Under the pieces are notes generated by a model. The model was not told the DNA's origin. It was given only the letters and a program-made list of their open reading frames with translations, and searched no databases. From Fistulifera solaris (lineage: Eukaryota), in the NCBI GenBank assembly GCA_030295235.1, contig AP026155.1:558001-622000 (forward strand): a stretch of DNA of 64,000 nt, in the 5' to 3' direction. Shown in pieces: positions 1 through 64,000 of the stretch (the first letter of the stretch is position 1; the number at the start of each line of letters is the position of its first letter). The translations under genes were made by a program, and so were the position numbers.

Positions 1-1101
1 ACATTTGCACCGAACGCATTCCGGAGCTGTCGCGCCAGTGATGGCAACAGTCCACCTGCTGCATTGGCGATCATTCGAAGCTTCTTAGGCGACGCGGCTC
101 CATCAATAAGATAGCCCTCTGATACTCCGGTTTGCAATATGAGCTGATGCATAGTCGGAGCAGCATAGTACCACGTAAAGGACGGCGAGCCATCCTGGAG
201 AAGTAATTGCCAGAAAAGACCCGGATCAAAGGAAGGGCAGCAAATTACGCATCCACCTGAAAAGATTGGAGAAAACACTTGTCGAATAATACCGCCAACG
301 TGGAATAAAGGCATTAGGTTGCAGTTTGTATCTTGCGGCGTCAACTTCCATGAGAGCGAGATGCAAGTCGTTGCAACAACAACATCCGCCAACAGATGGG
401 GAACGAGCTTTTTAGAACCTGTAGTCCCCGATGTAAAGAGAACTAACACTTCATCATTGTGCTGATTCGCTTGAAATCGTTTGTCCGAATACTGATCGCA
501 CTCTCTTGCTTCCAGACCAAATTTATCTATGCATCGATGTGGCGGCCAAGATAATCGACATGATGGCGCCTCCAATCGGAACAAACCTGCCCACTTGGTA
601 TCTGGAATGAGTCCAACAAGTGGGATTTTTAGCTTTTGAAATCTTTTGTGAAAGATCGCTGTCTCGCAATCCTATTATAGTATCGGCCCCAGATGTGAAA
701 AGATCGGCTTCAAGTTCCTGTTCCGCACCAAAGGCATTCAGTGGCACACAACTCGCCCAGGTCGTCGTCACAAGAATCGCGAGTGCTAGTTCTGGTCCGT
801 TCGGCAAAACGACAGCGATTCGATGACCTCGACCTACCCCAAGACTTCTGAAGACATTTCCACTCATTGTGATGCATTCATGGATTTGTTCCGTCGTAAT
901 TGGTTTTCGCCCATCAGTCGAGGCAAGCGCAGGCTTGTGCACTCCGAGTGGAAGCGCTGATAGTAAGTCGGGAAAATGAGGAAGTATTTCCTGAGCAACT
1001 TGCCAGCCCGATATGCTTCCATTAGGTTGCAACAAGTGCTGAGATCTCTGAATCAGTGGAGCGAGAGTTAACTCGACCGCTTTTGTATCGGACGATGTCA
1101 T
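1..1101 (-). CDS. AMP-dependent acyl-CoA synthetase (oxalate-CoA ligase/AAE3-like); runs off the left edge; frameshift near 600-630
   Basis: ORF 523..1101 has RIAVVLPNGPELALA...CVPLN. Reading on in another frame gives LFTSGTTGSKKLVPH (AMP-binding motif, ~400-450), NLMPLFHVGG, FTWYYAAPTMHQLIL and LRMIANAAGGL. Confidence 0.85.
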
Positions 1102-1589
1102 TGATTAAATGTAAGTTTACTTTAGAAGGTCTCTCCGTTGCCTATGTGGGGGTACAAGATGAAGAAGAAGACGTTGTTTCAAGAAGATGGAAACAAAAAG
1201 TGCGCAATCGTCGTCTTCGAGAAACGCATGAAAGGATGATCGACGGGCTCCGCCATTGGGGACAATTTTTCCGTTGGGCTCAATTTACCTATGTATTTTG
1301 TGTACAATCACTACAACCTTAATTTTTACTTAAGGATTTACCGAAATTTAGACCTGACGATGCACTAAGTATTTGCTGGTTCGTTGTTGGAAACGGAAAA
1401 GTTGTTAATGAGGTTTCTGGTTTCTAAACAAAGTGTACTGCTACCATATTTACCGATATGTCTTACTGCAATTGGACACGGTGAATGGACAGACCGTTAC
1501 TGAGGCGGTACATACAGCACAGGACGAAGTGGGCAGGGAGACAGGGCAACCAGCAGAAGTTGGCCATCTAAGATAAGTAGTCTAGGTCT

Positions 1590-1669
1590 GGAAACGCCGC
1601 TAAAATTCTCCCTCGTCGTAGACGCTACGTAGAATCTTGTACGGGAGGCAGAATTTTAACGTCCTTTCC
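1590..1669. repeat. ~80-bp hairpin element, copy 1
   Basis: ggaaacgccgctaaaattctccctc...gaggcagaattttaacgtcctttcc, arms complementary at 21/25 positions; near-identical to 27919-27990 including the loop. Confidence 0.85.
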
Positions 1670-1754
1670 TGTAAGAAGTGAGAACCCGCATAGTTCTGCA
1701 ATCAAAATAATTATCAACAAGAATAATTGTAGCCAACATTCTATAATTAGACTA

Positions 1755-3031
1755 TTATTTATAGTTCTTCTGCTTCAAAATCGTAATTCGTTCCATCAAT
1801 AAATCAAAATCAATATACGGTTCATAATGATGTATTGCTGCATCCACGCGATGTCTGTCTTCGGCGTTTAGCTTTGCTGTATACCCGTACATGAGCTCGA
1901 GAGACTCGTCCGTTTGAAAGGGCGTTATAAGAACGGGCGGAGCTTTCGGCATGGTGATGACAAAATCGGTGAGCTGATCCGATAGTGGGTAATCTGCACA
2001 TCCTGTCATGAGAAGCGATGCTTGCCATCGCGGTGAGTGCTCGTAATTTTGCTGTGCTTCCATGAGAAATCCCAGCAAGATATCATTGCGAGAAGCGTGA
2101 CATACAAAGAGTGTTCGGCGCTGTTGTCCGTCGTCTATTACTGCACGCTGATGTCGTAACTCTTGTAAGAAAGACTCCAACGAATCAGCCACTAACTGAA
2201 GGTCTCTTCGAACACGGTAATGACGAAGTGCATGCTCTCGACCTGTTAACAAATTGCCTTTCAAAAGAACCTCTAATTCCGATAAAGCTGGGCATCCGAG
2301 AAACTGTTTGTCGGGAACAGCCCCCAGAACCGGTATATCGGGCCACTTCCGCTGCATTGCTAGCTTAAAATAGTGCATCGTTTGTTCGAATTTTTCAGGC
2401 TGTACTTGATTGACAATGACGCCGGCCACGGGGACATTGTGCACTTCACAGAGCGTCAAATTCAAAGTCAACTCGTCGATACTGCGACCCAAACCGCCGT
2501 TAACGACCAGTACCATGGGAATCCCTAGCCACGCCGCAATATCGGCGTTGCTCGCATCGACAATACTACCGACCGCGCAGTTTCCCGTTCCTTCACAAAG
2601 AATCATATCCGATCGCGAGGCAATATCGTTATAGGCCTCTTTCAGTTTTTCCTTTGCAAATCGAGCGTGATCTTGTTATCGAGATAGTCTCGTGTATAGC
2701 CCGGAGGGATAATCACAGGACTCACACTTCTCCACGGCACATGGTCCATCTGAAAATGCTCCTTAAAGAGCACGGCATCTTTGTCGACGGCCACGTCGAT
2801 GCCATTTTCATGAATGACCGTACTCTTTTCGCCGATGGGTTTAATAAATCCCACTTTATTGAATTTCTTTTGCAATCCGGACATGAGAGCCAAGCTAACG
2901 GTAGTTTTTCCAGCGTGTTGTCGAGTGGCAGCGACATAAAAGGAGGGCACAGCATCATCGACGTTACTCGAGAATGGCCGATTACAAGAACGCTTTTTCA
3001 GCACTAATGAGAGCCTTGAAGAATATCTCAT
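1755..3031 (-). CDS. BioD/AAA_26-like P-loop protein resembling the N-terminal part of phosphate acetyltransferase (no catalytic PTA domain); frameshift at 2646-2650
   Basis: YVAATRQHAGKTTVSL, VGFIKPIG, VDKDAVL in ORF 2642..3043 and ILCEGTG, NADIA, GGLGRSIDEL, GVIVN in ORF 1755..2606. One extra A in the A5 run joins them (QRKKLKEAYNDIASRSDMILCEG). Basic N-terminus could be a mitochondrial presequence. Confidence 0.75.
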
Positions 3032-3309
3032 TCCAAAGAGCACTCTGAATCTCTAATATGGTAAGGAAACACGAAAGAAGGAATTGTTGTGGATGTGAAA
3101 AGCCAATGGCTGACACGACGCATGGGTGTTTTTGTTTTGCGAGAAAGGCGAGAAAGTGCAAAAAGTGCCGAAAGGAACGATCTGATTGCATTCACGTAAG
3201 GTCGTGAATGAAGCTCATCGGCGAACAAGAGACGAGAGAGACTGCCTTATCTCACATGACTAAACAATATTATGATAACAATACAATAACAGAACTACTT
3301 TCAATCCTT

Positions 3310-4414
3310 TTATTGCGAGGTATCACGAACATAGTACAGCTCCTTTAAAACATCAAAAACGGAAATGCGCTTCATCAAGTCCTGCTCCCAACACACTTTC
3401 ATCAGATGAATCAGCGTATCTTCAACCGTCGAGCGATTGTAGAAAGAGGGGTCAATGTAAGGTCGTTTCAAACCCTTTCCAATCATATTGTAAAGGTCTT
3501 CCCGTTCGCCTTGGTACTCGTAATGCGGCCACATACCCGTCAACAACCTGTAAAAGTTGTTGCCCAAGGAATACGTATCGGATGCTTCGTTGCCGTCTTC
3601 GCAACGTAGATCTTCCGGTGCGCAATAGGACCCATCATAGAAACGTTCTGTTAAGCAATAGTCGGCACCGTCCCAGGTAAAGATATGTCCCTTGTTGAAA
3701 TCGTTAAGCTTGGTGTCCTTTCCGGAACGAAACCATTGAGGCGAATGAAAATCTCCGTGCATCATGGCATCACCCAAGGCCTCAATAATGTTAGCGTCGG
3801 TAAGGATCTGCGTGAACCGTTTCGCATCAAATTGTAGTTCCGGGTCCGCTAAAATGGTCGTTTTGTATACGACATTCGCGGCTTGGAACCACCACGCATC
3901 GCGATAGGTTCCGGTTCCCAAGTGCTCGACTTGTTCTTTGATACAAGGCTTCGTCCATGGCAATTTCATGAAAGGCGTGGCATGTCGAATGCACCGTCCG
4001 AGCCCAGTTGGTTCGGCGACACGTGGCGCTAACATGTTCGTCCGGGTCATACTCTTCCTCCAGATCGGGATCATCGATCGATTTCAAAAAGGCTTTGCGC
4101 CATGTTGCATAGTCATCTGCTGCACGGATGAGGATCTCGGTGTAATTGCCCGGTTCGTAGAAAACGATGTTGAATCGTTCGTTCGTCGACATCCTTTGGG
4201 AAGAAGAGCGTCGCATCCACAGATTTACTGATTTGGGATGATCACGATGCGTCACATCTCTCTGTTGAATTGATTGTGTAAATTTGTGATGGAATAGTAT
4301 TGTTGATAGGAAACAAAACGAAAGAATGACACCCAGTCGCAACAAGGCGGTTGCCTGGGAGGTTAACACAAGATGATTCGACCTCGGCCTAACTCGTTTG
4401 CGCAACACTGGCAT
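3310..4414 (-). CDS. Membrane-anchored protein-kinase-like protein; frameshifted and apparently internally deleted (possible pseudogene)
   Basis: N-terminal TM helix (LGVILSFCFLSTILF), then HLGTGTYRDAW (G-loop), VYKT, HGDFH, KLNDFN, APED, SDTYSLG and CWEQDLMKR. Two overlapping ORFs join near 3940. Confidence 0.65.
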
Positions 4415-4750
4415 GATGGTTGATTGAAAGTTTTTCAGCAGTATCTAATGATCTCGTTGTTCATATTCGAAAAAGGTAGAAGGTAACACTGATATAATAT
4501 TTTCTTTCAAATGAAAACGTTGTGTCTCACACGCGAAACGCAATTCTGCATTTGAGAGCCGACTGTACGCTGTACGAGGCCATGTTTGTCATCACCTTAG
4601 CTACTATAGTCGACCATCATTTCATCACAAGATCCGAAATAGACTGCGCATCAAGCTGCCAAGTTCTTAGTCGTCTTGAAACTAGACGTGAAGCAAATAG
4701 ACGGAAACTCTTACCAGCAGCATAATGATTAGCAATTGTTATTTTGTTGA

Positions 4751-7700
4751 CTAAAGAATGAGCGGCTTTCGTTTCGATTGGTGCTTACTGTCTTCGCTGT
4801 ATTTCCACCGACCGACGGCTTTCAAGACCTCTTCGAGAATCAAGATGGGAGCTGCCCAGCTTAGTACGGTCACCCAATTATCCAAAGAAAGAGGTACCAA
4901 CCCGAAGCTCTCCCCGATTTTGGGAAAGCCAAGACTGGAACTGTATACGACAAAGAGATGCAAGAGAGAAGGAACCGCGACACCGGCCAGCAGCCACGGG
5001 TTACTTTGTGGTCCAACGCGAAAGAGCGACTGGTCTACCGAAACCGCGGAGAGTGCTTTGAACATCTCCATGGTCACCAACGTTGTAAGCGACAAAGTTT
5101 GTGGTAACATACGTCCCGATCCCTGGAAAAGTTCCGTACACGTGGTGGCACTCTGTGGACTCCAAAATTGCCCACATTGGCTCCAGGACGAAAGCTCACT
5201 AAGACTGATCCCCTGAGCGAGATAATGCTGAGCAAACACCGCGATGGTCGCCAATCCTACATACATTCCAGTAATACAGTAGCGCAAAAACAACCATTTG
5301 GTCATGATGGGTTCATCGCTCGGACGAGGTGGTGCGTCCATCAAACCGGGTGCCGGTGGATTGAAGCCTAAAGCGGTAGCGGGTGGACCATCGGTTACCA
5401 AGTTGACCCACAAAAGATGCATGGCCGTCAAAGGTTCCGGAAAACCAGCTAGAGTGGCGAAGAAAATGGCGCATATTTCTCCAATGTTGCAACTAATTAG
5501 AAAGCAGATGAATGATTGCATATTGGCGTAAATGCGACGCCCCTCTTCGATTGCTGTAACGATGGTAGAAAAGTTGTCATCAGCTAAAACCATGTCGGCT
5601 GCTTCTTTTGCAACTCTGAAAGTAATGGTAAATATAAGGCGATGAACAGGCGTAAACGCTAAAACGCCAAGAAAATACTTACTCAGTTCCAGTTATACCC
5701 ATGGCTAATCCTATGGAAGCTTGCTGAAGAGCAGGAGCATCTGATGAAAGCAAAACAAGAAGTCCATGTGTGAGACTTTCAATCGATGCGCAAAGTTAGC
5801 AACAGGAAGACTTACCGTTAACACCTTAAATGAAAAAACATCAACAGAAAATTCGGGAACAGAGTGTGAGTAACGCAAATGACGCATCATCAGCGTAGAT
5901 AACATGACACCTACCGTCGCCTGTCATTGCAGTGATTTCGTTTAAAGAAGACTGTAAAATACGTCGAATTAGACCCCGAGCTCCAGCTCCAAGTATCTTT
6001 CAGTTTCATGCACTTACTTGCAACATCTGGACAAGTTTTTGCTTGTCAGCCGGCTCTGCACGGCAAAATACAATGTTATCTTCGCTGAGAATTTTCAGCT
6101 GTTCATTTTTCGGTTTGAGAAAGAATTCACGGCCTTCAAACGCTTTAATGGGACTGCCGTCATCTTCGGAAGGAAAGATATTCACATCGCGCGCAATAGC
6201 CACCGCAGTATCACGTGCATCACCGGTGATCATGAGCACTCTGATCCCTGCAGCTGTGCACTGGCGAATACTTTCGGCGACTTCCGGTCTTGCGGGATCC
6301 TTAATACCAACAAAGCCGACCAAAGTTAAACCGCTTTCTATATGTTTGTACGTTTCTGGCTTTGAAAGCAATGGGTGTTTCGTTATATCGGCACCTGAGT
6401 CGTCGTTCAAATCGGGTTGGAAGTTTTTCAGACTATTTTCGAGCTGGTTCGTATCTTTCACCGCCAATGCAAGACACCGTAATGGCCTTGCCGCCATGTC
6501 GGATAGTTTAATGTCAATAGCTCGACGCATTTCACCCGTCAGCTTGACGATTGTGCCGTCACGAAGTTTTACATTTGTACACCGTTCCAGAAGCAGATTG
6601 GGAGCTCCTTTTACATACAATCGGTTTCCCCTCAAAAGCCCCGAGCGATAGTTGCACAAAACAGACATCGACTTGCGGTCACGGCTAAACTCGAGTGTTG
6701 CTACACGTGGGTACGATGATCTCCAGGCATCGACGTTCGCACTGGCAAGAATACTAGGCGCAACATCAATATGAAGACCTTTACGGTCAACCTTTCTCCC
6801 TCCACCATCTTCTAGATAATGTGACATACCTCCTAATTTCTCCGCCAAAACACAAAGCGCAGCTTCCGTCGGCTCTCCTACACGCTCAAATGGCTTGACA
6901 TTGTCCTTATCCTTCTTTTCTTCTACCACTGCATCATTTCCCATAATTTTGGCATCATTGCAGAGTGCACATATTGCTGCTATATCCGCCACCGCTCCTT
7001 GCGGCTTGTTCATGACTTCTCGGTCGCATTCAATACCATCTACCATGCCGATGGGTGAATACGAAACTCCTTGTATGACATGCTCCACGAGAAAATCGCC
7101 ACCCTTTTTCTTATCTGGCAATTGCTCCATCAGCACCAAACTGACGGCCGTCATCTCGTTCGTGGTGAGTGTCCCCGTCTTGTCGGTACAAATGACCGAT
7201 GTACAACCCAATGTTTCCACCGCCGGCAATTTACGAACAATGACATTGCGTTTCGCCATGCGTCGTGTCCCCAAACTGAGACACAGAGTAATCACGGCGG
7301 GAAGCCCTTCCGGAATGGCCGCTACACCCAAAGCCACCGATACTTTGGCATAATACAAAGCACCTTCCCACGTAGATGAAAAGGTCGGATCATTCATTTT
7401 GGGAATGGACACGACCCACACCGCCAAACAAATGATAGCAATAACGACCGTCAGAGTCTGACCAAAATCATCCAATTTGACCGCCAATGGTGTTTTGGGT
7501 GCTACTGCTTCCGTAACACCTTGTTGAATTTTTTCCGAATTGGGTGTACACACCCGTTTGGACGACGACCGCTTGTCCGGTTCCTCGTGTCACGACGGTC
7601 CCCGCATACAACATGCCCTTTTGATCCTGCACGGGACGATTCGATTCTGTCAGTAATCCCTGATCGGCCGGATATTTGTTGACCGTCATGGATTCTCCCG

Positions 7701-8546
7701 TCAAACTTCCTTCATCAACGGCCAAGACCGCCGATTGCAAGGATATCAACCGTGCATCGGCCGGTATTTTGTCTCCGACACGGACTTGAATGACATCACC
7801 CGGTACCAATTCTGCCGCGGAAATGACGGTGACGGTATGATCTCGTACTACAGTCGCCGAGCGGGCTTGCAATTGCTGCAAGGCCGCCAATGAATCGGCC
7901 GCCGATTGACTTTGCCAAACACCGACGGCCGCATTGAGCACCAAAATGGCCAAAATCACCGCCGGTTCCACAAAGGATTTCCATAAAGCTTCTTCCATGG
8001 CTTCGGCAGAACTTTGACGAACTTCCATCCACGAAAAGAGGGCCGACAAGACGGCGACGCCCAACAAGATTTGGACCAATCGATCCGAGAATTGTTCCAA
8101 AATTACTGCAAAAAAAAATAAAAAAAAGAAACACAAGATCAGTAATGAAAATTAGTAGGGACAGCCACCATTCCACGGAACTTACATTCCCATATCGAGG
8201 GAGGAGCCGCTTGTTGCAATTCATTGACACCGTATTTTTCTAAACGGGCTTTCGCTTCTGCCGTTGTCAAACCTCCTGTCGAAGATTGCAAAATCTTCCA
8301 CAATTCCGCCAAGGGCGTACTTCCCGCATCCAATGTCGTCGCATTGTATTCTACAACTTCTGGAAGGGATGAAGCAATTTCTAATTGTGTGGGTTGATTC
8401 TTCCGAAATCGCACACCGCCGCCACCACCACCACGAATCATCATCGAAACGAGACGAGGTAATGCCAAGGCTGTCGACGCATCGGATAATAATACGACGA
8501 GAAAGATCGCGAGATGCGCTGCGATGCCTCTCATATTTTCGTTCAA
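4751..8546 (-). CDS. P-type IIA (SERCA-like) Ca2+-ATPase, multi-exon
   Basis: LTGES, IPEGLP, ICTDKTGTLT, KGAP, DPAR, MITGD, TGDGVNDAPAL and NLVTDGPPATALG. Predicted introns 8106-8185, 5952-6017, 5825-5914, 5741-5815, 5616-5682. One-base insertion at T6 7529-7534. Confidence 0.95.
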
Positions 8547-8879
8547 GACTGTTCAACAGATCAATGAATCAATGTGTGTTCAAGGAGCGAAGAAGAAATG
8601 AAAACATACAATTAAAAAGACAATTAGACAATTAGATACGTTTTTGTGGATGTTCGATTTGTTGTTGGGAAACAGAGCGGGTGGTAAAATTCGTGACAGA
8701 TCCTTTAAGGTTAACACATATATTAATGCTTTTGAAAATCCCATTTCTTCGAACGAGACGGGTCAAATTCAAAACAATCAAAACTTCACAACGTCACAAC
8801 ATGAAAATCGAAATAGAGTGAACCCAGGTATTCAGATCGTCAAAAGCTATAGGTTATTCGATCATACAGTTGTCATGAA

Positions 8880-9533
8880 TCATCGTACTTTGACAGTATA
8901 CGTTCCTTCCGGACCTTGGAATTCCACCGTCTTGGGTTTTTTCTGCTTGGCTGAAGTCGCCGATTTCTTCTTGCCCCACAACGAAAACAAGCCCTTCTTT
9001 GCATTATTGTCATTGACAATAATATCGTGTTGCGTCCGTTCCCGACTCATACGCACACGACGGGCATCATGGATGGCGCGCGACAAGTCTCGTTTGGAAT
9101 AACCGGCATTCAACAAAATGTATTCACGCACATCTTCACTCAGCAGGCCGCGCGATGTGGTTCCGCGATGCTTGGTTTCAAAGTCATCGACGGCTACTTC
9201 GAGTTGTTTGTGAGATTGCCAGGCAATGGTAATGGGTGGACCCAATAGCGGACACGGATTGTCTCCCAATTCGTACGTGTGACAGTACACGTGAACCGTT
9301 GACCATCGTACGGCGTTTGTGCTCTTTCGAGAGGCATATTCGCATTTTAACGATTCTTCTTGACTCTTTCGCTTTAAACATCCGGGACGCAGAGAATGAT
9401 TCGATCGAATACAATCCCATGATTCCGGAACAGTACTGGTCGAAGAGAAGCTTTCCTGTTTGTGTCGTACATAAACGGTTGCTTTCTGCGGAAGGTAAGC
9501 TGTGGATGTTTCGTCAACGCTGGACATTGACAT
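8880..9533 (-). CDS. Hypothetical protein
   Basis: Open ORF; ATG at 9533. The motif VRWSTVHV...ELGDNP...GPPITIAW resembles a pattern I recall from uncharacterised diatom proteins. Confidence 0.6.
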   Translation of the reverse strand: MSMSSVDETSTAYLPQKATVYVRHKQESFSSTSTVPESWDCIRSNHSLRPGCLKRKSQEESLKCEYASRKSTNAVRWSTVHVYCHTYELGDNPCPLLGPPITIAWQSHKQLEVAVDDFETKHRGTTSRGLLSEDVREYILLNAGYSKRDLSRAIHDARRVRMSRERTQHDIIVNDNNAKKGLFSLWGKKKSATSAKQKKPKTVEFQGPEGTYTVKVR

Positions 9534-10244
9534 TTTGTTCTTGCAGTTGAAAGAGATGAACAGCAGGCGACAATACAAAGATATCAAAGAATGAGAGAAA
9601 TTGTGTGAGACCTTCATGTAAGTGCGATGAGAATTTTCGGGGGTCTGGAAAAAGTCGACGTGGTGGATTGGAGCATTTTGCATCTGTATAAGAGTTTATG
9701 TACCTAAGGATTCAAAATTCAAAGTACCCGAACCATGTGCCACGTAATAGCATGTGTTTCCCGAAGAGTAGTATCGGGTCGTGGTCTTCTTCCACGTAAG
9801 TCCTTTCCCTCATAGGAAGAAAGTGACGTCAAGGTAGCTAATTGAAGCGTGTAGAAAAGAAATAGATGCGCAGAAATCACAGGACACCCAACATTCGACT
9901 TGCTATGTGATTGGTTGAATAAAGGAACTAGGTGCGTCAACAACGACTCTTGCCTCTGGATATCATTGCCTTGCTCTTAGCAAGTCGAAGTTGGCAGTTG
10001 TGGGACAAGCAACAACGTAAGCATCTATTGAATCATCTTAGTAGCAGCGAAAGGATCCTTCATGAAAGAAATAGTTGCTGCTTTCTATTCGATGGAAATG
10101 GAAAATATTCAAGTTTGGTGGACTCAAAGTAAGAATTTAGTTCGTTAGCACTCGCAAACTATTTGCGATAACTTAACCTTAAAAAAGCCGTAAGTATAAC
10201 GCTTTCCCAAGTTATAATTCAGCCATCCTATGTACGCTCGTTAG

Positions 10245-11217
10245 CTAATAGTCGCTCAAAACCAAATCATCCAGGCCGCTCGGATCCGTTCCTTCTAACT
10301 GTGCGAGCACAATTTGGACACAAATACCTGTCAGTATCCCTAGTTTCTGTTTGTGAGGTACAGACGGAATCCATACCCATAAGAGCATCAGTAAACCCAC
10401 AAAGAAGCCCATGCAAAACCCCCCAAACAAAATCGCGATCCGTCCCTACAGAAACGCTCATCCCACCCCTCCACTCAGGAGCATCCGTTCGATTCGATCC
10501 CGTCCATTCCATCGTTTCCCCCATATTCAATCGAAATTCCGAAGTCGGCCCTTGTGATTGCATCCACGCCTCCTCTTGAAGCAGCCTTCGCTGAACGAGA
10601 TCCGTTTCACCTCGAGCCGCCTCTTCGGCTGCGGCGGGATTGTCTCGAATCCAGCGGTCCACCGATCGACTGAAGTAGGCCCGTATTGTAGCCACTTCTG
10701 ATCGACGGAACCCAACCGAGTCTCGAAGTCGATCAAAGCCCAAACGCCGCCGTGGTGATGCTCTTTGTCCTAACTCCAGACGTTCACTCTCCTCGTCTTC
10801 CTCCTCATCACTCCGACGCCGGACCGCTCGCCCCGTCGAATCGATCCCCGAACCCCTTAAAGCATTCGACGCACAGGGAGAAGCAGCGGCCGCTTGCGCC
10901 CCCGATTTGTTCGAAACAACGGCATGAATGACATGATCGTTCTGAATGTTAAAGTCCTGCAACAACGCTGTATCGGGTGCCAACAGCCGACCCGCCGCAA
11001 TCAAGCGAATGTAAGGCTCTGGTTTCGTCGGCGTTTCGAGCGCCGACAACACGGCTTTCTTGACTGTAGCAATCGTATCTTCGACGAAGACATGAATTTC
11101 CACATCCCGTGATGATTTGATGCGCAATCGAATCGAACGTTTCTGTTTCTCAATGTCATCCTCGACATCACTCGAATTTAGAGGATCGCGTCGTCGCAAG
11201 GTCTGAAAGAACGCCAT
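10245..11217 (-). CDS. DSC E3 ligase subunit 3-like (ubiquitin-like domain plus C-terminal TM region)
   Basis: UBL domain (DTIATVKK..IRLIAAGRLL..VIHAVV), GFDRL..GF...EV..IR.YF, then DFVWG(F)CMGFFVGLLMLLWVW after an extra base in C6 10419-10424. Confidence 0.75.
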
Positions 11218-12657
11218 GGCTTACTTCCGAACAATAGTATTGTGTTAGCTGAAGAGGCATGGGCCTTATCATCAACAATCATAGGTTCATACCGACAAAG
11301 TTTCAATCGTTACCAGTATGGTCTCCTTGCATTTTCGAAGCTCGGTGTCATGGAGCCAGCGCCGGCATTCCAGCCAAGAGACAATCGCCAACCGCTAACC
11401 TTACCCACACTAATGTCCATAGTAGTTGCGGAACGAATTCCACAGATGGAGGGACATTTTACTACAATGGTCATTGGTGTACTTTCGCTCCCACAACTGA
11501 GGGAAGGCCAGACCCAAGTCAATCGTACTACGTATCAAACATGAGTCCCACTCGAGCTAGGTGGGCATGGTCCTACGAAATCGAATCGATTGATGCCTAT
11601 GAGAGTTCATGACATCACGGTGGTGCTTTGCTTTAGTAGGCATGTAGGTGAGGGCATTCTCATCATCTTGGGGCGTCTAGATTGTTGACTTGGGTTAGTG
11701 AACGACGCTCAAGGGATGCCTTATCAAGTATGAAAAGAAACTTCATGTTCTTTCAGTTGAAAGAAGTCTAATAAGATAGCCAATATATATCCTCAAATCG
11801 AACTAGTCTATCTATAAAGAATAATACCGCAATGCGATGAAACAGATGGCATGCTGCATGTACAAGACCCGCGCAATTACCGACACGCTATTTCTTTTCA
11901 GTGAAACAAGCTCAGAGCTCAGACCCGATTGCACAAATGGCATGCTTATCAATGCGTCCTGTAACTGTCCTCTCATCCATAGTCCAGCTTCTTAGCATTT
12001 GCTTCATTTTTTTCTTTTTTCGATACACCAGTACTAGGAAAGCAAACTGGAAGCGACAATCAGCTACTTAATATAGCTGATTTGAAGGGAAAACGTTTAT
12101 ATTTGATTTGCCGCTGAAAGTTGAAACTAGGAGTAATCGTTGATCGGTGAAGAGTTGCGAGTTGCGAGTTGCAAGTCGCGAATTGCAATTTGAAAAATAA
12201 CTTGTCGTCGTTCGCATTTCGTATTTTAGGACTACGGTCACAAGCACAGTCACGGTCATGCCGCATCTTTCACTGTAAAGTTTCCAGTGGAAGAATTGGA
12301 AACAATCCTCGAAGGAAGAACAAAAAACAACTCTATAATTGGATGAAAAATTAGGAATAAAATATATATGTGTTAAAAAAAAAAAAAACTCTATAATTGG
12401 ATTGAGAGGAAAATGACCCCAAGACAACGAAGAATTAAAGGTGGTATACGAAGAACGCTGAACGGACTTGAAATCGAATTGGGTGATGAGGTGCACATTC
12501 TCATTTGTCCTCCGAACAGTCGAAAAGAGAACCTCGACAACATATCCGAATCTTGTAATGAAGCCGTTTAAAACAAAACAAGTATTTCTCTCATGTCCTG
12601 CCCTCACAAATTAAACCCAGGATCCAACGTTAATCATTTACTATTTCAAATGCCATT

Positions 12658-13152
12658 ATGGTACGCGAATTAAGCTACAACACTATTAGTGAAGTCCTCG
12701 ACTCATGGGAGGCCCTCCGTAGGATTGAGGATTACGAAGAGCAAGCCGGCTTGCTTCTTTTCCGCAGACTCTTCGATAAGTCTCCTCGAGCCAAGCTTCT
12801 ATTTGGCTTCCCAATTGATTTGGATGTTCATTCCGACACAATCAAGAACTCACGTCGCTTCAAGGCTCATGCTATGTACCTGATTCAAATGATAGACTCC
12901 TCACTAAATATGTTGGGACCTGACATTGAACTCTTAACCGAGATCATGCATGCATTGGGAGAAAAACACGCACGATTCGGAGTTTTGGCAGAAATGTACT
13001 CCCAAATGGGAGACGCCTTGATCGAAGCCATGACCGTATTGCTGGGTGAAGGCGTGATGAATGAAAAAGTCGTCGAAGCCTGGCACGAAACGTATGGCGC
13101 CTTGTCTGGCGATATGATTGAAGAACATGTTAAGTATGACCTTGGCGAATGA
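12658..13152 (+). CDS. Single-domain globin
   Basis: SW (A helix), FRRLF..P..K.LF (CD1 Phe), KAHA (distal His E7), LGEKHARFGV (proximal His F8), AW..TY. Confidence 0.9.
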   Translation: MVRELSYNTISEVLDSWEALRRIEDYEEQAGLLLFRRLFDKSPRAKLLFGFPIDLDVHSDTIKNSRRFKAHAMYLIQMIDSSLNMLGPDIELLTEIMHALGEKHARFGVLAEMYSQMGDALIEAMTVLLGEGVMNEKVVEAWHETYGALSGDMIEEHVKYDLGE

Positions 13153-13337
13153 AAACGAGTGTATCCCAATGCTGGGGTATCATAAGAGCCGGAGCATTCG
13201 AAAGGAATGCGCTTCAAGTTGTACTAGTAACGTCTTCATACTTTCATAATAACGATCAAGATAGCATCAGCACTGTTTATTGTTAGATTTTGGAGCTGCA
13301 AAGCAAAAAAAAAAGTTTTCGAGGGCCTTTCTTTTGT

Positions 13338-14357
13338 TTATAATTGACTCTTAGGGGGTCGACTGTGATACAATGCATTCGTTCCTCGCCCAAACCCCAG
13401 CTCCAATGTATACGGCTGCATCATATGACTCGTTTGTGCCTCTTGGATTACACGATTCATTTCTTGATAGACCGGTGATGACTGCCACCGTTCCTGGCGG
13501 CAATAGTCTTCTACACTCATCCACTGAATGGCGGCAATTTCGTCGGGACACGCCTCGAACACAATCTCCGCGTCAAGCAATTGCAGTACGCAAACAAAAA
13601 ATAGATCCGAATGGGTACGATACACTCGTTTGGAATCTCGACTTAAAGTCGTCAGTTGCGTCGGATGAGCTTGACGAAATTGCAAGATGCCTCGACACAC
13701 AGAGGTGAGGCCCGTTTCTTCCTTCAACTCGCGTTCCGCCGCGGCATGAATATCTTCTCCGGCATCTGTCAAACCGGTCGGCATTTTCCACAACGACCAA
13801 GCGGCCGCGGGGCCCGTCTTTTCTTGAACGACCAGCATTTGGGACGAATCGTCGGGATGGAATACCAAACAACCGACGCCGACTTGATGCGTCGGTCCGG
13901 CCGGCAATCGACTGATTGCCGAAGGATCATCGAACGACGGCAACCATGCCGATAAAATCAGCGTATTTTGCTGTACCAAATGAAAGCGAAATCCTGCGGC
14001 GACCGCCGAACCTACGTGATCGGCGTGGGCCGCCGGAACGTGCAACCAAATTCCTTTGCGTCCCTCTTGTTTCCATTGTTGCAACGAATTTTGTAAGGCC
14101 GTGCCGAAATCGGTCATCGACTGATTGAATAATATAGTCACGCCATTGTAATGGTCGTATTCCAACCATTCTTCGGGAATTTCGGGAGCACATCGACTCG
14201 TCGTTGTATTTCGAAACGACACTCCAGTGGTAGCCGCCAAACAAAGAAGACATGCCGCATTCTGTCTTTGTCGTGCCGATTGCCGAGACATCCACGCAGA
14301 AACCAAACGGGTGTTCGCGAAAGAAACCATCATCAAGAAAAGGAGTTTTTGTTTCAT
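13338..14357 (-). CDS. Nudix hydrolase (NUDT6/plant NUDX2-like) with N-terminal targeting peptide
   Basis: Nudix box GLTDAGEDIHAAAERELKEETGL; SLQQWKQEGRKGIWL; THQVGVG; SDLFFVC. Confidence 0.9.
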   Translation of the reverse strand: MKQKLLFLMMVSFANTRLVSAWMSRQSARQRQNAACLLCLAATTGVSFRNTTTSRCAPEIPEEWLEYDHYNGVTILFNQSMTDFGTALQNSLQQWKQEGRKGIWLHVPAAHADHVGSAVAAGFRFHLVQQNTLILSAWLPSFDDPSAISRLPAGPTHQVGVGCLVFHPDDSSQMLVVQEKTGPAAAWSLWKMPTGLTDAGEDIHAAAERELKEETGLTSVCRGILQFRQAHPTQLTTLSRDSKRVYRTHSDLFFVCVLQLLDAEIVFEACPDEIAAIQWMSVEDYCRQERWQSSPVYQEMNRVIQEAQTSHMMQPYTLELGFGRGTNALYHSRPPKSQL

Positions 14358-14838
14358 TTGCTTGACATTAGAAACATGGTTGACAGAACATAGTGTTTCG
14401 TCGTTTGCGGCCTACTGGTATGCTTCACAGACGAAAGAGAGAGAAGGAAAAACAAGTACCGGTACCGCAATGACTGTTCACGATTTACGATTAAATCAAA
14501 TTCAACCGGTCCGACTTCTCTGCACGGTGCGGTCCTCGAGCCAAAGGAGTACACAAAACGGACGAAAAAGAATCAGCAAAACGTAACAAGCGACTCTTCT
14601 CTCTGTCCCAAGCTAAGATAACGAGCTAGTCACACACTATAGCTACGAGAGGGAACAATCTTCACACACTAGACTAGTACACAAATCAATATTTAAAGAT
14701 GATGCTAGAGAATGCTCCAATGGCACTAACATACAACTGCCTGGCTTTTTTATAGAATAGAGAACAAGCCGTAAAGGCTTGTCCACCTCAATACACAACA
14801 AAGCTATGAAAACTGGCGAGTTGGCCAATCTCATATGC

Positions 14839-15717
14839 TTAGTAGTAGCTCATGCCGTTGGAATATCCACTCCATTCGCCACTGGTATCTACGACCAAGG
14901 GCTCCAATTGAGCAGTCAAGGGGAACTCCATCGTGGCCGTGTTGACAATACGAATCACGTTTCCACTTCCCGGTGTCTCGATAATCACGTAGAACGGACG
15001 TTCCAAGCCGTCTTCCGTATACACTTCCATGACTTGCTTGTTGTTGTTGGGACCTTGCAACAACTCGATGCGGGCATTCAAGGGGCGTCCGTCCGTTTTC
15101 AACAAGACGGCGACACTTTGCACGGAGGGATCGAACGGGTACGTGTGCAGAGCACCACCCTGAATTGTTCGGGATTGCTCTAAACGGACGGCCGCGAGCG
15201 GTTCTCGACTGGGGTCGGCCACCACGTTGGCCGCCAAGGGGAACTCGAGCTGACCGGTGTTGTAAATGGCAACGGCGTTGGGTCCTCGGGGAGTCTCGAC
15301 GTAGGCACAGAACGGACGACGACTTCCGTCTTCAATGTAGACGGCCATCTTTTGGGGAGTGTTATCGGGACCGTTCCAGAGATCAATGTTCGCATGTAGC
15401 GGACGGCCTTCTGTGCGCATCAATACTTGCACGCGCTCGACGTTGGGGTTGTTGAATGACCACGTCCGGAGCGAGCTTCCCTGAACAATCACGGGTTGCG
15501 TCGATTCCCAGATATCACGAGCACGTTCGACATCTCCCGATCGAGGAGAAGTACGCTGCATACCGCCGCTGACACCGCGGCCGACACCGACACCCGCGTT
15601 GGTTCCAGCGTAAGTGTAAAGGGGAGACGCACGGGTAGGAGAAGAAGGCTGCACAACGAAAGCTCCTGTGGCGGGAAGGAAAGCGCAAAGCGTCAAAATG
15701 TTGCTGTAGAACTTCAT
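14839..15717 (-). CDS. Tandem-duplicated-domain protein of unknown function, copy A (predicted plastid-targeted)
   Basis: Signal peptide ending ATGA-FVV; two ~90-aa internal repeats (QG..L.T..F...V..V.V...T.GRPL.A.I.L..GP.N..Q...VY.EDG..RPF...ETP...N...N...EFPL). Confidence 0.85.
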   Translation of the reverse strand: MKFYSNILTLCAFLPATGAFVVQPSSPTRASPLYTYAGTNAGVGVGRGVSGGMQRTSPRSGDVERARDIWESTQPVIVQGSSLRTWSFNNPNVERVQVLMRTEGRPLHANIDLWNGPDNTPQKMAVYIEDGSRRPFCAYVETPRGPNAVAIYNTGQLEFPLAANVVADPSREPLAAVRLEQSRTIQGGALHTYPFDPSVQSVAVLLKTDGRPLNARIELLQGPNNNKQVMEVYTEDGLERPFYVIIETPGSGNVIRIVNTATMEFPLTAQLEPLVVDTSGEWSGYSNGMSYY

Positions 15718-16598
15718 CTTTCTTTCTTTAGAATAATACCAGTAATAGAAAGTCTTTCACTACAATAGGAAAGGAATGTGCTTTTCGCTAAACAAAACAA
15801 AAGAGGAGGAGGAAAAAGGAGAGGACGAGCTCTCTGTTCTTTGAAGTGCGTACCCACGAAATTGGACAGGGTGTTGCGAGGGTGACGTGGTGTATTGTTG
15901 GCGTAGACGACCGTAGGTTTGGGTACGAAATGGGCCGGATAGAAACTGCAGTGAATACGTCAGCAGCCAAAGGGTGAGCTATAAGGGGTGAATTTAGTAC
16001 CAATTATTGTGTCCTGTAGAGTATATCTACGTTTTTGCGTCAACTTGTCTCCACGATTCTCACTATCGAGATCACCCCTCTTGTCGGTAAAATCTGCATC
16101 GAACACGTCATGCTCGGCATCGCCGACATCATTGTGGGATAAAGTGTAGTCAAAGAATCTTTGACACTTCCGACATCGACTTCAACGAACCAGTCGCAAA
16201 CACAGCTGCAGGGTTACTGACTTCTTTACTGTAAATTAAAAAAGTAAGCAGTAGCAGATGTTCCGTTGTTCTTCTTGATTTCCGTCGAACGCACTCGACG
16301 ATTTTGGCACCGAGGATGACGTTGATGCGGTCATCCCTGGTTCTTTCTAAGGGGATAGTCAAAAGCGTAGTCGAGACACGGATGGACAGAACATGTTTTT
16401 GGTCAAAATAGGTAACACTGCGACTTGGCTTACAACAACGACACCGACCGAACCGCCACAACAGCATCAACATCAATATGCAACATCCACAATCATTATT
16501 CTATCCGATGAAACGGAAATAACGATTCAAGCATATTGTATACATCTACGCAATTAATCAAGCTCTAAAACAACTGAGAACGCGCATTCAACAATATT

Positions 16599-18251
16599 AT
16601 GTCACGGCATCGCAATGTAAAGCACATGGTCGACGATTACTACGACGAAGAAGACGATGATTATTATTACGACGACAATTATGATGACTACGACGACTCG
16701 TATGTGGCTCCGAAAACCAAGCCAAAACCAAAGAATACGCAAGTTAATAATAAACAAGTCCCGAAGCCTCAACAACCAAACAAGCCGATCATAAAGCCAC
16801 CACAAGTGACGACAAAACCGAAATCCGAACTTCCCGTTCAGAATTCTACGTCTTCATCAATTACTATTCATTCAACTCTTACAAAATCCAATGCAACTGC
16901 CCCATCACCCCCGGTACCCGAAATTTTGATTCGTGAGCAAAATTCTCACACTACACCCCTCACCGTTGTCATTTTGGGGCATGTCGATGCCGGCAAATCA
17001 TCGGTTACGGGCCATTTACTCTATCACCATCCACAAAACAATCATAGCAATAAACGCAACAAGCAAACGCCACAATACGCTTGGCTGCTTGATGAAGATG
17101 AAGAAGAACGAGCGCATGGAGTGACGATGGATATTGCCACCAAGTCGTTGCGGACCGTGTCAGGACGATTGCTTGTGTTGCAGGATGCTCCGGGACATGC
17201 GGATTACGTCCCGGCCGCCATTACGGGGACAGCACTCGCCGATGCTGCTCTATTAACGGTGGATGTCACCGACTTTTCAACGGCGTTTCAGGCGGGGCAA
17301 TTGCGGGAGCATGCGTTATTGGCGCGGGGTTTGGGAGTATCGAGTCTCTTGATTGTTTTGAATAAAATGGATTTGATCCATTGGCGGCAAGACATTTTTG
17401 ATGATGTTCAAAAGCAACTGGTGGAGTTTTTGGTTTCTCCACAATGTGGATTTTCGTCCTCGAAAGTGCGTTGTGTTCCGGTATCGGCCATGAACGGGGA
17501 TAACATTTACATGCCCATGAAAAATAGCTGGTATACCGGGCCGACGCTTTGGGAGGCTTTGGATCGGTTTGATTCCACACCGCAATATCGTAAACTACTG
17601 GAAAAGCCTTCCCGATTGCTTATTTCGGATGTTGTGGCGAGCACTGGAGGTGGAGTGTCAGTGCGGGCCAAAGTATTACAAGGATGGGTACAAATGAATG
17701 AAAACGTAATAGTGTGGCCGTACGGCGATGAAACCAGACTGACGAAACTGCAACGTTTTGATGCAGATAGTATCGATAAAGAACGATCTCAGTATGCATC
17801 CGCCGGTGAATTAATTGACGTGGTACTAACGGGCATTGATGCCGTGAGGATATCTCCGGGTCAAATATTGACTAGACCCAACCAACGCCCTCCTCTGGCA
17901 AAGAAGTGCCAGGCAACCATTATTGTGCTATCCAAGCAGCAAAACAATAGCGTTATAATTCGAGGTGCTCAGGTCACTTTTCATATGCATTCACTGGACA
18001 TTCCCTGCCACATTTCCAAATTGCATCGCTCCTTCAAACCCGATGGTAGTGTCCTGCACGAACATCCACGGGCCCTAGCGGCCCACGGAACCTCGGACGT
18101 CATTGCCTTGGTGGAATTGACACTTCAAGAACCCATTTGCATGCAAACATTCGCCGATTGTCGACCTTTGGGCCGGTTTGTATTACGTCGAGCAGGTGAT
18201 ACGATCGCGGTGGGGCGGATCGAGATGGTACTTGAACACTCGCACTCATAA
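16599..18251 (+). CDS. HBS1: HBS1-like translational GTPase
   Basis: N-terminal MSRHRNVK..DDYYD typical of HBS1; GHVDAGKS, YAWLLDEDEEERAHGVTMD, DAPGH, NKMD, LGRFVLR..G.TIAVG. Confidence 0.88.
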   Translation: MSRHRNVKHMVDDYYDEEDDDYYYDDNYDDYDDSYVAPKTKPKPKNTQVNNKQVPKPQQPNKPIIKPPQVTTKPKSELPVQNSTSSSITIHSTLTKSNATAPSPPVPEILIREQNSHTTPLTVVILGHVDAGKSSVTGHLLYHHPQNNHSNKRNKQTPQYAWLLDEDEEERAHGVTMDIATKSLRTVSGRLLVLQDAPGHADYVPAAITGTALADAALLTVDVTDFSTAFQAGQLREHALLARGLGVSSLLIVLNKMDLIHWRQDIFDDVQKQLVEFLVSPQCGFSSSKVRCVPVSAMNGDNIYMPMKNSWYTGPTLWEALDRFDSTPQYRKLLEKPSRLLISDVVASTGGGVSVRAKVLQGWVQMNENVIVWPYGDETRLTKLQRFDADSIDKERSQYASAGELIDVVLTGIDAVRISPGQILTRPNQRPPLAKKCQATIIVLSKQQNNSVIIRGAQVTFHMHSLDIPCHISKLHRSFKPDGSVLHEHPRALAAHGTSDVIALVELTLQEPICMQTFADCRPLGRFVLRRAGDTIAVGRIEMVLEHSHS

Positions 18252-18741
18252 ATAAGAATAGAATATCATTTCAATCAGATCTAACCGCTTCTTTATATCT
18301 CTTAGGTAGTCGGCAAGGTTATCCGGTTTGTGAAAAGACTAAACTACGGCAGCGCTCCGACCTTTAAGCCACACACCACAAACGAAGTCGCGCGAACACG
18401 TACTAGTAGCTTATGGTGTCCTCGCTATCAATAATGCGTACACTACTTTGTACACTACTGAAACAATTTAAGATGCTTTCCGTTCGCAATTTGTTCTTGA
18501 ATTTCATTGGCCGATACACGGGTCTTGTGTATGGACACTACCTGTACTTGGGAGCCAGCCAATGCCAACAAAGATTTTTTGTAAAACGCGCGACAACATT
18601 AAGGCTTGCGCGCCTCATTCATGTGAGTTGACTCGTCCTCTTCTCATTCATTATTACTCCGCATCTCTCTCTCATGTTGTACTATTCATTCCAATCTTCG
18701 CTTTCCCTAACTCTATCTGTTACCATAGACAACTTGCAAAA

Positions 18742-19314
18742 ATGGAACAGCCGAAACGAATATCACTCAATTCTTCAGTCTCGTGGTTCAAAGAAAACGA
18801 GGATGTTTCTACGTCCATGGACGATCATTGGGACGATGATTTATTACTAGGTAACGAATCATTGTTTGTTTTGGAGGGAGAGCAGACATGTATTTTCTCG
18901 CCGTCCTTGATGAATGCCTCGCGTGCCGATGTGAGCGATGACGAGGATAGCGCTTGTTACAGCGACAATGGTGACAGCATTCCGACCTGGAACGACGGCG
19001 TATTTTATCACAACAATGAATTACAACAATCAGCTGATCCAAGACAATTGAAAGCTTGTACGTCATGGGAAGAATGTAGAAGAAAGCTGGAATTGTCGAT
19101 GGAACGATCCAAGAAAAGTCGATCTTGGATTGAATCGAACATCATCCAATTGTGCCATCCAAACACCCAAAAGGCTATTTACAAAACACTACAATCGACC
19201 GCGCTCATGGAAACCATTTTAAAACAAACACCAGAACGATGCCCTTGGTTCATCATCGAAGACGAGTCGAGTTCAATTACAACTTTGGAGAGGTGTAGAC
19301 ACCATGCAGAATGA
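18742..19314 (+). CDS. Hypothetical protein
   Basis: Acidic ORF from ATG 18742 with a KLELSMERSKKSR helix; no recognisable domain. Confidence 0.5.
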   Translation: MEQPKRISLNSSVSWFKENEDVSTSMDDHWDDDLLLGNESLFVLEGEQTCIFSPSLMNASRADVSDDEDSACYSDNGDSIPTWNDGVFYHNNELQQSADPRQLKACTSWEECRRKLELSMERSKKSRSWIESNIIQLCHPNTQKAIYKTLQSTALMETILKQTPERCPWFIIEDESSSITTLERCRHHAE

Positions 19315-20003
19315 CGAGAAGCAGAATGCGAGGAATCCAGCCATGCTTTTTGATCCTTGTTTCAAATTTCAAATAGCCAACGTATATCATGTATCGGCGC
19401 AGATCAATAACGCCCTACTTTGGCGCCTCGTACCCACGGCGTGACCCTACTTTGGGTAGCGGCTGTTCTTCGTCACTTTTTGAAACACATTTTTTGCATA
19501 TAATTCTAATACAGTGCTCTCATCTCCCTTCTGGTATTGATATGGGATGCAATAGGAAGCACACCATCAGAGACATTTCTGTTATTTGCACATTACGCCA
19601 GTCTCCTTCATCATCAGTTGAGCAATTGTGGTATTTTCTTACTTCATAGATGGTTAGTTAGTCTACTTTTTTTGCCTAGGAAAACGAAGAAAAAGCCAAT
19701 GAGCCAAATAATGGGGAGGCGCATTGCTCGCATGTTTTTGGCGCGAAAACGAACCGTCGGCCATTTGGCGTTGCGTACACATCACGCTATAGTGAGTGCA
19801 TGGTGACGTGTCCAGATTTTCGCGAACTCTTTTTTCAAGAAAGCTTTTTGTTCCAAAAGATCCAGACAACGGCACGAGATTAATGCTATCGTCTTTTCTG
19901 ATTCCTCAGCATTACAGTCGACTTTCTAAGGCTTAGAAGAGAAGCGAGTTTTTTTTCACGTAGTGTACACTCATTTCGTTTTGAACGAGTCAGAAGAATC
20001 ATC

Positions 20004-20846
20004 ATGAAGGTCTCTGTCTTGTTCCTCGTCGTCTTTCTTTTGCCGGCGACAGCTTTCCTTCCGCTTCGCACGCACCCTCGCGTCTCGGTCAAACAGTTCG
20101 CTTATTCCGGGGTGAATAGAGCGACGTCAACAAATCCTCCTCCGACGCCCACTGTTGCGAAACGACCCGAAGCGCGTCGTGCGAAAGAACTCTGGGAATC
20201 GACCGTTCCGGTCATTATTCACGGAAGTTCTCTCCGAACGTGGTCCTTGCCAACCCTAACGTCGAACGCGTTCAGATTCTGCTGAGGACGGAAGGACGCC
20301 CGATGCACGCCAATATTGATCTCTGGCACGGACCCGATAATACACCGCAAAAAATTGCCCTCTACATTGAAGATGGTGCCTTACGGCCTTTCCATGTCTA
20401 TGTGGAAACACCGCGCAGTCCGAATGCGGTGGCGGTCTACAACACGGCAACTAGAATTCCCTTTGGCGGCCGTGGTGGAAGCCGACGGGTTGACGGAACC
20501 ATTACCGAATCTACGGATTGGGACGAGTCCACGTGTCATCCAAGGCGGTGCCTTGCATACGTATCCGTTTGATCCTTCTGTCCAAAGTGTTGCTCTTCTT
20601 CTGAAAACGGACGGCAGACCACTAAATGCTCGCATCGAGTTGTTGCAGGGTCCCAACAACAACAAACAAGTCATGGAAGTTTTTTCGGAAGATGGTCTCG
20701 AACGACCCTTCTATGTCGTTTTGGAAACACCGGGAAGTGGCAATGTGGTCCGTATTGTCAACACGGCCACGATGGAGTTTCCGTTAACGGCATATTTGGA
20801 ACCAGTGGTGGTCGATTCGACGTATCCGCCAGGAAGGTTTTGGTAA
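20004..20846 (+). CDS. Tandem-duplicated-domain protein, copy B (frameshifts near 20248 and 20446)
   Basis: Signal peptide ending ATA-FLP; three overlapping ORFs reconstruct a protein colinear with copy A. Confidence 0.8.
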
Positions 20847-21482
20847 ATGGTAGAATAACGCGCAAGGGTGTGTAAACGTACGCAGTGCCTCGCTGCGGTC
20901 TAATAATTACTAGTAACTTTGTTGATGTAGTTGATTATTGTGCTCTCTTTATTTCTATTGAGGTCAAGCGTTCTCTCAGTGGAAAGTATTATAGCCATAG
21001 GATCACTGCCTTTAGGCGCTCTCTCGATATTCATTCGTTCTTAAGTTGTTCACGAGTCCTGAGTCGTGAATCGTGCTCCACGCGCGCCTCGGTCCCCGTC
21101 TATGTGGTTTGTACTTCGTACTGCAGACCCAAAATTGGTATATAATATAATGTATTCTGGTTTCATAGGACTTTAATTTTCGATTCCGGTCTTTTAAGTA
21201 AATCGACAAAGTACTAATTGATATATACCATTTACAGTGCCAGACACGGATACATAATACAATCTGTCTCGCCGAGACACGGATACATAGCCGCATTTTT
21301 CTTTGAGCGACCGTTTGGAAATGCCGATCTTGGATGAAGTCAATTGGTTGGCGGTAGATCTCAAAAGGCTTCGGCGGCGGAGATCTATTCATAACTTTTC
21401 TTTCCCCAGTTTTAATCCTTAAGTCAAGCTTACGAAAGCTTTTGTTACAGGAACGCTAGTTTTCAAATTTTTCGACGAAACG

Positions 21483-22403
21483 ATGAAAGCTTACACAACT
21501 TTCCTCCTGTTGTTGGCTTGCGAGCCTTCGCTAGCATTCTCTCTTCAAGCTTCCCAACGTGATGTTTCACGGACTGCGCTCTTTTCTACCCCCGGCATGG
21601 GTGAACGTGTCATGGAAAACTTGAATCTTCAACCACCGATGAGCCCCGCTGCTGGTGGTCTGGCCGCCCCTGGAATGCCCTCCGCTCCCGAACGCGTCAA
21701 TCAAGGCCCCATGAATGGCAACACTTCCTGGGACATGGCTACACCCGTTTTAATTCAAGGAAATTCGCTTCGCACATGGTCCTTTGATCAAAATGTCAAG
21801 AGAGTACAGCTACTGATGAGGACCGGAGGTCGACCCATGCATTCGAACGTTGAATTGTGGCACGGTCCGGACAATACTCCACAGAAAATAGGCTTGTACG
21901 TGGAAGATGGAAACGAACGACCTATGAATGCTGTCATTGAATTGCCCAAAGGACCCAACAGTGTCGCCGTATTCAACACGGGTAACTTGGAATTCCCACT
22001 TTCGGCCGGTGTACAACCCGGTTCCGAGGAGCCTATGGATATTTCGGTACTGAAAACCGCCCGCACCATACAAGGAGGTGCTCTGCATACCTACCCCTTT
22101 GACGCGACGGTACAAAGCGTTCAAATTTTGCTCAGAACCGAAGGACGACCGCTGAATGCACGAATTGAGTTGTTACAAGGTCCCAACAACAACAAGCAAG
22201 TCATGGAAGTATACACGGAAGATGGCTACGATCGACCATTTTATGTGGTGATTGCCACACCCGGCAGCGGCAACGTCATTCGTTTGTTGAACACGGCTCC
22301 GCTTGAATTTCCTCTCACGGCGTCTGTCGAACCCTTGGAAGTGGCCACCACGTTCGATGCCATGTCGGATGGTCGCACCTTCAACGATATCAACATTTAT
22401 TGA
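21483..22403 (+). CDS. Tandem-duplicated-domain protein, copy C
   Basis: Signal peptide ending SLA-FSL; intact ORF with the same two repeats as copies A and B. Confidence 0.85.
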   Translation: MKAYTTFLLLLACEPSLAFSLQASQRDVSRTALFSTPGMGERVMENLNLQPPMSPAAGGLAAPGMPSAPERVNQGPMNGNTSWDMATPVLIQGNSLRTWSFDQNVKRVQLLMRTGGRPMHSNVELWHGPDNTPQKIGLYVEDGNERPMNAVIELPKGPNSVAVFNTGNLEFPLSAGVQPGSEEPMDISVLKTARTIQGGALHTYPFDATVQSVQILLRTEGRPLNARIELLQGPNNNKQVMEVYTEDGYDRPFYVVIATPGSGNVIRLLNTAPLEFPLTASVEPLEVATTFDAMSDGRTFNDINIY

Positions 22404-23204
22404 TTAGACACTGATCTCGCGATCCAACTGATCTCGGGTGCTGCAAATACACACGCGCGCAATTTTAAAGTTACAACGATAAAATACAGCTTTCATCAAC
22501 GCACTTGAAAACTATCGTATTATAATTTCTAGTTATTGTCGTGGACGCCTTTCCTCCAAAACCTGTATCATTTCCTCTCATGAAACGTATCAATATGCAC
22601 CGAAATAAAGTTTTGATATCGTTTTGCTAGTTCCATTGCTTGTTTGCTCGCAATAGCCATAATCTTGTTTTGTTGTTTTGTAAGAGAATCGAGCTCTTCC
22701 TAGTCTTTTGCGTTTTACGCGATTTAAGGTTAGGGGTTACGAGAGGTGAGCGCCAAATTTACGGTGGAGCAGGTCGTTACGGTTCTCCGTGATTCATTTG
22801 AAAACGGAAGAATTATGCTCCCCTCATATCGTAAAACGTAATCCATTTGATACACTGTCTTTCAGTGGGCGTCACGGCTAACCGTATACGTCCCTGTAAG
22901 ACTACTGGATACAATTGTGTACCGCAGTCGGGTTCAAAAGCCCTTCGTCTTCTTGCCACTTCCCAATCATCGTAAACAGCCGGCGGCAAACGTCGCCTAG
23001 AGCCTAGAGAGAATTGATTACGTTGCGGAAAACGATCAAGGAGTTACCAGTAGTATTATTGGCTCCTACGTTGTTCATTGCTGAATTCATCTAAGAGAGA
23101 TCTCCTCTCGCTACTTTGTTTATTTCTTTCGCTTCATATTTTGTTTTAGAAGTCGACAGAGACGTTGTGCGCTGTCATAGAAATAATTTTACAAAGAAAG
23201 CATC

Positions 23205-24274
23205 ATGAGCAACAACAAAAATAACTCCGCAGGTGACTCTTCCTCGAAACAGCCCACCGTATTCGTCGAAGTCGATCCTACCGTCGATGACGAAGACGCC
23301 GCAGTCATTTCGGGTCCTACAATATCGTCAGCTTCTGCAGAAGACTCACCGACGCAAATTCCTCCCGAGCCCGTCGATAAATGCAACGAGGAAGTGGAAG
23401 AAGACGACGAGTACGAATATGAATACGAAGAAGACGAAGATGCTCCCTTTTCAGGATTCCTTGTTAATGATTCTTCGAATATGTTCACTCATACCGAGTC
23501 CTCAAAAGCTGCGGATAATACGACAGACGCCGCTCCAGAGGGCAAAACCCCGCCACCATTCGGGACGATGAAGAATCATCATCGACGGCGGCCCCGAAAC
23601 AAAAATGGCGACAACCCAGTCAGGAAGCCGTCAGCATGTCGATGCGGGCCGAACAAGAAACGACGGGAGGGAAACGACGACTGGCGCAAGACTTGTATCG
23701 GATCATGAATCAAGACACGTCCGAGGCCGGATTCTCGCTCCACCCCACGGCGGAGGATTCTATGAAACACTGGACGATTGAATTGTTTCAATTTGATCCG
23801 GACAGTAATCTTGCAAAAGATATGAAAGTCTTGGGAATTGATCACATTGAACTCGAAATGACTTTTCCGGATCAATATCCGTTCGAGCCCCCGTTTGTAC
23901 GAGTAGTCAAGCCGCGGTTCAAACGCCAAACAGGGTTTGTCATGAGTGGGGCACTGTGTATGGAATTGCTCACAAAAGATGGCTGGAATCCGGTCAACGA
24001 TATTGAGTCCGTCATTGTATCGATTCGTTCTCTGTTGGTAGTCGGCGACGGCCGTCTCGAAGCCGCCTATAATCTGAGCGATACCCGTTATCAAGAGCTT
24101 CTCGCCGCCGCAACCGAGGTGAAACCAGCTTCGAAGCGTCCCCGGACCGAATCTTCAAAGAATGCCGGCGGTGCGTACACGACCGCCGAAGCGGAAGCCG
24201 CTTATACTCATTTAAGTGACTATCACAAGAAGAAAGGTTGGGATTCCTCGGGATGGTGGGCCCGTAAAGGCTAA
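23205..24274 (+). CDS. Ubiquitin-conjugating enzyme E2 Q-like with acidic N-terminus (frameshift near 23545)
   Basis: KRRLAQDL, W.IELF.FD.DS.L, FPDQYPFEPPFVRVV.P, GFVMSGALCMELLT.DGW.P...IESVI. Confidence 0.88.
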
Positions 24275-24529
24275 GCCACTTTTTGCTCGAATGCTGTCAG
24301 TACAGCTTTCTCTGCATTTCTCTCTCTCTCATTCTTACAATTAGAATTCGCGGACGAAATACGTTCGTGATTACATGTCTAAAATTTTTACAGTCTCAAA
24401 GATTTCTCTTTTACTCTTTCCTTTTGTAGTTTGGTGGATGAAAAGATGCATAGAATGCTCTATGAAACGAAGGTTGTTGATTGTGGCGCAAAAGCGATAT
24501 TTTTATATTTTTGTGCTTAGTTGTAAACG

Positions 24530-25522
24530 TTATGCCACAGCCAAGTAGCACCAAACCGCACCAATCACCATGGCCAGAATCGATGAAACGAAGCTTAACT
24601 TTTGCGGAATATCCGGTCGATCCAATACTTGACCCGCTTTCCGCGTTCCTTCACCAATCAGTGTCGTCGCCAACGCCATGGTTGTCATCGTCCCAATCGC
24701 GTAGGCGGAAAGAAAGGCCAAACTCCCACCCCACGTGGCCACCGCCACGGCGGGGGCCAACGACGGTGCCCCATCCCACGAAAAGCCGTGCAGTATTCCG
24801 TTGAATAATACGGCTCGTTTTTGCGTCGAATGTTTCGATGCCACTTCATCGACGACCGCCGCCGATAGTGATTGAGAAGCCCCCATCGTGGTGGTCAAAT
24901 CCTGTTCCCATTCTCGAGCTTCGCGGATGCCCATGACACCAATGACGATCAAAGAAAGACCTACGGCAATTTCTGTCACGTGCGAAGCACCCGCCAATAC
25001 CTTTGCATGCCTTTCATATTTTGCACCGTCGATTTGAGTCCAAAGGCCGTCAATCCCAACACGGTGGCCGACAATCCGTGTCCCATCCCCCAAAGTGCTC
25101 CAACCCGAACGGCACGGTACCATCGCTGTCCACAACAACGCGGCAGCAGTGCGGCCAAATGATCAGGACCTGGCAAAAGAAAGAAAAAAGTGTGAGTCGA
25201 AAGTATCGAAGAGTTTTATGTGTTTTGTCACTCCCCCCCCCAAAAAAAAAAAGAAACAAAAATGGTACGCACCGGCAATCGCATGAAGACCACCGGCAAA
25301 GAGTCCTCCCGTAATAGCTCCGGCAATCGCACCGATGCCGACAGTAGGCGTCGCTTGCAGTGATGATGATGATGTTGTTGTTGTTGTTGTTGTTGTTAAT
25401 GTCGGTTTTACTGGCCGTAGTGCGATTGATTTGTGGGCCGTGAAACTTACTACGCCGTGGAGTTGACACAGTCCGACCAGAACGACGAGTAAAAGAGGAT
25501 GGCAACATATAGTCCGTCTCAT
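24530..25522 (-). CDS. Ni/Co-transporter-like (NicO/UreH, plant CGF-like) membrane protein with bipartite targeting peptide
   Basis: GLHAIAG|PDHLAAL across intron 25170-25272; GALWGMGH; NGILHG; multiple TM helices; frameshift near 25000. Confidence 0.8.
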
Positions 25523-26227
25523 TTCTTCTTTTTTCTTCTTTTTTGTTTGCTTGCTATTTAACTCTCAAAATTTAGTTGGCCGTAAGCAGCGAGATGGGAT
25601 CGCGCTTTGCTGACACGGATGTTATAAGAATAGTAAAAAAAATGAAATAAATAAAAAGTCTTTACGGAGTAGAAATGAAGTTGTTTGACTCTCCTTCAAC
25701 TTTAACTTTTTGTTGTGGTTTTTCTCGACTGTCGTAGGTGCGTGTCGGTGGCTTTGTCATCGCCCCTTTTTGGGAAAGCAGCGGAGAACCATCCTTTCGC
25801 ATTGAGTACCGCCAAAGCGAGAAAGGTAACCCTCGGTACATTCTGTTATATAGTCCGTGACTCCCTGTAGGAGAAAAATGTTTGAGAAAACCATACAAAG
25901 CTGTAGGCGGGATCACCCTGAACTGGTACCGTACCGACATTTTGAAACTTCCACGGGGAGGAAACAATTGCTGTTTATTCTTCATTCTTCGAAATGCATT
26001 TCAGTCGGCTCCATCATGATCCATGATAGATGCGACTTACTTTCATTCAACTTCGTCATTATTTATGCTTCAGTTCGTATCGAGCATCGAGGAAACGATT
26101 CTGAGAATGAATAACACAACATATTTTGTCAACAGAGCAAGATAATCATCATCGTAGCGGCAAAAGTCATCAATTCAATTCACTCTCTGTCTCGTTGCGA
26201 CCATTGCGTGGCTGACACTGGATCATC

Positions 26228-26659
26228 ATGTCGAGCAATCATGCTGGAAGTATATCTTCGACAAATGAAGATAATGTCTCCGCGAAAGACGATGCTAACT
26301 GGACGACGACAGTTGTGTTGCAAACGCTAGTCTTGTTTTTCGTCACGGGCTTGGCCGAAATTGGGGGCGGATGGTTGGTTTGGAAATGCATCCGCGACCA
26401 TCGTCCCTGGTGGTGGGGTGTCGTCGGAAGCTTTATTTTGATTCTCTATGGCTTCTTGCCCACACTGCAACCCGTCGTTGACTCGTTTGGTCGTATTTAT
26501 GCGGTCTACGGTGGATTCTTTATTGCTCTTTCCTTGCTGTGGGGATGGGGACTGGACGGGGATCGTCCGGATGTAGGTGATTTGGTGGGTAGTTTGGTGG
26601 CATTGATCGGTGTGTTGTTGATGCTGTTCTGGCCCTTCCGGGAAACGGAGACAAGATAG
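26228..26659 (+). CDS. YnfA/UPF0060 family small membrane protein (SMR/DMT superfamily)
   Basis: AEIGGGWLVW, LYGFLPTLQP, FGRIYAVYGGFFI..SLLWGW..DG.RPD..D. Confidence 0.9.
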   Translation: MSSNHAGSISSTNEDNVSAKDDANWTTTVVLQTLVLFFVTGLAEIGGGWLVWKCIRDHRPWWWGVVGSFILILYGFLPTLQPVVDSFGRIYAVYGGFFIALSLLWGWGLDGDRPDVGDLVGSLVALIGVLLMLFWPFRETETR

Positions 26660-26700
26660 GGATTCGTGTTTGGATGAATGAGTGATAATCGGTAGGAATA

Positions 26701-26735
26701 CTTCACTTCACTTCACTTCACTTCACTTCACTTCA
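26701..26735. repeat. (CTTCA)7 microsatellite
   Basis: Seen directly in the sequence. Confidence 0.95.
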
Positions 26736-27918
26736 CGGAATCAGTCATTCTGCAATGTTTTTAGCGAGCACTTTTTATTGCATGTGTAAATGCGGTTGAT
26801 GACTTTGGAGTAAGTGTTAGTTTTGAAAGACCCTACAAGTGTTAAAATATTAGTTGTCTCATTGCTTTATTAATCGTCGCTCTGGTACAGCTGTTTGCTT
26901 CCGGTCACTGACCTATGTAACTTTCGTAGAAAATGTACCGGATCGTACAAAATCTACGTGCCATTTTCGCGTAGGAGCTAAGTCTACTTCACGAAAAACT
27001 ATGATTTGACTGAAAAAGCATCTTTTTCAGAAAATAAATTTGATCATACTGATACTAATCATTTTTGACAGCAATTTCTTGTCATCAATTCTTTTTAAAC
27101 CTACCTTTTTTTGAACAAATGGTCGGTTTCATTTCAGTCCCGGGTCAGTCACGCATCGTCACACGACCGACAGGCACGCACCGTTTCGCGCAAAATCTCG
27201 CTCCCTTCTTGCAACTTGCAACATGCCCTCATTACCATTCTTGTTCATGTTGCTGCATCTTAAAGCGAATTTCTTGATAAAGTAAGTTGAAATTACATGA
27301 AATTAGTACTCTGCCATGAGCGCTGAAGCGATCCAGCGCTGTTTAGTCTGTTTCATCCTCTATTTCGCCCTCTGACGGCAACTTGTCCATATCGTCACTT
27401 CCGTCTTCATCATCGATTTCATGATTGGAATGGCTTTCTTCAACAATGATCGTGTCAATTTTGTTGAACCAAGCTCTCTTTGAGTGCTGGGTGATGATCT
27501 TTCAAGGTCTGAAGGAAATGCTCTCCACAAATCCATTTGTCTTGATAGCCCGCGAGGGTCATCACTGCACACAAACGTGTGCCAATTTTCACCGACAGTT
27601 TTGAGAACCGAAATGTTGCGAGTCAGGCACGATATATATACCAATCGACGCTAAATAAAAAAAGGAACAATATGTGTGTTGATCGTGCCTGACTAAAGCA
27701 GTCTGCAAGTGTTATTAGCAATGTAATGATAGGATCGGCATTCTCGAAAACAACACGAGATTTGTCGCGATAGGAGTAGGGCGGTGGAGTAGTCGGACCG
27801 TGACTCAACTCCGTTGTGGTAGGCTTCTGCGGAGCCTACATGAAGTCTGGGCCATTGTGCAAACAGCTGTACGGTCTCTCCTTTTCAGCCGCGACGGCGG
27901 ACAGGGAACGGCGAACGG

Positions 27919-27990
27919 CGTTAAAATTCTGCCTCGTCGTAGACGCTAAGTAGAATCTTGTACTGGGAGGCAGAATTTTAACGTCCTTCC
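27919..27990. repeat. ~80-bp hairpin element, copy 2
   Basis: Perfect 17-bp inverted repeat cgttaaaattctgcctc (27919-27935) / gaggcagaattttaacg (27967-27983) around a 31-nt loop shared with copy 1. Confidence 0.88.
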
Positions 27991-28317
27991 GAGCTATGAC
28001 TATGACGAAGCTGTGCTATGCAGACGTGCAGACCCGCACAGACGCCAGACCCGCAAGTTAGCCAGCCGTCGGGCACGAATCTCCCAGATTCGGCTGACAA
28101 GGCAGTGGAACGATTGAAAGTACTCAATGAGAAATTTAGCAACTCAAAACATCACAGCGAAAGAAAATGAGAGATCATTGCCGAGTAAGGCGTCATCCGG
28201 CCACCGTACTTTGTAGAAATGCATCATTCGTTTCTCAAATAATACTCATCTCACCACAAGTGACATTTTGCACAAATAGATTCCTCATTCATCTATCTAT
28301 CTAACAACAAGCCGAGC

Positions 28318-30186
28318 ATGACCAAAGACATGTCGCCACAAGAAGAAAAAGACCGAAGAATACGATAAAAAAGACAACGCGGCCGTCGAAGATGTCGAAC
28401 TCGCCGAAACGGAGGACGGATCTGGCGACAAACAGGAAGAAAGCGACGACAAGAGAATCCGCATGAAGGTTGCCGCCGACGCTCCCTGGAGAGATCGTAT
28501 GTGGGAAGTCTTTACGACATTTTGGCCCCTCGGTTTTATTGCGTTTGGTGGTCCACAAGCGCACGTGGCCATTTTACGTGATCATTTGGTGATTCAGCGC
28601 GATTGGTTGGACGAAGAACAGTTTACGGAACTGTTTGCGATCGGGCAGGTAAGTGATGTATTCGTGTCTGTGTAATATGCAAGGGGATACAAGCGTGTGC
28701 TGACTTTTCCGATCGTTGCTTGCAACGAACAAAGGGTCTGCCAGGTCCGACGAGTACACAGCTGGTCATTTCGACGGCACTCAGTCGTGCCGGTCCTTTG
28801 GGAGGACTCATGGCGTTGTTATTATGGAATCTACCGGGTCTCGTGGTACTCACATTGTGCGGGGTACTCATTGATGCGGTAAGTAGGAGGAGTTTGTTGG
28901 CTCGGTCGCGTTTTGAGAGGCAACTCACACCTACCTTTTGTTTCACAGTACATTGACCCCAATAACCCTCCCTGGTATCTCATTGGTCTTCCTCCTGCTG
29001 CCATCAGTCTCGTTTTCAAGGCTTTCTACGGTTTTGCTGTGAAGCTTGACACTTTGGGTATTATCTTGGTACGTAAATGCACCTGGTCTGGCATCTTTGT
29101 CTTTTGTATCCCATCTGACTCTCTTCACAGGCCCTTTTCTCCTCATGCGTTGCCATTTTGATCAACAACGACGATGATATTAAAGCAAGCAGCAGTCAAT
29201 GGGTCTTTCCTACTTGCCTTGCGCTGGGTGGGCTCATCACGTGGATCGATTCCAAGCGTGAAAAGCCATTCTCCGATTACGGCAGCCCATCGAAAGGTTG
29301 GGATCGTGATACTGACGAAACATTCAAAAGAATTGGCATTCCATTATGGGCTGGGGCTCTCATCTTTGTTGTCTATATCGGAGTTCTCGTAATGGCAATC
29401 GTTTTGGCCGACGTGGCTAAGGTTGAGAATGAATATTTGGAGATTTTCGAAATTATGTACCGTATTGGTAGTATCATCTTTGGTGGAGGTCAGGTGGTAC
29501 TTCCGATGCTTCAAGATGAAGTTGTTCCTGCTTGGATGACGAATAGTCAATTTTTGCAAGGTTTGGGTATTGCTCAGTCCATGCCGGGTCCTTTGTTCAA
29601 CTTCTCAGCGTACTTGGGCGCTGTTTATCAAGGTGTTCCTGGAGCTCTCGTTGCTTTTGTTGGTCTGTTTGGACCAGGTGTCATTCTTATTTTTGCATTC
29701 TGTCCGTTCTGGTACGTTTTATGGATTTGATATTGATATTCACAGCTTGAACGTGGCACTCACTTTATCAATCTCAGGGCCCGACTTCGTCACAACCAAG
29801 ATTTCAAAGCCATTCTCAAGGGTCTCAATTCGACTGCCATTGGTCTTGTCGGCGCTGCTTGTATAATTCTTTGGGAATCTGCTATTTCGGGATCAGCCGA
29901 TGCCATTGTATTTTCGATCGCCTTCACTCTGGCCGTAGTCTTTAACGTCCAGGCTCCGCTTTGCATCCTCGTGGGTGGAATCGTCGGAGCCCTAATGCAC
30001 CTGGACGCTCTTGATCTAGGCCAGCGTGCCTATTGCGTTGATTCCGGCTTTGTCGTCCCGCCCCCGAGAATGAATTGTGAATCCCTAATACCGCGCCCTC
30101 GTTGTAGTGAGGATGATACGACGGTATTGATGTATGTGATCGCGACAGAACTAATTGGGCTGAGGAACAAAATGAAACATGTATAG
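28318..30186 (+). CDS. Chromate ion transporter (CHR family, long-chain), multi-exon; 3' end uncertain (~30080 or 30186)
   Basis: AFGGPQAH, FTELFAIGQ|GLPGPTSTQ, IFGGGQVVLP, AQSMPGPLFNFSAYLG; about four short introns; frameshift at A5 28346-28350. Confidence 0.9.
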
Positions 30187-30672
30187 CTGTTGCGGTGGTT
30201 CTTGTGTATGCATTACTCGTGTACTGTTTTGATGTTCTACGACAACTTGTGTTTTGTAACAATACGGAGTAACAATTGTCACCTTGGATCTAGTTTTGTA
30301 CGCTTCAATCGTCCACTCCCAGAAGTTCGTGACTGGACCGACTGTCCTAAGCTTTCGAAAAATATCGCTTAAAAGCAAACCGACGGGGAATGTTCTTTTG
30401 GCGTTAGAGTTTACAGTCTACATGGATGTGCATTTCATTACTTACAATTAATGACTCTTTCTCGGACTCTTCATTGTAAACACAGAACGCCAACTAGTCG
30501 TGTACAATTTGCACGAGCTCCGTGCGACGTGGCACAGATACACTCCGATATCTCCGCCTTCCACACGTCCGGCGCATTGGTCTCTTCTCCCACCACTTTT
30601 CCGGTGTTTTGGGTTTGAGTCGGTGTCCGTTTCCTTGTTGCTTCTGTATCTTGTCATTGTGATCGTGTCAAT

Positions 30673-31230
30673 ATGAAATCTAGTTTGGCTGTAGTTCTAT
30701 TTGCACCTGCGGTGCTCGCTCAAACTGAAACGGCTCCCCCGCCCGTTCTTACTGAAAATGGCTTTGACTGCTTCTTGTCAACCCCCGAACTCCGCGATGC
30801 AGTCGATGCTTACTTGGATGATCCTTCGCAAGGAACCGCGACCGTCCAAAAATACGGCTGGCCCATCGGCAACTGGTGCGTTCGAAATATTGCCGATTTC
30901 TCTTATTTGTTTGATGTAAACCGCAACCCAAAAGCTGCAACATTCAACGAAGATTTGACCGGTTGGGTGACAACCAGCGCTCGCGACATGAGTTTCATGT
31001 TTGCCGGGGCTGCCTCATTCAACGGAGACGTATCGAAGTTTCAAACTGGGCGTGTATTAAAAATGCCGGGTATGTTTGAAGATGCCATCAGCTTCAACCG
31101 GGATGTCTCGCAATGGGACGTCTTCAATGTTCGAGACTTTGAACGCATTTTCCGCGAAGCAATAGCTTTCACTGGTGATATATCCAGCTGGGATATGCGT
31201 TGCGTAGAAACAAATAGCACTCTATTTTAG
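30673..31230 (+). CDS. DUF285/BspA-like repeat secreted protein, 3'-truncated duplicate
   Basis: Signal peptide; ELRDAVDAY, YGWPIGNWCV, FNEDLTGW, MSFMF..A.SFNGDVS. Similarity to the next gene stops after WDMRC. Confidence 0.75.
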   Translation: MKSSLAVVLFAPAVLAQTETAPPPVLTENGFDCFLSTPELRDAVDAYLDDPSQGTATVQKYGWPIGNWCVRNIADFSYLFDVNRNPKAATFNEDLTGWVTTSARDMSFMFAGAASFNGDVSKFQTGRVLKMPGMFEDAISFNRDVSQWDVFNVRDFERIFREAIAFTGDISSWDMRCVETNSTLF

Positions 31231-32161
31231 TGCTTTGTGGTTCCTGAGTCATCCTTTCTCATGGACTGGCGGTAGGAACTTGGCAGGGCGTCTTTCAGCC
31301 CACTTGACAATGCTAATGAACATATTGATAGGTAACCTTCACTTTCTATTCGGATGTCGGATGGTTTCATTCTTTCAAGACTGGCGAAATCAATGGTAAA
31401 TGAGAAAGACTAAGTTGATATGGCAGATAAAACTAGAAATACTGGAATAGACCAAAATCGAATGTCGAGCGTTAGCTCATCATTCATTACGGAGTACGGA
31501 GTACTTATTTTTGAATGACCCTTTACCCTTTGTCGAGAGCAAAAACCTTGGCGGTAATCAATATGTCGTTATCGGTTAGGGTTCGAGAGAGTGACGAAAT
31601 CGAAATGAGTGGTCGACAAACCAAGAACAAAAAAATGACGCCCATCCAGCAACGGACAAATTCGAAAAACTTCGCTTAAAGCCATCGTTTCCCTTGGAAT
31701 TCATGTAAATTTTTTGGTGACGTAATTGTTTCACTGAAGCGGGACTTTTGGCGTTGCGCACTTGTCTATAACGTGCCTGCGCGCCTGTTGTATGGATCGT
31801 CACAAAATACCTCAGTCACCCGCCGACGTGGGGGTACTCTTGTTATGACTTTTTATGTCCCGGGTTGCTCTCGAAATTTTTAAATCGTCTAAGTAAATGA
31901 ATTCGTAAGTATCTGTTTAACGGTTATGAACGGTAATACCGCAAATGAAATTTCACACTACGATTCAAATTTTGGTGTTACTGTGCTCGTGCGCAGTCGC
32001 TGACCTGTTTGTCCGTTCCGTAGGAAATCTACACAAATTTCTTGTTGGGGAAGCACTCCGAATTCCTCCCACCGTACCTCCGCATAACAACAGCGCAAGT
32101 GCATTTCATTGCCAACAGTCTTTCACACTTTTGTAGTTATCGTCTGCTGTTCCAAGTCACC

Positions 32162-33025
32162 ATGAGATCTTTAATAGTCGCAACCCTTCTTTCTGCCGTC
32201 TCTGTACTCGCACAACCCGGACGACCAGGACCCAACACGACCGCACCAGAACCTGTATTGGAAGAGAATGGCTTCAAGTGCTTTCTTACCACTCCCGAAC
32301 TGCGCGATGCTGTAGATGCTTACTTGGTCGATCCTTCAGAAGGCTCCGCGGTAGCCCAAGAGTACGGCTGGCCCATTGGTGAATGGTGTGTTCGTAACAT
32401 TGCTGACTTCTCCTACTTGTTCGACTCGAACCGTAACCCCGCTGTTGTGACTTTCAACGAGGACTTGACCGGATGGGTCACTACATGCGCGCGTGACATG
32501 AGCTACATGTTTGCCGGAGCTTCCGAATTCAACGGAGACGTAACGAAGTTTCAAACTGGTCGTGTCTTGACCATGGCAGGTATGTTTGAAGATGCTAAAT
32601 CCTTCAACGGAAATCTCGGCAGCTGGGACGTTTTCAACGTGCAAAACTTTCAGCGTATGTTTGGTGGCGCCGAGTCGTTCGAGGGAAACGGTTTGGAGGA
32701 CTGGGACACGCGATGTGCGGAGGATATTAGCTATATGTTCTACACTGCTTTCTCCTTCAACGCCGACCTTTCTGCTTGGGAAGTATCAAACATCAGGGAT
32801 TTCCATTTCGCTTTCGATGATGCTAAAGTCTTTTCTCAGAACTTGTGCCCATGGACGGAGTCAATTACGAACTTGGAACCCAAGGATGCTGTCGCCATGT
32901 TCACCGGTACATCGTGCCCGGAGGCTGTGGAGTTGGAACCCGTGTTGGACGAGGAAGCTATTGGCGAGCCTCTCACCGTCTTCTGCTTCAACTGTACGGA
33001 ATTCCAGCGCCGCAAGCGTCAATAA
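32162..33025 (+). CDS. DUF285/BspA-like repeat secreted protein
   Basis: Signal peptide MRSLIVATLLSAVSVLA; repeated MF..A.SFN.DL..W.V; C-terminal FSQNLCPW...MFTGTSCP. Confidence 0.85.
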   Translation: MRSLIVATLLSAVSVLAQPGRPGPNTTAPEPVLEENGFKCFLTTPELRDAVDAYLVDPSEGSAVAQEYGWPIGEWCVRNIADFSYLFDSNRNPAVVTFNEDLTGWVTTCARDMSYMFAGASEFNGDVTKFQTGRVLTMAGMFEDAKSFNGNLGSWDVFNVQNFQRMFGGAESFEGNGLEDWDTRCAEDISYMFYTAFSFNADLSAWEVSNIRDFHFAFDDAKVFSQNLCPWTESITNLEPKDAVAMFTGTSCPEAVELEPVLDEEAIGEPLTVFCFNCTEFQRRKRQ

Positions 33026-33402
33026 GCGCGCACTATAGCGAGATAAGACAATCTTCGTTTGTGATAGTGTGATAAAATAATATACTCTACGCTCTAGGTG
33101 AATGAATGTTTGCATTAACTTGTGTTTTCCTTCTAGAATGAACGAGTCCATTATAACATTGACAAGTACAGTAGAAGGTAATCTTATTACCCAATACAGC
33201 TTTCACGGCGTCCATTCTATTGTCCATTTTTTTACTCCGTATTTCTGTTCTGCTTCCTTGAAGCTTCTGCGAAGTTGTTGCAACTTAAAAGAAGGATGCT
33301 GCCATGTGCTACGAGGTCATTAGTGTCCGGCATACACGTTCAGGTTGCCTATACTCATGCAAAGCATCACTGCTCGCGTATTGTTGAATACGTGTAATTC
33401 AA

Positions 33403-33518
33403 AGACCCGTACTACTATGATAAGATCCTTGTTAGTTATCAACCAAAGCTGTTGAAACTTAGACCCGTACTACTATGATCAGATCCTTGTTACTTATCAA
33501 CCAAAGCTTTTGAAACTA
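33403..33518. repeat. 58-bp tandem duplication (2 copies) at the KAE1 3' end
   Basis: agacccgtactactatgat.agatccttgtta.ttatcaaccaaagct.ttgaaact at 33403 and 33461. Confidence 0.9.
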
Positions 33519-34642
33519 AGGCTCTCTCCACACCGTCAAAACTTGATCCGTCCTATATCGCTGTGTACACACACTGTCTTCCAAAGGCGTAGTGTTCCCC
33601 CCATATTGCAATTGCAGAATACCCGCTTGCGCAATCATGGCTCCATTGTCGATGCAATACCGATGATCCATTGCACAGAGGGTAGCCCCGCGTTCGTGAC
33701 ACATTTGTTGCATCATGTCTTGCAGTCGCCGATTGCAGCCCACTCCTCCCACAATAAGCACTTGCGATTGCTGTGTGAGTGCCATGGCTCGTTCGGTGAT
33801 CTCCACCAACATGGCAAAGATGGTTTCTTGCAACGAAAAGCACAAATCATCGGCGGTAAAGTCGGACGACGACGAAATTGCTTTCGCATACTGTTCGACT
33901 TGGGTCAGAATACCCGAAAAACTGACATCCATCCCCTTGACTGTATACGGCAGTTCCAAAAGTGCTTTCCCGCGCGTTTGGCGGCCTGTTCAATGTTGTA
34001 TCCCGGCGATGGATCGTTCGACAAGTGAAGTACACGGGCGAACCGATCCAAACAATTCCCCACGGCAATATCAATCGTCTCTCCAAAGATGCGATAACGC
34101 TGATTCGAATACGCAATCACCTGCGTATTGCCTCCACTGACGTACAATACGACTGGATTCGTCGCTTGACACGCGATGCGTCCCATTTCAATGTGTCCGA
34201 CGCAGTGATTGACACCCATCAACGGTATATCAAACAACAGCGACAACGTCCGCGCCGCGATGACACACGACTGCAAAGGAGCGCCCATTCCGGGTCCTTG
34301 GGTGAAACAAATGGCCGCAATTTGTTGCAAGGTAATCCCAGCTTCGTTCAAGGCCGCCCGGATCAACGGCACCACGTGTTGTTGATGATGATACGCCGTT
34401 TGTTTCGGCAAGAATCCGTGTCCGGTCGGAGCAACGTACGTTTTCCGAGGATTCGCTCGAATCAAGTACGTTTCTTCGGAGGGATCATACTGTAACACAC
34501 CAATGCCTATCTTATTGGCGGAACCTTCAATGCCCAAGACGTAAGTAATACCCAGGGCAGTCGAAGGAATGCGATGAAGGGGCGGATGGGGTAACGGCAA
34601 ATTTCCAAATGCTCGACAAGGAGCGTCAGTGGCTGTCACCAT
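33516..34642 (-). CDS. KAE1: tRNA N6-threonylcarbamoyltransferase Kae1/OSGEP (KEOPS complex)
   Basis: [85 protein letters not shown]; one base missing at A4 33958-33961. Confidence 0.95.
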
Positions 34643-35113
34643 CGTAAGCAACTTAGATACATACAATTGTAGGGAGTCTTGGCCAAGGACACGTTTTGTT
34701 TTTGTTAGTAAAAGACATGCAGAAGAAAGAAGAAAAAAAAAAAAGAAATTGTCGTCGTTATTATTATTATTATTTGGTGGTTTTGTGTTGCTGAGCGCGA
34801 TCATCTTCTGTCCTTGTCACGTCGATCCGGGATTCAAGAAAATATTTCGGTAGTCGCAGGAAGCTCTTAACGTTTGATTCATCTCTTCTCATCTCTCACA
34901 ATTCTGGATACAACAACGATTATCAACAAAAGCGCGGTTTCAAACATCCTTGTCGTCGAGGATCTATGTCCAGGCATTTGGACGGAAGTAGAAATGAAGC
35001 TCTCACTAAATCGTCGTCATATCACGAATCACTAGACTCATTTCCTTCTTTCAATCATTCTGGTATATACTACTATTAGATTTACAAAAATCATTCTAAT
35101 TATAATATATGAT

Positions 35114-36046
35114 TCATTCCAGGACGATAGGTCTATCTTTATCACCGTCTTCCGGTGTATTTGTTTTCCGTCGTTTACGGGGTTTCGTATTGCTCGTCGC
35201 ATTCTTCTCTTTCACAGAATTCTTACGTTTCGGAGCGGATGATGATTCTTCGGTAGATGACAACGTAGCGTCCGACGGTGGCGATTCGATCCGAGGATGT
35301 TCTGTCTGGGGTGTTTCCACAATCCGTTCCGTGGTGCCGTCGGGATGACGAATGATCCGTTCAGTTCTTGTTTCCCGTTGTCCATTCACAATACGCGTTG
35401 TAGTGGCGACCGATACCGACGACGTCCCGTCGCTTCTGGTGAACGAAGTCATAGTAGAAGTCCCCATACTCATGCCGTCGCCGTTCATCCTTGTCGTGGG
35501 TGACAGGAAATTAGTACCTAACGATGGTTGAGACATCATGCCTCCCAAGCCGCCCAGAAATGGGTCTCCATACAGTCCTCCCCATGAATGCATTCCCATA
35601 CCCATTCCTCCCATTGCATAATTATTCATTCCCATATTTAGTCCTCCCATGGGATTCATTCCAAACATAGTAGTACTCCTCATTCCTCCAAAGGATGGAA
35701 ACAACAGAGATCCTGGCGTCAATTGTGACGGAAAAAGTTCTTCAAACAATTGAAACGGATCATGAAAAGCAAACGGATGATGATTGTCGGACAAGGACGA
35801 TACGGTTTGTTGTTGTTGTTGTTGTTGTCGATGATCGTATCGTGCCCGTTCTTCCGGATCTGACAAGACTTCGTACGCATTGGAGATTTTGACAAAAAGA
35901 GGCGTTACACGTTCTTTGTCTTGGACAGTTGGTTGCTTGTCGGGATGATGTTGCAACGCCAAACGACGGTAGGCCGTACGAATTTCGGCCGCCGTGGCCG
36001 TGTGAGAGACGCCCAATATTTGATACGGATCGTCGCCTTCTTCCAT
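35114..36046 (-). CDS. DnaJ subfamily B (DNAJB6-like) co-chaperone
   Basis: DPYQILGV, AYRRLAL.HHPDK, ISNAYEVLSDP, FHDPF.LFEE.F, G/M-rich region, S/T-rich TTTRIVNG. Confidence 0.88.
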   Translation of the reverse strand: MEEGDDPYQILGVSHTATAAEIRTAYRRLALQHHPDKQPTVQDKERVTPLFVKISNAYEVLSDPEERARYDHRQQQQQQQTVSSLSDNHHPFAFHDPFQLFEELFPSQLTPGSLLFPSFGGMRSTTMFGMNPMGGLNMGMNNYAMGGMGMGMHSWGGLYGDPFLGGLGGMMSQPSLGTNFLSPTTRMNGDGMSMGTSTMTSFTRSDGTSSVSVATTTRIVNGQRETRTERIIRHPDGTTERIVETPQTEHPRIESPPSDATLSSTEESSSAPKRKNSVKEKNATSNTKPRKRRKTNTPEDGDKDRPIVLE

Positions 36047-36960
36047 AGTTGAGCGCTAGAAATCAATATTGCGAGGAAGGAAGCGCGATGTGTGTGTTTG
36101 TGTGTGTGTGTCTCTCTTTCTCTCTGTATTTGTCGTAGTTTTTTGTATTGCTGGCAAACACAAATAATAATGTAGACTGTCAATGAGTGGAAATCTCTTT
36201 TCGATTGATGGAAGGATTTGTTCTTCTGAAGGTGTGATACCAAATCAAAGATGTTATAATATTATCATTGGTTTAAAGATCTCTCTCTCTCTCTCTCTAC
36301 GTAGTATATTATTCCAACGACAACCGAAACCGAAACCGAAATCGATGGAATTCATCCGAAATAATAATAATGGAAATGCGATTTTGGGATTATTATTATT
36401 ATTTATTTGAGGGGAGTCAGTCGTCCGTCGTCCGTACAACGTACGCAATCGGGCGGCGGTGTTCGTCGTTGCTTTCCAATCTTCAATCAAAGGGGTAAAG
36501 ATCGCTAACCGGTTTTGGACATATAGAACGAAACAAGAATCTTAGATCGTATATAAATTATGAAAAGCGGTTCTTATTTTTTTCATCTTCTATACAAAGT
36601 AGACAGTCTTCTCGGGACTCCTCCCATACGAAGGACGCGTTTATTTGCCAGAACAACCAATAACAAACCAAACGCACAACCGCCCGCCAGTTTCAAGACG
36701 AAACGAATCCAACAACAACAAACAATAAGAACAAGGCCAACAACAACGACAGAAAGAAATTCCTAATTTATTCTTTCTTTTGCAAACATTTGCATTCTCA
36801 ACATTCTATTCCTGCTTTGATTATTATTATTATTCTTATTATTATTCGTCGAAGAGCGAGTAGCCAATAGATTGAGGAAGGAGAATCAACGGCTGCGATA
36901 CAAAATCACACTTGCCCGATAGAGACACACACACACACACACACACAAACAAACAAACAA

Positions 36961-37294
36961 ATGCTGCGGCCGCGTTCACCGCGTTGTCGTGAATGGAACC
37001 AAAACTACCGTATGGATCCGTATCAAATTTTACAAATACGACAAGATGCGACTCTAAATGAAATCCGACACGCGTATCAACGATTGGCGTTGTTGCATCA
37101 TCCGGTGCGTCGACGAAAACAACAACCACCACAATCACAACAACAATATCAACAACATCAAAATCAAATGCATTGTTTTGAAATCCTTGCGGCTTGTTAC
37201 GAAACCTTGATGGATGTCGAAGCCCGTCGACGTTGTGATGTACTATTACAGGAACAAGAAACCGCAACACTGCATCGAACGTTGAGTGAGAGTA

Positions 37295-37327
<33 letters not shown>

Positions 37328-37874
37328 CAAAGGAAAACGAGGTCAAGGTAGTAGGAAGAATGCGTCACGATGATGACAACCAGCATCCGTCGGATCGGTT
37401 GGGCTTGGTGGTACTGCATACAATGCCTTCTTTGGCGGAAATTTCTTTGTGTAATTCGACAGATGAATCGCTCTTAACGCAAGAGGACGTGTGGAGACAC
37501 GTTACGACGGATGCGCAACAGGTCGATGGACAAGAACAAGTGGAAATAGTGTATTCCTTTGAAGAAAGCAAGGATCAAGGCGATCCATGTCCAACGACAA
37601 CCTTACGCCCTTTGCGCATTCTCAATAGTCAACAATCCTCGTGGGACGAAGATGATTCGACGAACGAAACACTGGAAGATATACAGTCGATCGACACTTC
37701 TTCTCCATCGACTGACGAGGACGACACGTCCGAAACACATTATACGAGCGCAGAAATTGATCGCATGTTTGGGGGACCACTGCAACTGCTGTTTCGAGCG
37801 CGACGTTGGAAAGTGTTTCGAGATCCGTTCGAAGTATTTGCCGAAGTCTTTGAAAATCCCTTGTACGGTCATAC

Positions 37875-37907
<33 letters not shown>

Positions 37908-38262
37908 GACCTTCTTCTGCACAGCACCCGGTTCTACTACCACCCAAGGCTTTCGCAATGCGTGGCAAATACCAACGAAACTGGAAAAATTGCCCTCGGA
38001 ACATGTGAATCGACGAACGACGATTCATCGGACGCGTCGCGTTGTTGAGGGACACGAAATTGTGCGAACGGCCGTAGTACGGATTGATCCGCGGACGAAA
38101 CAACGACATGTGACCATTTCGGTCACGCGAGATGATGGATCCTTCCTGGAGGAGGAAGAGGATTCCCCCCGGAACGATTGGTTTTACTTTCTTGATTCGT
38201 TGTGTGTCGGATCATCTGGTAATGGGAATTGCTTTTGTTTCGATTTTTCCGTTTGCACTTGA
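36961..38262 (+). CDS. J-like protein with degenerate HPD motif (HPV)
   Basis: MDPYQIL, EIRHAYQRLALLHHPVR, FEILAACYETL, FRDPFEVFAEVF; poly-R and poly-H tracts encoded by microsatellites. Confidence 0.7.
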
Positions 38263-38360
38263 GTGAGAGAGAGGGAGACAGACAGACAGACAGAGCTCAA
38301 TAAACCATAACAACTAGCTAGGAGATTACATCACACAATCTAGGGGAACTCTCAACTCTA

Positions 38361-38406
38361 CTATCTTGATGATACAATAAAACCTATCTTGATGATACAA
38401 TTAAAC
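38361..38406. repeat. 23-bp tandem duplication
   Basis: ctatcttgatgatacaat.aaac twice. Confidence 0.85.
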
Positions 38407-38727
38407 GACGTGGAAGCATATTGTAACCTTGTTGCCATTTGATATTCTGTTTCGCTTTCAAGAATAATCTAGGTTTTTGTTTGAGGGTCGGTTGCCGGGT
38501 AGAACTGTTTGAAAAATAATGCAGGGAATGCTCTGTCACCTTGGCTGGTAGGCGGTTGCCGGGCGCGCTACTTGTTTTCATACATTATAAATAACGGCTG
38601 TTATTCGAATTGGGTCGTTGAATGATGGATAGTATCAGACCCTTTATCGGTTGGAAGGACAACAGGCACGCCGGAACGCCCAGGATGGGGAAAAAGTGTG
38701 GGAGCCACTCATCGATCGGAGGAAACA

Positions 38728-40680
38728 ATGAGACAAGAGCAACAACAGAGCATAAACATTTACAGATTGACGATCGTCGCATATCCCATTATGCTCTCTA
38801 TAATTGTACAAAACCCTGAAGGAACATTCGTAGCCGTTCTCTTCGTCATCACGGCCTGGCCTTACTTCACAAAAAGCTGGAACGACTGGCGCAAAGAGCA
38901 GTTTTTACGAAATCATCCTTCGGTCATTCTCGTTTCCAAGCCTTTATCAAAAGATGTTTGGCCGACACGGTTGGTGAAGTGTGTTTATAGGAATGCACAA
39001 AACTGGGTTTTGTCGTGTTGTCGAGTGGTTCTTTCTATCCTAGCAACAATTCTGCGAATGCTGACAATCTGGTTCACTTCAAAACCAGCTCCAGAAACAA
39101 CGAAACCTGTAGCGTCCCCTCCAGCAGAGCCGGAACCCCTGACGGCTTCGCCCCAACCTGTAGCCACGCGAGTCAATGCGCCGACATCGGTATTGAAGCG
39201 ACGTGGAGAACGTCGAAGATCGATGGAGCCCCGGGTCACCTTTACGGAAGCGGCCAATGGAAAAGTCGCGACATCTTACTACTACTACAATCCCAGCCAG
39301 CAATCGAATCAAAAAGCGGCAATGAATGATATGCATACACCCGCTGCAGCGCAACGTACTTCACGTCATTCCACGCCGTATCCTTTGGCGAAACAGCCAC
39401 CACCGAAAACCCAAAATGACGAAACGCCGAATGCCTTTCGGACTCTCGACAAAGAGAATTTGCCGAAACTGTATTCCTACAAGAATCATTCTCCAGGTCA
39501 AAGACAGATGCGTGCCGCTATGGCACCAGTGACGAGTGCCCTACGAAAACGACGAATTGAATTGGAAAATTTAGCGATTCATGCTTCGGACAAGAAACGT
39601 CGCATACCCATGGGGACACACTCCGCCGCTGTGGTGAATCCCCACAAGCGACGCGAAAGGCAACTTTTGGTATGGGAACATTTGAACAAGAAGTCCAAGA
39701 AAGAGGAGTTGCTATTGAAAGACGACGCACTTACTGCTTTACCGAGTAGCGACACAGCAACACAAGTACTTCCGTTGGAGAATGCAGCGAGTGCTTCCTT
39801 CGCCCCTCCTGTCAATTACTCATTGACTCCGTCTCAAAATAATGCTCTGCCGAATGGATCTACCGAAGAACCGACAGCCAATGCCAACTTTCAGTTTAGA
39901 GCCTCGGCGACTTCGGATTCATCCAAGCCTTCGTCAAGCTTTCATTCTGGATCGACAGCAAGTGCGCCTACTTCCACTATTGCACCTTCTTCTTTCCCAC
40001 CTCAAAGTACTTTTCTACCGAAGGAAAATACTCAATCGACGCCTAGTTTGGGCTTTCAGATTGGTGCTTTGACTACCTACGAAGCTACCGCTTTGTCAAC
40101 CGCTCCGCTCGGATCGACAGCATCGCATAGCGAGAAGACCAGCACCAATGGATTTCAGTTCGGATCGAATGGGTCCTCCGTGAACCGAAAAGAAGAAGCG
40201 ATGTCCGCCAATTCGAGTTTTCAGTTCGGCTCTTCGAAACCGGGGGCAGAAGCTGCCACCAATGCTGTGAAGGCTCCTACCTTCGCCTTTGGGGCAACAA
40301 CGAGCGCGCCCAGTGCTACAGAGACACCCAACAATTCGAGCTCGTCATTTGGAAACTCTCTACAATCCTCTACGAGCACAGCAACCTTTCAACCGGCCTT
40401 CCAATTCGGATCCTCCGCAGAGAATACACCCGCTCCTGGTCCAGTCTTGAATGGAGCTGTACCCGCAAACGTCGATCCGCGAAAAGATCAATCGAATGCT
40501 GCCTTTCAGTTTGGCGGACGCGATGCAACTGCTTCCTTCGGCATGCCCAGCAACAATGGCGCTCCTGATGCCACTTCGGCACCTGCCTTTGGTGCTCCGG
40601 TGTTTGGAATGGGATCTCCTGTCACCAGCAACAATGCCCGTACTCGTCGTTTGGCCCGTCGGGGCCGTCGGGTTGCTTAG
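38728..40680 (+). CDS. Putative transmembrane FG-repeat nucleoporin
   Basis: N-terminal hydrophobic segments, basic NLS-like clusters, S/T/A-rich tail with FQFG/FAFG/AFG repeats and a basic C-terminus RTRRLARRGRR. Confidence 0.65.
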   Translation: MRQEQQQSINIYRLTIVAYPIMLSIIVQNPEGTFVAVLFVITAWPYFTKSWNDWRKEQFLRNHPSVILVSKPLSKDVWPTRLVKCVYRNAQNWVLSCCRVVLSILATILRMLTIWFTSKPAPETTKPVASPPAEPEPLTASPQPVATRVNAPTSVLKRRGERRRSMEPRVTFTEAANGKVATSYYYYNPSQQSNQKAAMNDMHTPAAAQRTSRHSTPYPLAKQPPPKTQNDETPNAFRTLDKENLPKLYSYKNHSPGQRQMRAAMAPVTSALRKRRIELENLAIHASDKKRRIPMGTHSAAVVNPHKRRERQLLVWEHLNKKSKKEELLLKDDALTALPSSDTATQVLPLENAASASFAPPVNYSLTPSQNNALPNGSTEEPTANANFQFRASATSDSSKPSSSFHSGSTASAPTSTIAPSSFPPQSTFLPKENTQSTPSLGFQIGALTTYEATALSTAPLGSTASHSEKTSTNGFQFGSNGSSVNRKEEAMSANSSFQFGSSKPGAEAATNAVKAPTFAFGATTSAPSATETPNNSSSSFGNSLQSSTSTATFQPAFQFGSSAENTPAPGPVLNGAVPANVDPRKDQSNAAFQFGGRDATASFGMPSNNGAPDATSAPAFGAPVFGMGSPVTSNNARTRRLARRGRRVA

Positions 40681-40800
40681 CTATAGTTCACATAACGACA
40701 ATATCAGAAAGAGTATTTTGAAAATGCCTTGGTACATAGAGTAATATAGGGATTGAGAATGAATCGCTAGCAAGCCATGTTTGAGAAGAAAAATTTACAT

Positions 40801-42276
40801 TTACATTGAAATCAGAACGGGGGACAATTCCACGCTATGCTTGTCATCGTGTACCGCAGAGTCTGGGATCAAGTCATCAACGATACGTTTATCATCAATA
40901 ATGACAGCAAGAGCATCTTCAGTCGTTTTTGGTAACGAAAATTTTTCGCTGGCTGATGATCCGAAAGTAGCCACGACATTTTCCTTCTTGTCGTTCGGAT
41001 GATCCTCATTGACTTCATCCAAGGTCAACTTCTGCAATTCGCGCAGCAGTTCGTCTTCCTCGTCGGTTTCGATGGTCACGGTTGACTGCAACATTAAAGC
41101 TGCATTAATTTCGTCCTGATCTTGTATGACTTCTTTCCAATCATCCATAACATCATGAACGTCCGCCAGTTCTTTATGAATATCACGCAACACGGTCCGA
41201 GCCGATCCCATGACCTGCACGATCGATCGATTGTGGACCGCTTGTCGTAACGTCATTTGAATGGTAGTAATTTGCAACAACTGATGTTGTTTGTGCGCCA
41301 TTTGGGATTCACAGAGTTTGTACAGTTTCATGGACGGCAACGGATTCACCTGTCGTCGTTTTGCTACCAAGGCCGCTGCCCGATACTTTTTCGCCTGTTC
41401 TTCCAGCGCGGCGTATTCCTGTTCCAGACGCTGAACCGTTTGTTGCAAATCATATTCCACCACTCGTGTCGACACGTCCTGTGACCTTGTGACGAGGACA
41501 CATTCGTTCGATGGTGTCGTATGCACCGATACGGGCACTCCAGTACGTTCCAATACGTGACACAACACTTTGACTTCGTCAAGAGGCAAATGGCGGAGCA
41601 AAGTGTGTTCATCGGTCGCATCCGGTTGCTTCTTCCAGATGGATGACAAGGGAACAATGTCGTGCGATTGGGATTTCAATATGGATATAAGATGTTCCAG
41701 TAACGATCGAGCTAGTGCCGGGTGAATCCATTGCTCGTGTGGGTCGCTGTTGACGGTCGTCTCCGGTGGTTCTTCTTCCTCTTCTTCCTCTTCTTTGTCT
41801 TCACTTTCCTCATGGCGATGACGCCCAAACGTCCACAATCCCTGAATGACACTCCACCAAGACAATGATGAGGAGGCAGCAGACTCCTCGATGAGCTGTC
41901 GATCTTGAAAGGGTCGTAACAAGGTGACAAGTTGTTCGATGATGGTGTCATCCTTCCATTCGATCAACAAATCCTCCGGATCCGGAATTTCCTGTCCGAC
42001 CGGAAATTGGGATTCAATTTGCCATCTCGTGGCTTTCAATGAGTTATGTTTGAGACAAGCCAGCCGATGGGCCTGTTCCCATGTCATTGTTGATGATAAG
42101 TTGCTTGTTTGAGTCGACGTGGATATTAGAGGGTTGTTTGATTGTAATACAGGAAGAAATGAAATCTGCACGAAAGCATCATCATCGTCAACTTGCGCGT
42201 TCGTGTCTCCTTCGTCGCTACAGGAAGAAGCGTCATCATCTTTTTTGTCGCGACGTTGCACCCACAGAAATGACAT
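40801..42276 (-). CDS. CHMP7-like ESCRT-III (Snf7 domain) protein
   Basis: Long N-terminal region followed by a Snf7-like helical pattern: L.Q.V.RLEQE..ALEEQAKK..AAAL..K, ..NRSIVQ.M, DVHDVMDD..E...DQDEI..AL, DEEDELLREL.KL. Confidence 0.65.
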   Translation of the reverse strand: MSFLWVQRRDKKDDDASSCSDEGDTNAQVDDDDAFVQISFLPVLQSNNPLISTSTQTSNLSSTMTWEQAHRLACLKHNSLKATRWQIESQFPVGQEIPDPEDLLIEWKDDTIIEQLVTLLRPFQDRQLIEESAASSSLSWWSVIQGLWTFGRHRHEESEDKEEEEEEEEPPETTVNSDPHEQWIHPALARSLLEHLISILKSQSHDIVPLSSIWKKQPDATDEHTLLRHLPLDEVKVLCHVLERTGVPVSVHTTPSNECVLVTRSQDVSTRVVEYDLQQTVQRLEQEYAALEEQAKKYRAAALVAKRRQVNPLPSMKLYKLCESQMAHKQHQLLQITTIQMTLRQAVHNRSIVQVMGSARTVLRDIHKELADVHDVMDDWKEVIQDQDEINAALMLQSTVTIETDEEDELLRELQKLTLDEVNEDHPNDKKENVVATFGSSASEKFSLPKTTEDALAVIIDDKRIVDDLIPDSAVHDDKHSVELSPVLISM

Positions 42277-42789
42277 GAATGGCTCTATTATTAGTAATCC
42301 AAGAAGAAAGCACGAGTCGCTTTTGGTTGTCTTTTTCGTTGGATGTTCCTTTGATTGTTATAATATTATGTCTCTGCATTATTTCGCATTATAAAAATGC
42401 GATCGAACAGTCGCGGGACTGCATTGGAGTTGAGTCGTAGAAACCCTCGACACTCATCATTCATCATGATGTATGTATAGTATAGGCCTCGCTGGGATGA
42501 TGTCCTCGAATCATTCTTGACGCGCTCTGGGTTTGATGTTTGGACATTAGTTGTAGCTGTGCAAACTTATTCTAGAAAGGTTACGAACAAACGTTTTAAG
42601 GGTATTGTTCGGTAAAGTCAGCAGCAACCAAGCCATCTCTTGACAATAGCAGATAAGGGCGTTTGCGACTGTCACGAACGAAAGAATACGACAATCACAC
42701 TAGAAGTTCATCAATCAGTTCTTTATTATCGTTTACTAGTTATCGTTTATAGACAAATAAAGCACATGTGTCACACTCCCGCCTTCAAA

Positions 42790-43333
42790 CTAACATTCAT
42801 AATGATGTTGACTGACAATCAGTGCCACAATCATTCCGTACAATGCCAGCGCTTCACTGAAAATCAACATGATCAACATTCCCACAAACAATTTGTTTTG
42901 ATCCTCGGAACCACCCATACCAGCCGTATTTCCGCTACTTTCCGCCGCATCCGCACCTTCTTGACTGTCGGGAATTGTCGCATAACCCGCCGCTTCTCGT
43001 TCTCCGGGAAATAACGTAATTTGACTCGCTCGATATCCCACCGCCCGAATGCCGTAATCGCCAACAATCCCAATACACAGACCCGCCGCCAAACCACTGA
43101 CGCCACAACACAATCCCGCACACAAATGCGCCATGCCCGAATAGGTCGAATAAACATTGTCGCGTGTGGTGGAATCCGGCACTGGAATGGCTTGTCCCAA
43201 AATGACTCCCACAATGAGTCCATAAATGCCAATCACACCCGCCATGACAATGGGGATGACATTTTTCATGACAGACGATGGATGACGAATGCCCGTGTGT
43301 ACGATACTGACTCCGGCTTTCCAAGTACCCATC

Positions 43334-43372
<39 letters not shown>

Positions 43373-43833
43373 GGAAAACGAAAAGAAGGAATTCAAATAG
43401 AGAGAGAAAAGAAAGAAAAAAATATCAGCGACATTGATGAATATAGAATACATTATTTTGTTTGGAAGTGAAAAAAAGAAAGTATAGAAGACACATAACG
43501 ATAAAATACAATAAATACAAAAAGGAAATCACCCGAATGAATACGCAGTCCTATATTCTTCCATCCAACGACGGACAAGAAGGAAATGCGAACGAACGAA
43601 CGAATAAAAAAAACAAGCACGTTTTTTTTTCGTTTTTGCACATCCAAAACAGCACACACACACACACACACACGCACATAGACACACAATTGGCAATCCA
43701 TACTCCATACACGTACCGCACTACCCCAATTCGAAAGACATACCGCAGAAGCGACTCCCATGTAACCCAACGCGGTAGCCCACGAAGGACATTGCGAAAC
43801 CGGCAAATGATCCATAATTCCCGGATCGACCAT
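42790..43833 (-). CDS. V-type H+-ATPase 16-kDa proteolipid (subunit c) with long loop insertion, copy 1
   Basis: Exons 43717-43833 and 42790-43332; [65 protein letters not shown]. Confidence 0.92.
43334..43371. repeat. (GTT)n microsatellite just upstream of a splice acceptor on the minus strand
   Basis: Seen directly in the sequence. Confidence 0.9.
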
Positions 43834-44341
43834 GATTTGTGAAAAATGAAAGTAAGTAAGCCGTAACTTATTGAAATCAGCAATCGAAGAAAAAAAGAAA
43901 ACAAGGGAATGAAAAGAAAAAGAACGACACAAAGATACTTTGGAAGGTGTTCTAAAAATTTTTGCAGGCGAATGAAAACACAAACAAAAAAAAAAACTTC
44001 TTGCGGGCGGAAGGAGGTTTTGGTTGGCGCGCGGCCGAGAACGACAAGCCTGCCACACGTTGTAGAACAGTCCAATTGAAGTATCCTATAAAGTGTGGTT
44101 CCGCGATTCTTCGGGAGTAGTATGCAATGCAATGCAACTGTGAATTGAGAATAGCTTCAGTTTGCTTACATAGGTGTCAGATACCGCTAAGATAAGACCA
44201 ACAACAGTACCTGTATCTATGGTATTTCATTTCATTTCGCGTCACACAATAGCAGTAAATAATGAGAAATAGATAGATAGAATAGCATCATATCAAAATA
44301 TTGCCACGCAATCTACTACGTACCTGGTAATAACTTATATC

Positions 44342-45180
44342 ATGTTAACGAAACTAATCGGAGTGGCGGCGTTCACGCTTCTACATTGCTGTGTCACGGT
44401 CATGGCAAATAATGAACGAACTTTCTCGATCTTCTCCTCCACTATTATTATTGACAGATCGACGCCATTTTCTATTCGTCACAACAACGGCTGCGACTAC
44501 ACTACCAGCACAGGCGTTTGAAGGCGGAATCGGAGGATTGGGAAAAACTAAACGCGAAACGGGTGTAGAATTTCTGTCTCCGCCCTTTCAATCAAAAGAG
44601 GGTTGGGTATCAGCCGAGGTCGTAGTGCAGGCGTCACCCTATTTGTTGGAATTTCATTCCCCGTCCATGCCTCTGCTACCGTCTTCGGCCGGACTGGAGG
44701 TCCGACAATTATCCGATCCCGAATCAGCCTACGTCCAAAGTATCACGGGTCACCAATTCCGGACCACGAAACAGAATGTCCAACAATAATTGCTCGAACA
44801 ATCCATTTTTGAGTTCGACGGGAAAATATGGAGCGTATTTGACACCCACAGATGTCAAGGTGACGCGTGTCGATGAACATCTCTGGAACGTGCGTTTCAC
44901 GGCGTATACAACCCGGATTGCGAGAAAGTGATCGTCAATTGTTACTCAACATTCAGCGCGTCGATCAAGCGTGTGTATCGTCCTCGTGGCTGGAACGACC
45001 TTGCCAACGCTACGCGAAAAACAAATATTGAAATTGCGTTCCATTGTGGACAGTTTCCGAGTCGTGCCCGCACCTTCGACGCGATTGCGGTCGCAGCGGT
45101 GTGTAGCAATATGTTACATCGAGCTGGTGTATCGCGCCGCCAACCAAGCTATACAATATACAGTAAGTAGTATGAGTTAA
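44342..45180 (+). CDS. Putative thylakoid-lumen (PsbP-like) protein; several frameshifts, boundaries uncertain
   Basis: Signal-peptide-like start at 44342; twin-arginine DRRHFL plus AQA cleavage site; FEGGIGGLGKTK.ETGV; C-terminal IVDSFRV. Confidence 0.5.
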
Positions 45181-45257
45181 AAGGATAACAATAGTCATGC
45201 TTCAAGTATGAGAGAAAATCCCGAGCCTATTTATTGAATCAACGACATGAATATGTT

Positions 45258-46045
45258 TTACGCGCACGAATACGTCTTTTGTGACAAAATCAATGCCACA
45301 ATCAAACCATACAAGGCCAAAGCTTCACTGAAAATCAACATGATCAGCATGCCGACATACAATTTATTGGCCGCTTCGGTCGGAGACGACGTTCGATCCC
45401 CATCGTCTCCGCCAATTTCGCCCATGCCTTCGTTTTGATTCCAGTACCATTTCCGACCACTTTCGGCTTTTAATCCAAACGCACGGACCCCAACATCACC
45501 AATAATACCAATGGTGCCACCGGCGGCGAGACACGAGAGACCGCAACATAAACCGGCAGCGAGCTGTTGGTCGAGAGGATTTGTGCGTGTATAAGAGGGA
45601 AAAAAATTGTGAATGGAATGAAATGAAATACAGTTCAACACACACCACAACGACTTACATGTACGTAACCCGTGTACGCCGAATAAGTATTACTGGCATC
45701 TTGTGCGGGCGAAACCACACTTTGAGTGATGATGACGGCCACAATTAAACCATAAATACCCAAAACACCCGCCATAACAATCGGCACAATCGTTTTAATA
45801 ATGCCCGCCGGATGATCAATGCCCATGTGGCAAACACCGAGTCCAGCTCGCCATGTTCCCCATGCTGATCCCCAACTACTGAGAATCATACAAGAGGACG
45901 CACCCAGAAATCCGCTGCAATAAAATAAGAGAGTCAGAGCGACCTACGAAAAAGGGAAGAACACTTCGATTTGTAAAGATTCCATTTCTTACAAGGCTGT
46001 GGCCCATGACGGACAAATTTCTTCACCGGCAACAACGGCAACCAT
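45258..46045 (-). CDS. V-type H+-ATPase proteolipid (subunit c) with loop insertion, copy 2
   Basis: Exons 45993-46045, 45659-45914, 45258-45563; [46 protein letters not shown]. Confidence 0.92.
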
Positions 46046-46400
46046 AATTTTTTATTTGCGAGTAAATTGTTTTAGTTTGTCACGTTCTTATGAACGACCA
46101 GTAATAATAGTATTACCACAAGCTCCGAAAGCGATGCTGTTTTGTCTTGCTTTTATGGTGCGGTGTGTGTACTTTTGTATTGTTGCCGTCTACCAGTACC
46201 TTCTTTGTCGGCGACGAGAATCACATCATATTCCGTTGCACAACGCCAGTATAACCTTGCGATATATTACAAAACAAGGTACCTTTTACAGAAATATTAC
46301 ATTGAACTATAGTACAAAGTGTACCTTGGGGGTTGGAAAGCATGCCGTTTTATGAACTGTCTATACAAAGTATTCACGGACAGACGGGTCAGATTTCAGA

Positions 46401-46720
46401 TTGCGAATTGGTCACGAGCAAAAAATAATTGCACGTTACGGATTACGGATGATAGGTTACCACATAGTTGTCATAGTTGTTAGTCGCGACCTAGTAATAA
46501 TTGCGAGTTCCTTAAGTTTCTCGCGAGCGAGTACTTGCAATCATAATCGCGAGTTGGTTGTGATCGAATTGCAAGTTGTTAGCTATTAGTCGGAAGCAAA
46601 TTGCGAGAACGTTATAATCATCGCGAGTTAGTCGCGAGCTTGTCCCGAAGAAGTTATGATAATCGCGATTTACTCGCTAGCAAGTACTCTGTAATAATAA
46701 TCGTGAGTATGTTGCAATCC
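46401..46720. repeat. Degenerate (T/A)(C/T)GCGAG-rich repeat tract
   Basis: About ten variants of tcgcgag/ttgcgag within ~320 bp of non-coding DNA. Confidence 0.55.
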
Positions 46721-46799
46721 GGTAACGACTATTTATTCTCCTTTCCCTGTCAAACCCGTCCCCACGGGACGAATCATAGGCAATAACAGTGATCCATGT

Positions 46800-47964
46800 T
46801 CAAAAAAAAGCCGAATGGATATAGGAGTCGAGGAACAAGTGACCAATTGGTAAAGCGAGCATAATGACCAACAAACTCAAAAGAGGACGGGGTAACACTT
46901 TCTGTAATGTGCTAAACATCTTCCAGCGTGCTTCGACTTGTTGCTCCATCATCAGGAGAACCACTTGCCACAGAAAGAAAAACGAGTGTTGGGCCATGAA
47001 CGGGAGCTACCGTCGGAAAAGCTGTCTCTAACAACCATTCATGAAAGGCTCCACTGGCGACGAAGGCACCCATGACTCCGACTGCGTGAGATCCCCCCAA
47101 AGATCGAATCGGTTTATAGACACCCTGTTTCAAACAATCATGAATGAGTCGATTCCATCGCCGTCCCCAAAAGTCCGAAGGACGAGACGACCCAAACAAT
47201 GGATTCCGCATGACGGGTTGCGTCTCATAACCCGTCAAGACCATGGTCAAAAAGGCGAGGCCGTCACAAAAGGCGGTCAAGTACAACATGACTAAGAGAC
47301 CCAACCAAAAATTGTCGAAAATCTGACGGAGTGTCACATACTGGAGTGTGTAGTAGTGCTCGGGGCGTGGTAAATGAAAGGAGGGAAAGGAATCGAAGCA
47401 ATACAAACAGGATTGCAGGGCACCCGTTGCCAGTAACATGGCACTGAATTTGAGCATTCGTCGAATAATCCTTGAAATAGTTGCGTGTTGCCATTCTCCT
47501 TTTGCATTATTATGTATCAGTAGTGGTGATCCGTATTGAAAGGCGTACGATCCCAGACTGTCACTGGGAGGAGCAAAACCAAAGAGGGCTTGTGTCGCAC
47601 GGAACATAGACAGGGTCGGTGTAATGGTTCCCATACAAAAGCGAAAGATTTGATTGTGAACGCCCAGTGCATTCATGGCAGGATCGGGGCAAAAGATCCA
47701 AAAGGGTATGACAATCCCAAAGACCCAAAAACAGTCCGTGGGTGTAATATGCGGTTGTTTTTGCAGTTTGCGCGGTAATAAAACAAAAACATATAAAAGT
47801 GCTCCGCACAATGCACCGATCACGGCTTCCAGAATGCAAACGAGAGCGATTTCCAGCCAAAACCAAAGGCTAAGAAAGTAGATATCATAGTGAGTGGTGC
47901 TCCAGAGAGGTGTCCGAATGTCTTCATATAAGACAGTGTGAGGCCACTCGTTGGGGAAAAACAT
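46800..47964 (-). CDS. MBOAT_2 membrane-bound O-acyltransferase (wax synthase-like)
   Basis: MRNPLFGSSRPSDFWGRRWNRLIH..LK.GVYKP, AFVASGAFHEW; extra base at A5 46978-46982 before FFLWQ. Confidence 0.85.
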
Positions 47965-48478
47965 GCGAAGATCGAGATAACACTCCGTCAAAAATGCGAG
48001 AAACTAATCCTCTCTTGTTTGTAAGATGAACCTCTCGTCGTATGAATAATTATTTCTTTATCCAAAAGGCGAGATCCTATTATTTATACAAGGTTGTGGT
48101 TGTGATCCCAATATACGTAGTAATTACGCGCGTCCAAAAGTCGTGGATCGGACATCAATGAGTACGGGTATCGGGTATCGGGCTAGCTACGAAGTAGAGA
48201 CGTCCTGCAATCCTGCAATACCTCGATACTTTTATTGTACGTAAAGGTCGAAAGGGCACAGTCGAGTCGCGCAGCGACTAGGGAGTCTAACCGACATCCG
48301 TCGTCTTCCGCGTTTGACCCACCAAGTTACTAGAAACAAGTACCAGGTATCGGCTCGCAGTTTTATATTATTGCATGATGTCAAAAGGAAGATTATTAGT
48401 AAGCTTATTGTCGCTTTGACTCCAAATAACACTACGTTAACACACTCAACCACTTATTAATACATCGTTCACTCAAAT

Positions 48479-48928
48479 ATGGAACCATCAGCCGCCAAAG
48501 TAACTTTATTTGAAGACATCTTCGAGGTCAACGCCCTCAATCCCGACGGCTACAAATTCGATCGCGTCAATCGCATTCAAGCAATCGGCACGACCTTCGA
48601 ATGCGAATTACTGTTAGACATCAATTGCGAAATTTATTCGTTACTGGAAGGTGAAAAATTCACGGCCGTATTGGCCAGTACTTTGCATTTGGACGGCAGT
48701 CCGGCCGATCACAGTTGTTACATGCCCAATACAACGGAACCGGATTTGAGTGACAATTACGAATATGTCATGCACGGACGTGTTTTTGATATGGCGTTCA
48801 AGAAAGATGGGACAGTTTCGATATCGATTAGTTACGGAGGATTGTTGATGCGATTGGTCGGCGATGCGCGGCACTTGACGAGTATACAACCCGATCAGCG
48901 ATTGTTTCTTTTGCTCAAGAAAGATTAA
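48479..48928 (+). CDS. RPB8: RNA polymerase I/II/III shared subunit RPB8 (RPABC3)
   Basis: LFEDIFEV..LNPDG.KFDRV.RI, LDIN.EIY, YEYVMHG, SYGGLLMRL.GD. Confidence 0.97.
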   Translation: MEPSAAKVTLFEDIFEVNALNPDGYKFDRVNRIQAIGTTFECELLLDINCEIYSLLEGEKFTAVLASTLHLDGSPADHSCYMPNTTEPDLSDNYEYVMHGRVFDMAFKKDGTVSISISYGGLLMRLVGDARHLTSIQPDQRLFLLLKKD

Positions 48929-49010
48929 TTATTACATTAATCGACAGATAAAAGGATCTGCTGGTAAAAGCAGGAAAATATACAGTAATCGAAACAGGAA
49001 CGTTCATCGT

Positions 49011-49832
49011 TTAGGAAATCTGTTCTTCACCATCCAGTACGCGACGTCGCTTTTCGTCCGGCTGATCGTCAATGTCGGCTACTTTCTCTGCACCATTATC
49101 TTTAGCAACTTGACGAATCAGCTCTTGTTCTATGATCCAATCGCGCAAAGGTGTTGTTGTTTGATAGCGTTCTTGGGCTTCGGGTGACGACCATTCGACT
49201 TTGAACGACCGCAAGAGAACCACCTGTCCGCTACGTTCACGCCCTACATCATACGCCAGGGCGGAAAACGAATTACACAAATCTTCTTTCGGTTTCCCGG
49301 TCACTACATAGGCCAAACGAAGAGCCCACTGATCAATGATATCACAGACCGTATCCACAGCTTTTTGAGATTCTTCCTCGCGTGCAGACTCCCGTGCCGC
49401 TTGAATGACGCACTGCCGTTCCGGTGCCGTCCACAGGGCATCCGCCATCGTCATACCCGTCCGCCACAACGAGTTCCGGTCTCTCGAATGTTTCCCGAAA
49501 GGACAGGCAATGGTCGACAAATCCAACAATTCATTCGCTAAGGGATTCTGACGCATCTTCAACAAATACTGTAATCCGCCACCAATCGTCAATCCCCGCA
49601 TCGATTCCAGTGCCATGGGACGGGGCTTCTTGGGTTGAAATCGCAGTTGCATTTTGCGCATTTCTTCACTGCGTTGTATTAGCATTTGGAGAATGCCATC
49701 GAGTTGTTCGTCTTGCGCGCGGATGCGTTCGTCTTGGGCCTTGACTTTGGCGTTCAATTGTGCGCATTGCTTTTCAAGTTTTGCAATTTGTTTGTGCAAA
49801 TGCGAGTTGTGCGTATTATTTGTAGGAGGCAT
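49011..49832 (-). CDS. Unknown coiled-coil protein, paralog 1
   Basis: Intact 273-aa ORF, colinear with 50586..51500. Confidence 0.7.
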   Translation of the reverse strand: MPPTNNTHNSHLHKQIAKLEKQCAQLNAKVKAQDERIRAQDEQLDGILQMLIQRSEEMRKMQLRFQPKKPRPMALESMRGLTIGGGLQYLLKMRQNPLANELLDLSTIACPFGKHSRDRNSLWRTGMTMADALWTAPERQCVIQAARESAREEESQKAVDTVCDIIDQWALRLAYVVTGKPKEDLCNSFSALAYDVGRERSGQVVLLRSFKVEWSSPEAQERYQTTTPLRDWIIEQELIRQVAKDNGAEKVADIDDQPDEKRRRVLDGEEQIS

Positions 49833-50585
49833 GCTGTTTGTGAATAATTATATCCTAGACTATAGAGATTTTATTGAAACTACGGAGTATTATTTATCTG
49901 CGTTATTTGCTCTGCAACAAGTTCATGACTGACTAACCAGTCGTGCCCATATTCCACTTACAACTGGGAACCACAGTAAATGATGTTTGGGCGAATCCGG
50001 GGAGAATTACTAGCGCTTTAGAAAAGAGTATACATTTGAAGTAAATTAAATATTTACCTAGCGCTTTTGGAAAGCGTAGTATACCATTTAAGCATGTTAG
50101 TACTTGACATGGACACGTTATGCAGGCTCCGTGCGGACGGTTCCGTCTTCCGTTGCATTACTGTGAAATACGTTCCGCTTTGTTGATAGCTAATCGTTGT
50201 GTGAGAAACTACGTGATGAAGGATGCTACCTGGTACATTTATTTTCTTTTTTTATTCTTGTGTTGCAAATTATGAAGAGAAAAAGATCACTCAATGATGA
50301 TTGACACGAGTCGCGCGGCAAAAGTAAGGGCACTACTTGTTAAAATTGTGGTAGTCGTGTTTAGGTCAAAAGAGCTGAATAGGTAGTAAAGGAATGACGT
50401 AAAGTGATTTAAGTTGACAAAATTGTCAACGAATTGATTTGATGACTAGTAAAGCAACCATCATGTAGTAAGCCTTCGTGTACTGATGCGTAATCACAAC
50501 GATTACATAGTTTGACAAGCATACAAACATGAGGCAACGTGATGCAATTGCTCTCAACCGTGAACCAACATTTAAAAAAAAATGG

Positions 50586-51500
50586 TTACAACGTGCGCTC
50601 GCCGCCATTCAGTACTGCGCTGTCAGCCGCATGGTGATTCTTCACACTCGTCTCCATCGCCTCCAGCCATTTTTGCCGTTTCGTGGCTTCCGCTCGCGCT
50701 TTTTCCTCTCGTTTCCGTGCCTTTTCGGCTCGCTTCTTTTCCAATATCACTTGTTCTTGTCGTTGAATCCATTCGCGCATCGGTGTCGTGTGTTGAAATT
50801 CCGCCACATTCTGAGGATTGCGCTGAAAGGGAGTAATGAATTCGCGAAAATTGAGCGATTTGGTGCCCAATATTTTTCCCGCTCCCGGTATGAAAGGTTT
50901 TCGCACATTCGTATATTGTTGTCCTTCCAAGACGGCCGTCGCGCGGACGACCCACGTGTCGAGATGATCCAAGACACATTGCACCTTCTTGGGAAATTCC
51001 GTGTCGATTGGATCTTGCGCGGCTTGACGTACCATCTCTTGATCGCGGTCGGTCCATAAGGTATCCGCTAACAATAAACACAAGACCCATCGCGAATATC
51101 CTTCTCGCGGATCCATTTCGTACGGACACGTCAACCTCGATAAGGTGGTTTGTTGAGAATTAAACCACTCGAGCAAGGGTCGATCGGGACTTTTGCACAA
51201 ATGCCGTAAAGCGGCTCCGACAGAAATTCCATTCAAACTGGAAGCCGGACGTGGTTCCGTTGGAGGCAACGTTCCGTGTTCGAGTAAATACTTCAACTTG
51301 AACAATTTCTTGTCACGTTCTTTGATCCATTTGTTCTGTTTGTCCAGAATGAGGTGTGTTTCTTGTAGTTGTTCGTGAATGTGCTCCAGTCGTTGCGGTG
51401 TCGTATCGTGATCAACAGGTTCTATTATAGTGAGGTCCTCTTCTTCTTCGTCGTCATGTTCCGCAAGGAAGGGCAATCGGGAGGTTCTCGCTTGAAACAT
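50586..51500 (-). CDS. Unknown coiled-coil protein, paralog 2
   Basis: Intact 304-aa ORF sharing motifs CP(F/Y), AD.LWT, D.W..R and TTP.R.WI..QE with paralog 1. Confidence 0.7.
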   Translation of the reverse strand: MFQARTSRLPFLAEHDDEEEEDLTIIEPVDHDTTPQRLEHIHEQLQETHLILDKQNKWIKERDKKLFKLKYLLEHGTLPPTEPRPASSLNGISVGAALRHLCKSPDRPLLEWFNSQQTTLSRLTCPYEMDPREGYSRWVLCLLLADTLWTDRDQEMVRQAAQDPIDTEFPKKVQCVLDHLDTWVVRATAVLEGQQYTNVRKPFIPGAGKILGTKSLNFREFITPFQRNPQNVAEFQHTTPMREWIQRQEQVILEKKRAEKARKREEKARAEATKRQKWLEAMETSVKNHHAADSAVLNGGERTL

Positions 51501-52010
51501 AACTGTGATATGTTGTAATTAATAAGAGTATCGGTTGATAGGGGTCAGTGTCTCCTGGTGCGAAATATAGGAATAAGCAAAGACCAGAAATACCGTAAGG
51601 ATTTCCAGAAGGATTGAAGGTGAAAGCTGAACAGTACAAGTACTTGTATATATTGCGACGAAAGATGTCATCGCATTGTGTCATCGCATCGTCGCGTTAT
51701 TGTCGCGCTGCGGTGCAAAAGGACAAAAGGACAAAAAAACGCAAAACGCTCGCGGTGTCTTTGCGTCGTCCGTCTATAAACGAAATTGCTTCTGTTGTTT
51801 AGTACCGCAACGACTGATTACAATTTTCATAATGAGACCTGCGCGCACGCCCACGTCCCGCCTTTTGGCGGCATTTTTGCACTCGCTTATTTATGGTCGT
51901 ATTCTTTGCGTTGCATCGCTTTCACTTTCATTCATTTTCCTTCACTTCCTTCCTTTCTCTCATCCGCTCTTGAGAATCAAGTAATAAATAAGTTATTATT
52001 AAGAGGAAAA

Positions 52011-53507
52011 ATGGGAATTAAAGGACTAGCAAAATTGATTTCGGACGAAGCACCCGATGTACGTCAAAACGAACCTGCGATTATCTTTCTTTGTCCTATC
52101 CTATCCTATCCTTTCCTTTCCTTTCCTTACTGACTCTAATTACTCACTACACTCAATTAAATAACTCACATTCTAACTTGCTTGCTTGCTTACTTACTTA
52201 CTTACTTACTAACACGCAGGCCATTCGAGAAGTCGAATTAAAGTCACTCCACGGTCGCAAAATTGCCATTGATGCGAGTATGGCCATTTATCAATTCCTC
52301 ATCGCCGTTCGTAGCAACAACGGCGGACAAGGGCAATCCTTCATGTTAACCAATGCCGAAGGAGAAACGACTAGTCACATTCAAGGCATGTTCAATCGGA
52401 CGATTCGTTACATGACCGAAGGCATTAAACCCGTCTTTGTCTTTGATGGCAAACCCCCGGAAGTCAAAAGTGGCGAATTGTTGAAACGTCGCGAAAAACG
52501 AGAAAAGGCACAACTCGCGTTGCAAGTTGCCACGGAAGAAGGCAACGTCGAAGAACAAGACAAACATTCGAAACGATTGGTCCGGGCGGGACAAAAAGAA
52601 AATGACGATTGTCAAAAATTGTTGCGACTCATGGGTGTCCCCGTCGTGTTGGCACCGTGCGAAGCCGAAGCCCAAGCCGCGGCCTTGGCCAAGGCGGGAC
52701 TAGTGTACGCGGCTGGGACGGAAGATATGGATGCGCTCACGTTTCAAACACCGGTATTGGTTCGGAAAATGACCTTTGCGTCGGCCAGTAAAAGTATGGT
52801 GCAAACGATGAATTATGCGAAAGCTTTGGAAGGGATGAATTTGACGCAGGCACAGTTTGTAGATTTATGGTAGGTTGGATTGCATGTTGTGTGTATTTGC
52901 TGAGATTGAGTTTGGTTCTGCACTGTTTCTCACGGTTTTCACTCTTCGCTCTTTTCTTTTCCTTATTTTAAAGTATCATGTTGGGATGTGATTATTGTGA
53001 CACCATCAAAGGTGTGGGACCTAAAACAGCACTCAAATTGATACGCGAACATGGATGTATTGAAAATATATTGAAACATTTGGATGGAAAGAAGTATGTT
53101 GTTCCTGAGTCGTGGTTGCCTCCTCCGAAAGAAGCAGAAGAATCATCATCGGATCAAGAAAATTCGGTCAGCGACGATCTCCAGCCCATCCCGGCCTATG
53201 TACTCGCACGTCGCATGTTCAATGAACACGAAGTTTTGATGCATGCCGATTTGAAATGGAAGCCGTGTGAACGAGAGGCATTGACGAAGTTTTTGGTGGA
53301 TGAAATGGGATTCAATCCGGATCGGGTCGCGAGTAGTATCGACAAGTTAGAAGCCGCTTACAAAGCCAATAAAGCTCCGCAAACGCGGATGGATGCCTTT
53401 TTGCTGTGCAACCCAAAAAACCGACAGATGCGAGTGTGAAACGCAAAATCGAACCAGTCGTCAAAGGAAAAGGCGCCAAAGGACCGGCGGCCAAAAAGAA
53501 GCGTTAG
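52011..53507 (+). CDS. FEN1: Flap endonuclease 1
   Basis: [67 protein letters not shown] box QTRMDAF(F). Introns 52059-52219 and 52870-52973; base missing at T5 53398-53402. Confidence 0.97.
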
Positions 53508-53696
53508 TTGTGTAGGCGAGCAACGACTTGTGGTGCAATGAAAGGCCCATACATATAAGAATATAAAATTATAAACGTTTTCGCGAGTTTTGAAGAGTGT
53601 ATTCTAGAGAAATATTGACAAGGTCCATCAAATAGTCGAGTCTCGACGTTGTCTGTCTCATTCGGGCGTAAATGTCGCTTCTCATTTGAATTTCAC

Positions 53697-55099
53697 TCAC
53701 AATCCTTCCAAAGACACCATTTTGAATTCCTTTGTTCCGTCTTTTGTTACTCGGTGAGTCAGAATAGGCGGCGGCAACGGCGCAACTTCCGCAGCAATCG
53801 TAAAACTCTGATACAAGCGTTCATAACAAGCTTCCGCCTCTGCCAAAGTCGACTTGTGATAGACTTCAACCAAGACATCGCCTCTACGCACGGCGTCTCC
53901 GACTTGACAGCGAAATCTCATCCCCGCCCACGGATCGACCGATGCACTGGCTTGGGTACGACCGGCACCCAATGCCACGGCGATTAATCCTACTTCAAGT
54001 GCGTTAATGTCGTGCACGTAGCCATCGTAACGTGCGCGTAACGCAAAGGATACGGTATCGACCGGCGCCGTTCGTGTCATGTACGTCTCACAGTCCGTCA
54101 CGGCCGTGACATCACCGCCTTGGGCTTCGACCATTTCTTTGAATTTTGATAAAGCTTGACCACTTTTCAATTGTTGATACGCTGTTACGACGCAAGACTC
54201 GTATGAGGCAGTGGGATCTTGGTGATGCAACATTTCACCGGCTTGATGGACAATCAATTCAATCAATGCTTGACTTTGCCGAACGGTGGCATTGTCTTGC
54301 CATCCCTGTAACAATCGAATGCATTCCCATACTTCGAGCCAGTTTCCCGTCGCCCATCCCAAAGGATGATCCATCCGTGTCAAAAACCCCGTCGTAGGAC
54401 ACAATCCATTCGCTTCTCCTGTCGCAACTAAACTCATGGCCAATTGTTGGGCTTCGTCTCGACTGGGTGAAAAGGCTCCTACACCGTATTTTACATCCAA
54501 AACAAGTGAATTCGGCCGTTCGGCAATTTTCTTGGACATGATACTACCGGTAATCAACGGAATGGACCAGACAGTGCCCGTAACATCCCGTAAGGCATAT
54601 AATTTCGCATCGGCTGGACAGAGCGTGGGGCCCGTTGTATTTATGATGCACCCGACTTTTTGACAAATGCTTTGAAACTCGGCAACATTGAAATCGGTCC
54701 GAAAACCCTGAATACTCTCCAGTTTGTCAATCGTCCCTCCAGTATGCATCAAACTTCGTCCAGCCATCATGGGTACATGAATATTACCGAAACTTGCGAC
54801 TAAGGGAGCTAACACAATCGACACCTTGTCTCCAATCCCTCCCGTCGAATGCTTGTCGACTCGATACGTCAACGAAGAAGACCATTGTAGTTGCTCTCCC
54901 GATTCGACCATGCATCGCGTCAACGTTGCTGTTTCATGGGCCGACAATCCGTGACAACAAACGGCCATGAGCCATGCTGACATTTGATAGTCTTGGACGT
55001 GACCTTGCAGGTATTGTTGCAAAAGGTTTCAATTTCTTCGTCCGTGTGTTCTCGCAATTGAAACCGACGAGTGCGTATGAATTCGACCGGATTGAACAT
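53697..55099 (-). CDS. Thymidine/pyrimidine-nucleoside phosphorylase
   Basis: DYQMSAWLMAV, DKHSTGGIGDK, GR.L.HTGGTIDKLESI, YALRDVT.TV.SIPLI..SIMSKK, LDVK.G.GAF; frameshift at A4 55021-55024. Confidence 0.93.
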
Positions 55100-55870
55100 T
55101 GTGACGATTGTGATGCGGAAAAAATAATGTATAGAAAGGGAAGAAATCGATAAAAAAACAAAGAGATATTGCAAGTGGGGCAGCGTAATGGCAGCACTTT
55201 GTGGCGTCACGTTTTCTTCTCTCAATGCGTGAGGGAATGAAAGGAAAGCAAGGGATCAAAGGAACAAGAAAGAATCGAATAGCAGCGTGACAACAATATG
55301 ATTGATGATGGGATTTACAAGTACCAGGTATTTAGTTGTGGCAAATGTTGTTTTGTCGCTATCTTTTGTTTTTTTGCGGACGAGGGCGGGCTGGCGTGCG
55401 GCGGCGAGCGCGGTTATGAATATCATCGTGAATGATCATGAATCACGAGTCGTCAGAACTGAGGCCCCATGCGAACAAGGGGAGTCAGAATTCGAATTCA
55501 AGCGACACACATGTTCGAAAGTCAGCATCAATTGGTGTTTGCATCACAAATGAGTTCCGTTCTGCATTATCTTGGCAATGCAGATCTCAGCGAATCGTTT
55601 TTCGAAGTGACAACTGGTATAACCTTGAGGTGTTGACGACCTTTTTCCGCGACTGCGGAGGGCGTGAGTCATGAATGCATGCGCGAGCGCGAATGAAGAA
55701 GGAACGCAGGTCCCGTACGTCCGTCGAACGTCGAACGCAAACAAAATGCCACCGCTCCGCGTGTTTTGGGTGTTGCCCTTTCTATTACTACTCCGTACTC
55801 CGTATTATTTTTTTTACTTTCTATGTTCCCTATTCCTTTACTTCATTCATTCTAAAAAGCCCATAATAAC

Positions 55871-58108
55871 ATGTCGTCGTCGTCTTCGGTGGCAGCTCTC
55901 TTTGTCTTTCGCACTCTCATGGAACAATACGGACTCAATAAAGAAGCCGATCCGTTTCACTGGGAAGCCAAATGTTTCGGTTTGCCCATCTTGAAAGACG
56001 ATTTGGATGTCTTGGTGCGATCGATTGCCTTTTCGTACGAAGGACATTTGTTCGAACGAACCGATAAGAGTACGAATTACTATCAATATCGTTGTATCGG
56101 TTGTTGTCAAGAAGTCAGAAGCAACGACACGGAAGAACCCGAACGACCCTTTTCGTTGTATTTCAAACAACGCAAGCATGATCCTCGTTACTTTGATATC
56201 TGCCCTTCCAAATGCCATTTTCGTCACAATCATCACAATCATCAACCGACATATATTGTTCCAGAAAAATACAAGGGCGGAATGCTGGAAATTTACAAAA
56301 ATTCACCCATTCTGTTACACTATTTCCAACAACTTTTTCAAGGCAACGAACCCTCGAAAGAAGCTCGATCGTACAAAACGGCCACGGCGTTTCTCGCCAC
56401 CACGAAGTTAGCTCAAGCCGCCATGTCGTCTTCGACGTATTCGCGACTCTATCAATATTTTTATCAACTTTATCAACAAGAACAACACAATTATCATTCA
56501 TTGTTGCGACCTTATTTGTTGCAGTACATTGCTCGGAATCGGACGGCCAATGTTTTTCTACAAGCCGATACGGAAGGTTCCATATATCGTATGTTTCTCT
56601 CGGTGCCCGAGGTGGCGCAATTGGTCGAAACGGTCGGTGTGAATGGATTGTTTATCGATACCGTGACGTCCACAAAGAAGGATTATCACGGGACTTTACT
56701 TTATGTCATGGCTTTAACCGGTCAAGCCGAATGGATATCCTTGGCAGCCGCTTGGTGTCCTCAAGACAATGCCGCGGGGCTACTCTTTATCGTGCAAATG
56801 TTGGCGGCTTCCGGAATATCGTTCTCAAAAACACCCGTCTATACGAGTCGTCAGGGGGCCTTCTTGAGTGCCGTGACGGTCGCGCAGCGCGATTTTCAAA
56901 TCGAAGTGTCTCTCAAATACACCATCGATCTACTTCTGACGCAAATTATTCGACATTTTTCCATTGACGCGAATGATCCACGTCTTCCCGAAATTCAACA
57001 ACACATCCATGCGTTGCAGGCGGCACCGACCATTGCCTCCTTTCTCGTGGCGTGTGAGAAATTTCGAAACATGGTCCCGGAAAGAGCGACTCCTGTCTTA
57101 AAGTTTATTATGCGAAACATTCATCCTCGTCATTGGACGGTCTTTGGGAACAATGCTCAAATCTCGGATGAAGAATGGGCGCCGGACTATTTTTATTGTC
57201 TGGGACGGTACATGGGCATCACGGATCACTGGACCGTCGTGCAACGTGAGTTTCTCCACGATCCGGTGCCCTTGGGTCAAAAATTTCCGCTCATGGGGTT
57301 TTTGCAATCGAATCGTGCGGCATCGACGGCCGAGTGGTTCCAGCAACAACAAGTCCGGAATGGCGCACCACCTGATGCCGCGCATCACTTTCTGACTGTA
57401 TCGGCGGCCGCAATCACACACTATCAGCACCAAATAGCCGTCATGCATTCCAGAAAAATTCCGTGTACGGATGTTGCCGCCAAACTCCTCGTCGAACCCA
57501 CCCGTGGACGGGAAAGCTGCAGTGTGCCGACGGCGCATCCTCCCAATGTACCCATCCATATCACGGATACTACCCAAGGCTTTCAACGCATGAATATTGT
57601 CCGCCACAATACAACGGATACTACCCGAACTTATACCTGCACGTGTTACCTTTTTAGCAACTATGGGGTACCATGCTGTCATATTCTGGCGGTTCGAAAA
57701 GCTCAGAAGAAAAGCGATCACGATGTTCCAAAACTGCTACCCAAATGGGGCAGCGTAGAAGCCATCACAAACTATTTGACGCGCGGGCGACCCTCCCACC
57801 AACCGTATGCTATGAAACTCTCTTGTTGGTCCGATATACGAGTTAAAACGGACGATGATGTCCTGAAACCAGCTCCTGTCTACATATTGAACCCACCGAC
57901 TGAGAACTTGACCGACTCATTATCAAGCAGCAGTCGAAAACTGCCGAGTTCCGCTCAACCCCCTAAAACGAAGAAAGCCCGCACGACACAGACGTCGGAA
58001 ACAAATTCAGATGAGGTTCCAAATAACTCGGAAGAGAGCAGCGGTCGTTCGACGACATTGTTGGCGGTCGAGTACTGGTGGCGCATGTCGCGGTTCCCGA
58101 CATTCTGA
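55871..58108 (+). CDS. Mutator (MULE) transposase-derived protein with SWIM zinc finger and degenerate catalytic core
   Basis: N-terminal C-x2-C...HNH motif; MULE-like block IYRMFL...LFIDT......YHGTLL...; SWIM CTCYLFSNYGVPCCHILAV. The 3' end may extend toward 58550. Confidence 0.7.
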   Translation: MSSSSSVAALFVFRTLMEQYGLNKEADPFHWEAKCFGLPILKDDLDVLVRSIAFSYEGHLFERTDKSTNYYQYRCIGCCQEVRSNDTEEPERPFSLYFKQRKHDPRYFDICPSKCHFRHNHHNHQPTYIVPEKYKGGMLEIYKNSPILLHYFQQLFQGNEPSKEARSYKTATAFLATTKLAQAAMSSSTYSRLYQYFYQLYQQEQHNYHSLLRPYLLQYIARNRTANVFLQADTEGSIYRMFLSVPEVAQLVETVGVNGLFIDTVTSTKKDYHGTLLYVMALTGQAEWISLAAAWCPQDNAAGLLFIVQMLAASGISFSKTPVYTSRQGAFLSAVTVAQRDFQIEVSLKYTIDLLLTQIIRHFSIDANDPRLPEIQQHIHALQAAPTIASFLVACEKFRNMVPERATPVLKFIMRNIHPRHWTVFGNNAQISDEEWAPDYFYCLGRYMGITDHWTVVQREFLHDPVPLGQKFPLMGFLQSNRAASTAEWFQQQQVRNGAPPDAAHHFLTVSAAAITHYQHQIAVMHSRKIPCTDVAAKLLVEPTRGRESCSVPTAHPPNVPIHITDTTQGFQRMNIVRHNTTDTTRTYTCTCYLFSNYGVPCCHILAVRKAQKKSDHDVPKLLPKWGSVEAITNYLTRGRPSHQPYAMKLSCWSDIRVKTDDDVLKPAPVYILNPPTENLTDSLSSSSRKLPSSAQPPKTKKARTTQTSETNSDEVPNNSEESSGRSTTLLAVEYWWRMSRFPTF

Positions 58109-59016
58109 TGCGGCATGGCATCCAATGGAAGGTCGACGAGAATGCCGGCGGCGAATTTTCTCGACGGGCCGACGAGTCTCCGTCTCCTCCTCCTCAGCAA
58201 GTGAAAAGCAAGAAAAAGGGAGTCGAGACGGGAGGACGTGACTGCCCGAAAAAAGCGAAGCTGTTTGGTTTCTAGAAGAGATGGTACACCGTGAAGTTGT
58301 CATTTCCCATACTAACACGAGGCAAATTGACTCGGCGACTCATCAAGCAGTGCTCCGCACCACAAGACAAGAAGAAGCACCCGATGACTCTCTGGCTCGT
58401 GCACTGTCATTTTCGCAAAGGCTTGTAGACATTGGAGTCGAGCAATCTGAATTGGACGATGCTGCAGTTGCTCATGAAGCAGACTTGAGTTCCAAGGATG
58501 GAGGCAGCCTCACAGTTGAAACAAGGGAAGTGGTGGACATGATGATCTAGAGTGAAAGGATAGGCTTTTAATTCCGTTCTGTGCGAATGATCTGCCGCTT
58601 AATCCAAACATAAGCTTGGAAGACAGTGAAACGTGGACCCACATTACACAAGTGCATAGTGCTGTACAACTGCAAGCTTAAGCAGATCAATAAAAAGAAT
58701 ACTGTCTTCGCTGTCGATCGTCTCCTTGTACATTTCGGAAACGGAACGACTCCAGCGGCTTATGGCTACCGGTACTTAGATTATCATTTATTGTCAGTAG
58801 ACTACTTTAACAGTTACACATAGGTCGATTGTTGAATTTCCTCTCTTTTAAATTATGCGGCTGGGCTCATTAGCTGATTACCCAGCAATATGATTTTGAG
58901 CGCAGGTGATCTTGGAACGTCCCCGCATGCAATAATCAATTGTTCTCGATGGATACAAAATGTGAACTTCATCAAGCTATTACAGCATTCGTCATTTAGA
59001 TTATGAATTGTCGCTT

Positions 59017-60416
59017 TCAGGCATCACGTGGGGCTTCTTCGTTAAGATTCCCAGTTCCTTCTCCTCCATCTTCGGCACTGTGGCTGTCGAGCTGTTCCGT
59101 CGCAGAAGCTTGCAAACTAGCCTCAATGGCCATGGCCAACTGCTCTTCTTCCGTCAATCCGGTCATGAACAAATCACTCGACGTTGACAATAAACCCAAA
59201 GATTGACGTTCTTCCATACTCAACGACATGGTTGCCTCCAGTAAGGTAGCAACATCCGATCCATTTCGATCCTGATCCAAAGCACTCAAAATTCGATTCC
59301 AATCACGTCGTGCCGAACCTCCTCCGAGTCGTAACACGCGTGTATTCTCATTCGTATTATTTCGATTCATCAAACTATTCCGATGATGCTCCAATTCATT
59401 TTGAAGCCACCGTTCTTCTTCTTCCATCCGCAATCGCAACGCCAAGGGATGTTTGTTTTGGGCTTGCATTTCGGCTTCGAGTTGGCGGCGTTCGGAAGCC
59501 GACAGTGCCAAGGCTTCCAATGGGGGCGACTCGCGTCCTTCGGATGAAATGCTTTCAGATCGTGCTTTCATCAACAAGAAACGGGAATCTTGTTCGAGTG
59601 ATGCACCAAAGATATTGGTGGGAACGGAAGTACTGCTGTGGCCGGACGAGGTCATGCCCGAAATGTAAGCATCGCTGGTGCTGTGCGCCGAAGATGCCGA
59701 AAGAGTCTCTTCGGCTAGTGGTTGGGGACAATTCTCATCGTGAGGTGGTTCGTATCCTTCTGGTGGTTGTTGGTTTTCAATCGCTCGTTCGGGGTCATTG
59801 CGTATCCGGATCCGTTCTTCTTCGACCGCACGTTGTTGCAGTTCATCATGAGTGAGACCTTGTTTGATCGATACGACCAATTTCGGATTGTTACAAAACG
59901 GACAGACAGATTTTTCTCGTTGTGGGTGCACTTGCAGATAACATTCCGTACACAAGACGGCTTGACAACATTTGGTGACATTGACTTGTCCGTAATTCAA
60001 AAAAACAAATGGGGCATTCATGGTCCGATTCTTTCGTTCTTCTCTCAGTTCCTTTCTGTCGCGCCGCTAATTTTCCGTCTCCGATTAATCGACGAATCAC
60101 TTTATCTTCCCAGTGACAAGATGGATATAATCTGTTGTAAAACGACGATTATGCGAACACTTGTGTGAGAGAAGAAGGATGTATCACGGGAAGGAAAGAA
60201 AATGTATCTACTTGATTGATACAAACAAACGTTCTCTCTTATTCCTCAAGCAAATAGTAGCCAGAATCTTTTAACAAGGTCTTCTTTTCGTCCTAGAGAA
60301 ACTTACCCACTCGGTCGGCATCGTTCATCCAATTCAAGTCGAGTTAAACCGAGTCCATTTGATTGCCGTAATCGTCCTCCTATTCTCCCGCTCTCCTGTG
60401 ATGCTTTATTTCCCAT
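59017..60416 (-). CDS. Sip5/GW2/DA2-like RING E3 ligase with MGNxxS N-terminus and C-terminal UIM
   Basis: CRPSG|LY..C.W..K.IRRLI..GKLA; ECPICF(L)NY..VN.TKCC...LCTECY...CPFC; TEEEQLAMAIEASL. Intron 60132-60306; extra base at A7 59999-60005. Confidence 0.85.
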
Positions 60417-61005
60417 TTTTTCGATGAAGCTCGTTCAAAATTAACCAGAAGAAGAAGAAGAAAGAGAGAAAAGGATGATAGGGAACGACAGATGAAGATA
60501 GTAGTAGGAATGATCTTCAAAGTCTTCTGCCAGCAGGTCCTATTACTTGTGCGTTCTCCCCCTCTTGATTTGTTTGCAGATCTCGTTTTGCGGCATGCAG
60601 AAAAACCTACACAGAATAAAAGAAAAGAACCGCGCCGCGTCTTTTCGAGGTGCGCCAAAGAGAGAACGAGAACGGAAACGGAGTCACGCATGTTCTGCAC
60701 TCTCTTTATGATACAGTCAAAATGTCTCTCATGCAAAATTGGAGGGAAAGACCTACTTTTTTGCTATACTGCGTCACAGTAACCAAACCGTGTCTCACAG
60801 ATCGCAGCGAACGAATTCGAAGGGAAGGATGTTGGCATCCCGAGCTAGAGAGCGATGACGAGCTAGCCAACGATCGGTTCGCTTCCTCGATGCTTGGACG
60901 AACAAGACGAACACACAAACAGATATTCATAAAACAATCAAAAGACAACAACTAAATAAACTGACCATGTTCTGTTTTCGCATTCTTAGGCCGCCTAGCT
61001 AAAAT

Positions 61006-62397
61006 TCATCGTGCCCTGCTTTTTTTCCTTCGTTGTCGTCGTCGACGGCCCAGAGTACTTTGTGTAGTATGCAGTCGATCAATCCATTTATTAATGGTTT
61101 CTAAATCGGGATGATTGTGAAATCGCACCAAATCGACTTCATCGTTGTATTCCTCATCGCCATGTCCCGCCGGTACAAACGCCAACAAAAGAGGATATCG
61201 TTTTAGGTCGAATTCTTTGGCCAAGACCAAGTTCTTGGCGCGACTTTCGCCAAACAAAAATTTGTCCCGGTGTTGATACGCCACCGAAGCAAACATGGCA
61301 CCGGTTTCGTATTTGTCCGACAGTAACAAAATGGCCGCATCGTGCTTTTCGTTGGAGGGATGCAATAATGGCTCGATCAAACGTTCTTGCAAATGTTCGA
61401 CCGAATTGATGTTGCGAATGTTGTCGGTTGGCATGTTCTGTGTGACAAATTCGTGCAATTGGCGGGCATTGGGGAGCTTCGAGGAGTCGTCGTAAAACGT
61501 GTGCTGACCGGCCACTACAAAGGCAAATTGCGGTAAATCTTCCAAATCAATCCCCAATTCGAGACAGAAATTGGCTTCGTCCTTGTTGCGACCACAATTC
61601 ATGGCCCCAATCTTGTACGAACCCGAGATTTTGCTGGCCAGCGTTTCGATCGGACCTTTGGCTTTTTCGCTGCGAGGATGTTGGTAATCGTAAAAGACAA
61701 CTAACCACAAATATTTGGATTTTTCGTTGGGATATTTCGGTTTTCCGAGTCGTGTCACGTTGGGAACATCTTTGAACAAGTCCACTTTGGGTGCTGCTGC
61801 CTTGGGTTTTCCGGGTCGGGCTCCTCCACCTCCAAATTGTGCTCCATCAAAGCCATCAAAATGAACCTTGAAATTACCTGATTCAAAACCACCCATTCCC
61901 CCCTGCTCCAAACATTTCTTGGAACATAGAGAAGGGATCAAATTGGAATGTATGACCGCCGGCACTTCCTGCATTGAATTTAAAATTGTAGGTTTGACCT
62001 CCTCCGGCTCCAAAACCACCACCGGCCGAGCCAAATCCACCCGCGTTCGGATCTATCCCCCGCTCCATCATTTCGAGTCCTTGTTTACCGTATTGATCGT
62101 ACACTTTGCGCTTGTCGTCATCCGATAAGATCGAATAGGCTTCACTGACTTTGACAAATATTTCTTCGGCTTTTTCCTTTTCGTCGTCCGGTACTTTGTC
62201 GGGATGATACTTCAAAGCCAATTTGCGATACGCGGCTTTAATATCTTTCGCATTGGCCTTTTGCTGACACCTAGAATGTCGTAATAATCATCCTTTGCGG
62301 AAAAGTTGGCGTGTCGGGCGGCTTTTCCGTGCGATGAGAGAAATGTCAAGAAAAGGAGAAGCCAAAACAGTCGTAAAGATTGTTGTTGCAATTTCAT
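61006..62397 (-). CDS. Secretory-pathway DnaJ protein with thioredoxin-like domains
   Basis: Signal peptide, [33 protein letters not shown] region, WLVVFY..., KIGAMNC; frameshifts at 62259-62262 and 61898-61903. Confidence 0.85.
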
Positions 62398-62917
62398 AAT
62401 GACAGGAACAAAACGAGAGCGGGTGTATGATCCAGATTCAATCAATAGAATGCGAACGAATTGTAGGATTGTGTCTTCTTTTCTAACAAACTGTTGTTAT
62501 CGTTGTTGCATGCAAAATGTGTTCTTTGGTTGACGCGATGCGATGCGAAAGAGCCGAAAACGCAAAAGAAAAAGGCGCGACCGAAGGCTCTCTCATCGGA
62601 AGCAAATGACGCGAAGTACACTCAATCGGATACTTCAAAGGACAGAAGACACAATAAGTCCATCATTGTGGGAAATGACACGTGGAACCGAAAACCATCA
62701 ATATCGGATCGGTACCGAAGAGATTTTCGCAAAACCACGATTAAAAAAAATTAAGCGACGAGAGATGATGAAGATGAGCGACAGAAATCTTTGCACAAAT
62801 CTCTTCCGAGCAAGTTACCCGTGTTCTTTCATTTCGATCTTTCGTTGGTCGTAAACGAGAGCACAGCTGCCTTGATTTCAATCTCTTTATTTGCTCAACC
62901 ATTCTTTTGCAAGAAAC

Positions 62918-63540
62918 ATGACTGTCAAAGGTAGGTTTATCGTCGTCGCTGTATGCGTAGTGTTTGAAATCACTCACGATGAGACCTCGTAACTCGCAAC
63001 AACAACAACACACACACACACACATTCTAGACGAACCAACCGACAAAAAAAACCGATGTAGAGGAACCCGATATTCCATTCGCCGAGGCATTGTCTGTAC
63101 CGCCGCAGAATAACCCAGTCGTCCAAGCAGCACCCTTGGCACCGACAGCACCGACGCAGAGTACTACGTCGACAGCAGTGCCCACGGGGGCGGCTCCGTC
63201 GGGTGGGACGACGTATCATCTTCCCAACTTGGGACGTCAACCCAAATCGCTCAAGTGTCCGAGCTGTCAGCAAGATATGCAAACGGATGTTACGAACCAA
63301 GTTGACGCCTTTACGTTGTGTTTTGCGTCATCATCTTCCTCTTGTTCTGGCCTCTCTTCTGGTTGGTACGTTGGATCGGGCGTCTCATTTCTTTTCTTTG
63401 GCGTTGTCATTCTGTCTCACGCATCATTCTTGTCACATACTTTGTATACAGCCCTTTGTTCTTCCTCCTTGCAAAGCAGCAGTTCACGTCTGTCCCAAGT
63501 GCCGCAAGCAATTGGGAAAGACCCCTACTGCTGTGGCTAA
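62918..63540 (+). CDS. LITAF-domain protein
   Basis: Pro-rich N-terminus, CPSCQQ...T.V, hydrophobic stretch, H.CPKC...LG. Predicted introns 62931-63030 and ~63367-63451; homopolymer frameshifts. Confidence 0.8.
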
Positions 63541-64000
63541 GTACCTGGTAGTAGAGTGTGTCGAAAGAGCCTCAAATATAGTGGTGTATAAGAGTCTATA
63601 TTATTCAAATTGATCTTGAATTCCGTGCACCTACTTTTTATAAAATTTCCGTGTGACGGACGAGTTGGCCATTCCGTAAAAGCACACGTTGCGGTGTGTC
63701 CCAAATACACTCTTGTTTCATCTATTCTCGTGTTTGGCAAATGGGAGTCGGATACAAAGTAGTGTTTCCAATCGTCCATCCCTGTGATAATAATTTCATT
63801 GCATTTATTTTCTCTGGAAATTTATCATTTGCATCATCGTCCCTCCAATGGTCTCTCCCTAATTTCCGGCCACATGATCAGGTAACAGGTGTCACTGGAC
63901 TTTTTCCAATTATGCAAATAGCAATGGAGAATGGAGTACTACGTACCTGGTAACGGCGAACGCCTGTGACTATAGCGGTTTACAGTGTTTGGTCACCGAA

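Follow-up and report, generated by a model that had tools for sequence, protein, structure and literature searches.

A transposase-derived gene of the Mutator superfamily in Fistulifera solaris has lost its catalytic centre and is kept under purifying selection

We asked whether a transposase-like gene in the diatom Fistulifera solaris is the remnant of a mobile element or a gene that now serves its host. The gene lies in a stretch of 64,000 nucleotides (hereafter the window), and the original prediction, made from the DNA alone, was that it encodes a domesticated Mutator (MULE) transposase with a decayed catalytic core but an intact reading frame and intact zinc fingers. Plants, animals, fungi and ciliates all offer well-known cases of transposase domestication.

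As assembled, the window holds a frame that starts at 55871 and stays open for 745 codons, and this was read at first as an uninterrupted 745-aa ORF. The open frame is there, but the true protein has 892 aa, and the difference is due to three single-base errors. Aligned to the homoeologous copy, the window is short of one base near 58031-58036 and carries one extra base near 58230 and another near 58249-58256, and the contigs of run X1 carry the identical three corrections to the window frame. The database protein GAX22217.1 (FisN_19Lh282, Fistulifera solaris, 892 aa), which is annotated as a hypothetical SWIM-domain protein and nothing more, agrees by inspection with the window translation to about residue 720. 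Because GAX22217.1, the homoeolog and the X1 contigs all continue through to a stop at 58550, the end of the gene at 745 aa is the product of single-base assembly errors. An intron near 58100 was ruled out, as the three single-base differences account for the frame breaks; a programmed frameshift or a genuine truncation of the window copy was ruled out by the read-through in GAX22217.1. The coordinates of the gene, its parts and its neighbours are collected in Table 1.

In a search of the diatom's own genome, the homoeolog was found on contig C38 as an open frame of 899 codons, 93% identical over a 420-aa query; it corresponds to GAX19696.1 (FisN_19Hh282, 894 aa). A third version (P0005/P0007) is about 92% identical to the gene and is a mosaic of these two: its first half resembles the H copy, and parts of its second half resemble the L copy. 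We refer to the window copy, the homoeolog and this mosaic as the three versions of the gene.

Table 1. Positions in the window of the transposase-derived gene, its motifs and domains, and the flanking regions
Feature	Position	Strand	Evidence or remark
Pyrimidine-nucleoside (thymidine) phosphorylase-like neighbour	53697..55028	-	PF00591, PF07831, PF02885; also beside the homoeolog
Upstream intergenic region, head-to-head with the thymidine-phosphorylase-like gene	55029..55870	.	No TIR or TSD
Dead MULE transposase-derivative gene, single exon, 892 aa	55871..58550	+	GAX22217.1 (FisN_19Lh282), homoeolog, run X1
N-terminal helix and beta-sheet zinc domain (C75, C78, H119, H124)	55895..56245	+	Ligands in relatives, model strands
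First catalytic Asp, D263, retained	56657..56659	+	D in 117/121 relatives; on model strand 256-266
Ser (S326) in place of the second catalytic Asp	56846..56848	+	D in 115/125 relatives; Ser in all three versions
CxxH replaced by TIDL (T351, L354)	56921..56932	+	C in 115/120 and H in 115/119 relatives; replaced in 3/3 versions
Insertion-domain Trp, W422, retained	57134..57136	+	90% of 99 relatives have W, as do 3/3 versions
Catalytic Glu replaced by Ala (A484), Glu in the homoeolog	57320..57322	+	E in 51/55 relatives; GCA versus GAA
SWIM zinc finger (C590, C592, C602, H604), intact	57638..57682	+	PF04434, 21.8 bits; ligands in 27-30/30 relatives
Basic cluster KTKKAR, possible nuclear localisation signal	57965..57982	+	Regular-expression match in 3/3 versions
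C-terminal tail, masked by the assembly errors	58031..58550	+	First 90 aa match P0003 past its CCHC knuckle
Downstream intergenic region	58551..59016	.	No TIR or TSD
RING-like/UIM-like protein gene neighbour	59017..60066	-	Weak, sub-cut-off Pfam matches; also beside the homoeolog

The relatives of the gene come from a profile search of 1.84 billion representative proteins, which returned 421 proteins at E <= 0.001; the best 150 of these were examined. Conservation was counted over 151 relatives outside the gene's own cluster (the best 150 hits plus P0003 and P0004), each count covering those relatives that span the column in question. The nearest relative, P0003, is an intact transposase of 1429 aa with a SWIM finger, a CCHC knuckle and an Ulp1 protease, and is 43% identical to the gene. 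A match to the Pfam MULE model (PF10551) had been suggested as a check on the predicted MULE architecture, but the gene gave none at E up to 1, SWIM being its only Pfam match. P0003 has no PF10551 match either, which shows that this model is insensitive to the clade. P0004, to which the gene is 28% identical, does match PF10551 (E 8e-5). What upholds the assignment to the MULEs is instead the alignment to relatives and the modelled structure.

For the fold we used an AlphaFold model of residues 1-675, built with an alignment of 48 sequences (pLDDT 90, pTM 0.85). Its best structural match is ISCth4, an IS256-family member of the Mutator superfamily (PDB 6xgx, 6xg8, 6xgw; Foldseek E 2e-5; Z 12.3, rmsd 5.2, 246 residues aligned), and the next is Hermes (Z 9.8). 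ISCth4 differs from the gene in being bacterial and active, in lacking SWIM and in being only about 10% identical. No meaningful match came from searching the PDB by sequence. Because the model leans on an alignment of intact relatives, it supports the residue mapping more than it proves a retained fold. Judged from alignment and model, the gene is a descendant of the MULE transposase lineage, with its predicted RNase-H DDE fold and insertion domain.

The alignment also settles which catalytic residues are left. The four motifs singled out by eye (LFIDT, VYTSRQG, LKYTIDLL and SNRAAS) are all present and align exactly with the first Asp, the second Asp, CxxH and the Glu of intact relatives. As predicted, D263 in LFIDT is kept, the second Asp reads Ser and CxxH has been replaced, and the latter two lesions are common to all three versions. 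The predicted loss of the Glu was right for only part of the set: Ala stands there in the window copy and the third version, but the homoeolog keeps the Glu (SNRAES), so that the triad reads D, S, A in the window copy and D, S, E in the homoeolog. An intact DDE, named at the outset as one of the results that would count against domestication, was not seen in the alignment to relatives. The window copy further carries a one-codon insertion just after S326. At 51 columns, 75% or more of the relatives agree, and the three versions all keep 37 of these. The 14 changed columns comprise three that differ in P0003 too, two that are kept in some versions, three with mild changes (S115C, E299D, F324Y) and six in the active site, and the radical losses are clustered at positions 326, 351, 354, 357, 358 and 484.

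In work reported on the active transposase Muta1, Ala at D214, D283, E419 or H307 abolishes or nearly abolishes transposition (PMC5225508). Since the second Asp and the His of CxxH are lost here, and the equivalent D283 and H307 changes kill transposition by Muta1, it appears very unlikely that this protein transposes. A different use of the core would be a residual nuclease or strand-transfer activity in the service of the host, for which there is a protist precedent. The macronuclear MULE genes of Oxytricha are described as lacking TIRs and are read as domesticated; some of them keep the DDE, and their proteins have been proposed to cut DNA during genome rearrangement (PMC3558436). The diatom gene likewise is a protist MULE gene without TIRs, but it is catalytically dead, whereas some of those in Oxytricha are not. 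The retention of D263 and W422 in all versions, and of the Glu in the homoeolog, could be taken as a sign of such an activity, yet the second Asp and the CxxH His are gone from every version and the Glu from two of three, and each of these residues is reported as essential in Muta1 (PMC5225508); we find a residual nuclease scarcely credible.

How widely is this dead gene distributed? A FastTree tree was built from the 53 of 156 sequences that cover at least 75% of 316 core columns, with a midpoint root. The three versions form a clade (support 1.000) that is sister to P0003 (0.995), and their stem branch is 0.79, versus 0.24 for P0003; such a long stem is in keeping with a burst of changes when the gene was domesticated. 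Among the best 150 of 421 hits, the other 149 include none with the same dead signature. A few, such as P0017 and P0031, have scattered changes, and both of these are placed elsewhere in the tree. P0024, an N-terminal fragment that is 43% identical, cannot be classed as dead or intact. A search of metagenome contigs gave 28 pattern matches, of which none was confirmed as an ortholog, and word-index protein searches returned three proteins only, with none among shorter proteins. The proposed check for syntenic orthologs in related diatoms was thus answered in part, with a syntenic homoeolog and a third version, but nothing further in the best 150 of 421 hits or the metagenome contigs. From those 150 hits, the domestication looks confined to Fistulifera and recent.

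The setting of the gene bears on whether it still behaves as part of an element. A DNA search of the genome with the gene and both flanks found two loci only, in the window and on C38. About 19 kb around the two loci is collinear, with the same neighbours in both subgenomes; the fixed position therefore holds in two of the two subgenomes compared. Neither TIRs, nor a combined TSD and TIR arrangement, nor the TIRs of other elements were found in the flanks of either homoeolog, and the same TSD-TIR test recovered the pair in 3/3 control elements. The earlier remark that no terminal inverted repeats were to be seen is borne out and extends to TSDs, and the suggested copy-number check turned up two syntenic copies rather than a set of near-identical, TIR-bearing ones. 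Because non-TIR MULEs are on record (PMC6446971), the absence of TIRs is not decisive by itself.

Intact elements in the same genome provide a comparison. Family A is a young Mutator element of 5.86 kb that has 9-bp TSDs and perfect TIRs of 130 bp. Five of five copies retrieved are 99% identical to one another, and the family numbers at least 20 elements (40/40 scored TIR matches). Family B is represented by one Mutator element of 4.4 kb with 260-bp TIRs and no evident TSD. Both families retain the catalytic motifs and an Ulp1-like region, and are 25-33% identical to the gene, N-terminal domain included. From the N-terminus to SWIM, P0003 and both families share the architecture of the gene. 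They keep D, D, E, CxxH and Ulp1, and families A and B their TIRs as well, whereas the gene is without the second Asp, CxxH, CCHC, Ulp1, TIR and TSD. The family from which the gene itself descends yielded no element in a search of the genome. A helper role in the transposition of families A and B was ruled out, as the catalytic centre is gone.

The presence of related young elements raises the possibility that the gene is a host brake on them, with a dead transposase that would occupy TIRs or poison the transposase complexes of active families. Such a role would suit a protein that is catalytically dead yet appears, from alignment and model, to have kept its DNA-binding surface and possible dimer surfaces. 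However, the identity to families A and B is low, in the N-terminal domain too, and they sit on other branches of the tree (shown for family B). Moreover, the parent family of the gene was not found in the genome, and family A, with its copies carrying identical TIRs, is not being held in check. We consider the brake quite unlikely.

Selection was measured on the homoeolog pair. Over 883 codons, dS is 0.24, dN is 0.046 and dN/dS is 0.19 (bootstrap 0.14-0.25), a ratio that comes from one sequence pair and a simple counting method, the mosaic third version not being an independent lineage. By region, dN/dS is 0.17 in the N-terminus, 0.12 in the helical region, 0.18 in the dead core, 0.13 in the SWIM region and 0.33 in the tail; seven neighbouring genes have values of 0.01-0.19, several of them close to that of the whole gene. 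The departure from neutrality is strong overall (Fisher p 9e-31) and in each of the five regions (p < 1e-4). The dN/dS check that had been proposed thus points to purifying selection along the whole gene. The real coding indels are all multiples of three (5/5), whereas flank indels are not so limited, and the frame was still open in 0/2000 neutral simulations. Composition gives weak support in the same direction: the gene (GC 0.48, CpG o/e 1.31-1.35) resembles host genes, its neighbours having CpG o/e of 1.18-1.39, and not the transposase regions of the young elements (GC 0.45, CpG o/e 0.87-0.95). Because both copies, which share one site, show the same loss of the second Asp and CxxH, this selection post-dates the loss of mobility.

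These data bear most directly on the possibility that the gene is a functionless relic of a dead transposon whose frame has survived by chance. No function has been described for it, and its orthologs amount to the three versions in the best 150 of 421 hits, as would be expected of a relic. But a dN/dS this low at this dS, after a shared catalytic loss, together with indels that only ever preserve the frame and a GC and CpG content like that of host genes, makes a chance survival highly unlikely. The gene is very probably a domesticated, catalytically dead MULE gene kept under purifying selection; the residue mapping, the two syntenic copies, the absence of TIRs and TSDs, the purifying selection and the in-frame indels all speak for domestication as originally proposed.

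What, then, has been kept? The N-terminal 125 aa are 95-100% identical among the three versions, and the zinc ligands C75, C78, H119 and H124 are intact in the gene. In relatives these positions are conserved in 21/23, 22/22, 16/23 and 13/28 sequences, respectively, which makes C75, C78 and H119 conserved ligands and H124 probably one. The C-x2-C...HNH motif noted at first is therefore kept in its Cys pair, in H119 and probably in H124, but HNH as such is not conserved, the homoeolog having HTH. MULE N-terminal domains have been described as WRKY-GCM1-type DNA-binding zinc fingers (PMC1702500). The modelled strands of this region (61-63, 70-75, 95-100 and 107-110) and its ligands fit a WRKY-GCM1 sheet, which has four strands and takes two Cys and two His or Cys as ligands, although fold searches scarcely covered it and the domain folded alone without an alignment gave a model too poor to use (pLDDT 45). 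A WRKY-GCM1-type DNA-binding domain is the probable assignment. Identity to the nearest intact relative is 27% in the zinc sheet, versus 47% in the dead core and 52% in the insertion domain.

The SWIM finger, also predicted to be retained, matches its Pfam model at residues 588-608 with 21.8 bits against a cut-off of 19.6, and its four ligands are intact. The basic cluster KTKKAR stands C-terminal to it. Further on, the tail is 31% identical to P0003 over 90 aa (E 4e-11), in a match that starts right after the P0003 CCHC knuckle; neither this knuckle nor the Ulp1 protease of P0003 was found in the gene. As the tail still matches P0003 just past the knuckle, the knuckle was removed by an internal deletion.

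The history that we consider very probable is as follows. The ancestor was a Mutator element from the MULE-SWIM-CCHC-Ulp1 lineage of diatoms, and it landed between the thymidine-phosphorylase gene and the RING gene when the two parental genomes of this hybrid diatom had not yet separated. The element then shed its TIRs, CCHC knuckle, Ulp1 protease and catalytic centre, and the host has retained the remainder under purifying selection. In the present protein, DNA may be read by the N-terminal zinc domain, with the dead RNase-H core and the insertion domain serving as a scaffold and with partners contacted through SWIM and the tail, a mode of action proposed for MUSTANG and demonstrated for FAR1/FHY3.

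By analogy with known MULE-derived proteins, we lean slightly towards a product that is a nuclear, probably dimeric, sequence-specific DNA-binding regulator, because the N-terminus is nearly invariant among the versions, the zinc ligands and the basic cluster are kept, and a dimer was modelled. In that two-copy model, of residues 182-668, the score was 0.50 versus 0.29 for the best control (pLDDT at least 67), and the separate runs (0.67, 0.00 and 0.50) agree in at least 0% of contacts. The mark for a dimer was reached by 21/30 solved pairs and 0/23 single chains from microbes, and by 17/29 and 0/30, respectively, from eukaryotes. The homodimer signal is weak and marginal, and its source may be a resemblance to transposases of solved structure. 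Alternatively, the protein could be a domesticated scaffold, or an adaptor of the chromatin or ubiquitin system, that works through SWIM and the dead core and is not a sequence-specific DNA binder. Purifying selection acts on the core, the insertion domain and the SWIM region (0.18, 0.13), all of which are nearer than the zinc sheet to the intact relative, and feature neighbours of the gene include clusters with ZSWIM1-3 RNaseH-like domains. However, the N-terminal domain and its zinc ligands are equally constrained (dN/dS 0.17; 95-100% identity), and we regard this alternative as unlikely.

As to the sequencing runs, X1 behaves as DNA, its coverage being even across genic and intergenic sequence. 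In X2 and X3 some neighbour genes only are covered; both runs have no contig on the gene and none over most of the thymidine-phosphorylase gene, and are uninformative on expression. No run on record as RNA contains the gene. The identifiers FisN_19Lh282 and FisN_19Hh282 are absent from the supplements of PMC5935921, where another identifier system is used, and no per-gene expression table was found.

The regulator reading was modelled from the start on the plant proteins FAR1/FHY3 and MUSTANG. FAR1 and FHY3 are reported as tested transcription factors of the MULE-derived kind, host proteins with an N-terminal DNA-binding domain, a transposase core and SWIM (PMC8616336). The diatom gene has this layout but no FAR1 Pfam domain, and is a separate domestication whose regulatory role is drawn by analogy. 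The MUSTANG (MUG) genes of flowering plants are described as keeping their zinc ligands, with the DDE mutated in most and dN/dS of 0.10-0.12, and DNA-binding regulation is their proposed function (PMC3435246). Like them, the gene is MULE-derived, has a single exon that encodes an N-terminal zinc domain, a MULE core and SWIM, has lost its termini and is collinear. It differs in having arisen independently from the diatom MULE-Ulp1 lineage, in comprising three close versions rather than an angiosperm-wide family, in lacking a MuDR (PF03108) or MULE Pfam match and in being known here from sequence alone. Because there is no FAR1 or MuDR Pfam match and the nearest relatives are intact diatom-type transposases, the gene falls outside the FAR1/FHY3 and MUSTANG families and is an independent domestication. 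The original prediction holds as to domestication, and the regulatory role that it proposed would be shared with these families by analogy.

In the available text of a MULE survey, a diatom clade is listed, and the domesticated cases mentioned are confined to plants and a single clade of invertebrates (PMC6446971). Neither MULE nor Mutator occurs in the main text of the species' chromosome preprint (10.1101/2021.11.10.468027). No domesticated diatom MULE was found in the literature searched by title and start of abstract, a scope outside which most subscription journals fall. The gene is apparently a young and undescribed domesticated MULE. It is an unusually clean case, as the hybrid genome comes with an ortholog pair of its own and with young intact elements that serve as controls. 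Being apparently young, the gene would indicate what a transposase sheds at the outset (catalytic centre, CCHC knuckle and Ulp1) and what it keeps. A bolder reading, to which we give slightly less than even credence, is that a Mutator transposase of a diatom gave rise to a transcription factor recently and at the level of the genus, independently of FAR1/FHY3 and MUSTANG and with a P0003-type ancestor still extant. If this is true, the gene would represent a convergent, early-stage domestication that is directly testable, and its product may regulate host genes or active Mutator elements.

The third version of the main gene, represented by P0005 and P0007, is 98-100% like the H homoeolog over residues 9-225 and is nearer to the L copy than to H in the SWIM region. 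The dS between H and L is itself uneven along the gene, ranging from 0.15 to 0.43. Taken together, these sequence patterns suggest homoeologous exchange or a different hybrid. A further protein, P0024, is an N-terminal fragment of 193 aa that shares 43% identity with the main gene's protein and 48% with P0003, the main gene's nearest intact transposase relative; P0024 could be a close active relative or a further ortholog.

When the genome was searched at the DNA level, the subgenome-specific stretch of the window turned up only once; it carries degenerate TCGCGA-type short repeats at 46400-46720. The two adjacent ORFs, neither of which matched a Pfam family at cut-off, both occur in the homoeologous region. 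Each has an N-terminal coiled coil, and by eye they have motifs in common; they look like tandem paralogs.

Features of the window and Mutator elements of the F. solaris genome (G000)
Feature	Location	Description
Subgenome-specific stretch	window 46040-46760	~700 bp, confined to the window's subgenome
Adjacent ORF pair	window 49011-49847 and 50586-51518	- strand
Family A Mutator element	e.g. L025:2977-8842 (C17); also L026, L027, L028, L029	
Family B Mutator element	L024:2092-6521 (C2)	single, 4.4 kb

The family A element, present in at least 20 copies in this genome, is very young: it is 5.86 kb long, with perfect 130-bp TIRs, 9-bp TSDs and an Ulp1-like region. Two family A TIR pairs, on C1 and C8, are spaced just ~3.2 kb apart and are probably deletion derivatives. 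The family B element, whose protein is GAX20913.1, has 260-bp TIRs, an Ulp1-like region, and both D-D-E and CxxH intact; no TSD was evident.

Frameshifts in family A vary from copy to copy and look like assembly errors. Within the window, single-base indel differences from sequencing run X1 occur at 53397, 58031, 58230, 58249 and 60000, and we therefore conclude that the F. solaris assembly contains frameshift errors. Given these errors, seemingly broken genes in this assembly call for checking.
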